Part shown: positions 1 to 64,000 of the stretch, in pieces | How the letters are laid out: every line of letters starts with the position of its first letter | Numbering within the stretch: position 1 is the stretch's first letter | Assembly (NCBI GenBank): GCA_002011125.2 | Contig: MTMF02000009.1 | Span: forward strand, 256,001-320,000 | Direction of reading: 5' to 3' | DNA: 64,000 bases | From: Candidatus Hydrothermarchaeum profundi | GTDB taxonomy: Archaea > Hydrothermarchaeota > Hydrothermarchaeia > Hydrothermarchaeales > Hydrothermarchaeaceae | Program-made: the position numbers and the translations under genes | Notes under the pieces: generated by a model | The model's database searches: none | What the model saw: the letters and a program-made list of their open reading frames with translations, nothing else | Told to the model about the DNA's origin: nothing

Positions 1-156
1 TGTCTATCACAGGATTCCTGCCCAGCATTCCTTTACTCTTCAGAAAAAATAGATAATTGGGAGCTGCCAGATCCAAAGGGTAAGGATATAGACGAATTTC
101 GAAGATTGCGTGATGAAATTAGCTACAGAGTTATAGAATTGATCAAGGAGGTCTAA
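1..156 (+). CDS. arsC: 3' end of an ArsC/low-molecular-weight phosphatase family protein (partial)
   Basis: Frame 1 reads CLSQDSCPAFLYSSEKIDNWELPDPKGKDIDEFRRLRDEISYRVIELIKEV*. W..PDP.G...EFR..RDEI is the typical ArsC/LMWP C-terminus. Confidence 0.75.
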   Translation, partial: CLSQDSCPAFLYSSEKIDNWELPDPKGKDIDEFRRLRDEISYRVIELIKEV

Positions 157-159
157 AAT

Positions 160-813
160 TTGGTTAGGACACCCTTAGAAAAAGGCATGGACAAAATTGA
201 GAGAGAAATATTGGAGATCGCGGAGATCGCAAAAAAAGCGGTTCTTTTGAGCGTAGAGTCTCTAAAAGAGCGTAATATTGAAAAGGCAAAAGAGGTTGCA
301 GATCTTGAAGAGAAAAGTGATATTTTAAATCTTGATATAGACAATGACTGCCTGAAACTACTCGCACTTCAACAGCCAGTAGCGAAAGATCTGAGATTCG
401 TGCACACAATGTTGAAAATAAGCGATAATTTTGAGCGTATTGCTGATCTTGCTCTTAAAATAGCCGAGATAACTCCAAAATACGAGAAAAAGCCTCTTCT
501 TAAGCCATTAATAGATATACCCCGTATGGCTGAAACTATATCACAAATGATAGATACCGATATTACTGCAATTAAAACTAAAGTGCCCCCAGATACCGAT
601 AAGCTGATTAGTGAGGATGATTTCCTTGACGATCTTTATAGTCAGATATATAATGAATTGTTATCCTTCATGCTACGAGATCCTCGCAATATTGACGATG
701 CTACTGACCTTATATTTGTGGCAAGATATTTAGAGCGGATAGGAGACATCGCCGCTAAAACAGGCGCGAGGATCTATTATATGATAACTGGAGAACGGGT
801 CTGGGTCAAATAA
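160..813 (+). CDS. phoU: Phosphate signalling complex protein PhoU
   Basis: LALQQPVAKDLR, ERIADLA and RYLERIGD PhoU repeat motifs. Confidence 0.95.
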   Translation: MVRTPLEKGMDKIEREILEIAEIAKKAVLLSVESLKERNIEKAKEVADLEEKSDILNLDIDNDCLKLLALQQPVAKDLRFVHTMLKISDNFERIADLALKIAEITPKYEKKPLLKPLIDIPRMAETISQMIDTDITAIKTKVPPDTDKLISEDDFLDDLYSQIYNELLSFMLRDPRNIDDATDLIFVARYLERIGDIAAKTGARIYYMITGERVWVK

Positions 814-814
814 G

Positions 815-1576
815 CTATTTACCTAGTAATATTCTTCTTGGATGAGTATAAATATTCATCCTTCTACCACGTACAAACCCCACTAGAGTAAGGTCTGCTT
901 TCTCTGCGCATTCAATACCTGATAATATAGGAGCAGTCCTACTACATACTATAGGAATATTGACTCTTGCCATCTTGATCACCATATCTCCTGGAAGTCT
1001 TCCAGAGCATAGAGCATAAGATTGCGAAAAGTCTACCCCTTTCAAAGCACCCATACCAATAATCTTATCGATAGCTATATGCCTGCTTATATCTTCCACT
1101 ATCAAAAAATCATTACCATTAATAAGAGCCGCTGCATGCAGTGCTCCTGTGATCCTCCAGTTTTTTGCCCTCCTTTGTAGCTCTTTCATGCTATTAATTA
1201 TCTCGCTAAATCCAACACTATAATCAGAAGAGACTTTGATGTCCTCAACTTCAACCCTCACTCTCCACCCGCTAATACAATCCGTAGAGAGATATTGTTC
1301 ATAAGATTTTTCGAATTCTTTTTTAGCTTCTACATAAGCGCAATTTTGCTCGATTCTCACATCTTTAATATCATTTATACCCCTAACTAGACCTTCACCT
1401 ATAAGATAACCAATCGCAAACTCCTTTTCAAACCCTGGAGAAAGCTTCGCCGTAGCAACAGGGATATCATTTACAAGTATCCTTAGCTCCCTCTCTTCCG
1501 CCACATATTCTTCGATTTTTTCACCATTTCTAAATGCAATTATTTTACGAATCATTTTTAAAACTCGCAAATTCAC
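815..1576 (-). CDS. fdhD: Formate dehydrogenase accessory sulfurtransferase FdhD (start may be ~1555)
   Basis: VAEE, TGALHAAAL, EDISRHIAIDKIIG, SGRL and LVGFVRG..NIY motifs. Confidence 0.92.
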   Translation of the reverse strand: MNLRVLKMIRKIIAFRNGEKIEEYVAEERELRILVNDIPVATAKLSPGFEKEFAIGYLIGEGLVRGINDIKDVRIEQNCAYVEAKKEFEKSYEQYLSTDCISGWRVRVEVEDIKVSSDYSVGFSEIINSMKELQRRAKNWRITGALHAAALINGNDFLIVEDISRHIAIDKIIGMGALKGVDFSQSYALCSGRLPGDMVIKMARVNIPIVCSRTAPILSGIECAEKADLTLVGFVRGRRMNIYTHPRRILLGK

Positions 1577-1581
1577 TTTAA

Positions 1582-1950
1582 TTAATCTTCAATTTCAACT
1601 CGTATCTTTTTCAACTTTAATTCTTTACCTTCCAATATTTCAACTAATCCTTCACCACACTTAGGGCAAGTAACTTGTATCGCGTGAGGTTCATTATTAA
1701 TTTCTCCTCTTCCAGTATAACCGCAGTTAATACATCTTATTCGGCCTCGTATTATACTTACCTTCAATGCTACATTGCCCATGATAGTATCTTTTGCGAC
1801 AATTTCAAAAGCATCTTTTAACTCTTTTTCCGAGACATAGTAGAATTCTCCTAGCTCGACTTCTAATTCTTTAACCTCTTTTACTCTATGCCCTTCTAGC
1901 GACTTTTTTACATTTTCAATTATATTTAGTGCTAGTCCAATCCCGTGCAA
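1582..1950 (-). CDS. hypA: Hydrogenase nickel chaperone HypA (likely TTG start at 1950, MHGIGLA)
   Basis: N-terminal MHx motif, CINC and CPKC zinc pairs, located in the hyp operon. Confidence 0.88.
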   Translation of the reverse strand: MHGIGLALNIIENVKKSLEGHRVKEVKELEVELGEFYYVSEKELKDAFEIVAKDTIMGNVALKVSIIRGRIRCINCGYTGRGEINNEPHAIQVTCPKCGEGLVEILEGKELKLKKIRVEIED

Positions 1951-1954
1951 GAGA

Positions 1955-3022
1955 TTAGCCCCCATATCGATAAGCTATATAACAGGTGCCTTCGATAGAT
2001 ACCATGCAGGGCCCTCTAGGTCTACTTGGGGTACAAGCTTTTCCAAAGAGCTTGCAATCTTTTGGATAAAGCCTCCCTATGATTACCAAGTGACAACTGC
2101 ATTGAGGGTCTAGGTCCATTATATCCCCAATCTCAATCTCGTATTTTTCTCTAGCATCATACCTACGGAAATTTTCATTCAATTCCAGTGCAGAGAAGGG
2201 TATTCTCCCAATACCCCTCCACTCACCGCTAACAACTCTATATACTTTATCAAGGAGCGCCCTCGCCTTAGGGTTCCCTTCTTTCCTAACACTGCGGGAA
2301 TAAACATTATCCACTCTATAGTCCTTTTCACGGATTTGCTTAAGCAACATAACAATACCCATTAGTACATCAATAGGCTCAAATCCCGCTATAACAGTAG
2401 GCATCTGATAAGCCCTTGGAAGAATCTCATAAGGCTCTGTACCTATAATGGTAGAGACATGCCCGGGGGCTATGAATCCATCAAGTCTATGCTCTCCAAC
2501 ACCAACCATAAGCTCCATGGCTGGCGGAATAAGCCTATGTGATACTAATAGACTAAAATTTTCCGGCGGGTTAGATACAACCGTAGCTGCTGTAGTAGGT
2601 GAAGTAGTTTCAAAGCCCGTTGCAAAGAAGACTATATCTTTCGAAGGATTTTCAGCTGCCATCCTTAATGCATCTATAGGACCATAAACTACCCTGACCT
2701 CTGCACCTTTAGCCTTAGCCTCAGCCAAAGATGAGTTGCCACCAGGTACTCTAATAACATCGCCAAAAGAGCATACCACCACGCCCTGCTCAGCTAAATA
2801 AATCGCCTCCTCTATATCCCTAGCCGGTGTAATGCATACCGGGCATCCAGGGCCTGCTATCACTTCTATATTTTCGGGCAATAGTGAACGAAGCCCATAC
2901 CTAGTTATCGTATACTCATGGGTACCACACACATGACAAAATTTAAACTTGTCTTTTCCTGCAAGTGCTTTTATTTTTTCAACTGCTTTGCTCACAAGCT
3001 TAGGGTCTCTTAAATCTTCCAT
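1955..3022 (-). CDS. hypD: Hydrogenase maturation protein HypD
   Basis: CHVCGTHE, GPGCPVC, GFETT, PGHVS and GPCMVS.EGTC motifs. Confidence 0.97.
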   Translation of the reverse strand: MEDLRDPKLVSKAVEKIKALAGKDKFKFCHVCGTHEYTITRYGLRSLLPENIEVIAGPGCPVCITPARDIEEAIYLAEQGVVVCSFGDVIRVPGGNSSLAEAKAKGAEVRVVYGPIDALRMAAENPSKDIVFFATGFETTSPTTAATVVSNPPENFSLLVSHRLIPPAMELMVGVGEHRLDGFIAPGHVSTIIGTEPYEILPRAYQMPTVIAGFEPIDVLMGIVMLLKQIREKDYRVDNVYSRSVRKEGNPKARALLDKVYRVVSGEWRGIGRIPFSALELNENFRRYDAREKYEIEIGDIMDLDPQCSCHLVIIGRLYPKDCKLFGKACTPSRPRGPCMVSIEGTCYIAYRYGG

Positions 3023-3243
3023 TCTTCATCTCCACCCAAGAGCATCTTCCATATTCTAAGAGACTCCTTAGCCTCTTCCACGCTCAACTTCTGTATCGCA
3101 AAACCCACATGTACCAGCACGAAATCTCCTACCTTAACATCTTCTAATAGACTAATATCCACCTTTCTTCTTACTCCTCCATAATCAACAAGAGCTTCAT
3201 GGCCTTTTATCTCAACGATTTCCCCAGGTACCGCCAAGCACAT
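3010..3243 (-). CDS. hypC: Hydrogenase maturation chaperone HypC
   Basis: MCLAVPG N-terminus and VLVHVGFA. Confidence 0.97.
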   Translation of the reverse strand: MCLAVPGEIVEIKGHEALVDYGGVRRKVDISLLEDVKVGDFVLVHVGFAIQKLSVEEAKESLRIWKMLLGGDEEWKI

Positions 3244-3450
3244 TTTTAATCCTCAATTGGTTTTACAAATCTTTACCTTTAATATTTTGGGGGACTTCCA
3301 CCAAAGCCCATGATAAAATAAAGTTCGACTTATCTTGCCATCCAGGCTTTTATTATTAATGCCGTCGAATTAATCGCTTAAAAATTAAAGCGAAAATTAT
3401 ATATTTTCAAAAAAAATAATAGTAGAGGGAAGTAAAGAGGAGGTGATATT

Positions 3451-4482
3451 ATTTCTGAGCTGACAAGAAGAAATTTTCTTAAACTATTAGGAACTTTAGG
3501 TGCTGCTACATTTGTTCAAACTTACAGGAACGAACTTATCGATGTATTTGCTGAAGCTGCAGATAAAGGAGTAAAACTGGTATGGATCCAAGGCCAAGGA
3601 GATACAGCGTGTTCTATATCCCTGTTGCAAGGCGTACATCCAGACTTATATGATGCGGTACAAATACTAAACGTGATCCCTGCCTTCCATAACACAATAA
3701 TGCCGCCCTTTGGAGAAGAGGCGATGGAAATACTCGGATCAGTTGTCCCCGACATACTCGTGTTAGAAGGAGCGATTCCAAGCGACTCCATGAAAGGGGC
3801 ATGTATTATAGGCGAGCGAGATGGAAAACCGGTATATTTAAACGACGAACTACGTAGGCTCTCCGACCTTAATCCTAATGCAGCCCATGTTGCAGTAGGG
3901 TCATGCGCTACTCACGGAGGTATTCCTGGGGCACGAGGCAACCCAACTGGAGCTATGGGACTCAAAGATTTATTAAAGGATAGAACTATTGTGAATCTAC
4001 CTGGATGCCCTCCACAAGGCGAACATATTTTACTAACTGCCGCAGCTGTAATCCTTGGACTGCCATTAAAATTGGATTCCCAAGGTAGGCCTCTTGCATT
4101 TTATGGAAGTTTACTTCATGACGAATGCCCAAGGAGAGGTTATTATGACAGCGGCAAGTTTGCGAAAAACTTTAGCGACCCTGAATGCCTTTATAAGCTG
4201 GGGTGTAGGGGTCCTGTAACTTTCGCTGACTGTGCTACTAGGAAATGGAACGGTGGCGTAAACTTCTGTATGCAAGCTGGAGCACCCTGTATAGGATGCT
4301 TTGATCTGAGATTCCCAGATGTCATGAGTCCATTTTATGTAAGCCAGGACACCTTAGAGCTTGATGCAACCAAGAAATTCTTCGACGTATTAATTGCGGG
4401 CACTATGGCTACTGCCGCAGGATATGTCGCGCTTGACGCCTTGGGCAGAAGAAAGAAGAAAGATGAGGAGGAGGAAAAGTGA
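3451..4482 (+). CDS. Group 1 [NiFe]-hydrogenase small subunit with Tat signal and C-terminal anchor; start lies upstream of the ORF-track call (probable ATT start)
   Basis: The frame is open from 3436 and reads ISELTRRNFLKLLG...VWIQGQGDTACSISLL. GSCA, PGCPP, HDEC, CLYKLGC and CIGC Fe-S motifs are present. SD GGAGGTGA lies just before 3451. Confidence 0.9.
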   Translation: MSELTRRNFLKLLGTLGAATFVQTYRNELIDVFAEAADKGVKLVWIQGQGDTACSISLLQGVHPDLYDAVQILNVIPAFHNTIMPPFGEEAMEILGSVVPDILVLEGAIPSDSMKGACIIGERDGKPVYLNDELRRLSDLNPNAAHVAVGSCATHGGIPGARGNPTGAMGLKDLLKDRTIVNLPGCPPQGEHILLTAAAVILGLPLKLDSQGRPLAFYGSLLHDECPRRGYYDSGKFAKNFSDPECLYKLGCRGPVTFADCATRKWNGGVNFCMQAGAPCIGCFDLRFPDVMSPFYVSQDTLELDATKKFFDVLIAGTMATAAGYVALDALGRRKKKDEEEEK

Positions 4483-5132
4483 GAGAATATAAAAGGTTCA
4501 CAGGTAACCAAAGGTGGCAACATATTATCCTCCTCACAACATTTACTCTCCTTGTAATCACAGGTCTCCCAATGAAATATAGATGGGAGTGGGGGCAGGC
4601 CATATTAAAATCAGTAGGATACGTGACTATAAAGTCCATCCATAAATGGGCGGCAATCGGTATGACTTCCGTAGGGGTCTACCATGTTATATGGTATGTC
4701 TTTATTGATAGAGGAAAGAAAAAGATTATTCCTACTACAAAAGATATAACTGATTTCGGGAGATTCATAAAATTCAAATTAGGAATCTCAGAAGAATATC
4801 CTAAATTCGATAGATTTAACTTTGTTCAAAAGTTTGACTACTGGGGCGCCTTTTGGGGAATGGCTATCATGATCATCACTGGCATTGTAATGTGGAAACC
4901 CGATTTGTTCCCCTTCCTTTCCATTACTGTGAGAGAAAGTCTTAGAATCGCACACAGCGAAGAAGCCGTGTTAGCGGCAGTCTTTGTCTTCACTATACAT
5001 ATATATACATCCCACTTAAGGAGAGAAGTGTTTCCATTTGACAAAGTATTTTTGACCGGCAAACTACCCGAGGAGAGAATGAAGGAGGAACATCCTCTGG
5101 AATATGAGGAGTTGACGAAAAAGGAGGTGTAA
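4479..5132 (+). CDS. Hydrogenase cytochrome b membrane subunit
   Basis: Four TM segments with His ligands (QH, IHKW, AHSEE, IHIY), FNFVQKFDYW, located between the small and large subunits. Confidence 0.85.
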   Translation: MREYKRFTGNQRWQHIILLTTFTLLVITGLPMKYRWEWGQAILKSVGYVTIKSIHKWAAIGMTSVGVYHVIWYVFIDRGKKKIIPTTKDITDFGRFIKFKLGISEEYPKFDRFNFVQKFDYWGAFWGMAIMIITGIVMWKPDLFPFLSITVRESLRIAHSEEAVLAAVFVFTIHIYTSHLRREVFPFDKVFLTGKLPEERMKEEHPLEYEELTKKEV

Positions 5133-5135
5133 CCA

Positions 5136-6638
5136 TTGGTTGAAATCGTAATAGATCCTGTTAATAGAATAGAAGGCCATCTTGGCGTAACTGTGAATAT
5201 AGAAAACAACCAAGTCACAGATGCAAAAACTCACGCCAATATGTTCAGAGGGTTCGAACTAATTGTTAGAGGCAGAGACCCGAGAGATGCTCCTGTATTA
5301 TTACAGAGGATATGCGGTGTTTGCCACACTGAGCATAGAATATGCAGCTTGAGAGCGATTGAGAACGCTGCAGGTGTAACGGTGCCAGATGGTGCCAGAA
5401 AAATAAGAAACATTATAGAAGTAGTAACCACTTTGTATTCCCATGCTATCTGGTTCTATGCTCTCGCTGGACCTGACTTCAGTAAATCCTTTGCTGGTAC
5501 AAATCTAGAGAGAATAAACTTCCTAACAGGGGCGGGTTATAAAGAAGCCGTAAGGATGCAGAGGACTCTTCACGAAGTTCTAGCGATTTTTGGCGCTAAA
5601 GTTCCCCACCATATGACCACGGTGCCCGGAGGAGTTACAGTTAAGCCTTCTGCTGACAATATAGGACGGGCCCTTACTAGACTAGTTGAAGTTTCAAATT
5701 GGATAGGAGCTACCGAGAACGTGCCTGCTGTGATTGACAATGTAGTTGACGGAAAATTCGATCCATCTCTTGGAAGCGCCTTGCATGATATAGTGGGTAT
5801 GGTATTAGTAGCAAAAGAGATAGGAGCAGACAAATGGGGCCAGGGTCCGAATAAATTCATATCCTATGGTGTATATGATATGGCAGACGGTTCCTCCTTC
5901 GAGCCAGCAGGATTCTTTGATGGAAAGAAGGCCCATCCTTTAGACGAAAAGAAGATAACAGAAGACGTTAAACATTCCTGGTATACTGACGATAGCGGGG
6001 GAATGTATGTAGGAGATGCGCCGCCTCTAAAACCTGCTTTAGATAAGAGTGGCGCCTATTCCTGGGCAAAATCCCCAAGATATGAAGGCCATGCTGCAGA
6101 GGCAGGTCCTCTTGCGAGGATGGTAATGATGAATGAGATTAAAGGTTCTGCGTTAGGGGATCCTTTTGATCTCAGGAAGAAGCTCGCAGGAGGCGCAACT
6201 GTCGCTAATACTCTTGCGAGGATAATTGCTAGAGCTCAAGAAACCCTAATCTTGCGTGACGCTTTAGTAGAATGGATGGGTGAGCTGGTTCCTGGTGAAA
6301 AGGTCTCAGTACCATATAAAGTACCGGATAACGCCTTCGGCGTAGGACTATGGGAAGCTCCTAGAGGAGCACTCGGACATTGGGTTAGCATAAAAGATGG
6401 TAAAATAGACAGATACCAAGTTATTACCCCTACTGCTTGGAATGTTAGCCCCAGAGACGACAAGGGTCAGATGGGGCCTATTGAGCAAGCTTTAATAGGG
6501 GTACCTGAAACTGATTTTAAGAAGCCTTTAAATGTTGTAAGAACGATCCGATCATTCGATCCCTGCTTGGCATGCACTGTTCACGTGGCAACGCCTAGTG
6601 GCAAAAGATATCAGTTAGAGGTTGGTCCAGTGCGCTAA
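5136..6638 (+). CDS. Group 1 [NiFe]-hydrogenase large subunit
   Basis: DPVNRIEGH, L1 RICGVC, L2 FDPCLACTVH followed by a cleavable C-terminal tail. Confidence 0.97.
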   Translation: MVEIVIDPVNRIEGHLGVTVNIENNQVTDAKTHANMFRGFELIVRGRDPRDAPVLLQRICGVCHTEHRICSLRAIENAAGVTVPDGARKIRNIIEVVTTLYSHAIWFYALAGPDFSKSFAGTNLERINFLTGAGYKEAVRMQRTLHEVLAIFGAKVPHHMTTVPGGVTVKPSADNIGRALTRLVEVSNWIGATENVPAVIDNVVDGKFDPSLGSALHDIVGMVLVAKEIGADKWGQGPNKFISYGVYDMADGSSFEPAGFFDGKKAHPLDEKKITEDVKHSWYTDDSGGMYVGDAPPLKPALDKSGAYSWAKSPRYEGHAAEAGPLARMVMMNEIKGSALGDPFDLRKKLAGGATVANTLARIIARAQETLILRDALVEWMGELVPGEKVSVPYKVPDNAFGVGLWEAPRGALGHWVSIKDGKIDRYQVITPTAWNVSPRDDKGQMGPIEQALIGVPETDFKKPLNVVRTIRSFDPCLACTVHVATPSGKRYQLEVGPVR

Positions 6639-6686
6639 CCTCATGTTTTCTTCTTTTTTTAGAAAATATTAAGTCTACATGGTAAT

Positions 6687-7139
6687 ATGAGAATTGCTAT
6701 AATAGGTGTTGGGAATCTTCTGATGAAAGATGACGGCATTGGAATTCATATTGTGAAGGACCTAGAAAAAATGGATCTACCGCCGAATGTAGAGGTCTAT
6801 GACGCGGATACAAATGCTTTCGCAGTATTGGAGTTTATGAATGGAAAAGATAAAGCAGTGATTATCGATGCATATATGGGTGATGGAGAACCGGGCAGTC
6901 TCTACAAGCTTTCATTTAATCCAAGATGTGAAGAGCCTCCAGAAAACTTCAATCTCAGCCTCCATGACTTTACATTTGCAGATGCCATTAGAAGTGGAGA
7001 AGGCATATATGAACTTCCTAGAGAAATAATAATAATAGGTGTCGAGCCTAAAGAAATAAATCTAGGATTAGAGCTATCTCACGAACTTGAGAGAATTAAA
7101 TCCAAAGTCATAGAAGAAGTTATGAGAGAGCTAGAATAA
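6687..7139 (+). CDS. Hydrogenase maturation endopeptidase (HybD/HyaD family)
   Basis: GVGNLLMKDDGIG, IIDA and SLHD motifs. Confidence 0.93.
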   Translation: MRIAIIGVGNLLMKDDGIGIHIVKDLEKMDLPPNVEVYDADTNAFAVLEFMNGKDKAVIIDAYMGDGEPGSLYKLSFNPRCEEPPENFNLSLHDFTFADAIRSGEGIYELPREIIIIGVEPKEINLGLELSHELERIKSKVIEEVMRELE

Positions 7140-7346
7140 CTTTGAAGCTTTGACTACTTACTTTATTATTTAAGGTATTTTTTAGATTTTTTGTGATCTA
7201 GGGATATATGAATCCCTTACAAATAAAAACTACCAAAGTCGTTTCCTAGATTCTAAAAATGGTTGTGCAGAGTAGGACACAACTTAACAAATTATAAATA
7301 ACATAGCTTACTAATTTATTTTACCAAAAATGGAGGAGGTAGAGTA

Positions 7347-10109
7347 ATGAAAATAACTAGGAGGGGCTTTCTTAAAGCTTCTGCAGTAGTAGGGGCTGCA
7401 GCTGCTTTAGGAGGCTATTCCACTTCTAAAAAATACTTCCCAAATGAATTATTTGCGCCAGTAGAAGCTTCACCGGCAAAGGAAGTAAAAAAAGTTAAGA
7501 CCATTTGCTCCTTCTGCGCTATGGGTTGTGGCTATATAGGCGTTGTAGAAGACGGGGTTTTCACTAAGATGGAACCGTGGACTGATAACCCAATAAATGA
7601 GGGAAGGATGTGTTGCAAAGGCGCTTCTCTTCCTAGCGTTACAAATTCGCCTCGAAGACTTAGATATCCTATGGAAAAGTCAGGCGGAAAATGGAAACGC
7701 ATTTCATGGGAAGAAGCCCTGGATAAAGTCGCAGAGAAAATGAAATACCATAGAGAGACACATGGCCCAGATTCTCTCTTCTTCTGTGGATTGGTCCATG
7801 GGTCAAATGAAGAAGCCTATATGTTTAGGAAATTCGCAATGCTTTTCGGTACAAATAACATCGACCATCAGGCGAGAATCTGCCATTCTACAACTGTCGC
7901 AGGCTTACTAAACACCTTTGGGCACGGTGCCATGACTAACACTACGATAATGATGAGGCATGCGAAATGCCACTTCTTTATGGGCTCTAATGCTGCTGAA
8001 GCACATCCGGTCTTTATGAAAAATGTTTTTAATGCAAGAGATGAAAACGGGGCTAAAATAATTGTAGCAGACCCGAGATTTACAAGGACGGCTGCCTTTG
8101 CTGACCTATATCTGCGTTTTAGACCGGGATCTGATATTGCACTAGTCAATGGACTAATTAGAGAGATTATAAAGAATAACTGGGTAGACTGGGATTATGT
8201 AAATAATAGAACATATGGCTTTGAATATGTCGAAAAAGCCGTAGAACCCTATACCCCAGAGGTAGTTGAAGATATTACTTGGGTACCTGCAGAAGACTTA
8301 AAAAAAGCAGCCAGAATGCTCGCTGAAAATAGACCTAGTAATGTTATCTGGTCCATGGGTGCTACGCAACACAGCGTAGGAACCCAAATCATTAGATCCT
8401 TTGCTATTTTAAATTGTATCCTAGGTAATCAGGGACAGTGGGGCGGAGGCTGCGTGCCAATAAGGGGTCACGACAATGTTCAAGGAGTAACGGATATGTG
8501 TGTGCTATCCCATTTCTTACCAGGGTACTATAGTGTAAAGAGCCAGGGATCATGGGATTACTATGCAAAGGTTTTCAGCGAATCCCCATATACCTCAGGT
8601 AAGATAACTCCCGCAGAACTGAAGGCAAGATTTGGAGGAAAATTCACTGACGCGGCAGGAAAAGAAAAAGATCTGCAACTCCTGCCAGGATTTACTGTAT
8701 CAAATTGGTACAATGGAGTATTATTACCGCCTATTGAGGGAATAGACCAACCGACAAACATACATATGGCAATATTCTGGGGCGAAGCAATAAGCTCTAT
8801 AACGGAGATGAAAAAAGAGAAGGAAGCATTAGAGAAACTTGATATGCTTGTTATTATAGACCCATTCCCAACCGCAGCAGCAGCTCTTCCTGAGAGAGAT
8901 GATGGTATCATATTACTGCCAGCTTCAACTAGACAAGAAGGCTCTGGCAGCGTTACTGATACAGGTAGAGGATGGTTCTGGAGAGATCAAGTTATCTCTC
9001 CTATGTTTGACAGCAAACCTGATATGTGGATACTACAAGAACTAGCTAAGAGACTTGGATTTGGAGACCACTTCGATTACAAGAGTATAGAGGATGTGAC
9101 TAGAGAGATCAATATGGCTTGTAGGCCTATAGGACTGCAGGGTCAAACCCCAGAAAGATTAAAGAGGCAGAAAGAATATGCTCACCTTTTTTCACCTAAG
9201 ACTGGTAGAGCAACGGGAGGACCTGTCGATGGAGAATGGTGGGGACTACCATGGCCGTGTTGGACTGATACCCATCCAGGAACTCCAGTACTCTATAGTG
9301 ATCTATTGCCAGTTAACGAGGGCGGCCATGACGTAAGAGCTAAATGGAAGTATCCCTCAGATGAGCCTAACGCTGGCGATCCTATAGTTCGTGGAGACAC
9401 GCCTCCCTATGGATCAGCAGTTCCTCAATATGCGGGCTATGCTACCGACCTTACCGGCGAAGTAGTTAAAAAAGCACTAGCTGACGGTAATCCCCCAACA
9501 GGCAGAGGTAGGGCTAGGCTTAGGATCGCTGGTTGGGCGGACGAAGTCCCAGTACATAGGGAACCTATAGAAAGCCCACGACCAGATCTTGTAGAGAAAT
9601 ACCCAACATACCCTGATCAGCCTTTCCAGTATAGAATTACCAATGCGGAATTTGCTACAGAACAACAGCGCGCAATAGCTGAAAAACGCTATGAGAAGTA
9701 TCCAATCGTCTTAACTAGCGGTCGTCAAGTAGAGCATCACGGCGGAGGTGCACAGACTAGGAGTTCCTATATCTTAGCAGAACTTATGCCAGAGTTATAT
9801 GTAGAGATAAATCCAAAGCTCGCTGCATCGAAAGGTATAAACAATGGTGATATGGTATGGGTAGAATCTGCGAGGGGCAGGATAAAAGTTAGAGCCAAGA
9901 TAACAGAGAGGGTAAATGAAAAAACGGCATTCGTTCCTTTCCATTGGAACGGTATCTTTGAGGGAGAAGACTATAGCGATAGGTGGCCTGAAGGAACTAA
10001 GGAACTAGTTCAAGGGGACTCCGTTAATATAATCACTTCCCCGGGTGTAGATCAGATCACTCAGATGCAGGAGACTAAAGTAGCCTTGTGCAATATTTAT
10101 AAGGCGTGA
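7347..10109 (+). CDS. fdhA: Tat-exported Mo/W-bisPGD formate dehydrogenase alpha subunit (Cys-ligated)
   Basis: TRRGFLK Tat motif, CSFCAMGC...CCKG [4Fe-4S], DHQARICHSTTV active site, RGHDNVQG, C-terminal molybdopterin-binding domain. Confidence 0.93.
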   Translation: MKITRRGFLKASAVVGAAAALGGYSTSKKYFPNELFAPVEASPAKEVKKVKTICSFCAMGCGYIGVVEDGVFTKMEPWTDNPINEGRMCCKGASLPSVTNSPRRLRYPMEKSGGKWKRISWEEALDKVAEKMKYHRETHGPDSLFFCGLVHGSNEEAYMFRKFAMLFGTNNIDHQARICHSTTVAGLLNTFGHGAMTNTTIMMRHAKCHFFMGSNAAEAHPVFMKNVFNARDENGAKIIVADPRFTRTAAFADLYLRFRPGSDIALVNGLIREIIKNNWVDWDYVNNRTYGFEYVEKAVEPYTPEVVEDITWVPAEDLKKAARMLAENRPSNVIWSMGATQHSVGTQIIRSFAILNCILGNQGQWGGGCVPIRGHDNVQGVTDMCVLSHFLPGYYSVKSQGSWDYYAKVFSESPYTSGKITPAELKARFGGKFTDAAGKEKDLQLLPGFTVSNWYNGVLLPPIEGIDQPTNIHMAIFWGEAISSITEMKKEKEALEKLDMLVIIDPFPTAAAALPERDDGIILLPASTRQEGSGSVTDTGRGWFWRDQVISPMFDSKPDMWILQELAKRLGFGDHFDYKSIEDVTREINMACRPIGLQGQTPERLKRQKEYAHLFSPKTGRATGGPVDGEWWGLPWPCWTDTHPGTPVLYSDLLPVNEGGHDVRAKWKYPSDEPNAGDPIVRGDTPPYGSAVPQYAGYATDLTGEVVKKALADGNPPTGRGRARLRIAGWADEVPVHREPIESPRPDLVEKYPTYPDQPFQYRITNAEFATEQQRAIAEKRYEKYPIVLTSGRQVEHHGGGAQTRSSYILAELMPELYVEINPKLAASKGINNGDMVWVESARGRIKVRAKITERVNEKTAFVPFHWNGIFEGEDYSDRWPEGTKELVQGDSVNIITSPGVDQITQMQETKVALCNIYKA

Positions 10110-10123
10110 GGGAGGTGTGAAGG

Positions 10124-10666
10124 ATGGTTAATTTAAAATTTCTTCTGGATCACACAAGATGCATAAGATGTAAAGGATGCGAAGCGGCTTGCAAGACACA
10201 GAATGACGTGCCTGTGGGGATACGTAGAATAAGAGTCGTAGCTGTTAATGAAGGGAAACCTGGAGAAAAGAACGTCCCCCTGCCATGTTTACACTGTGAT
10301 GATGCCCCTTGCATAAAAGTTTGCCCAACAAGAACTCTCTATAAAAGGGAGGACGGCGCTGTACTTCACGATAAGGATAAATGCATTGGCTGTGGATACT
10401 GCCTAATGGCTTGTCCCTTTGGGGCCCCGCAATTTCCTGGCAGCGGCCCCTTCGGTTCTAGAGGCAAGATGGACAAGTGTTCCTTCTGCGTACAGCCTTT
10501 CATACAGAAAGAAAATGGTCAGAAGATTTTTAGAGAGCCTATCGCAAGATGCGCTGTCTTTTGCGCAACCGGGGCTTTGGATGCGGGAGACGCAACTGAG
10601 ATATCAGCCAAATTTAGGGAGAGAGTTGCAGCAAAGATTCAGCCTCTCACCGGTACTTTAGTATAA
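10124..10666 (+). CDS. fdhB: Formate dehydrogenase Fe-S beta subunit (DmsB/NrfC-type)
   Basis: Four Cys clusters: CIRCKGCEAAC, CLHCDDAPCIKVCP, CIGCGYCLMACP, KCSFC...C..FC. Confidence 0.92.
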   Translation: MVNLKFLLDHTRCIRCKGCEAACKTQNDVPVGIRRIRVVAVNEGKPGEKNVPLPCLHCDDAPCIKVCPTRTLYKREDGAVLHDKDKCIGCGYCLMACPFGAPQFPGSGPFGSRGKMDKCSFCVQPFIQKENGQKIFREPIARCAVFCATGALDAGDATEISAKFRERVAAKIQPLTGTLV

Positions 10667-10695
10667 ATAGGGGAGGCCACATCCCCCCTATTTAT
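10663..10695 (+). terminator. Intergenic stem-loop between fdhB and the NrfD gene
   Basis: ATAAATAGGGG...CCCCTATTTAT, an 11-bp perfect inverted repeat. Confidence 0.45.
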
Positions 10696-10698
10696 CAG

Positions 10699-11625
10699 GT
10701 GATATCTATGGTGATGTTATACGAACTCTGGCCCTGGGAAGTTCCTGAATATGCTCCATGGAGTTGGATAATAGCATTCTACCTCTTTCTTGGCGGAGTA
10801 GGAGCTGGTGCTTTAGTTACAGCATCGTTAGCCGATCTAATTGGTAGAGGTAAATATCGCGATATCTCTAAATCCGGAGTATTGATAAGTCCAATAGTAC
10901 TAATTATTGGTTCCATACTCCTTCTTTTTGATCTTGGAGATCCTCTCCGAGGGATTCAAATCCCAAGAGCTTTTGTTAACACGGGGTCTTGGTTAGCTAT
11001 CGGCGCATGGCTGTTGATGATTACTATAATTTTAGGCTTTACATACGCTTATACTTTGTTTAGAGATAAAAGTAGGGGACTCCGCGTCTTTCTCGCAATA
11101 ATTGGCATTTTATTAGGTATCGCGGTTGGAACTTATACCGGGTTGCTTCTTCGAGTACTTCAATTTATTCCTCTTTGGCATTCTGACTTTCTCCCACTTT
11201 TATTCGTCCTATCCGCCCTATCTACAGGTCTAGCTGCGACTTTATTCTTCCCTCTGTTGACCAAACTAACTGAGGAAAAAATGAAAACGGTTCACAGACT
11301 GAGTATAGTCGACGATGCTATAGTTGCCTTTGAAATACTAGTGCTAGCTATATTCATCGATAGTGTTAGTAAGACTAATGCCTTCGGTATGGAGTCTGTT
11401 GCCGCGATAACGACGGGGGTTTATTCTCTACTGTTTTGGGTTGGTGTAATAGGCATAGGCCTCGTGGCTCCGCTTTTCCTTTCCACTATGTCACTGACTG
11501 TAGTGAAGCATTCTAGAACACTACCAATTATAGAATTTACCTGCGTTTTGATTGGGGGACTACTACTGCGATTAATAATAATATACGCAGCCATTAAACA
11601 ACCAATTTTCTTTCCAGTAATTTGA
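10699..11625 (+). CDS. NrfD/PsrC family membrane anchor
   Basis: W..IIAFYLFLGGVGAG, DLGDPLR, SWLAIGAW, YTGLLL...PLW; 8 TM segments. Confidence 0.92.
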   Translation: MISMVMLYELWPWEVPEYAPWSWIIAFYLFLGGVGAGALVTASLADLIGRGKYRDISKSGVLISPIVLIIGSILLLFDLGDPLRGIQIPRAFVNTGSWLAIGAWLLMITIILGFTYAYTLFRDKSRGLRVFLAIIGILLGIAVGTYTGLLLRVLQFIPLWHSDFLPLLFVLSALSTGLAATLFFPLLTKLTEEKMKTVHRLSIVDDAIVAFEILVLAIFIDSVSKTNAFGMESVAAITTGVYSLLFWVGVIGIGLVAPLFLSTMSLTVVKHSRTLPIIEFTCVLIGGLLLRLIIIYAAIKQPIFFPVI

Positions 11626-11646
11626 AGATCAAACTCGGCCTGGGTA

Positions 11647-13650
11647 TTGCAAATGAAATTAGGCGTATTCCTCTGTTCCTGTGGTAAAACATCGAATGTA
11701 AAACTAAATGCATTGAAAAAAATAAGAGGAGCGGATGTAGTAGAAGCCCATGAACTACTCTGCCAAGAAGATGGCTTATCTTACATTGCCGACGATGTTA
11801 GGAGAAAAAACCTAGACACTATTTTAGTGGGTTGCACAGAAAAGGAGGAGATATTTGAAGCTTTAGCGGAAAAGCTTGCGGTAGATTTGGTAACCTTGAA
11901 CCTATGTGCGCTTTGCGGTTGGGTTCATAACAGGCAAGAGGCTACCGAAAAAGCAAAGATACTTGTCGGGTGCGGAATAAAAAAGCTTGAAGAAACTCCA
12001 ACTCCTACTACTATAAAAGTAAATGTCAATAAAAGCGTCCTAGTAGCCGGAAGTATGGGTGCGCTTAGGAAAATTGCAGTGGAACTTACCAAATTAGCAG
12101 ATGTAACATACGTACCAGACACGCTAGGTAAAGTCATAAATGTGAAAGGACGTCTCGGGGATTTTGAGGTAGAAATTGAAGCAAATCCTATAGACTGGCA
12201 GAAATGCGTCTTCTGCGGTAAATGCTTGCTTAATTGTCCGGAAAACGCCATTAGTTTTGACAAGTTTTTCTACATAAATGAAAAGTGCACCAAATGCGGA
12301 AAATGTATAAAAATTTGTCCTGCTGGAGCAATAGACTTTCAAGCGTCTAATAAAATACTGAATTTCGCTCAGGTAATCCTAGACTCAGAAGAATTTCCAA
12401 AAAGGTTAGGGATACATGTAATCAGGCATGAAGATGAAGCATTGACAACTTTCTCAGAGGTTGTAGCCCGGATAGGCGGAATAACCAAGGCTAAATTTAT
12501 CGATGTAGATCTAAATAATTGTGCAGCCGGAAAATCTGGCATTATTGGTTGTAGAATATGTGAGTCTTCATGTCCTTATAACGCAATATTAAGGCAAGAT
12601 GATAGAGTAGTGTTTGATGACATCTCGTGTACAGGATGTGGCTTATGTACGTCTTTATGTCCCATCACTCTGCCGCAACTTAAAGAATATCCCAGCAAAC
12701 TCATTTACTCGCAACTAGAAACTCTCCTTGAGGCGAAAGTGAAAAAGAAGATCGTGATGTTCACATGTGAATGCGGTATGGAGATATTATCCAAAACAGG
12801 TGCAGAGAGATTAGAATATCCTCCCGTACTGCCATTATTCGTACCTTGTCTTTCCATGGTATCTGAAACTTACATTCTTAGAGCCCTTGAGCTTAATGCA
12901 GATGGAGTACTGCTTATGAGAGGGAAATGTATTCATGGCATTAAGAATGTCCCTGGGTCCAAGTTTGCTAGAATATTCCAACATGCCTTTGAGCTTGAGG
13001 ACCGAGTTATGATTATAGAAGCAACTAATCCGCAAGATTTCACTCAGATGGTTAGAGAGTTCTATGAAAAATTGACCCCCTCTAAGCAGTTTAAAATGCT
13101 TTCAACTGTAGTGGGTAATAAGAGAGCGGATTTAGTACGGATTACTAAGAGTTTTTTGCAAAATACTGGAATAAAGCCGTCACCACTCCAGATTCTGGAT
13201 TTCCCTTTCGCTGATATATTAATAGATAAGGAAAAATGTACTCTGTGCTCTACCTGTATGAATATGTGCCCCACAGAGGCCATAAAGAGGGAGGACGCTG
13301 GTAAAATAGTGTTTTCATATTCATATTGCATAGCCTGTGGGCTTTGCTGTGAAGCTTGCCCTGAGAAAGCTATAACTATGGCAAAGATTCTTGATTTACC
13401 GAGATTAGCTAATAATGAGAGAAAAGTGTTGGTAGAATCTGAGCTTTTAAAATGCAAAAATTGTGGAAAGCCTTTTACCACAGTTAGCTCTTTCGAAAAG
13501 GCTTTTAGCATATTAAAGGACTCTGGAAGTGCTGGTGAATTCGATCTTGAAAGTCAGAGAGAGCTGATGCTTTTATGCGAAAATTGTAGACCCCTTTTCG
13601 CATTAGATATTTATCAGAGGAAAGCTTATGGGGATAAGGGAAGTTCTTGA
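11647..13650 (+). CDS. Polyferredoxin with degenerate HdrA-like N-terminus and MvhD-like domain
   Basis: LGVFLCSCG, CGWVH...ATEKAK, several CxxCxxCxxxCP motifs, and MvhD-like YPP..VPC......ILRALE..ADGVLL. Confidence 0.8.
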   Translation: MQMKLGVFLCSCGKTSNVKLNALKKIRGADVVEAHELLCQEDGLSYIADDVRRKNLDTILVGCTEKEEIFEALAEKLAVDLVTLNLCALCGWVHNRQEATEKAKILVGCGIKKLEETPTPTTIKVNVNKSVLVAGSMGALRKIAVELTKLADVTYVPDTLGKVINVKGRLGDFEVEIEANPIDWQKCVFCGKCLLNCPENAISFDKFFYINEKCTKCGKCIKICPAGAIDFQASNKILNFAQVILDSEEFPKRLGIHVIRHEDEALTTFSEVVARIGGITKAKFIDVDLNNCAAGKSGIIGCRICESSCPYNAILRQDDRVVFDDISCTGCGLCTSLCPITLPQLKEYPSKLIYSQLETLLEAKVKKKIVMFTCECGMEILSKTGAERLEYPPVLPLFVPCLSMVSETYILRALELNADGVLLMRGKCIHGIKNVPGSKFARIFQHAFELEDRVMIIEATNPQDFTQMVREFYEKLTPSKQFKMLSTVVGNKRADLVRITKSFLQNTGIKPSPLQILDFPFADILIDKEKCTLCSTCMNMCPTEAIKREDAGKIVFSYSYCIACGLCCEACPEKAITMAKILDLPRLANNERKVLVESELLKCKNCGKPFTTVSSFEKAFSILKDSGSAGEFDLESQRELMLLCENCRPLFALDIYQRKAYGDKGSS

Positions 13651-14281
13651 AACCCGCGCGCATCTTTACTCGTTTTTATCCAGAGTATTCTTGGAAGAAC
13701 CTCCAAGGGAGATGATTAAAGATATAGTCAGTGGTAACTTTCCAATTCCCTATTCACTAGGCTCCCTAAACGAAGAGCTAGAAAAGGGTATTAAAATGCT
13801 GGGAGACTTCATAGAAAACGCTGAAAAAAATGAGGATGCTCTTCTCGACCAGCTCACTTGTGAGTATACAGATCTTTTCATCGGTCCTAGCAGGGATATC
13901 ATATTACCTTATGAATCTGGGTATACTAAAATGGCGGAAAAAACAATTCCTGATGTAAAGAAGATGTATAAAAAAGCTGGAATTATGAAGTCAAATGAAG
14001 TTCACGAGCGAGAGGATCATATTGCGCTTGAGCTAGAGTATATGAGTTACCTTTGCTGGAAGGAGTTAGAAGCTTTAGATAAAGGAGATACTGCCCTAGA
14101 GTTGCTTGAAATACAAAAAGACTTCATGGAGAAACATTTAACTAATTGGACTCCAAATTTTTGCAACGATATTCTTAAAAGCAAAAAAGCAATTTTTTAT
14201 AAAAGTATAGCATTGATCACCAAAGGATTCTTAGATTTTGATAAAAATCTTATCGAAGAATTAAAGGGTTATATGGATTAA
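13628..14281 (+). CDS. TorD/DmsD family molybdoenzyme chaperone
   Basis: EYTDLFIGP, PYES, EREDHIALELEYM and HL.NW motifs. Confidence 0.92.
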   Translation: MGIREVLETRAHLYSFLSRVFLEEPPREMIKDIVSGNFPIPYSLGSLNEELEKGIKMLGDFIENAEKNEDALLDQLTCEYTDLFIGPSRDIILPYESGYTKMAEKTIPDVKKMYKKAGIMKSNEVHEREDHIALELEYMSYLCWKELEALDKGDTALELLEIQKDFMEKHLTNWTPNFCNDILKSKKAIFYKSIALITKGFLDFDKNLIEELKGYMD

Positions 14282-14542
14282 TTTACGAATCTCCATTTCC
14301 CTTGTCGGAGGGCCTGCTGAATATCTTTAACCATATCCATATTTAAGTTATATTTCTTTAACAAGGGCGCTTGGTTCTTCTCTATAAGTATGTTTATTAG
14401 TTCGCTAAGTTTAATTCTAATTTTCATTAAGATCACCTTTCTAGTTAGCTTTTCATTTTTGGCTAACGATTTAAAAATTTTATAAAAAATTGTATACTCA
14501 TTTAACGAGAACATTTAAAAATATCTGATATTAAAGAACATC

Positions 14543-15256
14543 ATGGACTCGAGTGACTTAAGACATGAGATACTACAAGAACTCAAGAGTAAATTTGGAA
14601 AGATAATACTAGTATTAATCCTTGGTGTTATTATTGGATGGTACCTGGCTTTTATAACTATTGTAAAAATTAAAGCCAAACTATTGCCCAAGGGAGTTGA
14701 GATCATTGCTCTTACGCCTCTCGAATTTGTGATCGTCCAGTTGAAGCTCTCATTAATCTTTGCTATAGTGATCCTAATCCCCGTTATAGTTTTTATAGCT
14801 ACGAGAAGAGTGAGATTACGAATAAAGAAGAGAACGATGTTCACGTGGGGGATGCTGTTGCTCCTTTTTTTTGTAGGAGGAATCCTCTTCGCATACAATA
14901 TTTTATTGCCTTTCGTAATAAGGATCTTAACCTCAACTGTTGTAGAAACAGGGATAGAGCCTTTATACTCCCTCAGTGGTTTCATGTTCTTCTCAATATC
15001 TATGATGCTTATATTGGGTCTAGTATTTGAATTTCCTGTAATAACAGCATGGTTAAGCAGGACAGGAATAATCTCCTCGCAGATCCTTACAGAAAGAAGA
15101 AAATATGCATACGTGGGGATTTTTGTTGTTGCTGCGGTTATTACTCCAGATCCATCCCCCGTAAGCCAAATGCTGGTGGCCCTACCATTTCTCTTTTTCT
15201 ACGAGGTCAGCGTTATAACAGCTAAAATTTTTGGTAGACGTCAGAAAAGTACTTAA
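14543..15256 (+). CDS. tatC: Twin-arginine translocase TatC
   Basis: FEFPV, RRKYA, AAVITPDPSPVSQ...P...FYE. Confidence 0.9.
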   Translation: MDSSDLRHEILQELKSKFGKIILVLILGVIIGWYLAFITIVKIKAKLLPKGVEIIALTPLEFVIVQLKLSLIFAIVILIPVIVFIATRRVRLRIKKRTMFTWGMLLLLFFVGGILFAYNILLPFVIRILTSTVVETGIEPLYSLSGFMFFSISMMLILGLVFEFPVITAWLSRTGIISSQILTERRKYAYVGIFVVAAVITPDPSPVSQMLVALPFLFFYEVSVITAKIFGRRQKST

Positions 15257-15314
15257 GTTAAAAGTAGAAGAAAATATATTAAGCCCTTCAGACTCTAATA
15301 GGAGGTAAAACTAA

Positions 15315-15512
15315 ATGGTTGGTTTTGTTGGTCCACAAGAACTGGTTATTATTCTTGCTATCGTCGTTCTTCTCTTCGGCGCTAAAAAGCTTCCTGAGTT
15401 AGCCAGGTCTGTTGGAAAAGCTAAAGGTGAATTTCATAAAGGTCTAGAGGAGAGCACTGAAAAGAAAGAAAAAAAGGAAAAAAAAGAAGAACCCAAAGAA
15501 ACTGAAAAATAG
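15315..15512 (+). CDS. tatA: Twin-arginine translocase TatA
   Basis: GPQELVII...LLFGAKKLPELARSVG. Confidence 0.95.
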   Translation: MVGFVGPQELVIILAIVVLLFGAKKLPELARSVGKAKGEFHKGLEESTEKKEKKEKKEEPKETEK

Positions 15513-15522
15513 GTGAAGGATT

Positions 15523-15849
15523 ATGGTCTTCGGGGTAGGGCCCAATGAGCTGATGGTTATTCTTATCGTGGCTCTCATACTTTTTGGGCCAAAAAAACTC
15601 CCAGAATTAGCTCGGTCTCTAGGTAAGGCTGTAGCGGAGTTCAATAAAGCTAAGGATGAATTCTCTAAGGAGAGTATGAAAAAGATCATTGAGAACGAGA
15701 TAGAACCAAAGAAAGCATCTTATAGCGAGGTCGTGAAAATCGCAGAAAATTTAGGAATTGATGTCGAAGGAAAAAGTGAGCAAGAACTCCTTAAGGAGAT
15801 AACTCGTAAGACTAGTGAAAAAGCTGTTGCCCAAAAAGATCATGAGTGA
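15523..15849 (+). CDS. tatA: TatA/TatB family subunit (second copy, archaeal C-terminal extension)
   Basis: GPNEL...LFGPKKLPELARSLG; A.NLGIDVEGKS. Confidence 0.92.
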   Translation: MVFGVGPNELMVILIVALILFGPKKLPELARSLGKAVAEFNKAKDEFSKESMKKIIENEIEPKKASYSEVVKIAENLGIDVEGKSEQELLKEITRKTSEKAVAQKDHE

Positions 15850-16567
15850 CGCCTACCTGCCTAGGGATAAGGAACTACCTATCGAAGAGCATCTTATAGA
15901 ACTTCGAAAGAGGCTTCTGGTAATAGTTTTCGCCTTGGGAATAATCACAATAATAGCCTATCCATTTACTGACGAGATAATTTTCGGACTTAGGGATTCT
16001 CTCGTACCTGAAGGAATAAAGATTATAATTCTTAATCCAATAGAATATTTTCTCGCAAGGGCAAAACTTGCTGCCATGATAGCTCTTATCATAGGTATTC
16101 CGCTAGTACTCTACGAGATCTTTAAATTTATGAGGCCGGGATTATTCCCCAGCGAAGAGCGGTTTTTTCTCACGGTTATACCCTCCTCTATTGTATTGTT
16201 CTCTATTGGAGCCACCATATCATATTTCACTTTCACTCCCTTATCCCTGAGGTATTTGATTACTACAACAGAAAGCGTGGCAATTCCAACATTAGTGCTA
16301 GGCAGATTCATTTCTTTCATAACTTTCATGCTTTTGGCTTTTGGATTGATTTTCCAACTTCCTCTAGTGATATGGTTGCTATTGAAGGCCGAACTTATAA
16401 CAGTGCAAGAATTAAAAGAAAAGAGAAAGCTTATTTATATAGGACTTGGGGTAGGAGGGATAATTGTCGCTCCGGATCCTACGCCAATTACTCCATTATT
16501 AGTTGCTATTTCCTTAATTGTAGTTTTTGAAGTCAGCTTATTCTTGGCTGATAAATTAAAAGGTTAA
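15842..16567 (+). CDS. tatC: Twin-arginine translocase TatC (second copy)
   Basis: EHLIELRKRL, F.RPGL, FQLP and PDP motifs; ATG at 15842 is the more likely start. Confidence 0.92.
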   Translation: MSDAYLPRDKELPIEEHLIELRKRLLVIVFALGIITIIAYPFTDEIIFGLRDSLVPEGIKIIILNPIEYFLARAKLAAMIALIIGIPLVLYEIFKFMRPGLFPSEERFFLTVIPSSIVLFSIGATISYFTFTPLSLRYLITTTESVAIPTLVLGRFISFITFMLLAFGLIFQLPLVIWLLLKAELITVQELKEKRKLIYIGLGVGGIIVAPDPTPITPLLVAISLIVVFEVSLFLADKLKG

Positions 16568-16595
16568 TATATGAGAAAATGATATTGTGTAAAAG

Positions 16596-16835
16596 ATGCT
16601 TAAATGCCCAATATGTAAAAAGGAAACTAGGTTAAAGAGAGTTATAGGTGAAGGAGGAGAGATATTAAAAGACTACATATGTGAAAATTGTTATATAGGA
16701 TGGTATATCCCTGAATCAGGCGGTGCTCCAAAAATAAGAGTATCTACCACTCATTCTATAGCTCAGAAACTCTCTGATGAAGAGTTCAAAAAGCTTTTAG
16801 AAAGAATTAGGAAATATGAAGAATCTCAGAAATGA
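16596..16835 (+). CDS. Small zinc-ribbon hypothetical protein
   Basis: CPIC...CENC pair in a 79-aa ORF. Confidence 0.6.
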   Translation: MLKCPICKKETRLKRVIGEGGEILKDYICENCYIGWYIPESGGAPKIRVSTTHSIAQKLSDEEFKKLLERIRKYEESQK

Positions 16836-17218
16836 GGCCTTAGTTTTTCCAAAAGTTGTGGCTTTGGAAGAGCTCCAACGATCTTCTCCACTACCTGGCC
16901 ATTCTTGAATAGGAGGAGGGTGGGTATGCTCATTATGTTAAACAGAGTAGCGGTCTTCTTATTTTCATCCACATTGAGCTTAGCGCAGACAAGCTTGCCT
17001 CTATATTCATTAGCAAGGTCTTCTATAACTGGCGCTACTATTTTACAGGGGTGACACCAGTCGGCCCAGAAGTCTACAAGGACCAACGGATATTTTTTGA
17101 TTACTTCACCAAAATCAGAGTCGGTTACCTTTATAACCCCTTGAGGAAAATCCTGTCCCCTGGCTTTTTTAAGCATCTCCTCCATTTTCTTTTTCTTTAT
17201 CCTTTCCACTTCATCCAT
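16826..17218 (-). CDS. trxA: Thioredoxin
   Basis: VDFWADWCHPCK and SIPT motifs. Confidence 0.95.
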   Translation of the reverse strand: MDEVERIKKKKMEEMLKKARGQDFPQGVIKVTDSDFGEVIKKYPLVLVDFWADWCHPCKIVAPVIEDLANEYRGKLVCAKLNVDENKKTATLFNIMSIPTLLLFKNGQVVEKIVGALPKPQLLEKLRPHF

Positions 17219-17265
17219 GTCTTTTATAAACCCTTAGAGGTCTACATATATAATTTGCGGTAACT

Positions 17266-17991
17266 ATGATGATACTTCACTTTAAAGAGGTAGATTCTAC
17301 AAACGAGGTGGCTAAGAAGTTAGCAGCAATAGGTGCGCCTGAGTGGACTATAGTATCCTCGGACTCACAGACAGAAGGAAAAGGACGCCTAGGCAGAAGA
17401 TGGATTTCACCCCAGGGAGGCCTGTGGATATCCATAGTCCTTAGACCAGATATAGAAGAGTCTAGACTGCCGATAATCCCTATGGTAAGTGGTATATCGG
17501 TTGCAAAAGTATTATGTGATATGTATGGATTACCAGCTAAGTTAAAGTGGCCGAATGATGTGCTCCTAAAAGAGAGAAAAGTATGCGGAATCCTAGCTGA
17601 AGCAGGTGAAAATGTTGAATATGTGGTTGTCGGTATTGGAATAAACGCCAATATAGATATGAACAAATTTCCTGCTCAACTTCGCAACAGTACAACTACT
17701 ATCAGCACAGAACTAAAAAGAGAAGTTGACTTGAATGCATTAAAGATAGGGCTATTAGATCAGTTTAAAGAGGATTATAATAATCTCATAAGACAAGATT
17801 TCTCTATTTTAAAGGAAGAGTGGAGACACCTCTCCTCAACTCTCGGACAGAAGGTTAAAGTGATAACTCCAAAAGAGATCATAGAAGGAAATGCAATCGA
17901 CATTGACGGCGAAGGAGCGCTGCTCATAGAAGTAAGTGGCCGTATCAAAAGGATTTTTTCTGGAGATTGCATTCACTTAAGTAACTTTTAA
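17266..17991 (+). CDS. birA: Biotin-protein ligase (no HTH domain)
   Basis: STN, QTEGKGRLGRRW, KWPND, KVCGIL and GIGIN motifs. Confidence 0.95.
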   Translation: MMILHFKEVDSTNEVAKKLAAIGAPEWTIVSSDSQTEGKGRLGRRWISPQGGLWISIVLRPDIEESRLPIIPMVSGISVAKVLCDMYGLPAKLKWPNDVLLKERKVCGILAEAGENVEYVVVGIGINANIDMNKFPAQLRNSTTTISTELKREVDLNALKIGLLDQFKEDYNNLIRQDFSILKEEWRHLSSTLGQKVKVITPKEIIEGNAIDIDGEGALLIEVSGRIKRIFSGDCIHLSNF

Positions 17992-18018
17992 ATAGAAAAA
18001 CTTAGATTTTGACCTTCC

Positions 18019-18837
18019 ATGGAGATCATAACTTCGTATAGACAAGCTCGTTACAATTTCTATAGATGGAGATACGAATCAGGATTTGTGTATAAATTGG
18101 CATTAGCTTTTATGTTTGCCGGATTGACAGGTATTGGAGCTCAGATAAGGATACCCCTCCCTTTTACCCCAGTGCCAATAACTGGCCAAGTCTTTTTTGT
18201 CCTACTTAGCGGCGTAGTACTTGGAAAATATGGCGGACTAAGTCAAGGAATTTACGCTGGGTTAGGGGGCGCTGGTATACCTTGGTTTAATGGTATGAAG
18301 GGAGGCTGGGGTGTTCTCACAGGCGTTACTGGCGGGTATATTCTAGGATTTATCCTTGCAGCAAGTCTCATAGGATGGTTTGTAGATAACTATACTAGGT
18401 CAAGGACTTTTTCTTTCCAATTATCCCTCATGTTCTTAGGAGTAGCAGTTATATATGGACTGGGATCCTTACAATTCTCGCTTGTGTTAGGTACTGGTTT
18501 CAATGAAACTCTTACAAAAGCTGTTTTACCATTTATTCCTGGAGATATTGCTAAAGCCGTGGGGGTAGTGCTTCTAGCAACTGCTATTCTTCCTAAAGAA
18601 AGCTACAACGGAGAAGTGGATTTTGAGTCTACTTCCCATGATAGGCGCCGCCTCTATATGGCCGGGTTTGTTTTTAGTGGATTACTGACATGTTTCTTTT
18701 TACTTTTGTTCTGGGCTAAAATTGTGAGTTTAGGTCAAGCAAATAATTTAATAGTTTTAAAAAACAGCGCTTGGTTTTCTTTATCAGCATTAATAACAGG
18801 GCTTCTCTCTCTTCATTTTTTAAAACTCCTCAGGTAG
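18019..18837 (+). CDS. bioY: Biotin transporter BioY with C-terminal membrane extension
   Basis: PLPFTPVPITGQ, TGGYILGF and LPFIPGD.AK; adjacent to birA. Confidence 0.9.
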   Translation: MEIITSYRQARYNFYRWRYESGFVYKLALAFMFAGLTGIGAQIRIPLPFTPVPITGQVFFVLLSGVVLGKYGGLSQGIYAGLGGAGIPWFNGMKGGWGVLTGVTGGYILGFILAASLIGWFVDNYTRSRTFSFQLSLMFLGVAVIYGLGSLQFSLVLGTGFNETLTKAVLPFIPGDIAKAVGVVLLATAILPKESYNGEVDFESTSHDRRRLYMAGFVFSGLLTCFFLLLFWAKIVSLGQANNLIVLKNSAWFSLSALITGLLSLHFLKLLR

Positions 18838-18887
18838 ACGCTTAAATAAGAAATATCGCTTGATAAAAAACACTTAAGTAAAATTAG

Positions 18888-19046
18888 TGCGGATTCGGAC
18901 GCAGCCGAAAGGTTTGGCACCGTTTGGTCCGAAGACCTTGGGTGCTTTGCCTTTCAGACAGGTGATACCTCCGGAGAGGCATTCCTGTCGCTCGTAGCGG
19001 TTTATCCGAAGACGAACCGCTGCGAATCACTACACCCGAATCCGCA
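18888..19046 (-). ncRNA. Unassigned structured ncRNA candidate (~158 nt, four-way junction)
   Basis: GC-rich stretch in an AT-rich spacer. It has a 17-bp closing helix with G-U pairs only on the minus strand, three internal helices, two C(UUCG)G tetraloops, a TATA element ~25-30 nt upstream and a T6 tract downstream. Confidence 0.75.
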
Positions 19047-19066
19047 AATAGTTGTTGAATTTTATT

Positions 19067-19080
19067 AGTATATATTTATT
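19067..19080 (-). promoter_or_regulatory. Archaeal TATA box for the ncRNA candidate
   Basis: Minus strand AATAAATATATAC, centred ~27 nt upstream of the predicted 5' end (19045-19046). Confidence 0.55.
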
Positions 19081-19135
19081 GTTATTTGTAAACCTTTACT
19101 TCCTCTGAAGCATGTGGAAAAAATGGTAAGAGATT

Positions 19136-20218
19136 TTATATCCAGTCCTTAGATTCTAATTTCTGAGGCAAATACACATCTGTCATAAACGTTATTCCAT
19201 GCTTGGCTAGTGCCTGGAGTTCCGCCTTTTCTCCTCTGCTTATCATGAGCTGAAGCTCTTTTCTCCATTTCTTGTTATTTTTTATCCAAGGATACTCCAG
19301 CATTTTCTGGGCTTTTTTCAAATCCCATTCAGTCATCTTCAGACGGGCTGCCTTAGGAACATTAAATTTGTCTAGGTCACTTGGGAGTAGACCCAAAAGC
19401 TTTGCACTAGGTACGGCGAGATATGCGCTTTCAAAACTTAGTGAGATGCTTCCTCTCTTATAACTTGAACATATTTGCATGCCATAGCTATCGCTGTCTG
19501 TTAGAACATAAACGGGGAGCTTTTCCTCTTTATTTAATCTCCTTATAAGCCTCCTAGTAGCAATGTCAGGCTGTCCTTTTCCGGTGATTAAGAGACATTT
19601 ATTTTTTTTATGGAAATCTTCTTCTATTAATCGTATTAGTGCGGCATCTTTTTCCACTACTAAAATGTAATCCGCTCCGCAGTCTATGATTTCTACTTCA
19701 TCTATAAATGGGCTTATTGACCAGCCGCCTCTACCAAGACTGTTACAGTTGAATGTATCGTTTCCTTCTCTTAAGGTGAGATCCCCTATGCATACGCCCT
19801 TAGCCGAGGCAACTACTCTTAGGCAGGGACGGGTGACTCCGAGCGTCACTGCGATATCTTCTATTATATTGTCACTAGTTTTTTGGTCCTTATTGAAGAG
19901 CTCTGGATCTTGGTAATAAATCTCGCGTTTAGTCAGATGTTTTTCTCTTTCAGCGCTTTCATAAAGTATGCTCATTACATAAAGCATTTGAGTAAATGCT
20001 GTCACTGTTCCGGTATTATGGAAGCTCCTCTGAGACATGCTTTCTCCAATATAAATCAAATCCTTTTTTTCATCGTAAATAAAATTGTCCGCCCCTCGGG
20101 TGGGAACATTAAAAGCCGGGTTTTTTCTGCTTCTTATGTCTCTTGCTATTCCTTTTGCTACTCGCTTTAGCTCCCTTACAAGCTCGCGTGCATCCATTTT
20201 TTCTTTTATTTTTTTCAT
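19136..20218 (-). CDS. top6A: DNA topoisomerase VI subunit A (Spo11 family)
   Basis: KREIYY catalytic Tyr, Toprim VVEKDA and TDSDSYG, ITGKGQPD.ATR, KAELQAL. Confidence 0.93.
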   Translation of the reverse strand: MKKIKEKMDARELVRELKRVAKGIARDIRSRKNPAFNVPTRGADNFIYDEKKDLIYIGESMSQRSFHNTGTVTAFTQMLYVMSILYESAEREKHLTKREIYYQDPELFNKDQKTSDNIIEDIAVTLGVTRPCLRVVASAKGVCIGDLTLREGNDTFNCNSLGRGGWSISPFIDEVEIIDCGADYILVVEKDAALIRLIEEDFHKKNKCLLITGKGQPDIATRRLIRRLNKEEKLPVYVLTDSDSYGMQICSSYKRGSISLSFESAYLAVPSAKLLGLLPSDLDKFNVPKAARLKMTEWDLKKAQKMLEYPWIKNNKKWRKELQLMISRGEKAELQALAKHGITFMTDVYLPQKLESKDWI

Positions 20219-20219
20219 T

Positions 20220-22109
20220 TTAACCCCCCGTTAAAGTCGCTTGCACAGCTATTGGCCTTCTCCTGCGGATTTCTTGAACCAGTGGCTTATAGATTCTCTC
20301 TTTCTTCTCACCGGTCATTTTAGATATCGATTCCGATACTATCTCAGCATGCTTTTCTAGGAATTCCCTCGCTTTCCCTGAAAGTCTGTGTTTCTCCATC
20401 ATGCTAACATGTTTCCTAAGCTTTCTACTAGCCGCCTGTAATGCCCTTTTTATTTCCTCAGCTATAACATCATCCGCCCCAATCGCCTGTTTAGCTACTC
20501 CTAGATACTTGAGCTGTGGTGATGTAACATGAACTACGAAGATAACAGGAGCGCTTGGAAGTGATCCTTTTTTTCCTAGCTTATAGAGAGACCAGTCAAT
20601 TTCTCTCGCTGTTTGAGTGATGATATCGCTTCCAAACTCATATATAAGGGGAGTGCAATTAGCAATTCTTATTAATTTATCTTGGTCTCTAAGATCCGGA
20701 GAAATCTCCCCCCCATACATACCGAGAACCTGAACCTGAACTGGTCTTCCACTAGTGCTGGTCGGCTTCCTTTCCACATAAACATGTTTCTCCGGGTTAT
20801 AAATCGAGACAAAGCCTCTTATTAAGGTTTTTTTAGGTATGGGCATAAGAGAATCCATTGGTGGCGAAGGAAAAGACATTGACCTCAGAGTTTCAGCGAC
20901 TAGCCTAACTTTTTTTTCATCGTTTAATATCATGTTTACAGTAGTTTTTTCTGTAAAAATCTGCTTCGGTAAAGGTTGACCATCAAGCTTGAATAACTTC
21001 TTCAGTTCATTATTGTCGAGAGACCTAATGTTATTGCTAAGTTTACCGCTTATGTAGAGTTTCGCTGCATAATCGCGATCAATATCTACGTCCCTAACCA
21101 GAGTTTTTAGATAAGCACTAATCTTTTCAGGACTCTTTTTAAGTTCTTTAACCTTCTCACTTTGAGCTATTCTCTTGACAATGTCTCCTGCAAAGAAATT
21201 CTGTTGATCAAAATATTGAAGTATCGTAGCTCTCTCTATAAGCTCTTTTATTTTCTTATCGCCGATCCGGCAAAAGTTCTTTTTAAGAAATCCTGCTAAA
21301 GAAATACTTCTTATCCTAGACTGATATGCTAGCAGATCCTTTAATTGACCTATGTCTACCGAGTTAGGATGTGGAGGAACGGGAGCAGGTATCGGTATTC
21401 CCTCGCTTGTTCTTTTTTCATATTTAGTTATGTTTCCATTTTCTTTTAAGATAAAAGTTATATAAGGATGGATTGCCGCCATTCTCCTAATAAACTCTAT
21501 AATATTACCCCGAGCTCGGGAGTAATCCCCTAAGAGAGTTAGAGAGACTCTAGTTCCATGCTCTGGAAATTCGCCTTCATAGGGCTCTTCAACTACCTTG
21601 GTTACTTTGCCCTTACCATAGTCGTAAACATGGCGATGGGCTATTTTTTCTGTAAAAGTTTTACTTATAATTTCCATAGGCTTACCGGTGCTTTGGCTTG
21701 CATATATAGCGGCAGCTTTCCATCCTATACCCTGCTGAGACCTACTAGCTTTATATTCGATTGTACCTGTGCCACCTGCTCGAACAATGATTTGAACCTT
21801 ATTTTTCGGTATTCCTATTCCATTGTCCTGAATACTGATTTGCAGTTCTCCCCGAGATTTATCAACTACTGAAACGCTTACCATAATTTCAGCATTATAA
21901 TCGTCATTCCCAGTTGACCTCAATAATACCTCTCTAGCCTTATCAATAGCGTCTGCTGCATTTTGAACCCCCTCAACGACTGTTTGAAACGGTGCCCTAG
22001 CCTTTTGCCCGAAACCTGTATCAACTCTTTTTAAAAGTTCTTCAGCGGATTGAAGCCGGATATGGTTATGGATCTGCTCTTCTGCTTTTTTCCTTGAAAT
22101 TTTTTTCAT
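20220..22109 (-). CDS. top6B: DNA topoisomerase VI subunit B, divergent (GHKL ATPase, H2TH, transducer)
   Basis: EGVQNAADA, DNGIGI, SRSQQGIG, HGTRV, PHP.SVD, RIANCTPL and AKQAI motifs. Confidence 0.88.
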   Translation of the reverse strand: MKKISRKKAEEQIHNHIRLQSAEELLKRVDTGFGQKARAPFQTVVEGVQNAADAIDKAREVLLRSTGNDDYNAEIMVSVSVVDKSRGELQISIQDNGIGIPKNKVQIIVRAGGTGTIEYKASRSQQGIGWKAAAIYASQSTGKPMEIISKTFTEKIAHRHVYDYGKGKVTKVVEEPYEGEFPEHGTRVSLTLLGDYSRARGNIIEFIRRMAAIHPYITFILKENGNITKYEKRTSEGIPIPAPVPPHPNSVDIGQLKDLLAYQSRIRSISLAGFLKKNFCRIGDKKIKELIERATILQYFDQQNFFAGDIVKRIAQSEKVKELKKSPEKISAYLKTLVRDVDIDRDYAAKLYISGKLSNNIRSLDNNELKKLFKLDGQPLPKQIFTEKTTVNMILNDEKKVRLVAETLRSMSFPSPPMDSLMPIPKKTLIRGFVSIYNPEKHVYVERKPTSTSGRPVQVQVLGMYGGEISPDLRDQDKLIRIANCTPLIYEFGSDIITQTAREIDWSLYKLGKKGSLPSAPVIFVVHVTSPQLKYLGVAKQAIGADDVIAEEIKRALQAASRKLRKHVSMMEKHRLSGKAREFLEKHAEIVSESISKMTGEKKERIYKPLVQEIRRRRPIAVQATLTGG

Positions 22110-22246
22110 TTTTCCTTCCCCTTATATGAGAGATAAAAGTCGATTAAACGATTTACTAGATCGTCGTAGGTTTCTTTTTTCATCCCTATTTCTAGTAACC
22201 TATTTCTGGTTTCCTTGCGCAGTTGTATAGTGGTTATATCTTTCAT
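22106..22246 (-). CDS. 46-aa ribbon-helix-helix (antitoxin/CopG-like) protein, absent from the ORF track
   Basis: MKDITTIQLRKETRNRLLEIGMKKETYDDLVNRLIDFYLSYKGKEK*; its TGA overlaps the top6B ATG (ATGA). Confidence 0.8.
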   Translation of the reverse strand: MKDITTIQLRKETRNRLLEIGMKKETYDDLVNRLIDFYLSYKGKEK

Positions 22247-22288
22247 ATAGTTACTATAGATACTCATAGATATATATAGCTTTATATT
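22247..22288 (-). promoter_or_regulatory. Promoter/operator with four phased ATAG boxes
   Basis: ATAG at 22247, 22256, 22266 and 22276 (9-10 nt spacing), overlapping a TATATATA element upstream of the RHH ATG. Confidence 0.5.
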
Positions 22289-22322
22289 AGAAGAAATAGT
22301 TTTTCCAAGAGCATGGGAAAAA

Positions 22323-22940
22323 TTATAAGATTCTCTCGTATTTTTCTACCTTTCTAAGAAGCTCGTCTCGCTCTTTTTCAATTCCTTGAATCCGCTCCCT
22401 CAATACGCCTAATTCGACTTCATATTTCGTAAGCTTCTTATTTTTCTCCTCCAGCTCCTCTTTCTTATCCTCAGCATATCTCCTAGTAGTACTAGATTCA
22501 ACTTCAAGCTCTCTCACTCTATCTTTAAGCCTATTAATCTCAGTTTCATATTGCGATAATTTATCTTTCTTCTCCTTTAGCTCCATCACTAATGCTTCAT
22601 TTTTGGCTTTTAGCCCAGCGTTCTCATTAGCCAACTCTGAGAACTTTTCTGTCTTACTCTCTAGTTCTGCCTTCAATTTCTCGATAGTTGCTTTAAGCTC
22701 GCTTATTAGCTGATTCTTTTCCTCTACCAAGGCTTCTTTTTCACTTAATTTAGTCTCGGCTCTAATCATGGCTTCTTGGATTGATGCAATTTCCTTTCTA
22801 AGAGACTCAAGCTCCCTATCTTTCTCTCTTATCTCAGATTCTAGCTTTTCCTTACCTGCCAACTCTATTCTAAGTTTTTCTTCTGATTCTTTAAGTTGGC
22901 GTATCTGGGCCTCAAAAAACTCTTTTTCTTTCGTATGCAT
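22323..22940 (-). CDS. Coiled-coil hypothetical protein
   Basis: 205 aa, E/K-rich heptads, no Pro. Confidence 0.75.
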   Translation of the reverse strand: MHTKEKEFFEAQIRQLKESEEKLRIELAGKEKLESEIREKDRELESLRKEIASIQEAMIRAETKLSEKEALVEEKNQLISELKATIEKLKAELESKTEKFSELANENAGLKAKNEALVMELKEKKDKLSQYETEINRLKDRVRELEVESSTTRRYAEDKKEELEEKNKKLTKYEVELGVLRERIQGIEKERDELLRKVEKYERIL

Positions 22941-23060
22941 TAGAGAAAAAAATTTTAATTACTAATATTTAAATTCATCCTTGGTTCCGGAAAGGGCTGC
23001 CAAGCTTCCTAATTGTTTCATGGTCTTGGTATATCATAATTATAGACATTTTTCCCAAAC

Positions 23061-23426
23061 ATGAAAATCTTTTATATTAAAATCACTAAATATCAAGCAA
23101 TGGTGCGTTCTCTTACAAATGTTGAAGCGATAATTGTATCCAAAGTAACAAGCATAGGAATGACATCGGAAGAAGATGATACTCAATGGGAAGAAATTGA
23201 GATAACTGTACAGTATCGCAAGGATGGCAAGACTATTAGTGTAGAAAGTCTTTCCTTTCTCGGATTTAAGCAGTTGATAATGGAAGCTGATAGAAAAGAG
23301 ATAGCGGTTAAGTATTTGGAAAAGAGTGAAGAACCGGAAAAAGAGGATCTTAATCTGGATGTAATATCAATGGCAAGGGAACTTATAAAGGTGGAAAGAA
23401 GGCAGATAGACCCTGCTTTTGTATGA
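23061..23426 (+). CDS. Hypothetical protein (start perhaps at 23100)
   Basis: 121-aa ORF with plausible composition. Confidence 0.55.
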   Translation: MKIFYIKITKYQAMVRSLTNVEAIIVSKVTSIGMTSEEDDTQWEEIEITVQYRKDGKTISVESLSFLGFKQLIMEADRKEIAVKYLEKSEEPEKEDLNLDVISMARELIKVERRQIDPAFV

Positions 23427-23586
23427 GTTCTATCCTTTTTTAACACTTGGAAACTGAGCATTAAATAAAAAGCTACTTAATATTTTTTAACTAAGCTCCA
23501 AAAGATGAGGGGAAGTTAGTATTGACAGGGAATCATTTATTAAGCACAATACTTACACCTTCCCCTAGATAAGTGGAGGATATAAA

Positions 23587-24705
23587 ATGAGGATAGCGCA
23601 TATCTCAGATCTTCATTTTGGATTTGAATTTCTAAAAAATAAGTTTGAAAACGCAATTAAGCAGATAAACAAGCTTGAACCGGATATTACTGTTATCACA
23701 GGAGATATCGGTTTATGGGGAATCCACCACGAGATTAGAAAGGCATATGAGGCACTTTCAGACTTAGAATCCGATCTATTAATTATCCCCGGTAATCATG
23801 ATGCAAGAAATGATGGAATTAAATATTTCAATCTATATTTTGGAAAGACTAAAAGAACCGTAAAAATAGATGACATTGTTTTAATAGGAGTTGACAGCAC
23901 ATTACCTGATTCCGATGATGGCTATATTGGCCCAGAACAGAGGCAGTGGATTGCGAAAAGTGTCAGGCAAAACTGTATTAATATTATTGCAATGCACCAT
24001 CATGTCGTTCCAGTTCCTCATACCGGTAGAAATATGAACGTTTTAATAGATGCTGCCGAGACCGTTGAAAGCCTTACTCTGCATTGCTATGGAGGAATCG
24101 TTCTCGCTGGACACCGGCATGTACCCTACTCAACAAAGCTTTTGAGGACACATATAATTCATGCAGGTTCACTTAGCTCCTATAAAGTACTCATGCCTGA
24201 TAACAATTATAATATCATTGAGATCTCAGAGGACGGAATATCCTTAAAGCTTAGATTCATAGACATCGGAGAAGTTGAAATAGGCAGATTTAAGCTAAAA
24301 CCCGAGACTCCAGAGTCTCTTCGAAAATATCACAAGCTCACGTCAGTGAAAAAGATTCTCTTTATTTCTAAGAGAAATGCCTGCCGAACAAAGATCGCCG
24401 AGGCTTTATTTAACAAGATTTCTCCAGATAATATGTACGCAATAAGTGCTGGAACTGAACCCGCAAAGGATGTCGATCCCATCGTCTCTAAAGTCTTAAT
24501 AGAAATGGGTTTTTCTGTAAGTACACCAAGAAAACTTAGAAGGGGTATGGAGGAAGTAGACTATGTAATCTCTTTTGATGAGGATGTTGATGCTGATGAA
24601 CTCTGGGACATCAAGGTTCCAGTGGATAAAGAGGATTGTAAGAGAGTCGTGAAGAAAATCGAGAAAATGATTAATGAATTAGTAAGAAAAATTATCCTCT
24701 ACTGA
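23587..24705 (+). CDS. Calcineurin-like metallophosphoesterase (Icc/CpdA-like) fused to a degenerate ArsC/LMWP domain
   Basis: SDLH, TGD, GNHD, HHH and GHRH; C-terminal ILFISKRNACRTKIAEA and SAGTEPA. Confidence 0.85.
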   Translation: MRIAHISDLHFGFEFLKNKFENAIKQINKLEPDITVITGDIGLWGIHHEIRKAYEALSDLESDLLIIPGNHDARNDGIKYFNLYFGKTKRTVKIDDIVLIGVDSTLPDSDDGYIGPEQRQWIAKSVRQNCINIIAMHHHVVPVPHTGRNMNVLIDAAETVESLTLHCYGGIVLAGHRHVPYSTKLLRTHIIHAGSLSSYKVLMPDNNYNIIEISEDGISLKLRFIDIGEVEIGRFKLKPETPESLRKYHKLTSVKKILFISKRNACRTKIAEALFNKISPDNMYAISAGTEPAKDVDPIVSKVLIEMGFSVSTPRKLRRGMEEVDYVISFDEDVDADELWDIKVPVDKEDCKRVVKKIEKMINELVRKIILY

Positions 24706-24831
24706 ATATATGCCTGCTTGAGTACGAGAGCTACCATTTAGAAAATATTAAAGCTTAAACTAAGACTATTTTTAAAATTAAAGTATATGTGCAGCAGACT
24801 AGGTATACACTCAAGTCTAAACTAGAAACTA

Positions 24832-25239
24832 TTAACTTTCTGCCCTAGCTATCTCTTCTTCCAAATCCTCAAGAGTGAAGGGCTTTACTGGTATTAAAGG
24901 GAGGATTAGAAGATCCTTCTTAACCTTAGGCGTTACCGTCCTACCTATCTTCTCCAACTCAACTATTCTAAGCTTCTCTAAGATCTTAAGGTCTCTCTCT
25001 ACGGCTGTCAGATCCCTTTTTACCATCTCGGCAAGAGAACTAATAGAAGCCGGTCTCTTCTCTTTGATAGTTCTTATAATCTCCAGTCTTTTCTTAGTGA
25101 ATATCTTAGTAACCTCATCCTCTGAAAGGGAGAGAAGAAGAGATTTCTCCGGCAACTCCTTAAGTCTCCTAGGGTCAGCCCAAAGGCGCTCGAAATACCG
25201 CATTATCCCTTCCCATCTTTCATCCGTCATCTTATACAT
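24832..25239 (-). CDS. HTH DNA-binding protein (HVO_A0114-like putative antitoxin)
   Basis: IFTKKRLEIIRTIKEKRPASISSLAEMVKRDLTAVERDLKILE. Confidence 0.75.
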   Translation of the reverse strand: MYKMTDERWEGIMRYFERLWADPRRLKELPEKSLLLSLSEDEVTKIFTKKRLEIIRTIKEKRPASISSLAEMVKRDLTAVERDLKILEKLRIVELEKIGRTVTPKVKKDLLILPLIPVKPFTLEDLEEEIARAES

Positions 25240-25243
25240 GCGC

Positions 25244-25594
25244 TCACCTCAAACTCATTCTTTCCTCGTAATATTTCCTATATCTCTCATAATTTTCTTT
25301 CACGGCATTCATGAAGAACTCAAAGGTATGCTGTAAAGAATATCCTTCAAAGGTTGGTAATGATATAGGTTCTGGGCTAATCCAAAACCTCTGCTCATGT
25401 AAGTATTCGTGGCAGGTGTCTATTCTATACACCTGATACCAAACATTGCCAAACTTGCACCTTAAATTTATCACAAATCCGGTGATTTTTCCTTTTTCTG
25501 TAACGATTCTAACATCGATGACATCTTTATCTGTCAATGGAACCTCGAAGTCATGGATAGTCCCCATCAATATATACCTTACATTTTTTGTCAA
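25244..25594 (-). CDS. Putative toxin (DUF6516/TumE/DUF7718-like)
   Basis: W..VYRIDTCHEYLHEQRFW motif; upstream of the HTH gene. Confidence 0.6.
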   Translation of the reverse strand: MTKNVRYILMGTIHDFEVPLTDKDVIDVRIVTEKGKITGFVINLRCKFGNVWYQVYRIDTCHEYLHEQRFWISPEPISLPTFEGYSLQHTFEFFMNAVKENYERYRKYYEERMSLR

Positions 25595-25853
25595 CTATTT
25601 CTAAATTAAAAATATTTAAACCTTGCTCATTGTTATGCCCACCAAAGAAACCAGGAAATTTTCTAGTTTAGATCAACAATTTAAATGATGACAAAAATTT
25701 TATTAAATTATAGCTAAACCAGGTTATTTTTAAAAATTTAACATGTAAAGTGGAGTATGGTAAATATCTGCGAAAGTCTGAACTTGAGTGCCAAACTGCA
25801 TGGTTTTTTTAGAGATTAGAGATTGCTTAAATATCATGCCCCTTCTAGTGGTT

Positions 25854-26486
25854 TTATTCTTCAGTCCAATACTCTACCCATCTTTTATAAGGATTATAAT
25901 CCACCTCTCTCCGTTGCCAATTTATTTCAATAACTTTAGTTTCTCCATTTCTAACCAAGCGTGATAATGCATTACTCGAAATTTCTACACCTCTAGGGTT
26001 TGTACCTGGTTTAGGAAGTTTAATATATTCCTCTCTCCCCATTTCCTCAAAGAGTTCTTCTTGAATTCTTAAAGGTATGTAATAAAAACCTCCCGTTGCA
26101 TTCCAGATGATTTGTACAAACAAAATATCACATCGAGGATAATAATTCTCACGAAATTGCCGTGCCATCTCAGCATCCACCGTCCATATGAGTTTCACTC
26201 CACTAAATGAAGTCCCTGTTTTTGTTTTAATGGAAATAGGCTGCCCATATAACATCACATCAATCTCTGGTTCAGTAATAGGCACTTCGGTCTCTACATT
26301 TTTTATACCGAATTTATGAATAAGCAAGGCAACTATTATCTTTTCCCGAAAAGAACCTACCTCCATCCCAATTTTCCCGGCACGGGAACTTTCTAACTCT
26401 GCAAGCTGGAACAAATAAGGTAATCGCCTTCTAATTTTATCTACGAGTCTTTCATCTTGAAATATCTCTACTAAGTGACTAGACAT
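25854..26486 (-). CDS. ThaI-family type II restriction endonuclease
   Basis: LFQLAELESSRAGKIGMEVGS.RE, EIDV..YGQPISIKT, GTNPRGVE; MTase nearby. Confidence 0.85.
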   Translation of the reverse strand: MSSHLVEIFQDERLVDKIRRRLPYLFQLAELESSRAGKIGMEVGSFREKIIVALLIHKFGIKNVETEVPITEPEIDVMLYGQPISIKTKTGTSFSGVKLIWTVDAEMARQFRENYYPRCDILFVQIIWNATGGFYYIPLRIQEELFEEMGREEYIKLPKPGTNPRGVEISSNALSRLVRNGETKVIEINWQRREVDYNPYKRWVEYWTEE

Positions 26487-26559
26487 TAAGTGATTGCTTT
26501 CTATGGAGAATTTAAAAAATTACGTAACATTTATATGACTATTAATTAACATTTAACTG

Positions 26560-26814
26560 ATGGATTATAATTTGCTGGGTTTCATTAAGGCCAGTAAGCA
26601 TAGGGAGGATATCGTAAAAATTCTAGAGGAGGAGATACTTACTCCAACAGAAATATCAAATAGACTTAACCTGCATACTTCTCAGGTTAGTAGATATCTT
26701 TCAGAATTAGTTGGGAAGGGGGTAGTCCAAGTATTAACGCCTAATTTAAGAAAGGGAAAAGTATATTCTCTTACCGAAGAAGGTAAAAAATGTCTAAATA
26801 GTCTCAAAAGGTGA
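26560..26814 (+). CDS. Winged-HTH regulator (ArsR/MarR-like), probable R-M controller
   Basis: TPTEIS..L....SQVSRYLSELV.KG.V...RKGKVYSLTEEG; overlaps the MTase start. Confidence 0.8.
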   Translation: MDYNLLGFIKASKHREDIVKILEEEILTPTEISNRLNLHTSQVSRYLSELVGKGVVQVLTPNLRKGKVYSLTEEGKKCLNSLKR

Positions 26815-27719
26815 CTTTGATGAAAAGAAAGGGCACAAAAACCAGTAGATTCGGCGTGTCTAAAAGAGAGAGCCATGACTCGGCCTTATTCTATAGTAGC
26901 AGATTATATGAAGATTTCAAAATAGATGAGAAAAAACCTGAAGTCGAGAACCCGATAAGCGAGGATGTACTGGACAAGGTTTTGTGTCAGGATAGCCGAG
27001 ACATGAGCAATATCCCGGATTCAAGTGTGCATCTGATGGTTACCTCTCCTCCTTACAATGTTTCTAAGGAGTATGATAGGGATTTAACCATGGAGGAGTA
27101 CGCCGAATTATTAAGGGATGTTTTCACTGAAACATATAGGGTATTAGTTAGTGGGGGCAGGGTTTGTGTAAATATCGCCAATGTTGGTAGGCGGCCCTAT
27201 ATTCCTTATCATAGCTTTATCATCAACATAATGCTGGACATCGGGTTTCTAATGAGAGGAGAGATTATCTGGAATAAAAACGCTAGCGCCGGGACTTCTA
27301 CCGCATGGGGTAGTTGGAAATCGGCGTCTAATCCTACCCTAAGAGATATTCATGAGTATATCTTGGTTTTCTCGAAGGATAAGTTCACGAGAAAAAAAGG
27401 GAAAAAAGAGAGCACGATAACACGGGAAGAGTTCCTTGAGTTTACTAAAAGTATCTGGGAATTCCCTGCGGAGTCAGCAAAAAAAGTAGGGCATCCTGCC
27501 CCATTCCCTGTGGAATTACCCTACCGGTGCATACAGCTCTATACCTTTAAAGATGAAGTGGTCTTAGACCCCTTCTGCGGCGTGGGGACTACATGTGTTG
27601 CTGCAGTAAAAGCTAATAGGCACTTCATAGGACTAGATAACAACCCGGAATATGTAAAAAAGGCAAATAAGAGAATAAAGAAATATTTAGCCCAGACCTC
27701 CTTACCAGCATTTCAATAA
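26811..27719 (+). CDS. Site-specific DNA methyltransferase (beta class, likely m4C)
   Basis: VTSPPY precedes HPAPFP and VLDPFCGVGTT. Confidence 0.93.
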   Translation: MTLMKRKGTKTSRFGVSKRESHDSALFYSSRLYEDFKIDEKKPEVENPISEDVLDKVLCQDSRDMSNIPDSSVHLMVTSPPYNVSKEYDRDLTMEEYAELLRDVFTETYRVLVSGGRVCVNIANVGRRPYIPYHSFIINIMLDIGFLMRGEIIWNKNASAGTSTAWGSWKSASNPTLRDIHEYILVFSKDKFTRKKGKKESTITREEFLEFTKSIWEFPAESAKKVGHPAPFPVELPYRCIQLYTFKDEVVLDPFCGVGTTCVAAVKANRHFIGLDNNPEYVKKANKRIKKYLAQTSLPAFQ

Positions 27720-27750
27720 CGTCACCATAACTTAAGAAGGAAGGGGATGC

Positions 27751-28230
27751 ATGTTAGAAAGCCAACTATTGGCAGCCTTTTTTCGAGGCATTGCTCGTTA
27801 TAGTATTAGGTGAGTTAGTAAAGGGATAAGAAGACCAAAGTTGGAAATAGACTTTCAAGAAGTTGATGGTTTTTAAAGCCCTACATTCATGAATTTGATG
27901 CAGACTAAAAAGCTTCAATTCTTACAGAGGAAGATGTTTGTTATCCCAAGTTAAGAGGAATACACCCAGGGGTTAAAAAATGAAGGAAAAACTCCTGCTA
28001 GGAATTGCGCCGCAAAATTAAGAATATGGCGAGGTGAAAGGCTAGAGCCTATAATAGTAATTCTAGGGTAGTTATTTACACATGATATATTACTTCAGGC
28101 TTTATCTTATACTAAAAAGAGGAGGAAAAGGATTAAACCAATCACGATTTATCCCGGAGACGGAGAATTTCTAGATTTTTTAATTTTAGACTACGATGAA
28201 CTTCAGGACCCTAATACCTTCAAAAAATAG
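27751..28230 (+). pseudogene. Degraded gene for a membrane-anchored hypothetical protein
   Basis: Fragments in shifting frames: MLESQLLAAF..., RRPKLEIDFQE, VKNEGKTPARNCAAKLRIW, PITIYPGDGEFLDF. Confidence 0.4.
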
Positions 28231-28265
28231 GTAAGAATCATGCTCAAATTGAAAGATTTTAATAG

Positions 28266-28339
28266 TGCGGTGGGCGAGATTTGAACTCGCGACCATTAGA
28301 TCTTCAGTCTAACGCTCTCCCAGGCTGAGCTACCACCGC
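28266..28339 (-). tRNA. tRNA-Phe(GAA)
   Basis: GCGGTGGTAGCTCAGCCTGGGAGAGCG-TTAGA CTGAAGA TCTAA-TGGTCGCGAGTTCAAATCTCGCCCACCGCA. Confidence 0.97.
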
Positions 28340-28407
28340 ATATATCGTTTTTTCATCGGAAAAGTTTAAATAATTTTCGAGTGGTCTAGGAAAAAATCTC
28401 TTCTACT

Positions 28408-28866
28408 TCAGATATATCTTACCATTCTTATCCATATCCCCCATTTCTCTAACTCTTTGAATCCTAACTCCTTGTAAAACTTTTTGGCCTCCTCATTTTT
28501 TTCCCCTACCCAGAGTTCACAGATCTTTCTTCCTTTTTTTCGAGAATATTCTATACATTTCTCAATTAGTTCCCGGCCAACACCTGACCGCCTATACCTA
28601 GGTAAGACTATCACTTCATGTATCTCGCCTACTTCCACTTCTTCGAAAGGACTCTTCCAATTTGTATCGCATGCTATAAACCCTATTGGCTCGCCCTTTA
28701 TAACTGCCTTATAAAAACCGTCCCTATCCCTCTTTAACAGCCAGCGGAAATAGCTTTTGATGCTCTTAGTCGTCGTGTAGGCATATTCTTCTAGTCCCTT
28801 GTAAGCTTTACGATATACTTCGATGAACTCTTTGACATCTGACTCGCTAACATTTTGGATTTCCAC
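28408..28866 (-). CDS. GNAT family acetyltransferase
   Basis: VLPRYRRSGVGRELI and N.EAKKFYKELGF. Confidence 0.9.
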   Translation of the reverse strand: MEIQNVSESDVKEFIEVYRKAYKGLEEYAYTTTKSIKSYFRWLLKRDRDGFYKAVIKGEPIGFIACDTNWKSPFEEVEVGEIHEVIVLPRYRRSGVGRELIEKCIEYSRKKGRKICELWVGEKNEEAKKFYKELGFKELEKWGIWIRMVRYI

Positions 28867-28896
28867 AGGAGTAATTTTATATCCATATTCTTTTAA

Positions 28897-29880
28897 GTGT
28901 ATCCTATGGATTCTCTGGAGTTACTTCAAAAGCTAGTGGATATACCCTCACCTTCAGGACAAGAGGATGAACTTCTACACTTCATTTCACGCTATCTAGA
29001 AGAGAAAAATATGGACTACAAAATAGAGGGTAAAAACCTAGTAATCGACGCCCAGAGAGACATGTGGATTGTTACTCATCTAGACACCGTTCCAAAGAAG
29101 ATGGATTTCTATTTTGACGGAGTATATGCCTATGGTACTGGTGTTTGCGATGCAAAATCTTCGGTTGCTGCTATCCTAATCGCTTTAAGCGAGATAAACT
29201 CTTTAAACTTTGGAATAGCTCTGCTGTGCGATGAAGAGGAGGGAGGAAAAGGGAGTCTAGAGTTTGCTAAGCGCTATAGGGGTAAAGCCATCGTTATGGA
29301 GCCTACTGACTTTAGGATTGCTGTCGACCATTATGGGGGTATAGATGTTTCTGTCAATATTAAAGGAAAAGCTTCTCACGGTTCTTATCCTGAGTATGGG
29401 ATTAACGCGATAGATAAAGCTATAGAAATGACTAAGAAATTAAATGAGTTAAAGCTTCCGGGTAAGATGAGCTTTATTGAGATTAGAGGGGGAGACGGCC
29501 AGCATGTAATACCGGAAGAATGTTTCCTTAGAATAGACTTTGCATTACCTCCTAAAATTAAGGCTGAAGAGTTTTTTACGCTGGTAGAAGGAACATTGAA
29601 GGAATACGGAGACTTTAAGATAGAAGAGTTCTACGATGGGTATGAGGAGGACTCCTTTGATTTATTTGAGGAAGCTTTAAAGCGCAGTGACGTTAGTGCA
29701 GACTACGTTGAGATGCATTCTTGGACGGATGCTATAAATCTGAAGAATGCTGGATGGAATGCTATTGTGTGGGGTCCTGGAGAGCTTTACCGCTGCCATA
29801 CACCATTAGAACGAGTTAAACTCCAAGAGATAGAGAAGGCGTCTAGAGTTTTAGTCAATTTCAATGAGATCTTAAAATAG
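28897..29880 (+). CDS. M20 family metallopeptidase/deacylase (ArgE/DapE/LysK-like)
   Basis: HLDTV, G.GVCDAK, DEE, MEPT, SHGS and WGPG...H. Confidence 0.9.
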   Translation: MYPMDSLELLQKLVDIPSPSGQEDELLHFISRYLEEKNMDYKIEGKNLVIDAQRDMWIVTHLDTVPKKMDFYFDGVYAYGTGVCDAKSSVAAILIALSEINSLNFGIALLCDEEEGGKGSLEFAKRYRGKAIVMEPTDFRIAVDHYGGIDVSVNIKGKASHGSYPEYGINAIDKAIEMTKKLNELKLPGKMSFIEIRGGDGQHVIPEECFLRIDFALPPKIKAEEFFTLVEGTLKEYGDFKIEEFYDGYEEDSFDLFEEALKRSDVSADYVEMHSWTDAINLKNAGWNAIVWGPGELYRCHTPLERVKLQEIEKASRVLVNFNEILK

Positions 29881-29885
29881 TTGTT

Positions 29886-30980
29886 TTATTCAAAGACTAG
29901 TATCGACGCTGACAAATTTCCGTAGAGTATATTAAATTTCTTCTTTGGTTCAACGTCAAATAATTCAGGCCGTGCTGTGAGGACTACTGCGCGCTTCCAG
30001 AGTTTATCTCTAAAAAGATTCTGCTCGAATTTATTATATAGTCTGATTATTTTACGCTTGCTTCCAATCCGAAGCCCGAATGGAGGATTTGTTATAATAT
30101 TATCATAGCTGAGCTTTACTTTAGTAGCATCACAGGTGAAAAAGTCTAAATCCACTCCTATACGCTCAGCATTCTTCTTTGCTCCTTCAATATGCTTAGG
30201 TGAAATATCACAGCCAGAGATAGAGAGTTCCTGTTTTCTTATCTCCTCCTCAACTTTTGATGCGATATGTTTGTAATCTTCGTGCGGAAGAAACCTAAGA
30301 CCCCAAAACAAAAAAGTATTCTTGCGAAAAAGGTTAGGTATTTTACATGCATATCGAGCTGCCTCAATACATATTGTTCCAGAACCGCAGAAAGGGTCGA
30401 ATAGACTTTCCTTAGTGTCCCATTCCGCTATTCTAACGAGGGAGTAAGCTATCGTTGATTTTAAAGAGGCGGGATGCTGATATACTCGGTACCCTCTCCT
30501 ATGGAGACTTTCTCCGGTGGTATCTATACCCACTAGTAATTCATTTCCTCGGGCCTCGACGATGATTACAACATCTGGAGAGTCTAAATCTACTTTAAGA
30601 CGTCTGCCTTTTTCCTCTTTATATGCATCAATTACCGCCTGACCAGCGACTCTTGCAAGATCAACTGAAGTGAAACTGTGTTTTCCTGTTCTACTGGCTC
30701 TAACTGCAAACTTCTGATCATCTGCGATATATTCCGAGAAACTAATGCTTTTGATAGAAATATATATTTCCTTTAAATCCTCAAATATCGTCTTTAATAG
30801 GAGGATTATTACTCTGTGGAGAGAATTTGAACAGTAATTTAGAGTAAGTATGTCCTCGGGTCTTCCGTGCATCTCGAGCCGTCCCTCACCCTTAACCTTT
30901 GCGTTTGCTCCAGTAAGCTCTCTAATCTCTTTACTTGCGATATATTCTATACCTCTCTCTGTTGTGAGGAGAAAATCCAT
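29886..30980 (-). CDS. trm14: THUMP-domain tRNA (guanine-N2) methyltransferase, Trm14 family
   Basis: THUMP domain, SLHRRGYR, HPASL, DPFCGSGT and NPPFG. Confidence 0.88.
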   Translation of the reverse strand: MDFLLTTERGIEYIASKEIRELTGANAKVKGEGRLEMHGRPEDILTLNYCSNSLHRVIILLLKTIFEDLKEIYISIKSISFSEYIADDQKFAVRASRTGKHSFTSVDLARVAGQAVIDAYKEEKGRRLKVDLDSPDVVIIVEARGNELLVGIDTTGESLHRRGYRVYQHPASLKSTIAYSLVRIAEWDTKESLFDPFCGSGTICIEAARYACKIPNLFRKNTFLFWGLRFLPHEDYKHIASKVEEEIRKQELSISGCDISPKHIEGAKKNAERIGVDLDFFTCDATKVKLSYDNIITNPPFGLRIGSKRKIIRLYNKFEQNLFRDKLWKRAVVLTARPELFDVEPKKKFNILYGNLSASILVFE

Positions 30981-31041
30981 TTAGCTCTACCTTAAAAAAT
31001 AATTTTAGTTGAGGGTATAGATAAATAGCATAAATGTTTTT

Positions 31042-31061
31042 TACGGGCCCGACGGATTGAA
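31042..31061. repeat. att-site copy of the tRNA-Lys 3' end
   Basis: tacgggcccgacggattgaa versus tacgggcccgacgggatttgaa at 40298. Confidence 0.8.
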
Positions 31062-31217
31062 TACCAGATGGGCAGAGGTCTGATGGATTAACTCTTCAAA
31101 CAACGTGATTTAATGTTATTTTACCACTCTAGCACCTTAAGTTCCCTCATAGATCCTGTGAACCTTATTTTAATTCTTCTTCGGGAGTTGAGACTTTGAT
31201 GTGAGCAGGTATTCTTT

Positions 31218-31601
31218 TCATTTCCTTTCTCTCACAGGTTGTCTCAATATTGTTTTCAGCCCAACAATTTCAGAGGTTATAAAGTTCGGCTGGCGAATAA
31301 GAAGTTTCCATCTCCATTCTTCAGGAGACACTTCTGTGTATGGTTTATTAGAATTAACCCACCAGAGACCTTCAAGTTTCGCAACAATAAAATCCTTTCC
31401 TTCCTTTTTCATTATCATTTTGAGACCATAAGCGAGAGAATATAGCGCACTAACTTTGGCTTGAAATTCATCACCACCGGGAGCACCTTTTCCTTCTATT
31501 GCCAGGAATCTTCCTTCCTCAATCTCAACAATTTCAGGTGCGGTTTTTGCTGTATAGTATGGTTTATATTCTTTTGTTAGATCAAGTTTTATTTTTGGCA
31601 T
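31218..31601 (-). pseudogene. GyrI-like small-molecule-binding protein with internal deletion
   Basis: N-terminal half (FLAIEGKGAP, LEGLWW, WKLLIRQP) is joined directly to the terminal LKTILRQPV motif. Confidence 0.7.
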
Positions 31602-31624
31602 AATTTCAACTCGTATTTATGAGA

Positions 31625-31936
31625 TCAGATCCATGTTCTCCAATCTACTTTTCGACTCGGATTTCCTTTCATTCTGTTGAGGTTTTTAATGCAGTCTTTA
31701 TGGTCAATCCATGTCCTCCATTTCGTGAAATTCTCAATTTTACTGCACGGAAAATCCTTACACTCAAAACACCATTTTAATCCTTTTCCAGAAACACAAC
31801 ATTTGTAAATTCTACATCCTTTGTGGTTGCTGAAATGCTTGCCTGAATGACAGCCTCCACAGCTTCCATTCTTAAATTTAACACAACCTCCGCAATACAA
31901 ACCGCAAGGTGCGGCTAAAGTTATATTTATTTTCAC
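31625..31936 (-). CDS. DUF3795-like Cys-rich protein
   Basis: APCGLYCGGC, CGGC, CRIYKCC and CFECKDFPC. Confidence 0.8.
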   Translation of the reverse strand: MKINITLAAPCGLYCGGCVKFKNGSCGGCHSGKHFSNHKGCRIYKCCVSGKGLKWCFECKDFPCSKIENFTKWRTWIDHKDCIKNLNRMKGNPSRKVDWRTWI

Positions 31937-32165
31937 TTTTAATCATATAGTTAGAGAGTCTTTAAAATTTTTTCTAAAGGCAGGGTTCGAAATTTCACTT
32001 ACGTTTCATGGATAAGAGAAGTTGTCAAAAGTAATTCGGGAAAATTTTTGATTCCCATTTTATTTGCTACTGAGTGAGATTGCGAAGCGAAAGAAGGCCA
32101 AAGTATTGTAGAGTTCTACCCGTTAGTAAGCAATTTACGTTATATCAAAATTTTATTCTCAAATC

Positions 32166-33059
32166 CTAGTATTCAAACTCATCCCATCTTTTAAAATTTG
32201 GCATTTGATAATGTTCTGCCATCCATTTTATTAAGAGCATTGTCAAAAGAGCAGTAAAAGGAAAAACGCTCATTCTTATCATAAATCCGGAATCGAATCC
32301 TTGAGCGGCAACTGTATGTAGTAGATTAAATGTTGAGTTATTAATGGTATGTGCAAACCATGGTGCCCATAAGTTATTTGTTTTGAGAAATAGATAACCC
32401 CACGCCAATCCGATTATTCCTGAAGTAAGTATGTATCCTATTGCAATTGTAACTGCCTGTAAAGCACTCATCTGACCTATCATGTAGGACTTTATTGGCC
32501 AGACAATATGCCAAAGCCCAAAGAGAAATGCCTGCAGGAAGTTTGCTTTCCAAAATGAAAGAGGCACTCTAAAATGTGTAATCATCACGCCTCTAAACAA
32601 ACCTTCTTCCATAAACGAATTCATAACATTACCAACGATCAGCCAAAGCCCAAAGAGAAATCCACCTTTAACAGCGAATTCTGGATCGAGAGAATGTCCT
32701 CTAGCAGTAATTGTAAAGGAAGGTTGCACTCCATTTATGACAAGATACATCCACTCAGCAAAGTAGCTAAAAGCAAGGGTTAGTGTTATAACTACTGCTG
32801 CTATCGATATGCTTTTGATAAAGTTGGTAGAATGAAACCCTATGTCTCTTATCTTCCTTTTGACCAGCCAAAGATAACCAATAATAATCAAGAAACCAAG
32901 AAACTTTGAAACAGAAATTTCTCCCCATGCCTCGTCTAATCGTAGGATAAAGATTTCTATAACCCTAAGCACTAACACAATAATAAAGAGTATAAGGCTA
33001 ATTTTAATAGGATGCTTTAATGAAAAATCTTGAAAAAAGGCCTTTTTTCTTGATCCCAT
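32166..33059 (-). CDS. CPBP (Abi/CAAX) intramembrane metalloprotease
   Basis: EEGLFRG, FGLWH and AH..NN motifs. Confidence 0.9.
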   Translation of the reverse strand: MGSRKKAFFQDFSLKHPIKISLILFIIVLVLRVIEIFILRLDEAWGEISVSKFLGFLIIIGYLWLVKRKIRDIGFHSTNFIKSISIAAVVITLTLAFSYFAEWMYLVINGVQPSFTITARGHSLDPEFAVKGGFLFGLWLIVGNVMNSFMEEGLFRGVMITHFRVPLSFWKANFLQAFLFGLWHIVWPIKSYMIGQMSALQAVTIAIGYILTSGIIGLAWGYLFLKTNNLWAPWFAHTINNSTFNLLHTVAAQGFDSGFMIRMSVFPFTALLTMLLIKWMAEHYQMPNFKRWDEFEY

Positions 33060-33166
33060 ATTCTCAGCCCTTTTAAAGATGTATTAAATCATTAATCGCT
33101 ACCAAGATATCAAGAGCTATTATAAGACCAGTATAAATTTTGGTTGATATCAACATTTTTTCATAG

Positions 33167-33568
33167 TTATTCCCCTCTTATAAGCTCGATAACGGTTTTG
33201 TTATATTCTTCCCTGAGCAGAAATAGTTGCACTAACACAAACAGTAAATTTATTAAAGCAAATCCAGACCAGCAAAATGGAATTAGAAACAGGTTGAAAA
33301 TGATGCATCCTGCTAAGCCAATCTTTACTAAATTACCTTTGCTGAGAATAAGGACACCTGTAGTGATCTCAAAAACAACGACCAGCATAATCCAGGTCAT
33401 CAAATGCGGCATTACAATCGAGCTCCACAATGTTTTGTAAAGTATGATCGCAAAATCGGCAAACTCTTTATATACCTGAGGGTTAAGTAAAGCAAACTGT
33501 AGATTAATTGCAGCCCCAACTAAATAGATAATTCCAAAAGCAGTTCTTGCTATGTCATCTATCCTCAT
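33167..33568 (-). CDS. Small 4-TM membrane protein (DoxX-like)
   Basis: Hydrophobic 133-aa ORF with FEITTGVLIL. Confidence 0.6.
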   Translation of the reverse strand: MRIDDIARTAFGIIYLVGAAINLQFALLNPQVYKEFADFAIILYKTLWSSIVMPHLMTWIMLVVVFEITTGVLILSKGNLVKIGLAGCIIFNLFLIPFCWSGFALINLLFVLVQLFLLREEYNKTVIELIRGE

Positions 33569-33569
33569 C

Positions 33570-34684
33570 TTATTTTTCCCTCAGTTTGTTGTACTCCACT
33601 TCCGTGATCTCCAGCCTATACCATGTAAAATCCTTCCCAAGCTTCCATGTCGCAGAAAGATTCACTGGAATTCTGATACCCTCGAATTCTCCATAATCTT
33701 TTGCTGTAATTACCCATCTTTCCAGAGTTGAACCCTCTTTGCGATAGTAATAACGGTTGGCTCCAAAACTCACGAAATCTCCATTCTCGTCAAATATGAA
33801 TATGCCGGAAGCTGTTATACCTCCATAGCTCGTTGTTGCTTTTGCTGCCGTTGAATTTATCTCCTCCCATCTGATATAATCACTCAAAGCAGCTGAAGGA
33901 TACCAGACAATTTCGCCCAGATAACGCAACAAAGCACCCTGATCTATCTCTTTTCCTCTTGCATCAACAACTGGAATGAGAGAGAACAGTTTGATAAGCA
34001 TGTGTCCTTTGCCATCGCTATATTTATCCCTTCCAGAGAGATGCAAAAATGGAACAGCCTTTACATTCGCTATCCATATAAAACCGGGCGGATCTGTTGT
34101 AATGTACTGCTCCGCATTCATGGACATCCAGTTGCCTTCAGGTTTTGTTCTCATTTCTCCTTTCTGTTCAAGATGTGCTACCTGAATCACTTCTTTTCCA
34201 ACAATATTTGAGCGCTTGAGCCACTTCTGTACGACATCGGGCACATGAGTAATCATTTCTTCAGTCACCCCTTTTTCTCCATTTTTTCAGGCAGAAGTGA
34301 GTTGAGCTCATCTTCTACCATTCTGTCAAAGCTCCAGCTTCCATATGAAAGAATGACAGCAATGATTATGATTACATTTGCAATAGTACCAAATCTCGCA
34401 TCTTTCCAGTAAATAAAAATTAGGGCTTAGGAAATGACGACTGCGACAATCGCAACCATCTACCACCATTCCTTTCTCAACATATATGTTACTGCAGAAG
34501 TTATGAAAAGCAAACATCCAATCAACCAGAGTAGTCCTGCTATTTTGGCTAAACTGCCAGATAAAGAGATGAGCATTTCTCCACTCAATTGCTTTACCTG
34601 AGCTAAATTCCATTCCTTCACGAATCCAAGCAGGTGGATTAATCCATGAAAGAAAACGACAAACGAAAATATTATTCTGATCAT
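33570..34684 (-). pseudogene. DUF6544-like membrane-anchored protein, disrupted
   Basis: The 74-aa N-terminal ORF continues in frame through TAG (34460) and TAA (~34425), then frameshifts into the 232-aa ORF (P..VQKWL, DQGALLRYLGE..WYP). Confidence 0.75.
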
Positions 34685-35622
34685 GGTTTATCTCCCCCCT
34701 CATAATGAATATTCCGCTCAATCCCAGATATTGCTTCATATTCTTCTAAGTGAAACATGTAGCCTATCAGTCCACCATAAATACACGCGGATATTGTTGT
34801 CTCTACTGTGTGCGCAACTAAAACTTCTGGTGGAAAAATACCCTGAGCCATTATTATCTGAAAACCGTGATAACTGAATATTAACATCAAGCTCATCATC
34901 GCCTTTGTTCTACCTCTTATCATCAATATAACTGGTATTGAAAATAAAACCCATAATAACCCCCTGATAAAATGATAGGGTAAAAATAATGGCATCTCTT
35001 TCATTGTTCTTACTATTTGAGCTATGAGACCTAATTGTTCTGCACTTCCGGAATAGAACAATCTTACTGCTTCAAATTGCCAGGCAACATAATATCCAAA
35101 GAGTAAATATATTGCTATGTAAAATAACGCAAAAAGTGGGGCTTTTTTCATCCAGCTTTTCATTTCAACCCTTCTCAGACTCTCCTTTACACTTATCTTC
35201 CCTGTTTCCTTTCGTTTCCCAAAAATAATAACTGAAAGTGGAACTGCTATTGTGGTTGTAATTGCACCCCTTAGTATGATGTTCAGAATCTCTGTATTCG
35301 TCATAAATGTAAAAGCATCTCTAAAATAGAACGTTTCTATTTGTGCCATAAAATATTCTATCCCCCAGAAACTCAAACCTAAAGCTATGATCAATTTAGT
35401 CCCATTCCATTCTGACAGTTTCACGTTTATACTTAGAGCAATTGCTCCAAGCAGAGATGCAAGCAACATTAGTCCAAATATTTGCGCACCTATCGTTACT
35501 CTTGATGCAATCTCCAGAGATACTGGTATTATCAAAGTTGGAACCGTGATTGCTACAACAAAAACTAAAGTGAGTATTACTATTCCTAATATATTGCTAA
35601 GTATATTTTTCATTTTGGGCAT
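34681..35622 (-). CDS. Multi-pass membrane hypothetical protein
   Basis: 313 aa with ~8 hydrophobic segments. Confidence 0.75.
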   Translation of the reverse strand: MPKMKNILSNILGIVILTLVFVVAITVPTLIIPVSLEIASRVTIGAQIFGLMLLASLLGAIALSINVKLSEWNGTKLIIALGLSFWGIEYFMAQIETFYFRDAFTFMTNTEILNIILRGAITTTIAVPLSVIIFGKRKETGKISVKESLRRVEMKSWMKKAPLFALFYIAIYLLFGYYVAWQFEAVRLFYSGSAEQLGLIAQIVRTMKEMPLFLPYHFIRGLLWVLFSIPVILMIRGRTKAMMSLMLIFSYHGFQIIMAQGIFPPEVLVAHTVETTISACIYGGLIGYMFHLEEYEAISGIERNIHYEGGDKP

Positions 35623-35641
35623 GTTATCATTCTAGTCACTC

Positions 35642-36328
35642 CTATGTGATTGTGGTAACTATCCTTTCTTTGCTCAAATATCTGGTTAGATAACCCGTGA
35701 GAATTACCAAAAATAATGAAATTATCATCAATGCTACCTCGATCAACCAAGAGATGTGGCTTTTCCCTATCAAACGGAGCCCCCCAAAGAGAGCGCCGAA
35801 TATCACTACGAAGATTACTGTGCCAGCTGCTCTGATCTCCCTCATACCAGCGAGCAGATAAAGAAACCCTATCAATCCGACCACTACGAGGAGGAAGAGG
35901 GGGATGGTTATCAGCATATGAAGTAAGAGAATCGGAGAGGGCAAAACGAGAGATTTCATTAGCGTATTTGAGACCAAGACGATCAAAATCGCTGAGAAAA
36001 TAGACACAGCATACGAGGGGATTGCAGCACCCAATACTTTACCAAGCCATAGCCTTTTCAGGCTAAGTGGTGTGCAGAGTAGGGTCTCTATGATTTTATC
36101 TTGCTTCTCCCTGAAGAAGATCCTTCCTGTGGATACATAAGCAAATAGAATACCTATCAGGAGAGGAATATAGAAAATAACGGTATCCATCGTTCCCGGA
36201 ATTTTCCTGATACCCAGAGCAGTCATGACAGAGAAGAAGATGGGGTAACCTAGGGCAAAAAACAAGGAACTCTTGCTCTGGAGTATTTCCCGCATTTCCT
36301 TTCTCGCAATGATAAACTCCTTTTTCAC
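35642..36328 (-). CDS. ABC-2 type permease
   Basis: IARKE, EKQDKIIETLLCTPL...LWLGK. Confidence 0.88.
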   Translation of the reverse strand: MKKEFIIARKEMREILQSKSSLFFALGYPIFFSVMTALGIRKIPGTMDTVIFYIPLLIGILFAYVSTGRIFFREKQDKIIETLLCTPLSLKRLWLGKVLGAAIPSYAVSIFSAILIVLVSNTLMKSLVLPSPILLLHMLITIPLFLLVVVGLIGFLYLLAGMREIRAAGTVIFVVIFGALFGGLRLIGKSHISWLIEVALMIISLFLVILTGYLTRYLSKERIVTTIT

Positions 36329-37242
36329 CTTATCTCCTCCTTTTGCATTATTTCCAGATAGATATCCTCTAATGATTTCCTTACCTTTTTGATCTCTTCA
36401 ACTTCTATGCCATTCTCAGTTAATATTTTAAGCAAATTTGGCTGCTTCTCTTCCTTCAGAATTAAGGTTATTGTTTTATCTTTTATCTCACAACCAGAGA
36501 CAAAATCAAGAGAATTGAGAACTTCAAGCACTCTTCTACCATTCTCCTCATCACTCATTAAGATAGAAACCATAGGTTTGCTGAATCTTTTTCTAAGGCT
36601 CTCTACAGCATCGCATACCATTATCCTTCCCTTATGCAGGATCGCTATCCTATTACATATCCTCTGAACCTCATCCAGGTCGTGAGAGTTCAGGAATATT
36701 GTTTTTCTCTCCTTTGACAGCTCAAGGATGAGCTCCCTTACCATTATCTGTGCTTCCGGGTCAAGACCTGTAGAGGGTTCATCCAGAAATAAAATCTTGG
36801 GATCATGGATAATAGCCCTGGCAATCGCAAGCTTCCTACGCATCCCCTTTGAGAAGACTCCTACCTTTTCATTCCTACGCTCATAAAGTCCAACGAATTT
36901 GAGCAATTCCTCAATCCTCTCTTTACATCTTGAAACATCATAGAGTTGAGCATAATATTCTAAATTATCATAGGCAGAGAGGTCTTCGTATAAACCATCG
37001 TTCTCTAGGGCCACTCCTATACTTCTTCGCGCTTCATCGTCCTCAGCCAGATCCTTTCCCATCACAAGTACTTTGCCAGAAGTTGGATTTAGAAGACCGA
37101 GAATTATTCTCATAGTTGTGGTTTTTCCAGCTCCGTTAGGTCCTAAATAGCCGAATACCTCACCTTCCGCCACACTGAAGGTTATATTATTTAGAACTGT
37201 TCTTTTTCCAAATTTTTTCGTAAGATTTCTGACTTCTATCAT
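36325..37242 (-). CDS. ABC transporter ATP-binding protein
   Basis: GPNGAGKTT, FSKGM, FLDEP and SH motifs. Confidence 0.95.
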   Translation of the reverse strand: MIEVRNLTKKFGKRTVLNNITFSVAEGEVFGYLGPNGAGKTTTMRIILGLLNPTSGKVLVMGKDLAEDDEARRSIGVALENDGLYEDLSAYDNLEYYAQLYDVSRCKERIEELLKFVGLYERRNEKVGVFSKGMRRKLAIARAIIHDPKILFLDEPSTGLDPEAQIMVRELILELSKERKTIFLNSHDLDEVQRICNRIAILHKGRIMVCDAVESLRKRFSKPMVSILMSDEENGRRVLEVLNSLDFVSGCEIKDKTITLILKEEKQPNLLKILTENGIEVEEIKKVRKSLEDIYLEIMQKEEIR

Positions 37243-37258
37243 ATTCTCTCACCTTTAT

Positions 37259-37952
37259 TCATCCCGAAGCCAATTGCGTATAACGATTGCAGGTATGCGA
37301 TGTTGCCCTAGTAGAGCAATTTGGTAAGCGTAGCGAGCCGCCTAAAGTATATCTCATCCATTTTCCTAGAGATTTCTCCAGTAGTTTTCGTATCTTAACT
37401 AATTCGCTGAGAATTTTTAGTTCTATGTCTTCCTCGTGAGTTTCTATTGCTACAGGCTTCTTACCTTTAACAAATCCCATTATCAACTCCCTTAATTCCT
37501 CAAATTGTTCCATCCCTTCTATCCTTATTTCAGCTCTGGCTTGTTGCCCAGAATAACCTGCGGTTTGAATTTTAAGAGTTGCAATTCCTAGTATCCTTGA
37601 AATAGGCCCTTGGGTTATGTCGATATTGGTTACCCTGTTATAAGGTACGATTCCTGTTTTTTGAACCATACTCCTCTCCTCTATACAATTTCATTTTCGG
37701 TAAGCTTGTAAACCATCGTATCATAGTATTTTGGGTCCAGTATGCTATGAAAGCGAAAGTAGCCAGAATTGGTACTAAAATACCCACAGTAATCATGAAT
37801 GCAATGTTGAGTGAAGCAAGAAAAAACACAGGAATATACCACGTTGAAACACCTAAGAAGATCCCCAGCATCAGATAGATGTAATAAAGCTTCTTAAATT
37901 GGGGTGCTGGCTTGAATTCTTCACCAATTTCTATTTTGAGTTTTTCTCTCAT
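37259..37952 (-). pseudogene. Bacterial PH-domain (bPH_2) membrane protein split by a frameshift
   Basis: Two overlapping ORFs: a TM N-part, then VPYNRVTNIDITQGPI.R.LGIATLKIQTAG; the 3' end reads into a repeat-like element. Confidence 0.7.
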
Positions 37953-38183
37953 GTTTATTACCTCATAATTTCTTTAAATTTAGTATATTTTACTGTTTTA
38001 ATGATATTTAAGCTTTTTTCATTGATATTTTTATGAAATGTCAGTTAAAAATACTGAAATTCGTTTATACTCATTTAAAATCCCTTTTTTAAAATTTAAT
38101 ATTTGATTTCGATATTATGAAATCTAATTGCATAAAAAAGCAAAGTTTATATATCGACTATCGACTAAACAAAATTTGGACAG

Positions 38184-39011
38184 ATGAAACCGCAGGAAAT
38201 TATTAAACTGCTCTCGAGTGAAACAAACTTCAGGATACTCGAGCTTCTGTCAATGAGGGACAGCTACCCAAGGAAAATCGCAAGAGAGATAGGCAAAACT
38301 GAGGGAGTTGTTGTTAGGGCACTAAAATCCATGGAAAGAGCAGGAATATTGAGAAGTTCTTGGGGTGTCCTAGATGAGAGACCTGCCAAGGTTTATACCC
38401 TTAGGCCAGGAATACTGCTCCTGATCATAGATTTCACCTCACAGAGGTCTCATGTAATAGACGTTGACAAGAGAGATCTCAGCATTATCGAGAGGATATT
38501 AGAGAGAACTCCAGATGAGTTCTCCGACCAGGCAAATTTTTTAAGGTGGAAGAATGGAACAGTTGATGAAACAGAGCTGGCCTACTTCTCAGGAGCTGAT
38601 GAAGAGGAGGTTAAAAGGTTCATCAGCTTTGTTCGTGATGCACCATGGCAGGTGTTCCTAGTGGCTTGCTACTCTAGAGTTCTGCGCTGGGAGAAGGAAG
38701 AAGATGAAAGTTTTTTGAAAAAAGCAAGACTCACTGAATTCGCCGAAAAAATGCTATCCAAGCTAATCTTAGCAGATCCAGAGGCCATGGAGTACAGGAA
38801 CATGCTGAACTGGAAAAGAGGCAGGATAAATGTTGAAGAGCTTGCAACAAAACTTGAGGTCGAAAAAGAAGAGGCCGAAAAATTCGTTGAGTATGTTTCC
38901 GAGCATCTCAGCGAGGCATATGTAAGATTCCACGAGCTGAAAATAAGGAGATGGCTCACATCTAGGGGGACTGGATTTGAAAAAATGGATGAGTTTTTCC
39001 CTGTTAGATGA
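38184..39011 (+). CDS. ArsR-family wHTH regulator with duplicated C-terminal domain
   Basis: LSSETNFRILELL...YPRKIAREIG...LKSMERAGIL; two ~55-aa internal repeats. Confidence 0.75.
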   Translation: MKPQEIIKLLSSETNFRILELLSMRDSYPRKIAREIGKTEGVVVRALKSMERAGILRSSWGVLDERPAKVYTLRPGILLLIIDFTSQRSHVIDVDKRDLSIIERILERTPDEFSDQANFLRWKNGTVDETELAYFSGADEEEVKRFISFVRDAPWQVFLVACYSRVLRWEKEEDESFLKKARLTEFAEKMLSKLILADPEAMEYRNMLNWKRGRINVEELATKLEVEKEEAEKFVEYVSEHLSEAYVRFHELKIRRWLTSRGTGFEKMDEFFPVR

Positions 39012-39020
39012 GATGAACCT

Positions 39021-39656
39021 ATGAATTTACTCGCTCTCCTTGGGATACTAACAATCCTTATCTCTCTAGTCCTCTCTGGGCTGATGCTCTACCATTATTC
39101 TAAAAAAAGACATATTACTTCCTTGATCTGGACGGTTGCCTGGACGGTTGTTGCAGTTAGAGTCTCAATTGGAATATATCTCCCTCTCTCCATACCAACA
39201 GACATACTCCACAATGCGCTGAATGCTCTACATGATTTTTTATGGCTGATAGGCATTGCCATCATCCTTGAGCTAGAGCGCTTCAAGTCCATCGTTCTCC
39301 CAGCTATCTGCTATTCCCTTTATGTGCTGGCTAGCGGAGCGCTTTCAATCAAAGCAGGCTTCTTCTACTCTAACATGCTAATGCTAGGTGAGAGCACTGT
39401 AATGTTCTTCATCCTAGCATGGTTCTTTAAAAGATACCATGATAAATTCAAGCGAAAAGGCGCACGCCTTCTCTGGATCGGATACTTCACCTGGGGCTTA
39501 GACAACCTTATCTTAGGCCCACCCTACTATGCTCTAGGTCTTGAATGGGTGGGCGTATTCGGGTTCCTTATAGGATTTCTCTGCAGACTCCTGCTGTTTA
39601 TAGGCTTCTTTCAGCTCATGTTCCAACCAATAAAGCCGCACCGGGAGAGAGCTTGA
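39021..39656 (+). CDS. Multi-pass (~7 TM) membrane protein
   Basis: 211 aa hydrophobic ORF, 9 nt downstream of the ArsR-like gene on the same strand. Confidence 0.75.
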   Translation: MNLLALLGILTILISLVLSGLMLYHYSKKRHITSLIWTVAWTVVAVRVSIGIYLPLSIPTDILHNALNALHDFLWLIGIAIILELERFKSIVLPAICYSLYVLASGALSIKAGFFYSNMLMLGESTVMFFILAWFFKRYHDKFKRKGARLLWIGYFTWGLDNLILGPPYYALGLEWVGVFGFLIGFLCRLLLFIGFFQLMFQPIKPHRERA

Positions 39657-39819
39657 GATGGCGACAAATCAACTGTGACATACTCTGCTATGGAGAAAAC
39701 TTATTGGAACCCCATAGAGAACCATCAATAAAAAACTTAGACAACAACGTGAAGAATAACCTTGTCCAAAAAGCCTAATAATAGGAAGTCTGCAATAATA
39801 CCCTCAATCATTCGATGAA

Positions 39820-40230
39820 TCCTATAGCTCGCTTGACTTTCTCCACGTCCTCAGAGCAATTGAGCATCTTCAAGAGCCTTGAAAGCTACTGCAAGACCTG
39901 GGCTGGATTGGTACCGTGATTGTACGATCCGCGCCTTTAACCTTGATCTCAGCCTTAATATCGTGGTGGTTGTGTTGCCGACAACAAACAGCCTTCAACG
40001 TGCTCCTGAGGTAGCTACCGGCATGCCCCTGTTTTTCGCTCCAGCTCATGAGGTCCTGAATAGATTAGAAATCTCCTTATCGCTGAAGGAGAGGAGCTCC
40101 AAGGCTCTATCTTCCAGTTTACCGTAAATCCGCCAAACCTCCTAAGACTGCCTTGGACCCTAGGACCCCTAGTAAGGTTATCAGGCCACCACCTAACACT
40201 AGAATCATTGAAGAGGGAGGCATACTTCAC
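39820..40230 (-). pseudogene. Archaeal tyrosine integrase N-terminal remnant
   Basis: MKYASLFNDSSVRWWPDNLTRG...LRRFG, then in another frame EKQGHAGSYLRSTLKAV...HN...IKVKGA, with stops; adjacent to the tRNA att site. Confidence 0.65.
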
Positions 40231-40299
40231 AGGGGATGTAATATAATCATGTTATAACTGGATATAAATGTCTTATATAGTTTCGAACCGGAAATGATA

Positions 40300-40374
40300 C
40301 GGGCCCGACGGGATTTGAACCCGCGACTAGTTGGTTAAGAGCCAACCACTCTAGCCAGACTGAGTTACGGGCCC
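40300..40374 (-). tRNA. tRNA-Lys(CTT)
   Basis: GGGCCCGTAACTCAGTCTGGCTAGAGTG-GTTGG CTCTTAA CCAAC-TAGTCGCGGGTTCAAATCCCGTCGGGCCCG. Confidence 0.97.
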
Positions 40375-40473
40375 TCTCAATGATAAAGCCTTACATAATA
40401 AAAAATTTTTGCATAGAACTGAGTAGTTATAACCCTACTGCAGAAAATATTAGGCATTAATTAGACATCAATA

Positions 40474-40692
40474 TCAGCGGCGTGGTGGTACTTCTGGGAG
40501 TTCTATAATGGTGAACCTGTTTTCTTTTAGTTTGCACACTCGCCTTATCTCTTCATCTGACAGCTCTCTATTATGAGCCCGTTTCATATGCTCTTGAGCT
40601 ATCCTAAAGAATTCGTCATCACTCATGTCCTCTGCTTCAACTTTGAACTTGCATGGAATCCCCTCGATCTTACATTCTAGCTTTTTCCCCAT
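40474..40692 (-). CDS. DUF1059-like small metal-binding protein
   Basis: MGKKLEC...IPC.F..EAE......AQEHMKRAH; SD GGAGGTG before the ATG at 40692. Confidence 0.7.
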   Translation of the reverse strand: MGKKLECKIEGIPCKFKVEAEDMSDDEFFRIAQEHMKRAHNRELSDEEIRRVCKLKENRFTIIELPEVPPRR

Positions 40693-40755
40693 CGTAAACC
40701 CACCTCCTTTTATTAAATTATTCATAAAAATTATTTAAAACTATTGGACCATATT

Positions 40756-43161
40756 TTATGCCGCTTTTATCTCTGCTTTATCCTTTCTCGGACCAAGTTT
40801 TTCTAAGATATCCCTGAGTTCAATAATGGTTTTTTGGAACTTTGCCCCCTCACTCGCAGATATCCATGTCAGCTTAAATCTTTCCTGCTCGATTCCCTTG
40901 GCCTCCATTTTTTTCCTTATCATCTTTTCTCTTTTTGCCATGAATTGATTACCCGAAATATAGTGGCAGTCGCCCATATGACAGCCGGCAACTAATACCA
41001 TGCCAGCACCTTTCTCAAATGCGTAGTCTACAAATTTTTTGTCTACTCTGCCGGTGCACATCACTCTAACAACCCTTAAGTTCGGAGGATACTGCATCCT
41101 ACTCACACCTGCCGTATCCGCCCCACCATAAGAACACCAGTTGCACAATATGCCTAAGATTTTTTCTCCAGGTTTTTCTTCTAATGCTGCGTCTATCTGT
41201 GAATAGATCTGCTCATCAGTGAAGTGCTTCATTTCAATTGCATCCTTCGGGCAGTCTGCAGCGCAAGTTCCGCATCCCTTACACAACGCTTGGGTTATTT
41301 CAGCTCTTTTTACTGGCTTGCCGTCTTTCTCCCCTATTTCAACCAGCTTCCAAGCGCCATACGGACATCTTTTAACGCATATACCGCAACCTATGCATCT
41401 CTCAGGTATAGGATGAGCGATATCACCTCCCATAGTGATCTCGCCAGCTATCATCGGTATAGCTGCCGCAGCTGCTGCGCCTCTAGCCTGAGCCACCGAC
41501 ATAGGTATATCCTTTGGTCCCTGACATGCTCCTGTTATGAAAATTCCATCTGTTGGAGTATCTATTGGAGCTAGCTTAGGATGCTTTTCTAGGAAGAATC
41601 CCTCGGCTGACCTAGAGATATGGAGTATCTGGGAAAGTTTACCGGCATCTTTCTTAGGAACCATGCCGGTAGAAAGTACAACTAAGTCGAACTCTGTTTC
41701 ATCAACTGTACCGGCAAGCGTATTTTCCCCAATTAGTATTAGATTCTTTGTTTTAGGGTCTTCTCGTATTTCCGCCGGTTTACCTCTTATAAACTTTATT
41801 CCCGCTTTTCTAGCCCTAGTGTAGAGTTCTTCAAAGCCCTTGCCTATTGACCTTATATCTATATAATAAATTACCACATCCTGCTCTGGATGTTTTTCTT
41901 TAAGCATAGAAGCTAGCTTTAAGGTATACGTGCAACATACGCCTCCAGAGCAATAAGAGTCATCTCCTCTATCCCTAGTACCAATACATAGGATAAATGC
42001 GATCCTCTCTGGGTCTTTCCCGTCAGAAGGCCTTATAACATGCCCCATGGTAGGCCCGCTTGCATTCATAAGCCTTTCAAGCTCTAGTGCTGTTATGACA
42101 TTGGGATAATCTAAGTAGCCATAGTCGTTCTTTTCAGCCGGATCGTAGATATCGTATCCCGTGGAAACGATTACCATGCCTACGTCTAATACTTTCTCCT
42201 CTTCTGTATCGTCCCTTTTTATAGCGTTCTTTTCACACACAATCTCACAGAAACCGCAGTTAATGCAGTGCTCAATATCTATTGTCGCCTTGTTCGGTAC
42301 TGCCTGAGGGAATTGTCTGTATATGGCACCTCTAGGTCCTAAGCCTTCATCAAACTCGTTAGGAACCTTAACGGGGCAAACTTCAAAACATAGCCCACAG
42401 CCATTACACTCCTCACTAACGTATCTAGGTTTCTTTACCACAGTAACTTTGAAGTTTCCCACGTACCCATCCACTTTCTTCAGCTCATGATATGTAAGCA
42501 ACTCAATATTCGGGTGCTTCCCAACATCGCTCATCATTGGCCCTTCTATGCAGATAGAGCAGTCCAATGTCGGAAAGGTCTTATCTAACTGAGCCATAAC
42601 CCCCCCTATGCTAGGCTCTTTTTCAACAAGATAGACTTTAAATCCCATATCAGCCAGATCAAGAGCCGCCCTCATACCGGCAACGCCTCCTCCTAACACC
42701 AAGGCAGATCTAGTAACTGGTACCTTGAAGAGAGGGAGAGGCTCAAGTAATCTGGCCTTTGCTACTGCCATCCTAACTAGATCGATGGCTTTCTCAGTTG
42801 CCTTATCCGGCTCTCTGGTGTGTACCCATGAGCAGTGCTCCCTGATATTAGCCATTTCAAATTGATACCTGTTTAAACCCGCTTCTTCGACCGTTCTCCT
42901 AAAAGTAGGCTCGTGTAGTCTAGGAGAGCACGAAGCTACGACAACCCGGTTTAGGTTATATCTCTTTATTTTCTCTTTGATATCCTGCTGTCCGGTATCA
43001 GAACAAGTATACTTATTAGCTTGAGAATGAACGACGTTTGGGAAAGACTTGGCCACTTCAGCTACCTTATCGCAGTCTACTACCCCTCCAATATTTAATC
43101 CACATTTACAAACGAAGACTCCTATTCTGGGTTCTTCATTTGTCTTATTATTTTTAGCCAA
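40756..43161 (-). CDS. hdrA: Heterodisulfide reductase subunit A fused to MvhD
   Basis: IGVFVCKCG, NIREHCSWVH, GGGVAG, LDKTFPTLDCS.C, ferredoxin inserts, C-terminal CNWCSYGGAD...RVMCTGR. Confidence 0.95.
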   Translation of the reverse strand: MAKNNKTNEEPRIGVFVCKCGLNIGGVVDCDKVAEVAKSFPNVVHSQANKYTCSDTGQQDIKEKIKRYNLNRVVVASCSPRLHEPTFRRTVEEAGLNRYQFEMANIREHCSWVHTREPDKATEKAIDLVRMAVAKARLLEPLPLFKVPVTRSALVLGGGVAGMRAALDLADMGFKVYLVEKEPSIGGVMAQLDKTFPTLDCSICIEGPMMSDVGKHPNIELLTYHELKKVDGYVGNFKVTVVKKPRYVSEECNGCGLCFEVCPVKVPNEFDEGLGPRGAIYRQFPQAVPNKATIDIEHCINCGFCEIVCEKNAIKRDDTEEEKVLDVGMVIVSTGYDIYDPAEKNDYGYLDYPNVITALELERLMNASGPTMGHVIRPSDGKDPERIAFILCIGTRDRGDDSYCSGGVCCTYTLKLASMLKEKHPEQDVVIYYIDIRSIGKGFEELYTRARKAGIKFIRGKPAEIREDPKTKNLILIGENTLAGTVDETEFDLVVLSTGMVPKKDAGKLSQILHISRSAEGFFLEKHPKLAPIDTPTDGIFITGACQGPKDIPMSVAQARGAAAAAAIPMIAGEITMGGDIAHPIPERCIGCGICVKRCPYGAWKLVEIGEKDGKPVKRAEITQALCKGCGTCAADCPKDAIEMKHFTDEQIYSQIDAALEEKPGEKILGILCNWCSYGGADTAGVSRMQYPPNLRVVRVMCTGRVDKKFVDYAFEKGAGMVLVAGCHMGDCHYISGNQFMAKREKMIRKKMEAKGIEQERFKLTWISASEGAKFQKTIIELRDILEKLGPRKDKAEIKAA

Positions 43162-43165
43162 GCTA

Positions 43166-43573
43166 TTACCTCCTTACCGGATTAGGACCTAATTCTTTAA
43201 GAGTATTAGTAAACTCCTCTACCAATTTCGCAAATCTCCCACCCTCACTGGCCGAGACCCATTCCAAGCGAAAGCGCCTTGGATCTACTCCCACAGCCTC
43301 CAGAAGCTTTCTCGTCATTTCAACTTTTTTCTCTGTTTTAAGATTTCCTTCTCTATAATGACAGTCTCCCGGATGACATCCTAATACTAAAACGCCGTCT
43401 ATGCCTTTCTCAAAGGCCCTGAAGGCGAATTCTGGATCGAATCTGCCCGAACACATAGTACGGACTATCCTTACTGTGGGAGGATACTGCATCCTACTCA
43501 CCCCTGCTAAGTCAGCCCCTGCATATGAGCACCAGTTGCAGGCAAACACGACAGCTTTAGGCTCGAATGTCAC
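43166..43573 (-). CDS. mvhD: MvhD [2Fe-2S] subunit
   Basis: CNWCSYAGAD, MCSGR, GCHPGDCHY and WVSASEG. Confidence 0.95.
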   Translation of the reverse strand: MTFEPKAVVFACNWCSYAGADLAGVSRMQYPPTVRIVRTMCSGRFDPEFAFRAFEKGIDGVLVLGCHPGDCHYREGNLKTEKKVEMTRKLLEAVGVDPRRFRLEWVSASEGGRFAKLVEEFTNTLKELGPNPVRR

Positions 43574-46500
43574 GATGGAACCTCCATTAATTCATCAATC
43601 ATAGCAATTATCTGCGCCTTTTCAAAGTGCCGGGGATTAATAGCGCCATTTGGACAAACAGATGCGCAGGTTCCGCACCCCGCACACAATGCATCGTTTA
43701 CCAGAGCTTTCGATTCTCCCTTCGAATTCTTAATCAAGGATATAGCTGAGAAGGGGCATACTTCCGTGCATCTTCCACATCCTATACACAGGTCTTCATT
43801 AACGACCGCTGTTATAGCTTCTGTTTCTATCTCGCCCTTAGATAGAAGAGCACACGCTTTTGATGCTGCCCCAGAAGCCTGAGCGATTATAGAGGAAACC
43901 TCTTTAGGACTTTGACAGTTACCGCATAGGAATATTCCCTCTGAGCTGAACTCTAATGGTCTTAACTTCGCATGCGCCTCCATAAAGAACCCGTCTGGGC
44001 TACGGGGGACTTTTAAAGCTTTTTGAATTTCTTCTATCCCTTCAGGTGGAACTTGTGGAGTGCTCAACACTAGATAATCCACCTCTAACTCCAATTCCTT
44101 CTGTAAAAGAGCATCGTAGACCATGAGCTTAAGTTTATCTCCCGAGGTCTCCACTCTAGGAGGTCTTTCAGGGACGTATCTAACATATTGCACCCCATAC
44201 TCGGCCTGGGATTTACGATAATAGTCTTCATATTTCCCAAAGGTCATGATGTCCCGGAAAATGATAAATATCTTACCTTCAGGGTTTCTTTTCTTAAGAA
44301 TAATGGAATTCTTTACTGCCTCTATACAACACGTCCTTGAACATGATGGATGCCCTTCAACGCGTGCACCAACGCATTGAATCATAGCCAAGTTCTTGTA
44401 GCTCAGGCCTTCTTTGAGTTTTGCTTCAAGCTCCATTTGTGTCATAACCCTCGGATTCTCGCCGTATAGGAACATGCCCTTAGGCTTCATCTCTTCACTA
44501 CCTGTTGCGATGACTATTGCTCCTGCCTTAATCTTTCTTATATCTCCATTTTCCTTTACATCGATCTCGAAATTTCCAACATAGCCATTCAATCCTGCTA
44601 TAACGGAATTCAGATGCACTGTTATCATCCCGCTCTTCTCAACCTGCTCTACTAGAGAATCAACCAGTTCTTTGGCGTCTATGCCTTCCATGAATACTGT
44701 GCTCATCTCAGAAACCGAACCACCAAGCTTGGAGCTTTTTTCTACTAGGTCTACTCTGAAGCCTTGCTTGGCTATTTCTAGAGCAGCCGTCATACCCGCT
44801 ATCCCTCCGCCAATGACTAAGGCCGATGGGCCTACTTCTATCTTCTTGCTCGTTTGCGGCTTAAGCAATCTAGCTCTAGCAACTGCCATCCTAACTAGAT
44901 CTTTCGCCTTCTCTGTAGCTTTTTCAGGATCCTTCGCATGAACCCATGCATCGTGCTCTCTAATATTAGCCAACTCAAAGAGATATGGATTGAGCCCTGC
45001 TTCCTGGCATGTGCTCCTAAAAAGAGGCTCATGGGTTCTCGGCGTGCAGGATGCAACGATTACCCTGTTTAGGTCGTATTTTTTAATGTCTTTTTTAATT
45101 TGGGAGCGAGTATCATCGGAGCAGGTATATAACTTGTCAGTTGCATAAACAACGTTTGGCAGGCTCCTAGCATATTCCGCTACTGCCTTCACATCAACTA
45201 CCGCTGCAATATTAAGACCGCAGTGGCAGACATAAACCCCTATTCTCGGCTCGCCTGATACTTCTTTTTCTGGTACTTCCTGCTTTATGGATAACTGTGT
45301 ACCCCTAGACTCGACTAGGAGTCCTCCTACTTGGGCTGCTGCCCCACCCGCTTGTCCTACGGAGTCAGGAATATCCTTGGGTCCAACGCAGGCCCCAGTT
45401 ATAAAAATGCCTTTTCTTGATGTATTGAATGGGGCATGTTCGTAGGTCTTGAAATAGCCGTATTCGTCTGTTTCAATCTGGAGTATTTCGGACAGTTTTT
45501 CGGAACCTGAAGAAGGCTTCAAAGCTGATGCTAATACAACCATTTCGAACTCTTCTTGCTTGGCTTCCCCTGTGAAAGTGTCATCATAGTGAATAATGAG
45601 ATTCCCTGTCCTCAGGTCTTCTGTGATAGCTGATGGCCGGGACCTTATATATCTCACATTGTAAGTGTTTTTTGCTTTGTCAGCATACTCTTGGAATCCT
45701 TTTCCAAAAGCCCTTAAATCCATATAAAAGATTGAAATGTCCAGATCAGGCGAGTGCTCTTTAGCGATTATTGCTTCTTTAGTTGAAGCCATGCAACATA
45801 TCTGTGAGCAGTATGGGTAGTGCCTCACGTCTCTAGAACCTACGCACTGGATAAACGCGATTTTCTTGGGCTCTTTTCCATCAGAGGGTCTTATAACATG
45901 TCCTGCAGTAGGTCCAGAGGCGCTTAATAGCCTTTCAAACTGCAGATTTGTTATAACATTCTTATATACCCCATATCCATACTCTTCCAGTGCAGACGGG
46001 TTATAGAGATCATAGCCAGAAGACACTATTATTGATCCAACGTTTACCTTCACTATTTCATCTTTCATATCGTAATCGATAGCGTCTGCCTCGCAAACTA
46101 TCTTGCACATGCCACAGTTAATGCAGTGTTCTTTGTCAATAGTGTATATTAGCGGGGCAGCCTGAGGAAAAGGTATGTAAGCCGCTTTTCTAGAGCCAAG
46201 TCCCATATCAAACTCGTTAGGAATCACTGAAGGACATACCTCTGCACATAGACCGCAACCAGTGCACTTATCCTCCCTGATATACCTGGCCTTTCTTCTT
46301 ATAGTTACTTGGAAATTGCCCTCCTCACCATCTATTGCTTCAACCTCTGATAGAGTCATAACTTCTATGTCAGAGTGTCTGACAGTCTCCACCATTTTAG
46401 GAGCCAGCGTACACATAGCGCAGTCATTCGTTGGGAAGGTCTTATCCAGCTGCGCCATTCTGCCACCTATTGTCGGGCTCTTCTCCACTAAATAAACCTT

Positions 46501-46584
46501 AAACCCTGACTCTGCTAAGTCAAGGCTTGCCTGTATTCCAGATACGCCAGCTCCTATTACGAGTACTGACCCTATTTTATCCAT
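43570..46584 (-). CDS. hdrA: Large HdrA-like flavoprotein with two FAD modules (1004 aa)
   Basis: Two Rossmann motifs (GAGVSG, GGGIAG), LDKTFPTNDCAMC, internal HdrA N-domain CHCG and ferredoxin motifs. Confidence 0.92.
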   Translation of the reverse strand: MDKIGSVLVIGAGVSGIQASLDLAESGFKVYLVEKSPTIGGRMAQLDKTFPTNDCAMCTLAPKMVETVRHSDIEVMTLSEVEAIDGEEGNFQVTIRRKARYIREDKCTGCGLCAEVCPSVIPNEFDMGLGSRKAAYIPFPQAAPLIYTIDKEHCINCGMCKIVCEADAIDYDMKDEIVKVNVGSIIVSSGYDLYNPSALEEYGYGVYKNVITNLQFERLLSASGPTAGHVIRPSDGKEPKKIAFIQCVGSRDVRHYPYCSQICCMASTKEAIIAKEHSPDLDISIFYMDLRAFGKGFQEYADKAKNTYNVRYIRSRPSAITEDLRTGNLIIHYDDTFTGEAKQEEFEMVVLASALKPSSGSEKLSEILQIETDEYGYFKTYEHAPFNTSRKGIFITGACVGPKDIPDSVGQAGGAAAQVGGLLVESRGTQLSIKQEVPEKEVSGEPRIGVYVCHCGLNIAAVVDVKAVAEYARSLPNVVYATDKLYTCSDDTRSQIKKDIKKYDLNRVIVASCTPRTHEPLFRSTCQEAGLNPYLFELANIREHDAWVHAKDPEKATEKAKDLVRMAVARARLLKPQTSKKIEVGPSALVIGGGIAGMTAALEIAKQGFRVDLVEKSSKLGGSVSEMSTVFMEGIDAKELVDSLVEQVEKSGMITVHLNSVIAGLNGYVGNFEIDVKENGDIRKIKAGAIVIATGSEEMKPKGMFLYGENPRVMTQMELEAKLKEGLSYKNLAMIQCVGARVEGHPSCSRTCCIEAVKNSIILKKRNPEGKIFIIFRDIMTFGKYEDYYRKSQAEYGVQYVRYVPERPPRVETSGDKLKLMVYDALLQKELELEVDYLVLSTPQVPPEGIEEIQKALKVPRSPDGFFMEAHAKLRPLEFSSEGIFLCGNCQSPKEVSSIIAQASGAASKACALLSKGEIETEAITAVVNEDLCIGCGRCTEVCPFSAISLIKNSKGESKALVNDALCAGCGTCASVCPNGAINPRHFEKAQIIAMIDELMEVPS

Positions 46585-47730
46585 TTACTTATACTCCGGG
46601 ACATATTTTCCTTCTTTATTCCTACTTTCAGCTGTAGCTTCTCTTTTCTTCTTTTTTAGTGAAACATTCTTCTTAATCTGAGAAACATCTACCTCATCCT
46701 TGGTCTCGATATACCCGAGCTCCAAGGCTTTTTCTACTAGTTTCATTCCTTTTTCGCTTCTAACAATCACGGTAGACCAACCTGTCTCTGTACCAATACT
46801 GCCCGCTGTTAAATCCGAAAACTCGGCAGTAAAATCAATACATAGATTACAAGACTCAGGTACACATTCGTTAAATTTCTTCACCGATACAGAGAGCTCC
46901 TCTCCGTCTTTTTTGGTTATAATAAATTTACCCTTAGTTATATCTGTCTTAACTATGTCTTCCAAGTTGACTCCAAACTCTCTTTCAAGAGCTTTACTTA
47001 TACAGGGGTAAGGGAAGTTTTCAAAACAGAAAAGTCCAATCAAAGTTAGGTCTAAAGGCCTCTCAGACTCTTTAGTTTTCTCTACCACATCTTTTAATAT
47101 AGAATGCATTGCACGTCTAGCTCCAGCTATCTGACACCCAGTTCCAACCAATGCGAGGTTACGGATTTCCCTTATCATCTTACCGAATTTCATTGCTGTA
47201 GGAGTCCGGGTATACTTGGTTCCTGAGGCGCTCATCAGCTCTTCTGGGGTTCTAGCAATTTGTGCCTCAGTCTTCCAGTTGTCCATCCTATTGGCAACGA
47301 TTGCACCTCCAATTAGGCCGGATTTCAAAGCCGCTGCTAAGATAGCAGTGACAGCGCCTCCATCCTGCGCTCTTTCAAGGATTTCCTTCTTTTTGGACCT
47401 AACGGCTAGGAGCTTCTGGTAAAAACCGAGGTCTTCATCCTCTCTTACGCTACCGAAGGTATCCTGTTCTAAATCTTGTTTACTATAGGATACCATCGGA
47501 CAGCAATCATAGCATGTTCCTTCGGTAGAGCATTTCACGGCTCCTATCTCCAAATTACAATCCTTTTCAAGCTCTGGAATGCCGTCTTCGTTAATTATTA
47601 TCCGCTCGCAAAAAGCAGCACAGTTGCTACAACCAGAGCATATACCCTGGTCTATTACGGTTTTTTTCAACTCACTGAAACCCTTACTGGGCTTCATGAG
47701 AGGTATGAAGTTTTCAATCTCAACTTCCAT
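46585..47730 (-). CDS. Coenzyme F420 hydrogenase/dehydrogenase beta subunit (FrhB/FdhB family)
   Basis: AQDGGAVT, GTKY, VGTGCQ, IGLFCFENF and C..C.DFTAE.SD..AGS.G. Confidence 0.88.
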   Translation of the reverse strand: MEVEIENFIPLMKPSKGFSELKKTVIDQGICSGCSNCAAFCERIIINEDGIPELEKDCNLEIGAVKCSTEGTCYDCCPMVSYSKQDLEQDTFGSVREDEDLGFYQKLLAVRSKKKEILERAQDGGAVTAILAAALKSGLIGGAIVANRMDNWKTEAQIARTPEELMSASGTKYTRTPTAMKFGKMIREIRNLALVGTGCQIAGARRAMHSILKDVVEKTKESERPLDLTLIGLFCFENFPYPCISKALEREFGVNLEDIVKTDITKGKFIITKKDGEELSVSVKKFNECVPESCNLCIDFTAEFSDLTAGSIGTETGWSTVIVRSEKGMKLVEKALELGYIETKDEVDVSQIKKNVSLKKKKREATAESRNKEGKYVPEYK

Positions 47731-47734
47731 TTTA

Positions 47735-48853
47735 TCACCTCGATAGGGCCTTTACAAGAGCCGTAGTGAAGTCCATTATCTCTATATTATAGTCTGGCTC
47801 AGATTTATCTCTTTGCAGGCATTTTAGGTGAATTTGGCACTTTGCACACGGTGTGATCATTATTTCTGCCCCAGTCTCCAAGGCGTCTTTCATCTTTTTT
47901 CTGCGGATCTCTTTGTTCTCATCGTCACAGTTCACCCATTGGGGTACGCCGCAGCATAGGGCATTTTCCCGGTTATTCTGCATTTCTACTATCTCATAGC
48001 CCATTTTGGATAAGAGCTCTCTAGGCTGGTCGTAGACTTCCATGAATCTGCCTAGCCTGCAGGAGTCATGGAAAGTAACTTTGGCTTTCTTGCCGTTTGG
48101 CTTTAACTTGTCAACATATTCAACAAGATATTCCGAGATATGTTTGACATTTAACTCCGCGCCAAATTTTTCATTATAGTCAACTGCCAAGGTACGATAG
48201 CACTCAGGACAGCTAGTCACTATAGTCTTGTAATTTTGGAGATACTCTAAATTTTGCTCTGCAACCTTATTGAAGAAGTTTAACTGCCCCCTCCATAGCT
48301 GGTCATGGCCACAACATTTTTCTTTCTCAGATACTGCGGGTCTAATTCCCGCAGCGTTAAGAAGTCTTATCGTATTATCAGCTATCCCCATTCCCTCGAA
48401 ATTGACATCTTCTTTAAATATGATGTCAAAGTAAGGTATGCATCCCATAAAATACAAAACATCACTATTATCATCTATCTCAACGTCTTTTGCTAGGAAC
48501 TTTTTCCTCTTTGGATTGACCTTATCGCTGGCCATAATATTATAAAAAGCAAATGTATTCGAATGGGCGACATTGCAAAATCCATCCAACCCAGTTTGCC
48601 TAGCGGACTTTACTAGTTCCACGATGCCCACATTCATAGGGCATTTTTCCTCGCAGAGACCGCAGGTCAAGCAGTCCCAGCTACTCCCACTATTTATCAC
48701 TCTCTCGGGATGCCCTATTAGAGTATTAAACACCATTCTCCTAGGTAGAAAACCCGGTTTAACTCTGGCTTTAGGACATATTCCTGAACAAATAGCGCAC
48801 TGATAACACCTACTGATATACTCCCCTACCAAAATAGAAGCTTTGCTTTCCAC
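47735..48853 (-). CDS. HdrD/GlpC-like Fe-S oxidoreductase (2x[4Fe-4S] plus two CCG domains)
   Basis: CYQCAICSGICP, CLTCGLCEEKCP, KCCG...CPEC and HDSC...CCG...CAKC. Confidence 0.88.
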   Translation of the reverse strand: MESKASILVGEYISRCYQCAICSGICPKARVKPGFLPRRMVFNTLIGHPERVINSGSSWDCLTCGLCEEKCPMNVGIVELVKSARQTGLDGFCNVAHSNTFAFYNIMASDKVNPKRKKFLAKDVEIDDNSDVLYFMGCIPYFDIIFKEDVNFEGMGIADNTIRLLNAAGIRPAVSEKEKCCGHDQLWRGQLNFFNKVAEQNLEYLQNYKTIVTSCPECYRTLAVDYNEKFGAELNVKHISEYLVEYVDKLKPNGKKAKVTFHDSCRLGRFMEVYDQPRELLSKMGYEIVEMQNNRENALCCGVPQWVNCDDENKEIRRKKMKDALETGAEIMITPCAKCQIHLKCLQRDKSEPDYNIEIMDFTTALVKALSR

Positions 48854-48988
48854 TGTACCAGACCCAAAAAGAACCTTTATAAATCACATTTAAAAGTATA
48901 GTTATAAATTCCGTCGGTAATGTACAAATCTTTTTTGGATATGAAGATTTATATAATGGTTAATCATTACAAATTTGGTGGATGAGCT

Positions 48989-50128
48989 ATGACATACGCT
49001 ATTTCAAAAGGTGAAATAATAGAATATACCTGGCTAGGTAAAGAAGAAGGATACAAGGCCCTTGAACAAGAAGTTATCTTCAAGGATCTTTGTTGTGGAT
49101 GCGGCAATTGTGAAGCTGTATGCCCTGAAAATGTGATCAAAGTTAGCGAGTTCCCAGAACTGATCGGGAAGTGCACAAATTGCGGATACTGCCTAATGCA
49201 ATGTCCTAGGAGCTTCTTTTCGAGCGAAGAAGCAGAAGAAAAACTTTTCGGGGAGATAACGGAAGACGAGCTTGGGCATATAGAAAGCAAGATTGGAGTA
49301 AGAGTGAAAGACGAGGAAATAAAGAAAGTCGTACAGGACGGCGGTTTTGTAACTGCTGCTTTGAAATACCTCCTTGAAAAGAATATCATAGATGGCGCAG
49401 TAGTTTCAGCGAAAGGAGAGGATAACCCCTGGTCTCCTATGGCAAAGCTCGTTGTTTCCCCCAGAGAATTATTAGAGAGCGCTGGTACTAGATACACAAA
49501 CAGCCCTAATACTGCTGCTTTAAAAGAAGCAAAAGAGAAAGGACTAAAGAACCTCGCTATTGTTGGACTGCCATGCCAAATAGAGGCTGTGCGAAAGATC
49601 CAGAATTACCCGATAGAAGATGTGGATATCTCTGATAGAATTAAGCTGACTATATCCATTTTCTGCTCATCAAACTTCATGTATGATGGGCTGATGAATA
49701 AACTCGTTCAAGAGAAATATAGAGTTCCTTTAAAGGATATCAAAAAGATGGATATAAAGGGCAAAAACGTGTTGGTTTTCACAGAGAAAGAAGAGGTCAA
49801 AATACCTCTAAAAGAAGCATATACTGTGAAAAGGGAGCCCTGCAAAGTATGTTCTGACTTCACAGGCAGGCTGGCGGATATCTCTGCTGGGGCGGTAGGC
49901 TCTCCAGTTGGCTACACCACTGTTTTTGCAAGAACGAAATTCGCCGTTAAACTTTTAGATGACATGCTAAATTTCGGTATCTTTGAGACAATAGAACTGG
50001 AAGAAGAAAAACCGGGACTGGGAATAGCGAGAAAGCTTCAAATGAAGAAGGAAAAAGAAGCCTCTGAATATGTCAGGAAACGGATTAAAGAGGTCTTACC
50101 TCTTCCCTTTAAAGGATTGAAATTCTAG
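48989..50128 (+). CDS. FrhB/FpoF-like F420-binding flavoprotein with N-terminal ferredoxin
   Basis: CCGCGNCEAVCP, CTNCGYCLMQCPR, QDGGFVT, GTRY, VGLPCQ and C..C.DF...LADISAG. Confidence 0.88.
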   Translation: MTYAISKGEIIEYTWLGKEEGYKALEQEVIFKDLCCGCGNCEAVCPENVIKVSEFPELIGKCTNCGYCLMQCPRSFFSSEEAEEKLFGEITEDELGHIESKIGVRVKDEEIKKVVQDGGFVTAALKYLLEKNIIDGAVVSAKGEDNPWSPMAKLVVSPRELLESAGTRYTNSPNTAALKEAKEKGLKNLAIVGLPCQIEAVRKIQNYPIEDVDISDRIKLTISIFCSSNFMYDGLMNKLVQEKYRVPLKDIKKMDIKGKNVLVFTEKEEVKIPLKEAYTVKREPCKVCSDFTGRLADISAGAVGSPVGYTTVFARTKFAVKLLDDMLNFGIFETIELEEEKPGLGIARKLQMKKEKEASEYVRKRIKEVLPLPFKGLKF

Positions 50129-50142
50129 GAGGGTGTAAGAAA

Positions 50143-52488
50143 TTGCCAGAAACAAAGAAAATAAAAATAGACAAGCTCAAAGGTAAGGGCCTTACCTTCG
50201 AGGATATGATAATAGAGTTTGGTAAAATAGAAGAAGAATGGGACGAGCCAATGGGTCCTACTCCTAAGCCAAATCTCCTCGCCTTAAGATCATGGGATAG
50301 AAAGCTTCTTGAGAGATATGAGCCTTTCTATACCCCAATCTGTGATATGTGTTGCCACTGTGCTTTTGGCAAATGCGATCTTAGTGGAGGGAAAAAAGGT
50401 GCATGTGGCATAACTATAAGAGCTCAGCAGGCGAGACAGATAGCCTTGGAGAGCGCCATAGGTACTGCCTGCCATGGAGCTCACGCAAGACACATGTTGG
50501 AGCATCAGATAAAAAGGAAAGGCAGAGATTATCCAATAGACCTAGGCCTCAATGTTGCAACGGAGGCTCCTATAACTAGGACGATTGTAGGTATAAAGCC
50601 TAGAACTCTAGGAGATTTGGAGGAGGTAATGGATTACGCCGAAAAAGAATTGCAAAAAGTTCTTGCGTCTATCCATGCCGGCCAAGAGGGGGATTATATC
50701 GATTTTGAATCTAAGGCTTTGCATGTTGGAATGATAGACAACTTGGTTAAGGAGGTAGGGGACCTAGCTCAGATTGTGGGATATGATTTCCCTAAGGGTG
50801 ACCCTAATGCTCCTCTGATTGAATTCGGTGTGGGAACTATAGATCAAACTAAACCTGTGATTCTTGCCATAGGGCATAACGCTGCTCCAGGTGCTGAAAT
50901 CATAGACTATTGCGAGAGACACAACCTCTCTGATAAGGTTGAGATAGCGGGCATATGCTGCTCTGCCCACGATTTAAGCCGCAAGAAGGATTCATGTAAG
51001 ATAATTGGACCCTTATCTATGCAGACCCGTTTCGTGAGGTATGGTATAGCGGATGTTATCGTGCTTGACGAGCAGTGCGTTAGAACCGACTTACTTGAAG
51101 AAGCTATTAAGGTAAAAAGCCCAATAATTACAACTAGCGAGCAAAACTGCCGAGGATTAGAAGACCGGACAGACGATAACCCGGAGAATATTGTTAGGGA
51201 CTTAGTTGAGGGTAAGATTCCAGGGGTCTTTATTCATGACCCAGCAAAGGTCGGGGAAGTAGCGGTTGAGGTGGCTTTAAAGATAGCTCCTCTGAGGAAG
51301 GATATTAAAGCTATCCCTGACACGAAAGAGCTTATAGCACAGGCATCTCGTTGCGTAGCTTGTGAAGCCTGCCAGAGAGTTTGCCCTGTGAACCTGCATA
51401 TCTCCGAGGCTCTAAAAGAAGCTGAAAAAGGAAAGATAGATAAGTTGGCAGAGTTGAGAGACCTTTGTGTTGGATGCATAAGATGCGAGTCCGCTTGCCC
51501 CAAGGAGATACCAATAGTATCCCTAATGGAGAAGGCTGTAGAGAAACAGATCAAAGAAGAGAAATCTAAAATAAGAGCAGGTAGAGGACCAATCCTAGAT
51601 ACTGAGATTAGAAATGTGGGTCCACCTATTGTTTTTGGCGAGATCCCTGGTGTAGTTGCTTTCGCTGGGTGCTCCAATTATCCTAAGGGTGCTAAAGAGA
51701 TAGGTGAAATAGCTGAGGAATTTCTGAAGAGAAGGTTCATTGTGACCTCTTCGGGATGCGCTGCCATGGCCTTGGCCCAATATAAAACAGAGGATGGTGA
51801 AACACTATATGAGAAATATCCTGGAATCTTCGACTCTGAAGGCCTCACTAACGTGGGTTCTTGTCTAGCTAATGCACATATCTTGGGCGCAGCGGTTAAG
51901 ATACCGCACATATTTGCTAGGAGGAATCTCAGAGGGAACTTTGAGGAGATCGCTGACTATATCCTCAATAGGGTAGGAGCGGTTGGCGTAGTTTGGGGTA
52001 CGTATTCTCAGAAGGCCCTTGCTATCGGAACTGGGTTAAATAGGTGGGGTATACCTGTTATCCTTGGACCTCAGGGATCAAAATATAGGCGGCTCTACCT
52101 AGGTAGAAAAGATAAAGAAGAGAAGTGGGAGATATATAACGCCAGGACAGGCGAAAGGGTAAAAGTAGATCCCACTCCAGGACATCTCACCTACGTTGTT
52201 GAAAGCAAAGAAGAGGCCATTGTCGCTATTGCTAAGCTTGTGATGAGACCTAATGACACTACTAAGGGGAGACAAATCAAGCTGGCCCACTATATCGATC
52301 TGCATAAAAGGTACATGGGAACTATGCCGGATGACTTGCACCTTTATGTGCGAATAGAGGGAGACATACCTATGAATATGAAAGAAGAGGTCAAAGAGAT
52401 ATTAAAAGAGAAGGGCTGGAAAGAAAGGATAATTCCTGATCCAACGCTTGTTGAAAGGCTTGTATGGAAAAAGGAGGCAAAGGCGTGA
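50143..52488 (+). CDS. cdhA: CO dehydrogenase (ACDS) alpha subunit
   Basis: CDMCCHCAFGKC, GHN, ICC, DEQC, two ferredoxin motifs, GCSN, SGC, GSC and GRQIKL.HY. Confidence 0.96.
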   Translation: MPETKKIKIDKLKGKGLTFEDMIIEFGKIEEEWDEPMGPTPKPNLLALRSWDRKLLERYEPFYTPICDMCCHCAFGKCDLSGGKKGACGITIRAQQARQIALESAIGTACHGAHARHMLEHQIKRKGRDYPIDLGLNVATEAPITRTIVGIKPRTLGDLEEVMDYAEKELQKVLASIHAGQEGDYIDFESKALHVGMIDNLVKEVGDLAQIVGYDFPKGDPNAPLIEFGVGTIDQTKPVILAIGHNAAPGAEIIDYCERHNLSDKVEIAGICCSAHDLSRKKDSCKIIGPLSMQTRFVRYGIADVIVLDEQCVRTDLLEEAIKVKSPIITTSEQNCRGLEDRTDDNPENIVRDLVEGKIPGVFIHDPAKVGEVAVEVALKIAPLRKDIKAIPDTKELIAQASRCVACEACQRVCPVNLHISEALKEAEKGKIDKLAELRDLCVGCIRCESACPKEIPIVSLMEKAVEKQIKEEKSKIRAGRGPILDTEIRNVGPPIVFGEIPGVVAFAGCSNYPKGAKEIGEIAEEFLKRRFIVTSSGCAAMALAQYKTEDGETLYEKYPGIFDSEGLTNVGSCLANAHILGAAVKIPHIFARRNLRGNFEEIADYILNRVGAVGVVWGTYSQKALAIGTGLNRWGIPVILGPQGSKYRRLYLGRKDKEEKWEIYNARTGERVKVDPTPGHLTYVVESKEEAIVAIAKLVMRPNDTTKGRQIKLAHYIDLHKRYMGTMPDDLHLYVRIEGDIPMNMKEEVKEILKEKGWKERIIPDPTLVERLVWKKEAKA

Positions 52489-53000
52489 GAGTTACATCTT
52501 GGAGGATGGGACATGATCAAGGGCCTAGAAGAGCTTGGCCCATTAATCCAGATGCTGCTAGCAGGCTTATAAAAAAAGCTGAGAGGCCTGTTCTTGTAGT
52601 GGGCTCTGCTATAGAGGAAGTAGATGGGTTAATAGATATAGCTGTGCGGGTATCTAAAACAGGGATACCTATCGCGGCGACTGGTCATTCGATAAAGTTC
52701 TTCGCAGATAAAGATGTTGATGTTGCTGAGGTAAACGTAGTAGAGATAACTAATATGCTCACTGATCCAGAATGGGAGGGTCTTGACGGTCAAGGGAAGC
52801 CTGATTTGGTGATAATTCTAGGTGTTAACCTTGATCTAACTAATCAGACTTTTTCAACGTTGAAGAATTTCACTGATATCCCCGGCCTTAACATTAGTAG
52901 GTACTATAATACTAATGCCACCTATTCTTTTCCAAACTTAGATAATGAGCTGTGGTTGGAGTACTTGAATCAGCTTTGTGAGAAGCTTGAAAGCGAGTGA
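52485..53000 (+). CDS. cdhB: CO dehydrogenase (ACDS) epsilon subunit
   Basis: IKKAERPVLVVG, L.DPEW.GLDG.G..D and NA.YSFPN; GTG start overlaps the cdhA stop. Confidence 0.92.
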   Translation: MRVTSWRMGHDQGPRRAWPINPDAASRLIKKAERPVLVVGSAIEEVDGLIDIAVRVSKTGIPIAATGHSIKFFADKDVDVAEVNVVEITNMLTDPEWEGLDGQGKPDLVIILGVNLDLTNQTFSTLKNFTDIPGLNISRYYNTNATYSFPNLDNELWLEYLNQLCEKLESE

Positions 53001-53064
53001 AACTGCTTCAATTGCACGCTGAGAACCGTAAGCCTTTCTTAGGGTAGCTTCTAAAGTAGTTTAT

Positions 53065-54105
53065 ATGATCGAGATAGACGGCTCATATGGGGAAGGTGGC
53101 GGACAGATACTTAGGACATCCCTTGCTCTGAGCTCTCTAATAAGAAAGCCTATTAAGATAACAAACATAAGGGCTAATAGACCCAAACCTGGGCTGGCAA
53201 GACAGCACTTTATAGGGATAAAAGCCCTTAAAGAGATAACTAACGCAGATGTAAAGGGGCTAGATATTGGATCGACTGAGATAGAGTTCTATCCGGATAA
53301 AATTGGATCAGGCAGGCATCGGATAGAGATAGGCACAGCCGGCAGCATTACACTAGTCTTGCAGGTTCTTTTTATACCCTGTGCTTTTGCTTCAGGAAAA
53401 GTCGTGTTAGAAATATCTGGCGGTACTGACGTAAAGTGGTCCCCACCTATCGATTATGTTAGTAAGGTGTTTTTACCTATAGCCGAGAGAATGGGGCTTC
53501 GAGCTAAGTTGGAACTGATATCGCGGGGGTATTATCCTAAGGGAAATGGCAAGGTTAGAGTAGAAATCCATCCTGTTCATAGTTTTAAAGCGCTGAAAAT
53601 CACTGAGCGAGGAGGGCTTAACTGTGTAAAAGGTGTGGCCCACTCTCTTAATCTTCCATGCCACATAGTTGAGAGGATGAGCAGGGCTGCTAAGGAAGTT
53701 CTCGAGGGATATAATTGCGATATATCTATTCAGTGTAAGAAGAACTTTTCAAGTGGGTGTGGGATAACTTTGTGGGCCGAGTATGAAAAAACCTCGCTTG
53801 GCTCTGGCTCTCTTGGCGAATTGGGAAAACCTGCGGAGGAGGTGGGTAGAGAAGCTGGTCTTGAGTTATTAAACGAGATCAGGGGTAAGAGCACGGTAGA
53901 CCTTCATATGGGAGATCAAATACTACCCTACATGGCGCTTGCCAAGGGTACCTCTGAGATAGTTGTCAGAGAAGTGACATCGCATTTGAGGACCAACTTG
54001 TACATTATTGAAAAAATCTTAGGAAATAAATTTAAGATAAGTGAGGTAGATGGAGAGTATCTTATAAGGACTAAGGGCCTTGGTTTTGAGAATGAGAGTC
54101 TTTAA
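53065..54105 (+). CDS. rtcA: RNA 3'-terminal phosphate cyclase
   Basis: IDGSYGEGGGQILR, RPKPGL..QH, RGYYPKG and D.H..DQ. Confidence 0.96.
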   Translation: MIEIDGSYGEGGGQILRTSLALSSLIRKPIKITNIRANRPKPGLARQHFIGIKALKEITNADVKGLDIGSTEIEFYPDKIGSGRHRIEIGTAGSITLVLQVLFIPCAFASGKVVLEISGGTDVKWSPPIDYVSKVFLPIAERMGLRAKLELISRGYYPKGNGKVRVEIHPVHSFKALKITERGGLNCVKGVAHSLNLPCHIVERMSRAAKEVLEGYNCDISIQCKKNFSSGCGITLWAEYEKTSLGSGSLGELGKPAEEVGREAGLELLNEIRGKSTVDLHMGDQILPYMALAKGTSEIVVREVTSHLRTNLYIIEKILGNKFKISEVDGEYLIRTKGLGFENESL

Positions 54106-55066
54106 TTATTTCCTTTATTATTTCGGTTACTCCCTCTCCTGTTAAGGCAGAGCATGCCTTCGCTCCCTTTAGCTTCTTCTGTAGGTTATTTATCTCCTCG
54201 CTTGTCAGAAGATCTGCCTTGTTTAAAATCGGGATAACATGTGGGAATTCCTTTTTAATGCTGTGGTATATGTTCAACTGGGTCTTCAACTCGAAACCAC
54301 AGCTTTCTGAGGGATCTAGTACAAATAACACCTCATCTGCGAGATGCTTTAAAGCGAGGATCGCCTGCCTTTCAATAGGATTTCTATCTTCTAGAGGCCT
54401 ATCCAATAAGCCAGGGGTATCTACGACTTGATATCTCTGATGATTCGAGTGAAAATATCCGAGAAGGATTTTTTTCGTTGTGAATGGGTAACTTTCAACC
54501 TTCGGTGTAGCCGTTGTTAGAGCTCTCAGAAGAGTTGACTTCCCCACATTTGGAGCGCCTGCAATAACTATAGTAAAGGTTTCCTCGACAACAGGGAATT
54601 CATTAACGGTTTCTTTCACCTTTGCTAGAAATTCTAAGTCTTCAGATAGCTTTTTTATCAAAGATGCAAGCCTGCCGTAGAACTCGCTGCGGGATCTATA
54701 AATAACTTCCAGCTCCTTTGCTTTGCCCAGCTTAGAGTTATAGGCTTTTTCCAGATTTTTCACTTTCTTTATTGTTTCATTGATATTTTTTACTGTGCTC
54801 TTGATCTTGTCGATTCCTATAAGGGCTTCTATTAGCTCGTGATAAAAGGGCGGGAGATCATCCCAATTAGTTTTTAGGAGTTCACCAAGTTTTCGTTGAA
54901 CTGTTTTAGAAGCCGTCATAATTTTGGTTCTTTCAGACCTTCTGATTCTGGTTCTCTTGGGCCCGCCTTTATATAATGCCCTTTTGCCTTCCTTAGCCGC
55001 TCTTCTGAACGCTAGAGCCACTAGCTCATCAGCGGTTAAAATGTGCGGTAGCTTAGGAATCTTCAT
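54071..55066 (-). CDS. NOG1/Obg-like GTPase
   Basis: GAPNVGKST, YPFTTK, DTPGLLDR and NKAD. Confidence 0.93.
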   Translation of the reverse strand: MKIPKLPHILTADELVALAFRRAAKEGKRALYKGGPKRTRIRRSERTKIMTASKTVQRKLGELLKTNWDDLPPFYHELIEALIGIDKIKSTVKNINETIKKVKNLEKAYNSKLGKAKELEVIYRSRSEFYGRLASLIKKLSEDLEFLAKVKETVNEFPVVEETFTIVIAGAPNVGKSTLLRALTTATPKVESYPFTTKKILLGYFHSNHQRYQVVDTPGLLDRPLEDRNPIERQAILALKHLADEVLFVLDPSESCGFELKTQLNIYHSIKKEFPHVIPILNKADLLTSEEINNLQKKLKGAKACSALTGEGVTEIIKEIIKDSHSQNQGP

Positions 55067-55175
55067 ATTTAAATAGTATCCTCCTTAGCTTGTTCTTAAA
55101 CTATTCTTTTTATTTTGTCAACTGGTATTCTAGTAATCCAAAATTTTATATATGAATATTTGATTAATTGTTCAT

Positions 55176-55529
55176 ATGGACAGAGATGATGTTTGTGAAA
55201 TTGAACATGTGAATGAAAAAGCTGTTCAAGAAGTAAAATCCAATATGTTTGATGACCAAACGATCTTAAAGATAGCAAATATCTCTAAAATTTTAGGTGA
55301 CGCTACCAGAGTAAAAATATTATTTGCATTATCGCAAAAAGAGTTGTGTGTTTGCGATTTAGCATCTTTGCTTGGTATGAGTCAATCCGCTATTTCTCAT
55401 CAGCTGAGATTGTTAAGGAATACTAATCTAGTTAAGTTTAGAAGAGAAGGAAAAGTTGTCTATTACTCTCTTTCTGATGAACACGTAATAAAATTAATTG
55501 AAATTGGAGCTGCACATGCACAAGAATGA
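55176..55529 (+). CDS. Metal-sensing ArsR/SmtB (CadC/ZiaR-like) repressor
   Basis: [26 protein letters not shown] and YSL.DEH. Confidence 0.93.
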
Positions 55530-55553
55530 TCTAAAGATAAGGAGGTAGAAAAA

Positions 55554-55754
55554 ATAAATACAAAAGATTGGCTTTTAGCGGGCATTGAAACTTTGGCGTG
55601 GTATGGATTTATTTACTATTCACTTTACAGTATAAAGAACCCTGTTAATCTATTTGTTAGTGCATCAGTTTTGTTGGTTTTGGCATACATTGGAACTATT
55701 TCCTGCCCTTGGTTCAGAAGAACTGAAGCTTTCAAAAAAATGCTTAGAGAGTAG
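55554..55754 (+). CDS. 66-aa two-TM protein absent from the ORF track (ATA start or start-lost)
   Basis: SD AGGAGGT, then ATA-NTKDWLLAGIETLAWYGFIYYSLYSIKNPVNLFVSASVLLVLAYIGTISCPWFRRTEAFKKMLRE*. Confidence 0.6.
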   Translation: MNTKDWLLAGIETLAWYGFIYYSLYSIKNPVNLFVSASVLLVLAYIGTISCPWFRRTEAFKKMLRE

Positions 55755-55782
55755 ATAACAAATCCTCTAGAGAGAATTAATA

Positions 55783-57720
55783 ATGAAAGAAACACATAAC
55801 CATAAAACTGAGAAGAGTTGCTCTACTTGTCCAACTGATATTTTTGATGAAAAAGAACCTTTATGGAAACAGAAGGGTATTTTGATTATTATAATCGCTG
55901 GGATACTCTTCGGTATCGGGCTATATTTAGAGTTTTTAGCACATCAATATTTATTTGCCCAGATTTTATTTCTTGCGGTTGTGCTGATCTCCGGGCATAG
56001 CCTCATAAAAGAAGGGCTCTTTTCTGTATGGAAAAGAAGATTGGATATAAATTTTCTAATAAGCATCGCAGCTGCAGGAGCTTTTTTAATTGGTCACGGT
56101 GAAGAAGGCGCGGCGGTCATATTTCTGTTTTATATCGCAGAATTTTTAGAAGATTATGCTACCGAACGTGCAAGAAAATCCGTCGCTTCACTTTTGAAAC
56201 TTGCACCTGAAATGGCAACGATAAGGAAAAATGCAACAGAAGTAAGAGTTCATGTGCATGAGGTCAAAGTCGGAGATATCCTTGTAGTCAAACCTGGTGA
56301 TAAAATACCTTTAGATGGAATTGTAATTAAAGGGTCCTCATCAGTAAACCAGGCTCCGATCACTGGTGAAAGCATGCCTGTCCCTAAAGTAAAAGGGGAC
56401 TATGTCTTTGCTGGAACTATTAATGGAGAGGGCTATCTTGAAATAAAGGTAACAAAAAAATCAGATGAAACCATACTATCAAAGATAGTCAAGATTGTGG
56501 AGGAAGCACAAAAAGAAAAATCAAAAACAGAAGCATTTATTGACAGGTTTGCTAAATATTACACTCCAAGTGTTGTAATTCTGGCTTTTCTTACCATGAC
56601 TTTCCCACCTCTGGTTTTTGGCTTGGAGTTCAGTGAATGGTTTTATAGGGCACTAGTATTACTTGTGGTTTCCTGTCCCTGTGCATTGGCAATTTCAACT
56701 CCTGTTTCGATAGTTTCTGGACTGACTTCTGCTGCAAAAAACGGGGTTTTAATAAAAGGTGGAAGTTATCTTGAAGAAATCAAAAATGTCAAAGTGATTG
56801 TGTTTGATAAAACAGGGACATTAACAGAGGGGAAACCTGAGGTAATAGATGTCATCGCGTTAAATGAATATTCCGAGAAGGACGTGTTACAGATAGGGGC
56901 TTCTCTTGAATCAAGATCTACACATCCACTTGCCGAGGCTATTATAGAAAAAGCAAAAGAAGAGAATGTTAAATTAAAAGATGTTCGAGCATTTAAATCA
57001 ATAGCTGGTAAGGGATTGAAAGGCAGAATTGAGGGAAAAAGATTTTATGTAGGAAGCAAGAGCTTCTTTAAGGAATTGGGTATTGAATTTCCTGATAAAC
57101 TGCTTGGAGATATTGAAGAGGAGGGGAAGACAGCAGTCTTAATAGGCAACGAAAAACATGTTATTGGAATAATTGCATTAATGGACAAGATAAGAGAGGC
57201 TTCTTATAGTCTTATAAAAGAGCTGAAGGCCAAGGGAATAACGACAATAATGCTTACTGGAGATAATGAAAAAGTTGCGAGAGTAATTGCGGAAAGACTT
57301 AAGATCGATGCATATTATGCTGAACTTCTACCAGAGGATAAGGTGGAGGTAATTAATGAGCTGTTAAAAAAACATGAACATATAGTTATGATCGGTGACG
57401 GTGTGAATGATGCCCCTGCTCTGGCTAAGGCTCATGTTGGAATTGCCATGGGGGCTATTGGTTCTGATGTAGCAATAGAAACTTCAGATATTGCTCTGAT
57501 GCACGATGATTTGACAAAGGTAAACTATCTTATCAATTTAAGCAAGAAGACAATGTCTGTTGTAAAACAAAACGTTTTAGTCTCAATTTTAATTAAAGGT
57601 TCTTTTGCAATCTTGGCATTTCCAGGAATAATCACTCTGTGGCTAGCTGTTGCTGTTGGTGATATGGGGTTGAGTTTGGCTGTTATATTAAATGCTTTAA
57701 GGATTGGAAGGGAAAAGTGA
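55783..57720 (+). CDS. cadA: Heavy-metal P1B-type ATPase (CadA/ZntA-like)
   Basis: TGES, CPC, DKTGT, HP and GDGVNDAP; N-terminal CSTC. Confidence 0.93.
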   Translation: MKETHNHKTEKSCSTCPTDIFDEKEPLWKQKGILIIIIAGILFGIGLYLEFLAHQYLFAQILFLAVVLISGHSLIKEGLFSVWKRRLDINFLISIAAAGAFLIGHGEEGAAVIFLFYIAEFLEDYATERARKSVASLLKLAPEMATIRKNATEVRVHVHEVKVGDILVVKPGDKIPLDGIVIKGSSSVNQAPITGESMPVPKVKGDYVFAGTINGEGYLEIKVTKKSDETILSKIVKIVEEAQKEKSKTEAFIDRFAKYYTPSVVILAFLTMTFPPLVFGLEFSEWFYRALVLLVVSCPCALAISTPVSIVSGLTSAAKNGVLIKGGSYLEEIKNVKVIVFDKTGTLTEGKPEVIDVIALNEYSEKDVLQIGASLESRSTHPLAEAIIEKAKEENVKLKDVRAFKSIAGKGLKGRIEGKRFYVGSKSFFKELGIEFPDKLLGDIEEEGKTAVLIGNEKHVIGIIALMDKIREASYSLIKELKAKGITTIMLTGDNEKVARVIAERLKIDAYYAELLPEDKVEVINELLKKHEHIVMIGDGVNDAPALAKAHVGIAMGAIGSDVAIETSDIALMHDDLTKVNYLINLSKKTMSVVKQNVLVSILIKGSFAILAFPGIITLWLAVAVGDMGLSLAVILNALRIGREK

Positions 57721-58027
57721 AAGTAATTTCTCCAAAAAGTCAATGAACCTTTTTTGGAAAGTTTAGGTAGAGGTTGTCCCTTAGTCACCTTGTCTTCTAT
57801 GGGCTGCTTTATGGCATCTGTTATTCCTACCCAGTCTCGTCTCCTTTTAATGATATTCTATTTATTTCGGCTTTTCACTTCTTGATTCTTAACCTGCTAC
57901 TCTATAAACCTTAATTCAACAATTTTTTCTTTATACTTAACAGTAAATTAAAAAAGACTATTTACTATTTCAGAATATAATATTTCATGGATAATCATTA
58001 TATATTTTGAAATGCTTATCGTTTTAT

Positions 58028-58933
58028 ATGAAACTCACACCGGTGCAAAGAGAAGTACTTTTAGCCTTATTTGATTTATATCACAGGTCTAGAGGAGAAG
58101 CTATTAAGGGGGAGGATATAGCTCGTTTGATAAACAGAAACCCCGGGACGATTAGGAACCAAATGCAGGCCCTAAGATCACTGGGCTTGGTAGAAGGCGT
58201 TCCGGGGCCTAAAGGAGGCTATAGGCCTACCCGTGAAGGGTATACTTCTCTGAATATGACTAAGTTTGAAAAAGAGGCGCCTGTACCGATCTGGATAAAC
58301 GATACAGCATTGGAGTCACTTAGCGTGACCGAGGTAGACCTTATTAGCATTCCAGACCCTAATAGCTGTAAAGCCTACGTCCGCTGTGTTGGAGACCTGA
58401 AAAATCTTCAGGTTGGACAGAAGGTTAGGATTGGTCCAATGCCAATTACAAAGCTCATTATGGAGGGGACTGTGATAGGCAGAGACGATATAGACAATGT
58501 ACTCCTTATTGAGATAATGGAGATGATCTCGATACCTAAAGAGAAAATTATTGACATTGCTACTAAAAATGTCACATCAATATCCCCGAAGCAGTCTGTT
58601 AGAGATGCTGCTAAGATATTATTGAAGGAGAAGATCAGAGGGGTACCTGTGTTATACAACGGCACTCCAGTAGGGATAATCTCAACAACTGATGTAGCTA
58701 GGGCTCTCGCGATGGGTATGGAGGATAGTAGTGTCAGAGAGCTGATGACCTCTAATGTTCTGACAATCCATCAGGACGCCTATCTATGGCAAGCGATAGA
58801 GAAGATGGAGAACTATAATATAAGCAGACTTATCGTAGTAGACTCAGATGGGAAGGTTAAAGGTATTGTGACGAGGACGGACATATTGTGCAGGATCGGT
58901 AAGCTGTGCCAGGCTATTTCCTCCTTCTCCTGA
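58028..58933 (+). CDS. wHTH transcription regulator with C-terminal CBS pair
   Basis: MKLTPVQREVL...NRNPGTIRNQMQAL..LGLVEGVPGPKGGY followed by two CBS domains. Confidence 0.88.
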   Translation: MKLTPVQREVLLALFDLYHRSRGEAIKGEDIARLINRNPGTIRNQMQALRSLGLVEGVPGPKGGYRPTREGYTSLNMTKFEKEAPVPIWINDTALESLSVTEVDLISIPDPNSCKAYVRCVGDLKNLQVGQKVRIGPMPITKLIMEGTVIGRDDIDNVLLIEIMEMISIPKEKIIDIATKNVTSISPKQSVRDAAKILLKEKIRGVPVLYNGTPVGIISTTDVARALAMGMEDSSVRELMTSNVLTIHQDAYLWQAIEKMENYNISRLIVVDSDGKVKGIVTRTDILCRIGKLCQAISSFS

Positions 58934-59192
58934 GCTCTTCATATACTTCCTCCAGCTCTATGTCTTTATAACCCAGTAGCACCAAGAGGTGAAATAGTAG
59001 GTCTGCTGTTTCAGAAACTATCTCGCTACGTGAATCTTTCTTAGAGGCTAGGATTACTTCAACTGCCTCCTCGCCGATTTTTTCTAGGATTTTATCTTCG
59101 CCTTTAGACATTAAGCTTGCGACGTAAGATACTGGGGGAGGATTCTTTTTTCTTTCCTTTATAACCCTAAAAACTTCGTCTAGAATATTCAT
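58914..59192 (-). CDS. hisE: Phosphoribosyl-ATP pyrophosphatase
   Basis: SY...L, KIGEEAVE and E.ADLLFH. Confidence 0.95.
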   Translation of the reverse strand: MNILDEVFRVIKERKKNPPPVSYVASLMSKGEDKILEKIGEEAVEVILASKKDSRSEIVSETADLLFHLLVLLGYKDIELEEVYEELRRRRK

Positions 59193-59258
59193 CCATCTGG
59201 CTATTTAAATCCGGTTTTTATATATTTTTTCTTACTTAACCTAGCTTTTTAGTTCATA

Positions 59259-59652
59259 ATGCAGATTAAGATCAAATGGAGTAAGAAGGCTGAGCAGCAT
59301 ATCGCAGGCATGGGCTAACTAAGTCGCAAGTCAACCAAGCTCTCAAAGGTAGAAAATTCCTTAAAAGGACAAGGCATGATAGGTTTAGAATTCTCTGTGA
59401 ATGTCATGGTAGAATCATAGCTGTGGTAAGCTCATTACAGCTAGGGATGCCGATGATAAGGAGAAAAGACTAATAGAAAAAGAGCTAAGAAGCAGGTCTA
59501 TGACTGAAAAAATAAAGAAGTTTAGGCCAAAAAAACCTGAGGATCTAATGAAGCTGAAGATAGATGAAGTAGTAGAGCTTGAGGGAGTGGAATTCGAATT
59601 CTATGAGGATAGGCCTAAGAAGAAGCTCCGGATTGGCATGTTCGAGGTCTAA
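59259..59652 (+). pseudogene. Degraded BrnT/DUF4258-like toxin plus short antitoxin-like ORF
   Basis: MQIKIKWSKKAEQHIA / RHGLTKSQVNQAL... / LITARDADDKEKR split by frameshifts; 50-aa ORF at 59500-59652. Confidence 0.55.
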
Positions 59653-59808
59653 GGATTTTTATGTACAATCATGATAAAGCTATGGTAGATTTTTCTGTCT
59701 TATATTAATACCGCCATTTGATCATGAAAATAATCCGTATTTAAGCTTTTTTTATACAACCACTAAGAATACGTACTTAAAGATAGGGAGACAAGAAATA
59801 CCTCAAAA

Positions 59809-60612
59809 TTAAGCCTTAGTTGAATCGATGACCTCTACTATTCCCCTGTCTGCTTCCTTGGAGATTTTTATATCCTTGATTGATCTTAATCCCATGCTTT
59901 TAGCCGTTCTTTCTAGGCCGAGTTCAATGTTTTTGCTAAGAGCTATAACGAAGGCATCTATTTCATCCATCCCAAGCTCCATTGCAGCTAGTACCCTGTG
60001 ATGGCCGTCTACTAGTATATTCCTATCGCCTGTTCTCACGACAACTATCGGCTCTGCTAGGCCTCTTTTCATCTCGTATTCTCTTCCTCTGAATTCCTCA
60101 GGCTGAACCTTATTTTGGGTAGGTATAAGCTCTGAGATCTTTACTTTTGTAAGCCTGACAACTGTTCTTACGGAGTAGAGGCTTTCTAGGGTTTCGCGTA
60201 CTTTTCTAACTTTATCTGGTGTAACCCTCTCTATATGGGACCGTATAACATCCATGTTGGTGAAAATCCCAACAAGTTTTCTCTCTTCGTTTATTACCGG
60301 CAGCTTGGATAGGCCTTCTCTAAACATTACTCTCGCTGCGTCGGTTACATGGGTGTTGGGGTAGGTAACTATGACTTTCTTAGTCATTACATCCCTAACC
60401 TTCTTCCCCTTCCTTCGCAGAATTAAGTCCCTGCTGGTCACTATTCCTACGATGTTTCCGTTCTTAACCACCGGAAATCCATCGTGACGGCTCTTTCTCA
60501 TAAGCCTTGCAACTTCTTCGAGGGTCTGGTCGGGTGCAACTGTTACAACATATTTTGACATGTAATCGCTGACTTTGCTGTCCGCTTCTTCTTCCATATA
60601 GCTCAACCCCAA
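59809..60612 (-). CDS. CBS-pair protein with C-terminal ParB/Srx-like domain
   Basis: Two CBS domains, then LIPTQ...EPIVV....LVDGHHRV.A. Confidence 0.88.
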   Translation of the reverse strand: MGLSYMEEEADSKVSDYMSKYVVTVAPDQTLEEVARLMRKSRHDGFPVVKNGNIVGIVTSRDLILRRKGKKVRDVMTKKVIVTYPNTHVTDAARVMFREGLSKLPVINEERKLVGIFTNMDVIRSHIERVTPDKVRKVRETLESLYSVRTVVRLTKVKISELIPTQNKVQPEEFRGREYEMKRGLAEPIVVVRTGDRNILVDGHHRVLAAMELGMDEIDAFVIALSKNIELGLERTAKSMGLRSIKDIKISKEADRGIVEVIDSTKA

Positions 60613-60676
60613 GTAGGACTTTAATCTTATAGGTAATCCGTAACATTAAATAAACTTTCTTACACTATTCAACGCC

Positions 60677-60916
60677 ATGGCTAAAAAAGTACTTGATGAG
60701 CTAAAATGGCATCCCGAGAAGTCCCTGAGAGAAAGTGAGATAGTGTACATTCATCGCGGAGCCCCGGGAGACGTGTTGACTGTGAAAGGAGATGAGATAA
60801 TAAGGCTCGAGAAATCTTTTTTCGTCATCCTTAGGTCTGGGAGAGAAACATGTATACCTTACCATAGGATTAAGGAGATAAGAGTTAAAGGGGAGAAGAT
60901 TTGGGAAAAAAAATAA
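60677..60916 (+). CDS. UPF0248/DUF504 family protein
   Basis: LKWHP, YIHRGAPG and IPYHRI motifs. Confidence 0.88.
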   Translation: MAKKVLDELKWHPEKSLRESEIVYIHRGAPGDVLTVKGDEIIRLEKSFFVILRSGRETCIPYHRIKEIRVKGEKIWEKK

Positions 60917-61101
60917 AAGAGAGTAGGATAATTTCTATGCTCATGGAGATAGGCAGGATTGATCTGTGGACGGGCTTAGGATGGGCCTTGGGATTGGGTG
61001 TGATTTTCGCCGGCTATAAGATGTTGGGAGAATCAGTTTTAACAGGGATAATATTTATTCTCGCTGGACTGTTTATATTACTCTACCACTATAAAGACTG
61101 A
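60901..61101 (+). CDS. Small two-TM hypothetical protein
   Basis: Hydrophobic 66-aa ORF. Confidence 0.5.
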   Translation: MGKKIKESRIISMLMEIGRIDLWTGLGWALGLGVIFAGYKMLGESVLTGIIFILAGLFILLYHYKD

Positions 61102-61184
61102 TTTCGCCTCAAATTTTTTATTTAAAAAATAGAGTTTTTAATTAAAGTAAAGTATATATAATTCGCATGGCCTTTTTTTTAATT

Positions 61185-61928
61185 ATGAGTAAAAAGCTTA
61201 TTATTTCTGGGGACCGGGTTCATGATGTTGGCTATAGGTACTTTTTAATGGAAGCTGCCTTAAATTTAGGCATTGAAAGATTTAGGGCTGAAAACAGGGT
61301 TAACAAGAAGCAGCAGGTAATTGCCTTCGTTGAAGGTGAAGAAGAGCAGCTTAATGAGTATTTTGAATTTGTTAAATATAATTTTCCTGAAGGCGCAGAG
61401 GTCGATGATGTTAGGTGGGAGGAATATTCTGGATATATTCCTCGGATCGAGTATTTTGCACTCTTTTTTAATGTCATGCAAACTAGGAAATTTATTGATA
61501 TTGGTAGAAGCATCGATGGAAAAATGAGTGCCTCTTTAGGGAAACAGGACAAGATGCTAGAGAAACAAGACATGATGCTGGAAAAACAAGATAAGATGCT
61601 AGAGAAGCAGGACACTATGATAGAGAAACAAGACATGATGCTAGAGAAACAAGATAAGATGCTAGAGAAACAAGACATGATGCTAGAGAAACAAGATAAG
61701 ATGCTAGAGAAGCAGGACACTATGATAGAGAAACAAGACATGATGCTAGAGAAACAAGACATGATGGTGGAAAAACAAGACGAAACAATTCGCGTTATAA
61801 AAGAGGAGGGGAGAAAGACGCGGGAAGCTTTTAAAAGCCATTTTGACAGGGATATAGCGAAAATTTATGAAGAAATTAATGAGATAAAGACAACGCTTGC
61901 TAAGGTTATTGAGAAAGTTGGAGCGTAA
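61185..61928 (+). CDS. Acylphosphatase-domain protein with heptad-repeat coiled coil
   Basis: ISGDRVHDVGYR...RAEN...VEG...F.E, followed by (KQDxMxE)n. Confidence 0.85.
   Translation: MSKKLIISGDRVHDVGYRYFLMEAALNLGIERFRAENRVNKKQQVIAFVEGEEEQLNEYFEFVKYNFPEGAEVDDVRWEEYSGYIPRIEYFALFFNVMQTRKFIDIGRSIDGKMSASLGKQDKMLEKQDMMLEKQDKMLEKQDTMIEKQDMMLEKQDKMLEKQDMMLEKQDKMLEKQDTMIEKQDMMLEKQDMMVEKQDETIRVIKEEGRKTREAFKSHFDRDIAKIYEEINEIKTTLAKVIEKVGA
61542..61781 (+). repeat. Coding 21-bp tandem repeat (~11.4 copies)
   Basis: Consensus AAACAAGAYAWGATGCTAGAG encoding KQD[K/M/T]M[L/I/V]E. Confidence 0.95.
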
Positions 61929-62027
61929 AAATCTTACATCGTCTTTAGTTCTGAAATTCCGTTTAGTAGGCTTGTGAGTCATCTAAAATTTAATGGGATT
62001 AAGGACAGAAGATTGAATTGTGAGGGG

Positions 62028-62681
62028 CTATCTCTCTATTCCTTCCCTGGTATAGCTCGCTTTTACTTTAGTTCTTATACCTCCTCTCACTTTGAAATCC
62101 ATTTCTATATGCATCTCTAAGGGATCACTAACCTCAACAAGGTCCTCAAGGATTTTGTTAACCGCGTGCTCATATGCTATGCCAACATTTCTATAGGAAA
62201 GTAAGTAGTATTTAAGGGACTTAAGCTCTATGCATTTCTTGTTCGGGATATAGCGGATTACTAGGTTAGCAAAGTCGGGAAGCCCGGACCATGGACATAG
62301 GCTGGTGAACTCTTCAGTATCTATGAGTACTTCTATTTTTTTCCCTGGATACTGGTAGTCGAATGTCTCCAAGAAATTTTTATTAACTGCTTCAGGCGCC
62401 TGTATCTCATATGTTAACTTAAACTTCTTTGAAGCCTCTACTATTGAGAACCCTAGTTTCTTTAGCAGCTGCCTCGCCTCTCTGCTGGTGAAATCTTGAG
62501 GCTTTAGTTCTCTGCCGTTTGCATACTTATTCGCCAGCTGTATGATATACCTTGGAGGAAACTGCTCTCCGTCAACCTCTAGATGAAACTTTTTTGAGTA
62601 GCTACTTTGGGGTATTCCCTTCTTCTTTACCTCTTCTATCGCCTTTAGGATATGTTCTCTCGCTATGTTTTTCGGAATCAT
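62028..62681 (-). CDS. queF: QueF (preQ0 nitrile reductase) fused to an N-terminal McrB/ScoMcrA-head-like domain
   Basis: C-half: EFTSLCPWSGLPDFA, IELKSLKYYL and F.VRGGI. N-half: IPKNI.REHILKAIEE...DGEQFPPRYII.LANKYANG.EL....F....A..LL.KLGF. Confidence 0.85.
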   Translation of the reverse strand: MIPKNIAREHILKAIEEVKKKGIPQSSYSKKFHLEVDGEQFPPRYIIQLANKYANGRELKPQDFTSREARQLLKKLGFSIVEASKKFKLTYEIQAPEAVNKNFLETFDYQYPGKKIEVLIDTEEFTSLCPWSGLPDFANLVIRYIPNKKCIELKSLKYYLLSYRNVGIAYEHAVNKILEDLVEVSDPLEMHIEMDFKVRGGIRTKVKASYTREGIER

Positions 62682-62760
62682 GACAAATTCCCGCTCTTTA
62701 TTAGAGTATTTCAAGTTTTCCTTGCTAATAAGCTTACTTTAGTTAATGGTATAACACCTT

Positions 62761-63225
62761 ATGAGAACGTTAACAAGGTTTGAGGAGAGTAGTGAAAGAA
62801 TGTTGAAATATTTTTCTTTAGATTCTAAGATAAAGGGATCAATAAAACAAAAAATGAGAAAAATACTTGAAAACATACCAGAAATTCAATTTGCATATAT
62901 TCATGGCTCATTTCTGAGCGATAAATTTAGAGATATCGATGTAGCTGTTTATTTTGAGGCTGCATACGACAAAAAAAAGCTTTTAAAAAAAGAACTTGAG
63001 CTTGAGGAACTTCTGAGTAGAGAACTAGGTTACCCTGCAGATGTCAGAGCGCTTAATAGCTCCCCCCTCTCCTTTAGATTTAATGTGATAAAGTTTGGGG
63101 AGGTGGTTTTCAGTAAAAATGAGGATCTGAGAAGCGACTTTGAAGCTATGATTATTTCACGATATCATGACTTTGCCTACTTCAGGAGGCTTTACATGAA
63201 GGAGGCTCTTGGTATTGAAATATAA
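62761..63225 (+). CDS. MntA-type minimal nucleotidyltransferase antitoxin
   Basis: FAYIHGSF...FRDIDVAV, D.R.LN.SP..F.F.V...G. Confidence 0.88.
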   Translation: MRTLTRFEESSERMLKYFSLDSKIKGSIKQKMRKILENIPEIQFAYIHGSFLSDKFRDIDVAVYFEAAYDKKKLLKKELELEELLSRELGYPADVRALNSSPLSFRFNVIKFGEVVFSKNEDLRSDFEAMIISRYHDFAYFRRLYMKEALGIEI

Positions 63226-63649
63226 TCCTGATAAAATTAGAAGAGTCTCTTCGGAGTTATTGAATGCCCTTGATAAGCTCAAAGAGCTGGCAAACCTGCC
63301 GAAGGAAGATTTTTTAAGAGACACCCACAAGGTTGCAAGTGCTAAGTATCATCTTCTTGTTGCTATTGAAGCATCTATAGACATGTGCAACCATTTAATT
63401 TCCCAAAACAGGCTGAGAACACCTGAGGATTACGCCGATACCTTTAGGGTTATGTATGAATATGGCATGTTCTCCGAGGAATTCCTATCTAATCTACTCG
63501 CAATGGTGAGATTCAGAAACCGCCTAGTTCACATCTACTGGGAAATCGATAACAGCCTTGTATATCAAATCCTTAAGGAGGATATCTCTGACCTAGAAGC
63601 TTTTATGAAATATTTCACCGACTTCCTTAATAGAAGTCAGGAAAGGTGA
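63209..63649 (+). CDS. HepT/DUF86 HEPN RNase toxin
   Basis: AIEA.ID, P..Y.D.F and FRNRLVHIY (RxxxxH plus Y). Confidence 0.9.
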   Translation: MVLKYNPDKIRRVSSELLNALDKLKELANLPKEDFLRDTHKVASAKYHLLVAIEASIDMCNHLISQNRLRTPEDYADTFRVMYEYGMFSEEFLSNLLAMVRFRNRLVHIYWEIDNSLVYQILKEDISDLEAFMKYFTDFLNRSQER

Positions 63650-63894
63650 GGTCTATATAAAAAAGTCTTAGAAAGTAAGAGTTATTTTAAGACTAAAAAG
63701 TTAATCTGTAAATGCAACTTTCCAGCGCAGGGCTATAGAAATTGTTTTTTATGAAATGCATTATCTTCAAGGTGAAATGTTAGCACCAGAAGTAAGCTGT
63801 TCAGAGCAGCCAAATGTGCTGATAAAACATTGGATTGAGCTTACTTCTGGTTAAGCTTATTAATTATGAGACATCAAAATACCTAAGGAGTTCC

Positions 63895-64000
63895 ATGAAA
63901 GAAAAAAGAGTAATCAGATACAAGGACAAAATAGATTTCATCGTAAGTAATATTGAATCCATACCAGAAAAACCAAAAGGTGACCTAGAAATAAGCGGGG
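63895..64000 (+). CDS. 5' part of a probable second DUF86/HEPN protein (runs off the window)
   Basis: SD AAGGAG, then MKEKRVIRYKDKIDFIVSNIESIPEKPKGDLEISG. Confidence 0.5.
   Translation, partial: MKEKRVIRYKDKIDFIVSNIESIPEKPKGDLEISG

What the first reader, a model, noticed from the sequence alone, without database searches (positions are those of the whole stretch)
18865..19080. Unassigned ~158-nt four-way-junction RNA gene with UUCG tetraloops
Seen on the minus strand: closing helix P1 GCGGAUUCGGGUGUAGU / GCUGCGUCCGAAUCCGC (17 bp, four G-U wobbles that would be A-C mismatches on the plus strand). P2 (18992-19025) is capped by C-UUCG-G and P3 (18957-18989) by C-UCCG-G. P4 (18907-18955) is GAAAGG-CAAA-GCACC-CAA-GGUC-UUCG-GACC-AAAC-GGUGC-CAAA-CCUUUC, with stacked near-symmetric A-rich internal loops. 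A TATA element sits ~27 nt upstream and a T6 tract ~18 nt downstream; the element is GC-rich in an AT-rich spacer with no ORF. I cannot see the hallmark motifs of tRNA, 5S, SRP, RNase P or hammerhead RNAs. Inference: an independently transcribed, thermostable structured RNA of an unknown class; the CAAA loops may be protein-binding or tertiary-docking sites.
Basis: partly seen in the sequence, partly recalled or inferred. Interest (0 to 1): 0.85.

Follow-up and report, generated by a model that had tools for sequence, protein, structure and literature searches.

The report
New archaeal four-arm RNA gene
A small, very stable, cross-shaped RNA gene that matches no described RNA family is conserved across one order of uncultured archaea, and its promoter carries a box resembling the sites where the replication initiator protein binds DNA.

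Summary
It is single-copy in its genome. Neither it nor 18 relatives match any of 4227 Rfam families. The genome has normal RNase P, SRP and 5S RNAs elsewhere.

Covariance models found 25 full-length copies in 21 of 35 genomes of the same archaeal order. They found none in 3 other genomes of the phylum or in 113 other archaea. Of 61 base pairs, 55 show compensatory changes, and 90% of cells pair against 34-46% when partners are slid. G-U excess fixes the strand. All 25 copies have a BRE/TATA about 24 nt upstream, and 24 of 25 an oligo-T directly downstream.

New here: a conserved upstream module contains a box like the origin recognition boxes (ORB) next to orc1/cdc6 in these genomes.

Function is unknown. 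My best guess is a protein-binding scaffold RNA whose transcription is controlled by an Orc1/Cdc6-type protein. No expression data were available.

The parts
18888..19046 (-). Structured RNA gene, 159 nt as modelled. Transcription probably starts at G 19045, after the conserved pyrimidine U 19046.
   Evidence: MFE four-way junction with z -8.7. Full-length matches of models R1-R3 in 25 places. 55 of 61 pairs have compensatory changes.
19028..19046 (-). P1 5' strand (closing helix). The terminal UGCG is nearly invariant in the family.
   Evidence: (pairs 2-4 with 178-180: 21, 21 and 19 of 21 unchanged).
18888..18905 (-). P1 3' strand, ending in the conserved CGCA.
18991..19026 (-). P2 arm: basal helix, small internal loops, apical helix, UUCG loop.
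   Evidence: Across helices 3 and 4, 13 of 14 pairs have changes on both sides.
18957..18989 (-). P3 arm with UCCG (UNCG-type) loop.
   Evidence: Across helices 5 and 6, 11 of 13 pairs have changes on both sides.
18906..18956 (-). P4 arm. Its base helix GAAAG/CUUUC is the most sequence-conserved helix. Then come two internal loops (CAAA/CAAA and CAA/AAAC here) and a UUCG loop.
   Evidence: helices 7-9, 16 of 16 pairs with changes on both sides; the commonest pair kept in 16-17 of 21 at the five GAAAG/CUUUC pairs. One search shows the loop letters are not conserved.
19066..19083 (-). Archaeal-type promoter: purine-rich BRE-like stretch plus TATA-like AAATATATAC, centred about 28 nt upstream of G 19045.
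   Evidence: Read. An A/T-rich TATA-like stretch sits at the same distance in all 25 family loci.
19084..19111 (-). ORB-like box. The core CAGAGGAAG (19099-19107) is followed by TAAAGG, directly upstream of the BRE/TATA.
   Evidence: The core is at a fixed distance (60-61 nt upstream of UGCGG) in 16 of 25 loci. This box scores 15.6 bits against a matrix built from boxes next to orc1/cdc6 in 5 genomes, above the 99.9th percentile of genome background at 10.9. One search gives the coordinates.
19112..19123 (-). Distal part of the conserved upstream module (TTTTTTCCACATG). It is one of the TCCA/GCA repeats spaced about 10 nt apart in the family.
   Evidence: Alignment of 25 upstream regions. The module is unique in the genome: nhmmer finds only itself at E 1.4e-10, and the next hit has E 0.46.
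18865..18884 (-). Oligo-T stretches (T4 at 18881-18884, T6 at 18865-18870), the likely archaeal termination signals.
   Evidence: A T-rich run starts within a few nt of the CGCA end in 24 of 25 loci; L027 is the exception.

Best explanation
SHOWN. This is a stand-alone gene for a compact RNA of about 160 nt. The RNA is almost entirely helical: a near-perfect four-way junction whose three arms are each capped by a UNCG tetraloop. It belongs to a family with no Rfam model and found in none of my four literature searches. So far the family is confined to one order of an uncultured archaeal phylum. Selection acts on the fold. It also acts on a few sequence blocks: the GCG/CGC terminal pairs, the GAAAG/CUUUC helix at the base of P4, and the UNCG loops.

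INFERRED. With almost no conserved single-stranded letters, the RNA is unlikely to act by base-pairing or as a ligand sensor. It most likely works as a stable protein-binding scaffold, the RNA part of a small RNP. The invariant terminal stem, and the conserved P4 base with its adjacent internal loop, would be the recognition surfaces.

Transcription starts about 24 nt downstream of a BRE/TATA and stops at the oligo-T that directly follows the 3' CGCA. Immediately upstream of the BRE/TATA sits a box of the same type as the origin recognition boxes next to orc1/cdc6 in these genomes. I infer that an Orc1/Cdc6-family protein (the initiator or its shorter paralogue) binds there. That would couple the RNA's level to the replication or cell-cycle state.

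The confidence given (0.45) is for the whole statement including the inferred mechanism. For the SHOWN part alone (a real, stand-alone structured RNA gene of a new family) I would put it at about 0.9.
For: - Fold: -86.3 kcal/mol, z -8.7.
- Family: models R1, R2 and R3 find full-length (1-159) matches in 9 of 61, 18 of 35 and 21 of 151 genomes. That is 25 copies, all in the same order.
- Covariation: 55 of 61 pairs have changes on both sides and 90.2% of cells pair, against 34-46% when partners are slid. 0 of 500 shuffles reach any measure. An independent MAFFT + RNAalifold run recovers P1, P3 and the base and apex of P4; 24 of its 41 predicted pairs are compensated.
- Strand: 202 G-U cells against 36 A-C cells.
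- Not a known RNA: no Rfam match for the window or for 18 homologues. RNase P, SRP and 5S RNAs are present elsewhere in the genome. ARAGORN calls no tRNA here.
- Own transcription unit: the TATA-like stretch and the oligo-T are conserved (TATA in all 25 loci, oligo-T in 24 of 25), although the neighbouring genes differ.
- Few conserved unpaired letters: only the three tetraloops pass 75% conservation among unpaired columns.
- ORB-like box, position: the core CAnnGGAAR sits 60-61 nt upstream in 16 of 25 loci, against a background of 0.0086 per 50 nt.
- ORB-like box, genomic origin: in the window's genome the GC-skew minimum, the main orc1/cdc6 gene and two TTTCCAGTGGAAAT dyads coincide at contig C9 about 480-484 kb.
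- ORB-like box, same type as origin boxes: boxes next to orc1/cdc6 in four other RNA-bearing genomes read TTCCAnnGGAAR, and in three of the 16 elements TAAAGGGG follows. The window's box shares GGAAGTAAAGG with one of them.
- ORB-like box, score: a matrix built only from those 16 origin-side elements scores the RNA upstream regions above the 99.9th, 99th and 95th background percentile in 12, 16 and 20 of 25 loci.
- Precedent: an Orc1/Cdc6 paralogue binds a promoter motif and regulates genes in Sulfolobus (abstract of PMC6061795).
Against: - No expression data: no RNA run holding the stretch was listed. The transcript, its ends and its abundance are all inferred.
- No protein partner is known, and no gene is consistently linked to the RNA.
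- The RNA is missing from 14 of 35 genomes of the order. These include five that are 96-99% complete and were searched on their own. It is therefore not essential for the order, or it is too diverged to detect there.
- Both Orc1/Cdc6 paralogues are present in four of those five RNA-less genomes and the main copy in the fifth, so the paralogue does not track the RNA.
- Against the published pan-archaeal ORB consensus, the window's box matches only 11 of 23 positions, which is background level. The similarity is clear only against the lineage's own origin boxes.
- The origin elements were picked with the same core pattern, so the matrix partly builds that core in.
- 5 of 25 loci do not exceed the 95th percentile. 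They include L022, L027 and L028, one copy in each of three two-copy genomes.
- Only one box orientation is present and there is no inverted partner nearby. Binding by a different factor cannot be excluded.
Confidence: 0.45

Rival explanations
1. Replication-linked RNA. The ORB-like box marks a site where the initiator assembles, and the RNA itself takes part in replication initiation or its control. This would be analogous in logic to vertebrate Y RNAs, or to transcripts that activate or prime origins.
For: There is an ORB-type box directly upstream of an A/T-rich stretch. In 3 of 25 loci the upstream neighbour is Topo VI subunit A, and in one locus the downstream neighbour is an RPA-like OB-fold protein. 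The RNA has a long terminal stem like Y RNAs. Y RNAs are described as essential for initiation of chromosomal replication in vertebrates (abstract listing of PMC4702372).
Against: GC skew shows one minimum, at about 480 kb of C9, roughly 205 kb from the RNA gene at about 275 kb. There is a single box orientation with no inverted partner in the spacer. No TROVE/Ro gene is in the genome. No Y_RNA Rfam match was found. The RNA is absent from 14 of 35 genomes of the order.
Confidence: 0.12
2. tRNA-like minihelix mimic. The terminal GCGG.../...CCGC-A end imitates an acceptor stem with its discriminator base. RNase P, tRNase Z or the CCA-adding enzyme would then process the RNA, and it would act as a tRNA mimic or decoy.
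For: The 5' G pairs with C and is followed at the 3' side by an unpaired A before the U-tract. The three terminal pairs are nearly invariant. The four-way junction has a cloverleaf-like topology.
Against: Neither ARAGORN nor Rfam calls a tRNA here. P1 is 17-19 bp, and no T-loop, D-loop or anticodon-like loop exists because all arms end in UNCG tetraloops. The resemblance of the end to an acceptor stem is my own reading, not a test.
Confidence: 0.08
3. Self-cleaving or otherwise catalytic RNA built on a four-way junction, like the hairpin or twister-sister ribozymes.
For: It has a four-way junction with internal loops in adjacent arms.
Against: No match to any Rfam ribozyme family at E up to 10 in the window or up to 1 in 18 homologues. 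The internal-loop letters are not conserved, whereas ribozyme cores are. The junction has only 0-3 unpaired letters.
Confidence: 0.04
4. A cis element of the neighbouring genes: a 3'-UTR structure, bidirectional terminator or antisense regulator for bioY or the top6BA operon.
For: It lies between the convergent 3' ends of bioY and top6A. BioY lies downstream in 5 of 25 loci and top6A upstream in 3.
Against: The other loci have unrelated neighbours such as arginase, radical SAM, MscS, DUF4416 and RACo. The RNA still keeps its own TATA and, in all but one locus, its oligo-T in them. A 160-nt junction with 55 covarying pairs is far more than a terminator needs.
Confidence: 0.03
5. A diverged or fragmented known RNA (a piece of SRP, RNase P or rRNA), or a mobile-element RNA.
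For: None beyond the general shape. Several MAG copies lie on short contigs or near contig ends.
Against: Complete RNase P, SRP and 5S RNAs are found elsewhere. There are no local Rfam matches. The RNA is single-copy. No integrase, transposase or viral genes lie beside any copy examined. None of 110 pattern-matching viral contigs holds a member.
Confidence: 0.03

Closest known systems
Y RNA / bacterial YrlA (Ro60-Rsr associated small RNAs)
   Same: Small (about 100-160 nt), stand-alone RNA gene with a simple promoter and a U-tract end. It has a long terminal stem formed by the 5' and 3' ends with conserved terminal sequence, and is presumed to act as a protein-bound scaffold. Vertebrate Y RNAs are linked to replication initiation (abstract listing of PMC4702372).
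   Different: No Rfam Y_RNA match. No TROVE/Ro60 gene in the genome. The topology is a four-way junction with three UNCG-capped arms rather than a stem with a large loop or a tRNA-like module.
Archaeal origin recognition box (ORB) bound by Orc1/Cdc6
   Same: The promoter-upstream box has the core CAnnGGAAR followed by TAAAGG, as do boxes next to orc1/cdc6 in the same order. It also resembles the consensus printed in Table 2 of PMC4153887.
   Different: It sits 205 kb from the GC-skew minimum, with a single orientation and a weak G-string. It directly abuts a BRE/TATA of an RNA gene, so it looks like a regulatory site rather than an origin.
Orc1-2 regulon of Sulfolobales
   Same: It is a precedent for an Orc1/Cdc6 paralogue that binds a promoter motif and regulates transcription (abstract of PMC6061795).
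   Different: That motif is described as a hexanucleotide in DNA-damage gene promoters of a different phylum. No RNA gene target is described in the abstract I read, and no binding was tested here.
Hairpin and twister-sister ribozymes, and U1 snRNA (four-way-junction RNAs)
   Same: A near-perfect four-way junction with internal loops in the arms.
   Different: No Rfam match. The internal loops are not conserved in sequence. No single-stranded functional segment is present. The U1 comparison is recalled, not tested.
GC-rich stable RNA genes found as GC islands in AT-rich archaeal genomes (Hgc-type RNAs in Rfam)
   Same: It was found the same way: a GC-rich structured island (0.54-0.58) in an AT-rich spacer (0.27-0.34).
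   Different: None of the Rfam families matched. That the Hgc RNAs were found this way is recalled, not from a call.

Membership tests
tRNA (RF00005) | Cloverleaf with a 7-bp acceptor stem, D, anticodon and T loops; detected by ARAGORN or the Rfam model. | tested here: not met
   ARAGORN finds only tRNA-Phe and tRNA-Lys elsewhere in the window. Rfam has no tRNA match at 18700-19250 even at E up to 10. All three arms end in UNCG tetraloops.
5S rRNA / archaeal SRP RNA / archaeal RNase P RNA | Match to RF00001, RF01857 or RF00373. The genome would otherwise lack that RNA. | tested here: not met
   No match at the locus. The genome has RNase P RNA (241.9 bits), SRP RNA (244.9 bits) and 5S rRNA (96.9 bits) elsewhere on contig C9.
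Four-way-junction ribozymes (hairpin, twister-sister) | Conserved catalytic internal-loop nucleotides; match to the Rfam models. | tested here: not met
   No Rfam match in the window (E up to 10) or in 18 homologues (E up to 1). Internal-loop letters vary freely among 21 members. Cleavage itself is not testable here.
Y RNA / YrlA | Conserved Ro-binding terminal helix; a Ro60/Rsr (TROVE) protein encoded in the genome. | tested here: not met
   No TROVE (PF05731) match in the 97.65%-complete genome. No Y_RNA match.
MITE / REP-type repeat | Many dispersed copies in one genome. | tested here: not met
   There is one full copy in 2.19 Mb. The two other matches are 15 and 22 nt long with E above 1.
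Riboswitch / cis-regulatory leader | Lies in the 5' leader of a regulated gene; has a conserved unpaired ligand pocket. | tested here: not met
   It lies between two convergent 3' ends. Junction linkers are 0-3 nt, and no unpaired column outside the tetraloops reaches 75% conservation.
Archaeal ORB (for the upstream box only) | Dyad core of the TTCCAnnGGAA type. | tested here: inconclusive
   The window has cTTCAGAGGAAG, in which the 5' half is imperfect. 16 of 25 family loci have CAnnGGAAR at a fixed position. The window matches the published consensus at only 11 of 23 positions.
Archaeal ORB (for the upstream box only) | Purine/G-string 3' of the dyad. | tested here: inconclusive
   The window has TAAAGGTTT, while the best origin boxes have TAAAGGGGT. 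The AAGG part is kept and the G-string is weak.
Archaeal ORB (for the upstream box only) | Located at a replication origin next to orc1/cdc6, usually as inverted pairs. | tested here: not met
   The RNA gene is at about 275 kb of C9. The skew minimum, orc1/cdc6 and the paired dyads are at 480-484 kb. There is no inverted partner in the spacer.
Archaeal ORB (for the upstream box only) | Bound by Orc1/Cdc6. | not testable with these tools
   This needs a footprint or EMSA with the recombinant proteins.

The most novel reading that the evidence does not exclude
A previously undescribed class of archaeal small RNA whose gene is wired to the replication initiator. An Orc1/Cdc6 protein would bind an origin-type box at the RNA's promoter. 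The ultra-stable four-way-junction RNA would then act in replication or cell-cycle control, for example by binding or titrating initiator, helicase-loading or junction-binding proteins. It would be an archaeal counterpart, in logic though not in ancestry, of the Y RNA link to eukaryotic replication initiation.
Probability: 0.15. Interest if true: 0.9.

Novelty: categorically new. Interest (0 to 1): 0.78.

Why it matters
Few structured RNA classes are known in archaea beyond the universal ones (tRNA, rRNA, RNase P, SRP, guide sRNAs, CRISPR). This is a well-supported new family: 25 copies from genomes plus one from a metagenome, with 55 of 61 pairs covarying. It has a defined promoter, terminator and fold, and it comes from an uncultured lineage seen in subsurface, marine and hydrothermal-vent metagenomes (labels).

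The origin-type box at its promoter gives a concrete hypothesis that can be tested cheaply: does Orc1/Cdc6 bind it? If so, it would be, as far as my four literature searches show, an undescribed case of an archaeal initiator-family protein controlling a structural RNA gene.

The alignment can seed an Rfam family and improve annotation of these MAGs. In them the gene often lies on short contigs or near contig ends.

Tried and rejected
- A BLAST-type DNA search of 40 relatives found nothing. Only covariance models reached the homologues.
- Rfam at gathering and at permissive thresholds gave only noise at the locus. That noise was a 13.4-bit PtaRNA1 match on the plus strand and weak C/D-box matches outside the element.
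- I asked the protein atlas about Topo VI-A only to learn the taxon. It gave no usable taxonomy, so I name the lineage only by its handles. Two homologue-bearing records are titled 'Methanobacteriota archaeon'.
- Sequencing runs: 3 DNA holders and no RNA holder listed.
- Pattern scans were mostly chance matches:
  - 2 of 77 genome contigs stretches were real, and both were already known;
  - 0 of 110 viral stretches were real.
- Idea dropped: that the upstream AAAGG motif pairs with the 3' strand of P4 as an alternative structure. Some members (L008, L022 and the g18 genus) change both in step. Others (L018, L019, L029, L012) do not. This was judged by eye.
- Idea dropped: that the upstream module is shared by other stable-RNA promoters. 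It is absent upstream of the 45 tRNAs and of the RNase P, SRP and 5S genes, and it is unique by nhmmer.
- Idea dropped: that the presence of the RNA tracks the shorter Orc1/Cdc6 paralogue.
- The other genome sites that match the box regex and were checked (5 of 21 besides the RNA promoter and the oriC box) all lie inside ORFs.
- Supplements of papers were not opened. Table S1 of PMC4153887 and any supplementary ncRNA lists of the preprint read could in principle list a related RNA.
Full report
**1. The observation**

Read on the minus strand, window 18888-19046 is a 159-nt GC-rich island. Its GC is 0.54-0.58, against 0.27-0.34 in the flanks. It lies in the 298-nt spacer between the convergent 3' ends of a BioY gene (18019-18837, +) and the Topo VI A/B operon (19136-20218 and 20220-22109, -).

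- a 17-19 bp closing helix P1;
- three arms: P2 (18991-19026), P3 (18957-18989) and P4 (18906-18956);
- each arm capped by C-UUCG-G or C-UCCG-G.

The fold energy is -86.3 kcal/mol. Shuffles average -49.8 +/- 4.2, so z = -8.7, and 0 of 200 shuffles fold as well. The plus strand folds nearly as well (-81.0), so energy alone does not choose the strand.

**2. It is not a known RNA and not a repeat**

- Rfam 15 at gathering thresholds finds only two tRNAs elsewhere in the window.
- At E up to 10, nothing meaningful overlaps the element.
- ARAGORN agrees.
- The genome (2.19 Mb, 19 contigs, 97.65% complete) holds the element once.
- The genome has ordinary RNase P RNA, SRP RNA and 5S rRNA elsewhere.
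- A permissive Rfam scan of 18 homologous loci again gives no family at the RNA positions.

**3. It is a conserved family with very strong covariation**

A nucleotide search found nothing in 40 relatives. A covariance model built from the single sequence plus its MFE structure (R1) found full-length matches in 8 other genomes of the same order. Two rounds of rebuilding followed (R2, R3).

With R3 there are 25 copies in 21 of the 35 genomes of the order held here. Four genomes show two copies each. There are none in the 3 remaining genomes of the class and phylum; the phylum has only 38 genomes in this collection. There are none in 113 other archaeal genomes.

Five RNA-less genomes of the order that are 96-99% complete were searched on their own. 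They gave only a 13.6-bit fragment.

On the 21-sequence alignment:
- 90.2% of 1234 cells form standard pairs, against 34-46% when the 3' partners are slid by 1-3 columns;
- 55 of 61 pairs show changes on both sides;
- 0 of 500 column shuffles reach any of the five measures.

That alignment was fitted to the model, which favours the structure. An independent MAFFT + RNAalifold run on 10 sequences still recovers P1, P3 and the base and apex of P4, with 24 of 41 predicted pairs compensated. G-U cells outnumber A-C cells 202 to 36, so the window's minus strand is the RNA strand.

One copy (L026) lacks the 3' strand of P4 and may be decaying. The two copies in G022 look like the same locus from two strains, because their flanks are nearly identical.

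**4. What is and is not conserved**

Lengths range from 145 to 164 nt. Sequence conservation is concentrated in four places:
- the ends (UGCG... and ...CGCA; the three terminal pairs are unchanged in 19-21 of 21);
- the GAAAG/CUUUC helix at the base of P4 (the commonest pair kept in 16-17 of 21);
- single C-G pairs in P2 and P3;
- the three UNCG tetraloops.

Junction linkers are 2, 1, 0 and 0 nt in most members.

An internal loop is kept at that place and is mostly purine-rich, but its letters vary freely. P1 often carries one mismatch about 12 pairs from the end.

An RNA with almost no conserved single-stranded letters is poorly suited to antisense pairing or ligand sensing. That is why I favour a protein-binding scaffold. 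This is an inference.

**5. It is its own transcription unit**

In all 25 loci a BRE/TATA-like stretch lies at a fixed distance upstream of UGCGG. Its TATA ends about 21-25 nt before the G. In 24 of 25 loci a T-rich run begins within a few nt after CGCA; L027 is the exception. In the window these are 19066-19083 and 18881-18884, plus the T6 tract at 18865-18870.

The neighbours are not conserved:
- BioY lies downstream in 5 loci and Topo VI-A upstream in 3.
- Elsewhere the flanks are unrelated housekeeping genes: PIN, HEAT-repeat, flavin reductase, arginase, MscS, radical SAM, ParA-like, RPA-like OB fold, DUF4416, CBS, THUMP, RACo, methyltransferase, JAB and diphthamide synthase.
- No mobile-element genes are present.

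**6. A new observation: an origin-type box at the promoter**

Upstream of the TATA, most loci share a module of about 40-55 nt that the flanking genes cannot explain. In the window's genome it is unique. nhmmer finds only itself at E 1.4e-10, and the next hit has E 0.46. It is absent upstream of the 45 tRNAs and the RNase P, SRP and 5S genes.

Its promoter-proximal part has the core CAnnGGAAR at a fixed position, 60-61 nt upstream of UGCGG, in 16 of 25 loci. The background is 0.0086 per 50 nt. In 9 of 25 loci it continues N3-4-AGG, where the background is 0.0003. Only 23 such sites exist on both strands of the whole genome.

This is the core of the archaeal origin recognition box. I first recalled the consensus, then read it in Table 2 of PMC4153887.

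In the window's genome three things coincide:
- the cumulative GC-skew minimum, at about 480 kb of contig C9;
- the main orc1/cdc6 gene, at C9:482668-about 483920;
- two TTTCCAGTGGAAAT dyads, at C9:484059-484114.

I take that as oriC.

I then fetched the regions upstream of the main orc1/cdc6 gene in four other RNA-bearing genomes. Their boxes read TTCCAnnGGAAR, and in three of the 16 elements TAAAGGGG follows. The window's box (19084-19111, cTTCAGAGGAAGTAAAGGttt) shares the 11-mer GGAAGTAAAGG with one of them.

A matrix built only from those 16 origin-side elements scores the RNA upstream regions as follows:
- above the 99.9th percentile of genome background in 12 of 25 loci;
- above the 99th in 16 of 25;
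- above the 95th in 20 of 25;
- the window's own copy scores 15.6 bits, against 10.9 for the 99.9th percentile.

Caveats:
- The origin elements were selected with the same core pattern.
- The background is one genome.
- Against the published pan-archaeal consensus the window's box matches only 11 of 23 positions, which is background level. The family as a whole is enriched: 9 of 25 loci match at 14 or more of 23 positions, against 3.2% of background windows.
- In the window the box occurs once, in one orientation, with no inverted partner in the spacer.
- The gene lies about 205 kb from the skew minimum, so this is not a typical origin.
- One copy in each of three two-copy genomes (L022, L027, L028) lacks the box.
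- Both Orc1/Cdc6 paralogues also occur in RNA-less genomes.

An Orc1/Cdc6 paralogue acting as a promoter-binding regulator has a precedent in Sulfolobus (abstract of PMC6061795).

**7. Reading**

Shown:
- a real RNA family not described in any source I searched;
- its fold, strand, promoter and terminator signals and distribution;
- a conserved upstream module that resembles the lineage's own origin boxes.

Inferred:
- that it is transcribed from G 19045 to the U-tract;
- that it works as a protein-bound scaffold;
- that an Orc1/Cdc6-type protein controls it.

The rivals are a direct role in replication, a tRNA-like minihelix mimic, a ribozyme, a cis element of the neighbours, and a diverged known or mobile RNA. 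Each is listed with its evidence. None is favoured by the tests I could run.

**8. Limits**

- No RNA data set holding the stretch was listed.
- Literature searches and passages of one 2026 preprint on prokaryotic noncoding families turned up no description of such an RNA. These searches cover only the held library, and supplements were not opened.

Noticed in passing
G000:C9:482668-484114 (outside the window): Predicted chromosomal replication origin. The cumulative GC-skew minimum at about 480 kb, the main orc1/cdc6 gene, and two TTTCCAGTGGAAAT dyads 45 nt apart just upstream of it all coincide.
   Followed up: partly
G000:C9:1321583, minus strand (outside the window): ARAGORN labels one of the 45 tRNAs as tRNA-Pyl. 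If real, this lineage may encode pyrrolysine. I did not look for pylS or pylBCD genes, nor check the anticodon.
   Followed up: no
window 18725-18792, minus strand: A weak C/D-box-like match (snoU2-30, 26 bits against a gathering score of 60, E 0.009) lies antisense inside the 3' part of the BioY ORF. It is probably chance.
   Followed up: no
L026:1501-1648 (G023:C83:4060-4207): This family copy lacks the 3' strand of the P4 base helix and scores only 38-48 bits. It may be a decaying gene or an assembly error.
   Followed up: partly
L027, L028, L022 (G010:C4, G011:C12, G027:C23): Three genomes carry two diverged copies of the RNA; one copy in each (L022, L027, L028) lacks the ORB-like box (scores -14.0, -7.9, -5.2) while its partner scores 14.2, 3.5 and 8.3 bits. 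They keep a TATA; L022 and L028 also keep an oligo-T, but L027 has none right after CGCA. These may be paralogues under different control.
   Followed up: partly
L009, L010, L012, L013, L007 (short MAG contigs): Five family copies lie within about 20-460 nt of a contig end, on contigs of 1.6-3 kb. The locus seems hard to assemble in MAGs, so its absence in draft genomes should be read with care.
   Followed up: no
L027:123-497: Three tRNA genes cluster about 1 kb upstream of the second RNA copy in G010.
   Followed up: no
window 15815-18837: Gene run TatC, a 79-aa ORF without a Pfam match, thioredoxin (minus strand), biotin-protein ligase (BirA-like) and BioY. The biotin ligase and BioY genes are adjacent on the same strand, so they may form a biotin uptake and ligation pair.
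   Followed up: no

Follow-up and report, generated by a model that had tools for sequence, protein, structure and literature searches.

The 64,000-nucleotide stretch of the Candidatus Hydrothermarchaeum profundi genome that was analysed here, called the window below, carries on its minus strand a small open reading frame followed by top6B, top6A and a structured element. The small gene, recognised by Pfam and by the alignment of homologues, lies at 22106..22246 (its frame from the first ATG covers 22106-22267). Next come top6B (20220..22109, minus strand; 629 aa), with GHKL, H2TH, a clade-specific insert, the transducer and a helical C-terminus, and top6A (19136..20218, minus strand; 360 aa), with R98 and Y102, E189, D241-x-D243 and the clasp residue E333. 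The small frame and the top6B start share an ATGA overlap, a single nucleotide separates top6B from top6A, and the structured element begins about 90 nt past the top6A stop. That element, an RNA gene of about 160 nt (18885..19048, minus strand), was delimited by folding, covariance models and covariation. A candidate archaeal terminator, a T6 run (19118..19123, minus strand), follows the stop codon of top6A at a distance of 12 nt. Convergent on the RNA is bioY (18019..18837, plus strand), a gene of the same old neighbourhood that is accompanied by birA (17266-17991).

The initial annotation of the window had described a co-oriented, coupled series of a ribbon-helix-helix gene, top6B, top6A and an RNA some 90 nt downstream, and every part of it is present. 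The ATGA overlap holds for this genome but is not general, as tblastn gave a gap of some tens of bases in several relatives. A rio1/KH setting had been named as the one expected for a housekeeping top6BA, and this top6BA does sit away from the rio1-KH locus. The source genome is 97.65% complete, and the comparison set comprises 38 Hydrothermarchaeota genomes, mostly fragmented assemblies for which absence means "not found"; top6A lies at or near a contig end in G001, G005 and G029.

The topoisomerase and its operon

The predicted structure of Top6B (pLDDT 90, pTM 0.87) has its best fold matches among Top6B proteins, with a TM score by target of 0.88. Alignment confirmed the divergent protein that had been described, with GGTGTIEY in place of the GSKF lid and its N and G boxes and switch lysine retained: the N box E46/N50, the G1 box D95-x-G97-x-G99, G185 of G3 and the switch lysine K540 are all there. 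The H2TH domain is present as well, Top6B aligning to 2zbk_B up to aa 294 and the corresponding helices spanning 253-302 in the model. Aligned to 2zbk and 2q2e, Top6A retains across the clade the clasp pair R98/E333, the catalytic tyrosine Y102 and, as acidic residues of the Toprim domain, E189, D241 and D243. The tyrosine and the acidic residues had been rightly called at the outset; residue roles follow the available part of PMC13040014.

The remodelling is concentrated in Top6B. The ATP lid, aa 112-125 (21735..21776, minus strand), reads GGTGT[IV][ED]Y[KR]ASRSQ, and the basic residue of the GS[KR]F position is missing from all 19 clade sequences that cover the region; model confidence is low at aa 114-116. 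The first glycine of the G2 box has likewise become serine (RSQQG for RGxxG) in 19 of 19, with G127 and G129 kept. The motif EGVQNAADA, which the initial annotation had recorded, is present in Top6B, and the G2-box change had been overlooked there. These lid changes could reflect a loss of ATPase activity. The insertion of about 100 aa that had been seen after the H2TH was located at approximately aa 295-395 (20925..21227, minus strand). It is all-helical (model pLDDT 83) and 52-65% identical within the clade; its profile matches 55 proteins, all of them full or partial Top6B of the same clade-specific type, and the best match of a structural search among 48,161 chains had a Z score of 4.0.

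With archaeal topoisomerase VI (Top6A PF04406/PF21180; Top6B PF09239; PDB 2zbk, 1mu5, 2q2e and 9o8p), the pair shares the two-gene B-A operon, the domain order, a fold matched at TM scores by target that reach 0.88, the catalytic tyrosine, the Toprim acids, the clasp, the N, G1 and G3 boxes and the switch lysine. It departs from it in the rewritten lid, the G2 serine, the insert of about 100 aa and a WSxY or WxxY in place of WKxY, as well as in the DUF7557 gene ahead of the operon and a location other than rio1-KH. Among NCBIfam models, the proteins fall below the cut-offs of all Top6A models and of TIGR01052 and exceed that of NF003218 only. The enzyme is a topo VI with a remodelled ATP lid and a clade-only insert, and ATP-dependent strand passage is its putative activity. 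In joining a type IIB A subunit to a B subunit that has diverged, it also recalls the Spo11/TopoVIB-like meiotic complex; however, TopoVIB-like lacks the N box and H2TH according to the available portion of PMC11302465, and Top6B here has both.

The small protein belongs to Pfam DUF7557 (PF24434; 37.9 bits against a cut-off of 25), and its gene is single-copy in the source genome; PHROGs and PDB sequence searches with it returned no significant match. Translation most likely starts at the second ATG (22246), for a product of 46 aa. The first ATG (22267) would give 53 aa, but it stands a mere 3 nt off the TATA box, and the alignment with homologues begins at the second. Small DUF7557 proteins are ribbon-helix-helix repressors of the antitoxin type. 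This one resembles them in its above-cut-off Pfam match, its beta-strand-like ITTIQL start and its position as an apparently leaderless first operon gene, but it has just 46 aa, no C-terminal extension and no toxin gene, and it is fixed ahead of top6B in seven of eight families. It is predicted to be a ribbon-helix-helix repressor lacking an antitoxin-like tail. The gene precedes top6B in 14 of 19 relatives (58-85% identity) and is missing from that position in all five genomes of family f8. The predicted TATA box of the operon (22270..22279, minus strand), with an A-rich BRE-like stretch upstream, precedes the likely start codon by about 24 nt and is kept in 12/12 aligned upstream regions, and the operon mRNA is probably leaderless. 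Between this box and the start codon, sequence and alignment point to a candidate operator (22247..22269, minus strand) of degenerate ACTAT/ATAGT half-sites, which in this genome form the perfect inverted repeat TATAGT-A-ACTATA. The repressor may bind this AT-rich, degenerate site, and self-repression of the top6BA operon by the small protein is plausible.

Copy number, spread and relatives of the topoisomerase

PF21180 and PF09239 each have one match in the source genome, marking its sole top6A and top6B. One close orthologue per genome (68-78% identity) occurs in 21 of the 38 Hydrothermarchaeota genomes, representing eight families, and no second full-length topo VI was found in the relatives searched; what G010, G015 and G020 show in addition are fragments. 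A single copy with one orthologue per genome means that this is not an accessory paralogue, and the idea that it accompanies a canonical top6BA was abandoned. Within the order, the topo VI genes look, from their sequences, to have been kept vertically. GyrA exceeds its cut-off in 37 of the 38 genomes, and topo VI was not found in any of the 16 genomes of four families that have gyrase. In genus g18, Top6B, Top6A and PF21180 searches came back empty in 5/5 genomes and PF09239 in the three searched; one of the five, G026, is 99% complete in 20 contigs. A single weak Top6A match (E 7.6e-4) was observed in G032.

Outside the clade, Top6B is 26-35% identical to full-length proteins, and the best named relatives of Top6A are from Asgard archaea, at 44-49% identity; the sources named are Baldrarchaeia, Odinarchaeia, Promethearchaeota and Helarchaeota, and closeness here is by identity, not phylogeny. 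By the same measure, the genome closest in RpoA1 among 17 outside genomes (G066; 70%) gives only 35% for Top6A, yet four outside genomes with RpoA1 at 57-65% give 44-49%. The Top6B of an Asgard-type locus (G072) is no closer, at about 29% identity to ours versus 27-31% for G066, and it keeps the lid lysine and has no insert, whereas the Top6B studied here has an insert and no basic lid residue. The lineages named among the ten nearest outside proteins were Desulfurococcales and Aenigmarchaeota only. One published supplement reportedly discusses mixed Top6A orthologues, which may bear on the Asgard link. Literature searches, with poor coverage of subscription journals, found no paper joining "Hydrothermarchae" with "Top6B" and, at the level of titles, none on this remodelled topo VI or the adjacent RNA.

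The structured RNA

That the element encodes a structured RNA, as first proposed, was borne out by folding z scores of -9.46 on the minus strand and -7.56 on the plus strand, with none of 200 shuffles as good. It folds into an 18-bp closing helix and three hairpins with nearly no unpaired bases at the joints; these arms, about 13-20 bp each, are predicted to meet in a four-way junction, and the hairpins are mostly capped by UNCG-type loops. The predicted ends read 5'-GCG ... CGCACU(U/A)-3' and are followed by a T run. Among 24 homologues with a mean identity of 50%, compensatory changes affect 56 of 62 pairs (48 of 62 in a set of 11 sequences; 0/500 shuffles), these counts coming from alignments fitted to the structure, and pairing is 90-91% versus 30-50% for slid partners. 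The four g18 copies, each folded singly, also arrived at this four-way arrangement (z -7.3 to -8.1). Pairing and the lengths of the helices are conserved, and the sequence varies freely outside a GAAAG/CUUUC stem, the closing helix and the 3' tail. The tail is the best-kept sequence, and a G-C and a C-G pair by the helix end are invariant in 24/24. There is no variable single-stranded segment fit for a guide. A predicted TATA box (19069..19077, minus strand), which the alignment places some 25-30 nt ahead of the first G to be paired, and a conserved upstream element (19094..19118, minus strand) in which two to three direct repeats recur every 9 bp, a candidate transcription-factor site, are shared by the aligned loci (23 upstream regions). 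Across the genome the element has one exact match and five one-mismatch matches, against four in a control, which is chance level for a regulon, and it was not seen ahead of SRP, RNase P or tRNA-Phe as a general promoter motif of stable RNAs would be.

Rfam 15 gave nothing at gathering level, its best score being 13.4 bits against 47, and no model matched the RNA of 14 homologous loci even when E values up to 5 were allowed. Known identities were rejected: the Ro60/TROVE partner of a Y RNA occurs in 0/38 genomes (the control was detected in 2/14), the source genome has its normal SRP, RNase P and 5S genes at other places, ARAGORN calls no tRNA or tmRNA among the RNAs of 24 loci, and a repeated mobile element is at odds with a single copy in this genome and no match in phages or plasmids. 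One end-to-end RNA pattern had no match in viral contigs, no holder of the RNA appeared among the sequencing runs listed, and the one weak match beyond the phylum in 40 genomes (26 bits) was rejected as a purine/pyrimidine low-complexity stretch. Covariance models were needed to find homologues, blastn of the RNA against 41 genomes giving weak matches only, one of which is the true homologue in G006. Y RNA, 6S RNA, the SRP Alu domain and viral VA-type decoys are stand-alone structured RNAs with paired ends and serve as analogies. The RNA shares with them a length of about 150-170 nt, paired 5' and 3' ends, a U-rich end and its own promoter, here a predicted one, but differs in having no Rfam match, no Ro60/TROVE in 38/38 genomes and a predicted tight four-way junction. 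It is a well-supported structured family, apparently undescribed, with a predicted promoter of its own.

The RNA was found in 21 of the 38 genomes, with two copies each in G010, G011, G022 and G027, and in all five g18 genomes, of which the matches in G026, G028 and G032 were part of the training set of the last covariance model. By group, it occurs in g18, f1, f4, f5, f8, f9 and f10 and was not found in g3, g12, f3, f6, f7, f11 and f12. An association with topo VI had been suggested from adjacency; its occurrence in g18, where no topo VI was found, makes it likely that the RNA does not need the enzyme. The tally over the 38 genomes was both elements in 15 genomes, topo VI only in 6, the RNA only in 6 and neither in 11. 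Two of the six genomes with topo VI in which the RNA was not found are 96-97% complete. Of the 15 genomes with both elements, four, from three families, have the RNA at most 2 kb away from top6A; it is on the downstream side of that gene in these four and also in 3 of 18 metagenome loci. In G006 and G002 a toxin-antitoxin pair or other genes intervene. It stands beside or one gene from bioY in five genomes, including G006, G014, G015 and G022, and next to other neighbours elsewhere. All eight relatives found with the first, single-sequence model came from families with this topo VI. Proximity in three families would go beyond a single accident and could equally be explained by an old gene order. 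With the eight first relatives and the metagenome loci, it makes an ancestral link between the RNA and topo VI possible.

Interpretation of the locus

We consider it probable that two separate units lie side by side, namely a likely self-repressed operon for the sole topo VI, acting as a slow or specialised decatenase beside gyrase, and an independent RNA gene whose product is likely a protein-binding scaffold or decoy; topo VI and RNA are likely neighbours, not one system. Gyrase would have taken over supercoil control, topo VI then being lost in some families and drifting in others. The leaderless repressor, seated on half-sites between the TATA box and the start codon, would limit a DNA-cutting enzyme whose insert may widen the DNA-binding face of the H2TH. 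Because pairing and helix lengths are kept and sequence is mostly free, the RNA would be recognised by a protein through its shape and paired ends, its loops serving as inert caps, rather than act in guiding, catalysis or ligand sensing.

Of the initial interpretation, the divergence of the enzyme and its location off rio1-KH stand, self-repression is plausible, and the accessory paralogue and the three-part system do not hold. An accessory enzyme that supplements a housekeeping topo VI and has the RNA for a dedicated guide or scaffold could draw on adjacency, the unusual locus and the repressor-like gene, but it is scarcely credible with no second topo VI in this genome or the clade genomes searched, an RNA that occurs without topo VI and no variable single-stranded guide segment in it. 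An enzyme withdrawn from ordinary topoisomerase work, a regulated cleavage or repair complex with weak ATP use that parallels Spo11/TopoVIB-like and hence needs a repressor, would account for the altered lid residue and first G2 glycine in 19/19, the 26-35% identity of Top6B to full-length proteins outside the clade, a Top6A closest to Asgard (45-49%) and whole sister families in which topo VI was not found. It is nevertheless unlikely, given that the enzyme retains its N-box Glu/Asn, G1 box, G3 glycine, switch lysine, H2TH, transducer and cleavage-restraining clasp, and that TopoVIB-like subunits, in the available text of PMC11302465, have neither N box nor H2TH.

For the RNA, one alternative is a mimic of DNA crossovers that binds type II topoisomerases. 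It would have arisen next to top6BA to act as decoy or inhibitor, and relatives that lack topo VI would keep it for its action on gyrase or another junction binder. Top6 favours crossovers and bent DNA, according to the available part of PMC13040014, and the predicted four-way junction, its arms some 13-20 bp long and free to vary in sequence, the RNA near top6A in three families, GyrA in every RNA-bearing genome and a clade-only insert adjoining the DNA-binding H2TH would all suit such a role. The mimic is improbable all the same, as the RNA was not found in six topo VI genomes, two of them 96-97% complete, nor in 11 gyrase-bearing genomes with neither element, and is tied as closely to bioY as to top6A. 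A-form RNA helices are, moreover, poor copies of DNA duplexes. The fuller version, a natural four-way-junction decoy of a new archaeal non-coding RNA class that titrates type II topoisomerases or other junction binders under its own transcription factor, with the insert-bearing topo VI as first partner, is just as improbable. Improbable, too, is a tRNA-end mimic or processing substrate, whose GCG/CGC closing pairs and 4-nt 3' overhang would copy an acceptor stem for a tRNA-handling enzyme; it would fit the invariant G-C and C-G pairs by the helix end (24/24) and the best-kept 3' tail, but the RNA lacks both T and D loops, ARAGORN picks up none of the RNAs in 24 loci and the tail is not CCA.

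A topo VI that was not found beside gyrase in four families and is strongly remodelled in the rest offers a natural experiment on the role of topo VI in cells that have gyrase, and on the ATP-lid residues that it requires. If the junction-decoy reading were true, gyrase or another protein would keep the RNA useful where topo VI has been lost. Few archaeal non-coding RNA classes of this size are known, and the RNA family would itself count as new if a partner or a function could be demonstrated.

Topoisomerase VI operon

In the 2.19 Mb genome of Candidatus Hydrothermarchaeum profundi (97.65% complete), a small DUF7557 (PF24434) ORF, top6B, top6A and a GC-rich structured element follow one another on the reverse strand of the window. 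The 629 amino acid top6B overlaps the small ORF by an ATGA, the 360 amino acid top6A begins after a 1-nt gap, a run of six Ts follows top6A, and the structured element (18885–19048, reverse strand) lies 90 nt past that gene. This gene layout, the RNA element and the Top6 motifs were all found as the initial annotation described them, and it had also rightly set this topo VI apart from the rio1–KH genes, a pair that sits near 1.35 Mb, where the 8.5 kb examined contains no top6 gene. The proposal that the enzyme is an accessory paralogue did not hold, as tblastn and the Pfam models gave one locus each for Top6A and Top6B, and a check for a second canonical top6BA in this genome found none.

The predicted structure of the protein (pLDDT 90) is that of a Top6B, with 2hkj, 1z59 and 1mu5 as the best Foldseek matches, and the residues E46, N50, D95, G97, G99, G127, G129, G185, K540, W506 and Y509 are kept. 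In the M. mazei counterparts, the Glu and Asn bind metal and the Lys contacts the gamma phosphate (PMC13040014). The ATP lid reads GGTGT[IV][ED]Y[KR]ASRSQQG in 19 of 19 sequences of the clade (the Hydrothermarchaeota orthologues), and in the same 19 it is without the GS[KR]F basic residue and the first G2 glycine has become Ser. Because these changes are fixed throughout the clade, the sequences suggest selection on a new lid rather than decay. The insert after H2TH is helical, 52–65% identical within the clade and restricted to this Top6B type (55 matches), and no known structure clearly matches it. In a search of 1.84 billion cluster representatives, the clade accounts for a single full-length protein (69%) and a single fragment (67%), while the remaining 148 matches listed are 26–35% identical to the H. 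profundi Top6B.

The small protein, which we take to be of the ribbon-helix-helix type, is the sole DUF7557 in the genome. Its gene sits upstream of top6B in 14 of 19 relatives and is absent from all five of one family (f8), and its identity across families is 58–85%. A TATA box is predicted about 24 nt upstream of the second ATG of the small ORF, which implies a leaderless mRNA for a 46 amino acid protein; the stretch from box to start codon is taken up by degenerate ACTAT/ATAGT half-sites. It is a reasonable inference that the small protein autorepresses its operon. Directly upstream of the operon lies a 205 amino acid pure coiled-coil protein (22323–22940, reverse strand) that matched no family above cut-off, then a fusion of a metallophosphoesterase with a low-molecular-weight phosphatase domain (23587–24705, forward strand), and a small defence-like cluster adjoining tRNA-Phe (24832–27719) with an HVO_A0114-type HTH with DUF7718, a ThaI-family endonuclease, an HTH regulator and a DNA methyltransferase-like gene.

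Distribution and possible origin of the enzyme

Of the phylum's 37 other genomes, 19 carry a Top6B orthologue of 68–78% identity, and these are spread over eight families; together with H. profundi and G029, which has a Top6A fragment, this places topo VI in 21 of 38 genomes. The additional Top6A matches are fragments, 109 amino acids long in G010, 58 in G015 and 36 in G020, and the single weak Top6A match in G032 (E 7.6e-4) was repeated by neither Pfam model. Topo VI was not found in G003 (62% complete) or in families f2 (11 genomes), f7 (2), f11 (2) and f12 (1). GyrA is above cut-off in 37 of 38 genomes, and these four gyrase-bearing families (16 genomes) possibly represent a second replacement by gyrase besides that of the Thermoplasmatales. 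The top6A on contig C168 of G020 has one in-frame TAG, which could reflect either readthrough or an assembly error. Toxin–antitoxin-like pairs, identified by eye, directly follow top6A in two genomes: an AbrB/VapC-like pair in G006 (L031, 1740–2350) and, in G011 (L006), a RelE-like gene with an antitoxin similar to the small protein; the site behind top6A seems to attract insertions.

Top6A keeps Y102, E189, D241 and D243, plus the R98/E333 clasp. Its closest lineage-named relatives outside the clade are Asgard proteins (44–49%), one further protein reaches 53%, and the top eight of 163 outside genomes are at 43–49%. G066 is the nearest of 17 outside genomes by RpoA1 (70%), yet its Top6A is only 35% identical. 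By these identities, topo VI may have been lost and then re-acquired from an Asgard-like donor. In the outside genomes G049 and G072, it is the higher-scoring Top6A that matches closely, and not the genome's divergent second copy. Top6B shows no corresponding pull toward Asgard. Top6A has been dropped as a marker owing to mixed orthologues in bioRxiv 10.1101/2025.02.13.637844. Beside the closest outside Top6A (L198 in G195, L199 in G072), Top6B is divergent in a different way, with a long N-terminal insert; the Top6B gene of G195 faces rio1 and KH genes, and additional divergent Top6A-like genes are present in G049, G072 and G135.

A structured RNA and its predicted promoter

The RNA, around 160 nt long, folds at −87 kcal/mol with a z score of −9.46 on the gene strand (−7.56 on the other) and forms three hairpins and a closing helix that meet in a junction nearly without unpaired bases. 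It had no match in Rfam. The first homologues, in G006 and G019, came from a weak blastn match plus inspection of downstream DNA, and three covariance-model rounds then detected the RNA in 9 of 41, 19 of 38 and 21 of 38 genomes. The 24 aligned RNAs, among them one partly misaligned row (L116), have a mean identity of 50%; 89.9% of cells pair, compared with 35–45% for slid partners, and both sides change at 56 of 62 pairs (48 of 62 in the first 11 RNAs), with 0 of 500 shuffles as good. The alignments were fitted to the structure, yet single homologues fold unaided to the same shape. Sequence is conserved chiefly at the ends, the loop caps and one stem. Searches of 40 genomes from other phyla, and of phages, plasmids and viral contigs, did not find the RNA. 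Y RNA, tRNA, SRP, RNase P and 5S RNA were considered as identities, and none fits by the tests run.

In 23 aligned upstream regions, an A/T-rich TATA-like box lies at a fixed distance from the RNA, and the majority also carry a repeat element just 5′ of the predicted promoter, with two to three direct copies at a 9-bp period (19094–19118, reverse strand, in H. profundi). The element is kept across families and unique in the H. profundi genome. With its own TATA-like box and upstream element, the RNA is therefore a predicted gene of its own. Two copies are present in G010 (L108/L117), G011 (L107/L118), G022 (L105/L106) and G027 (L111/L119), with a weaker upstream element at the second copy in G010 and G011.

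Association of the RNA with topoisomerase VI

The candidate three-part system of repressor, topo VI and RNA that the initial annotation put forward is not supported. Among 38 genomes that are kin rather than independent, and whose assemblies are fragmented, 15 have both topo VI and RNA, 12 have one alone and 11 neither. Topo VI is without the RNA in six (G001, G005, G007, G008, G016 and G029), and the RNA is without topo VI in another six, G003 and all five genomes of genus g18. One genome, G026 (99% complete, 20 contigs), has RNA and gyrase with no topo VI detected, and the RNA in G031 and G033 was recovered by a model built without either. In four genomes, G000 (H. profundi), G019, G006 and G002, and at 3 of 18 metagenome loci, the RNA follows top6A at a distance of no more than 2 kb, with other genes separating the two in G006 and G002. 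The RNA adjoins bioY, or is one gene off, in G000, G006, G014, G015 and G022, and elsewhere its neighbours are unrelated genes. The simplest reading is an old order of top6BA, RNA and bioY-birA, since broken in different ways.

The locus comprises a variant topo VI restricted to a single archaeal order, plus an adjacent and apparently undescribed family of non-coding RNA. PMC9348778 proposes a split between decatenation and supercoiling for gyrase-bearing archaea. The H. profundi enzyme would be a B2A2 topo VI, likely decatenating while gyrase manages supercoiling, with its ATP coupling probably altered, its DNA-binding face probably enlarged and its expression presumably held down by the small repressor. 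The RNA would be regulated, stable and recognised by its shape, likely as a scaffold or decoy for a protein.
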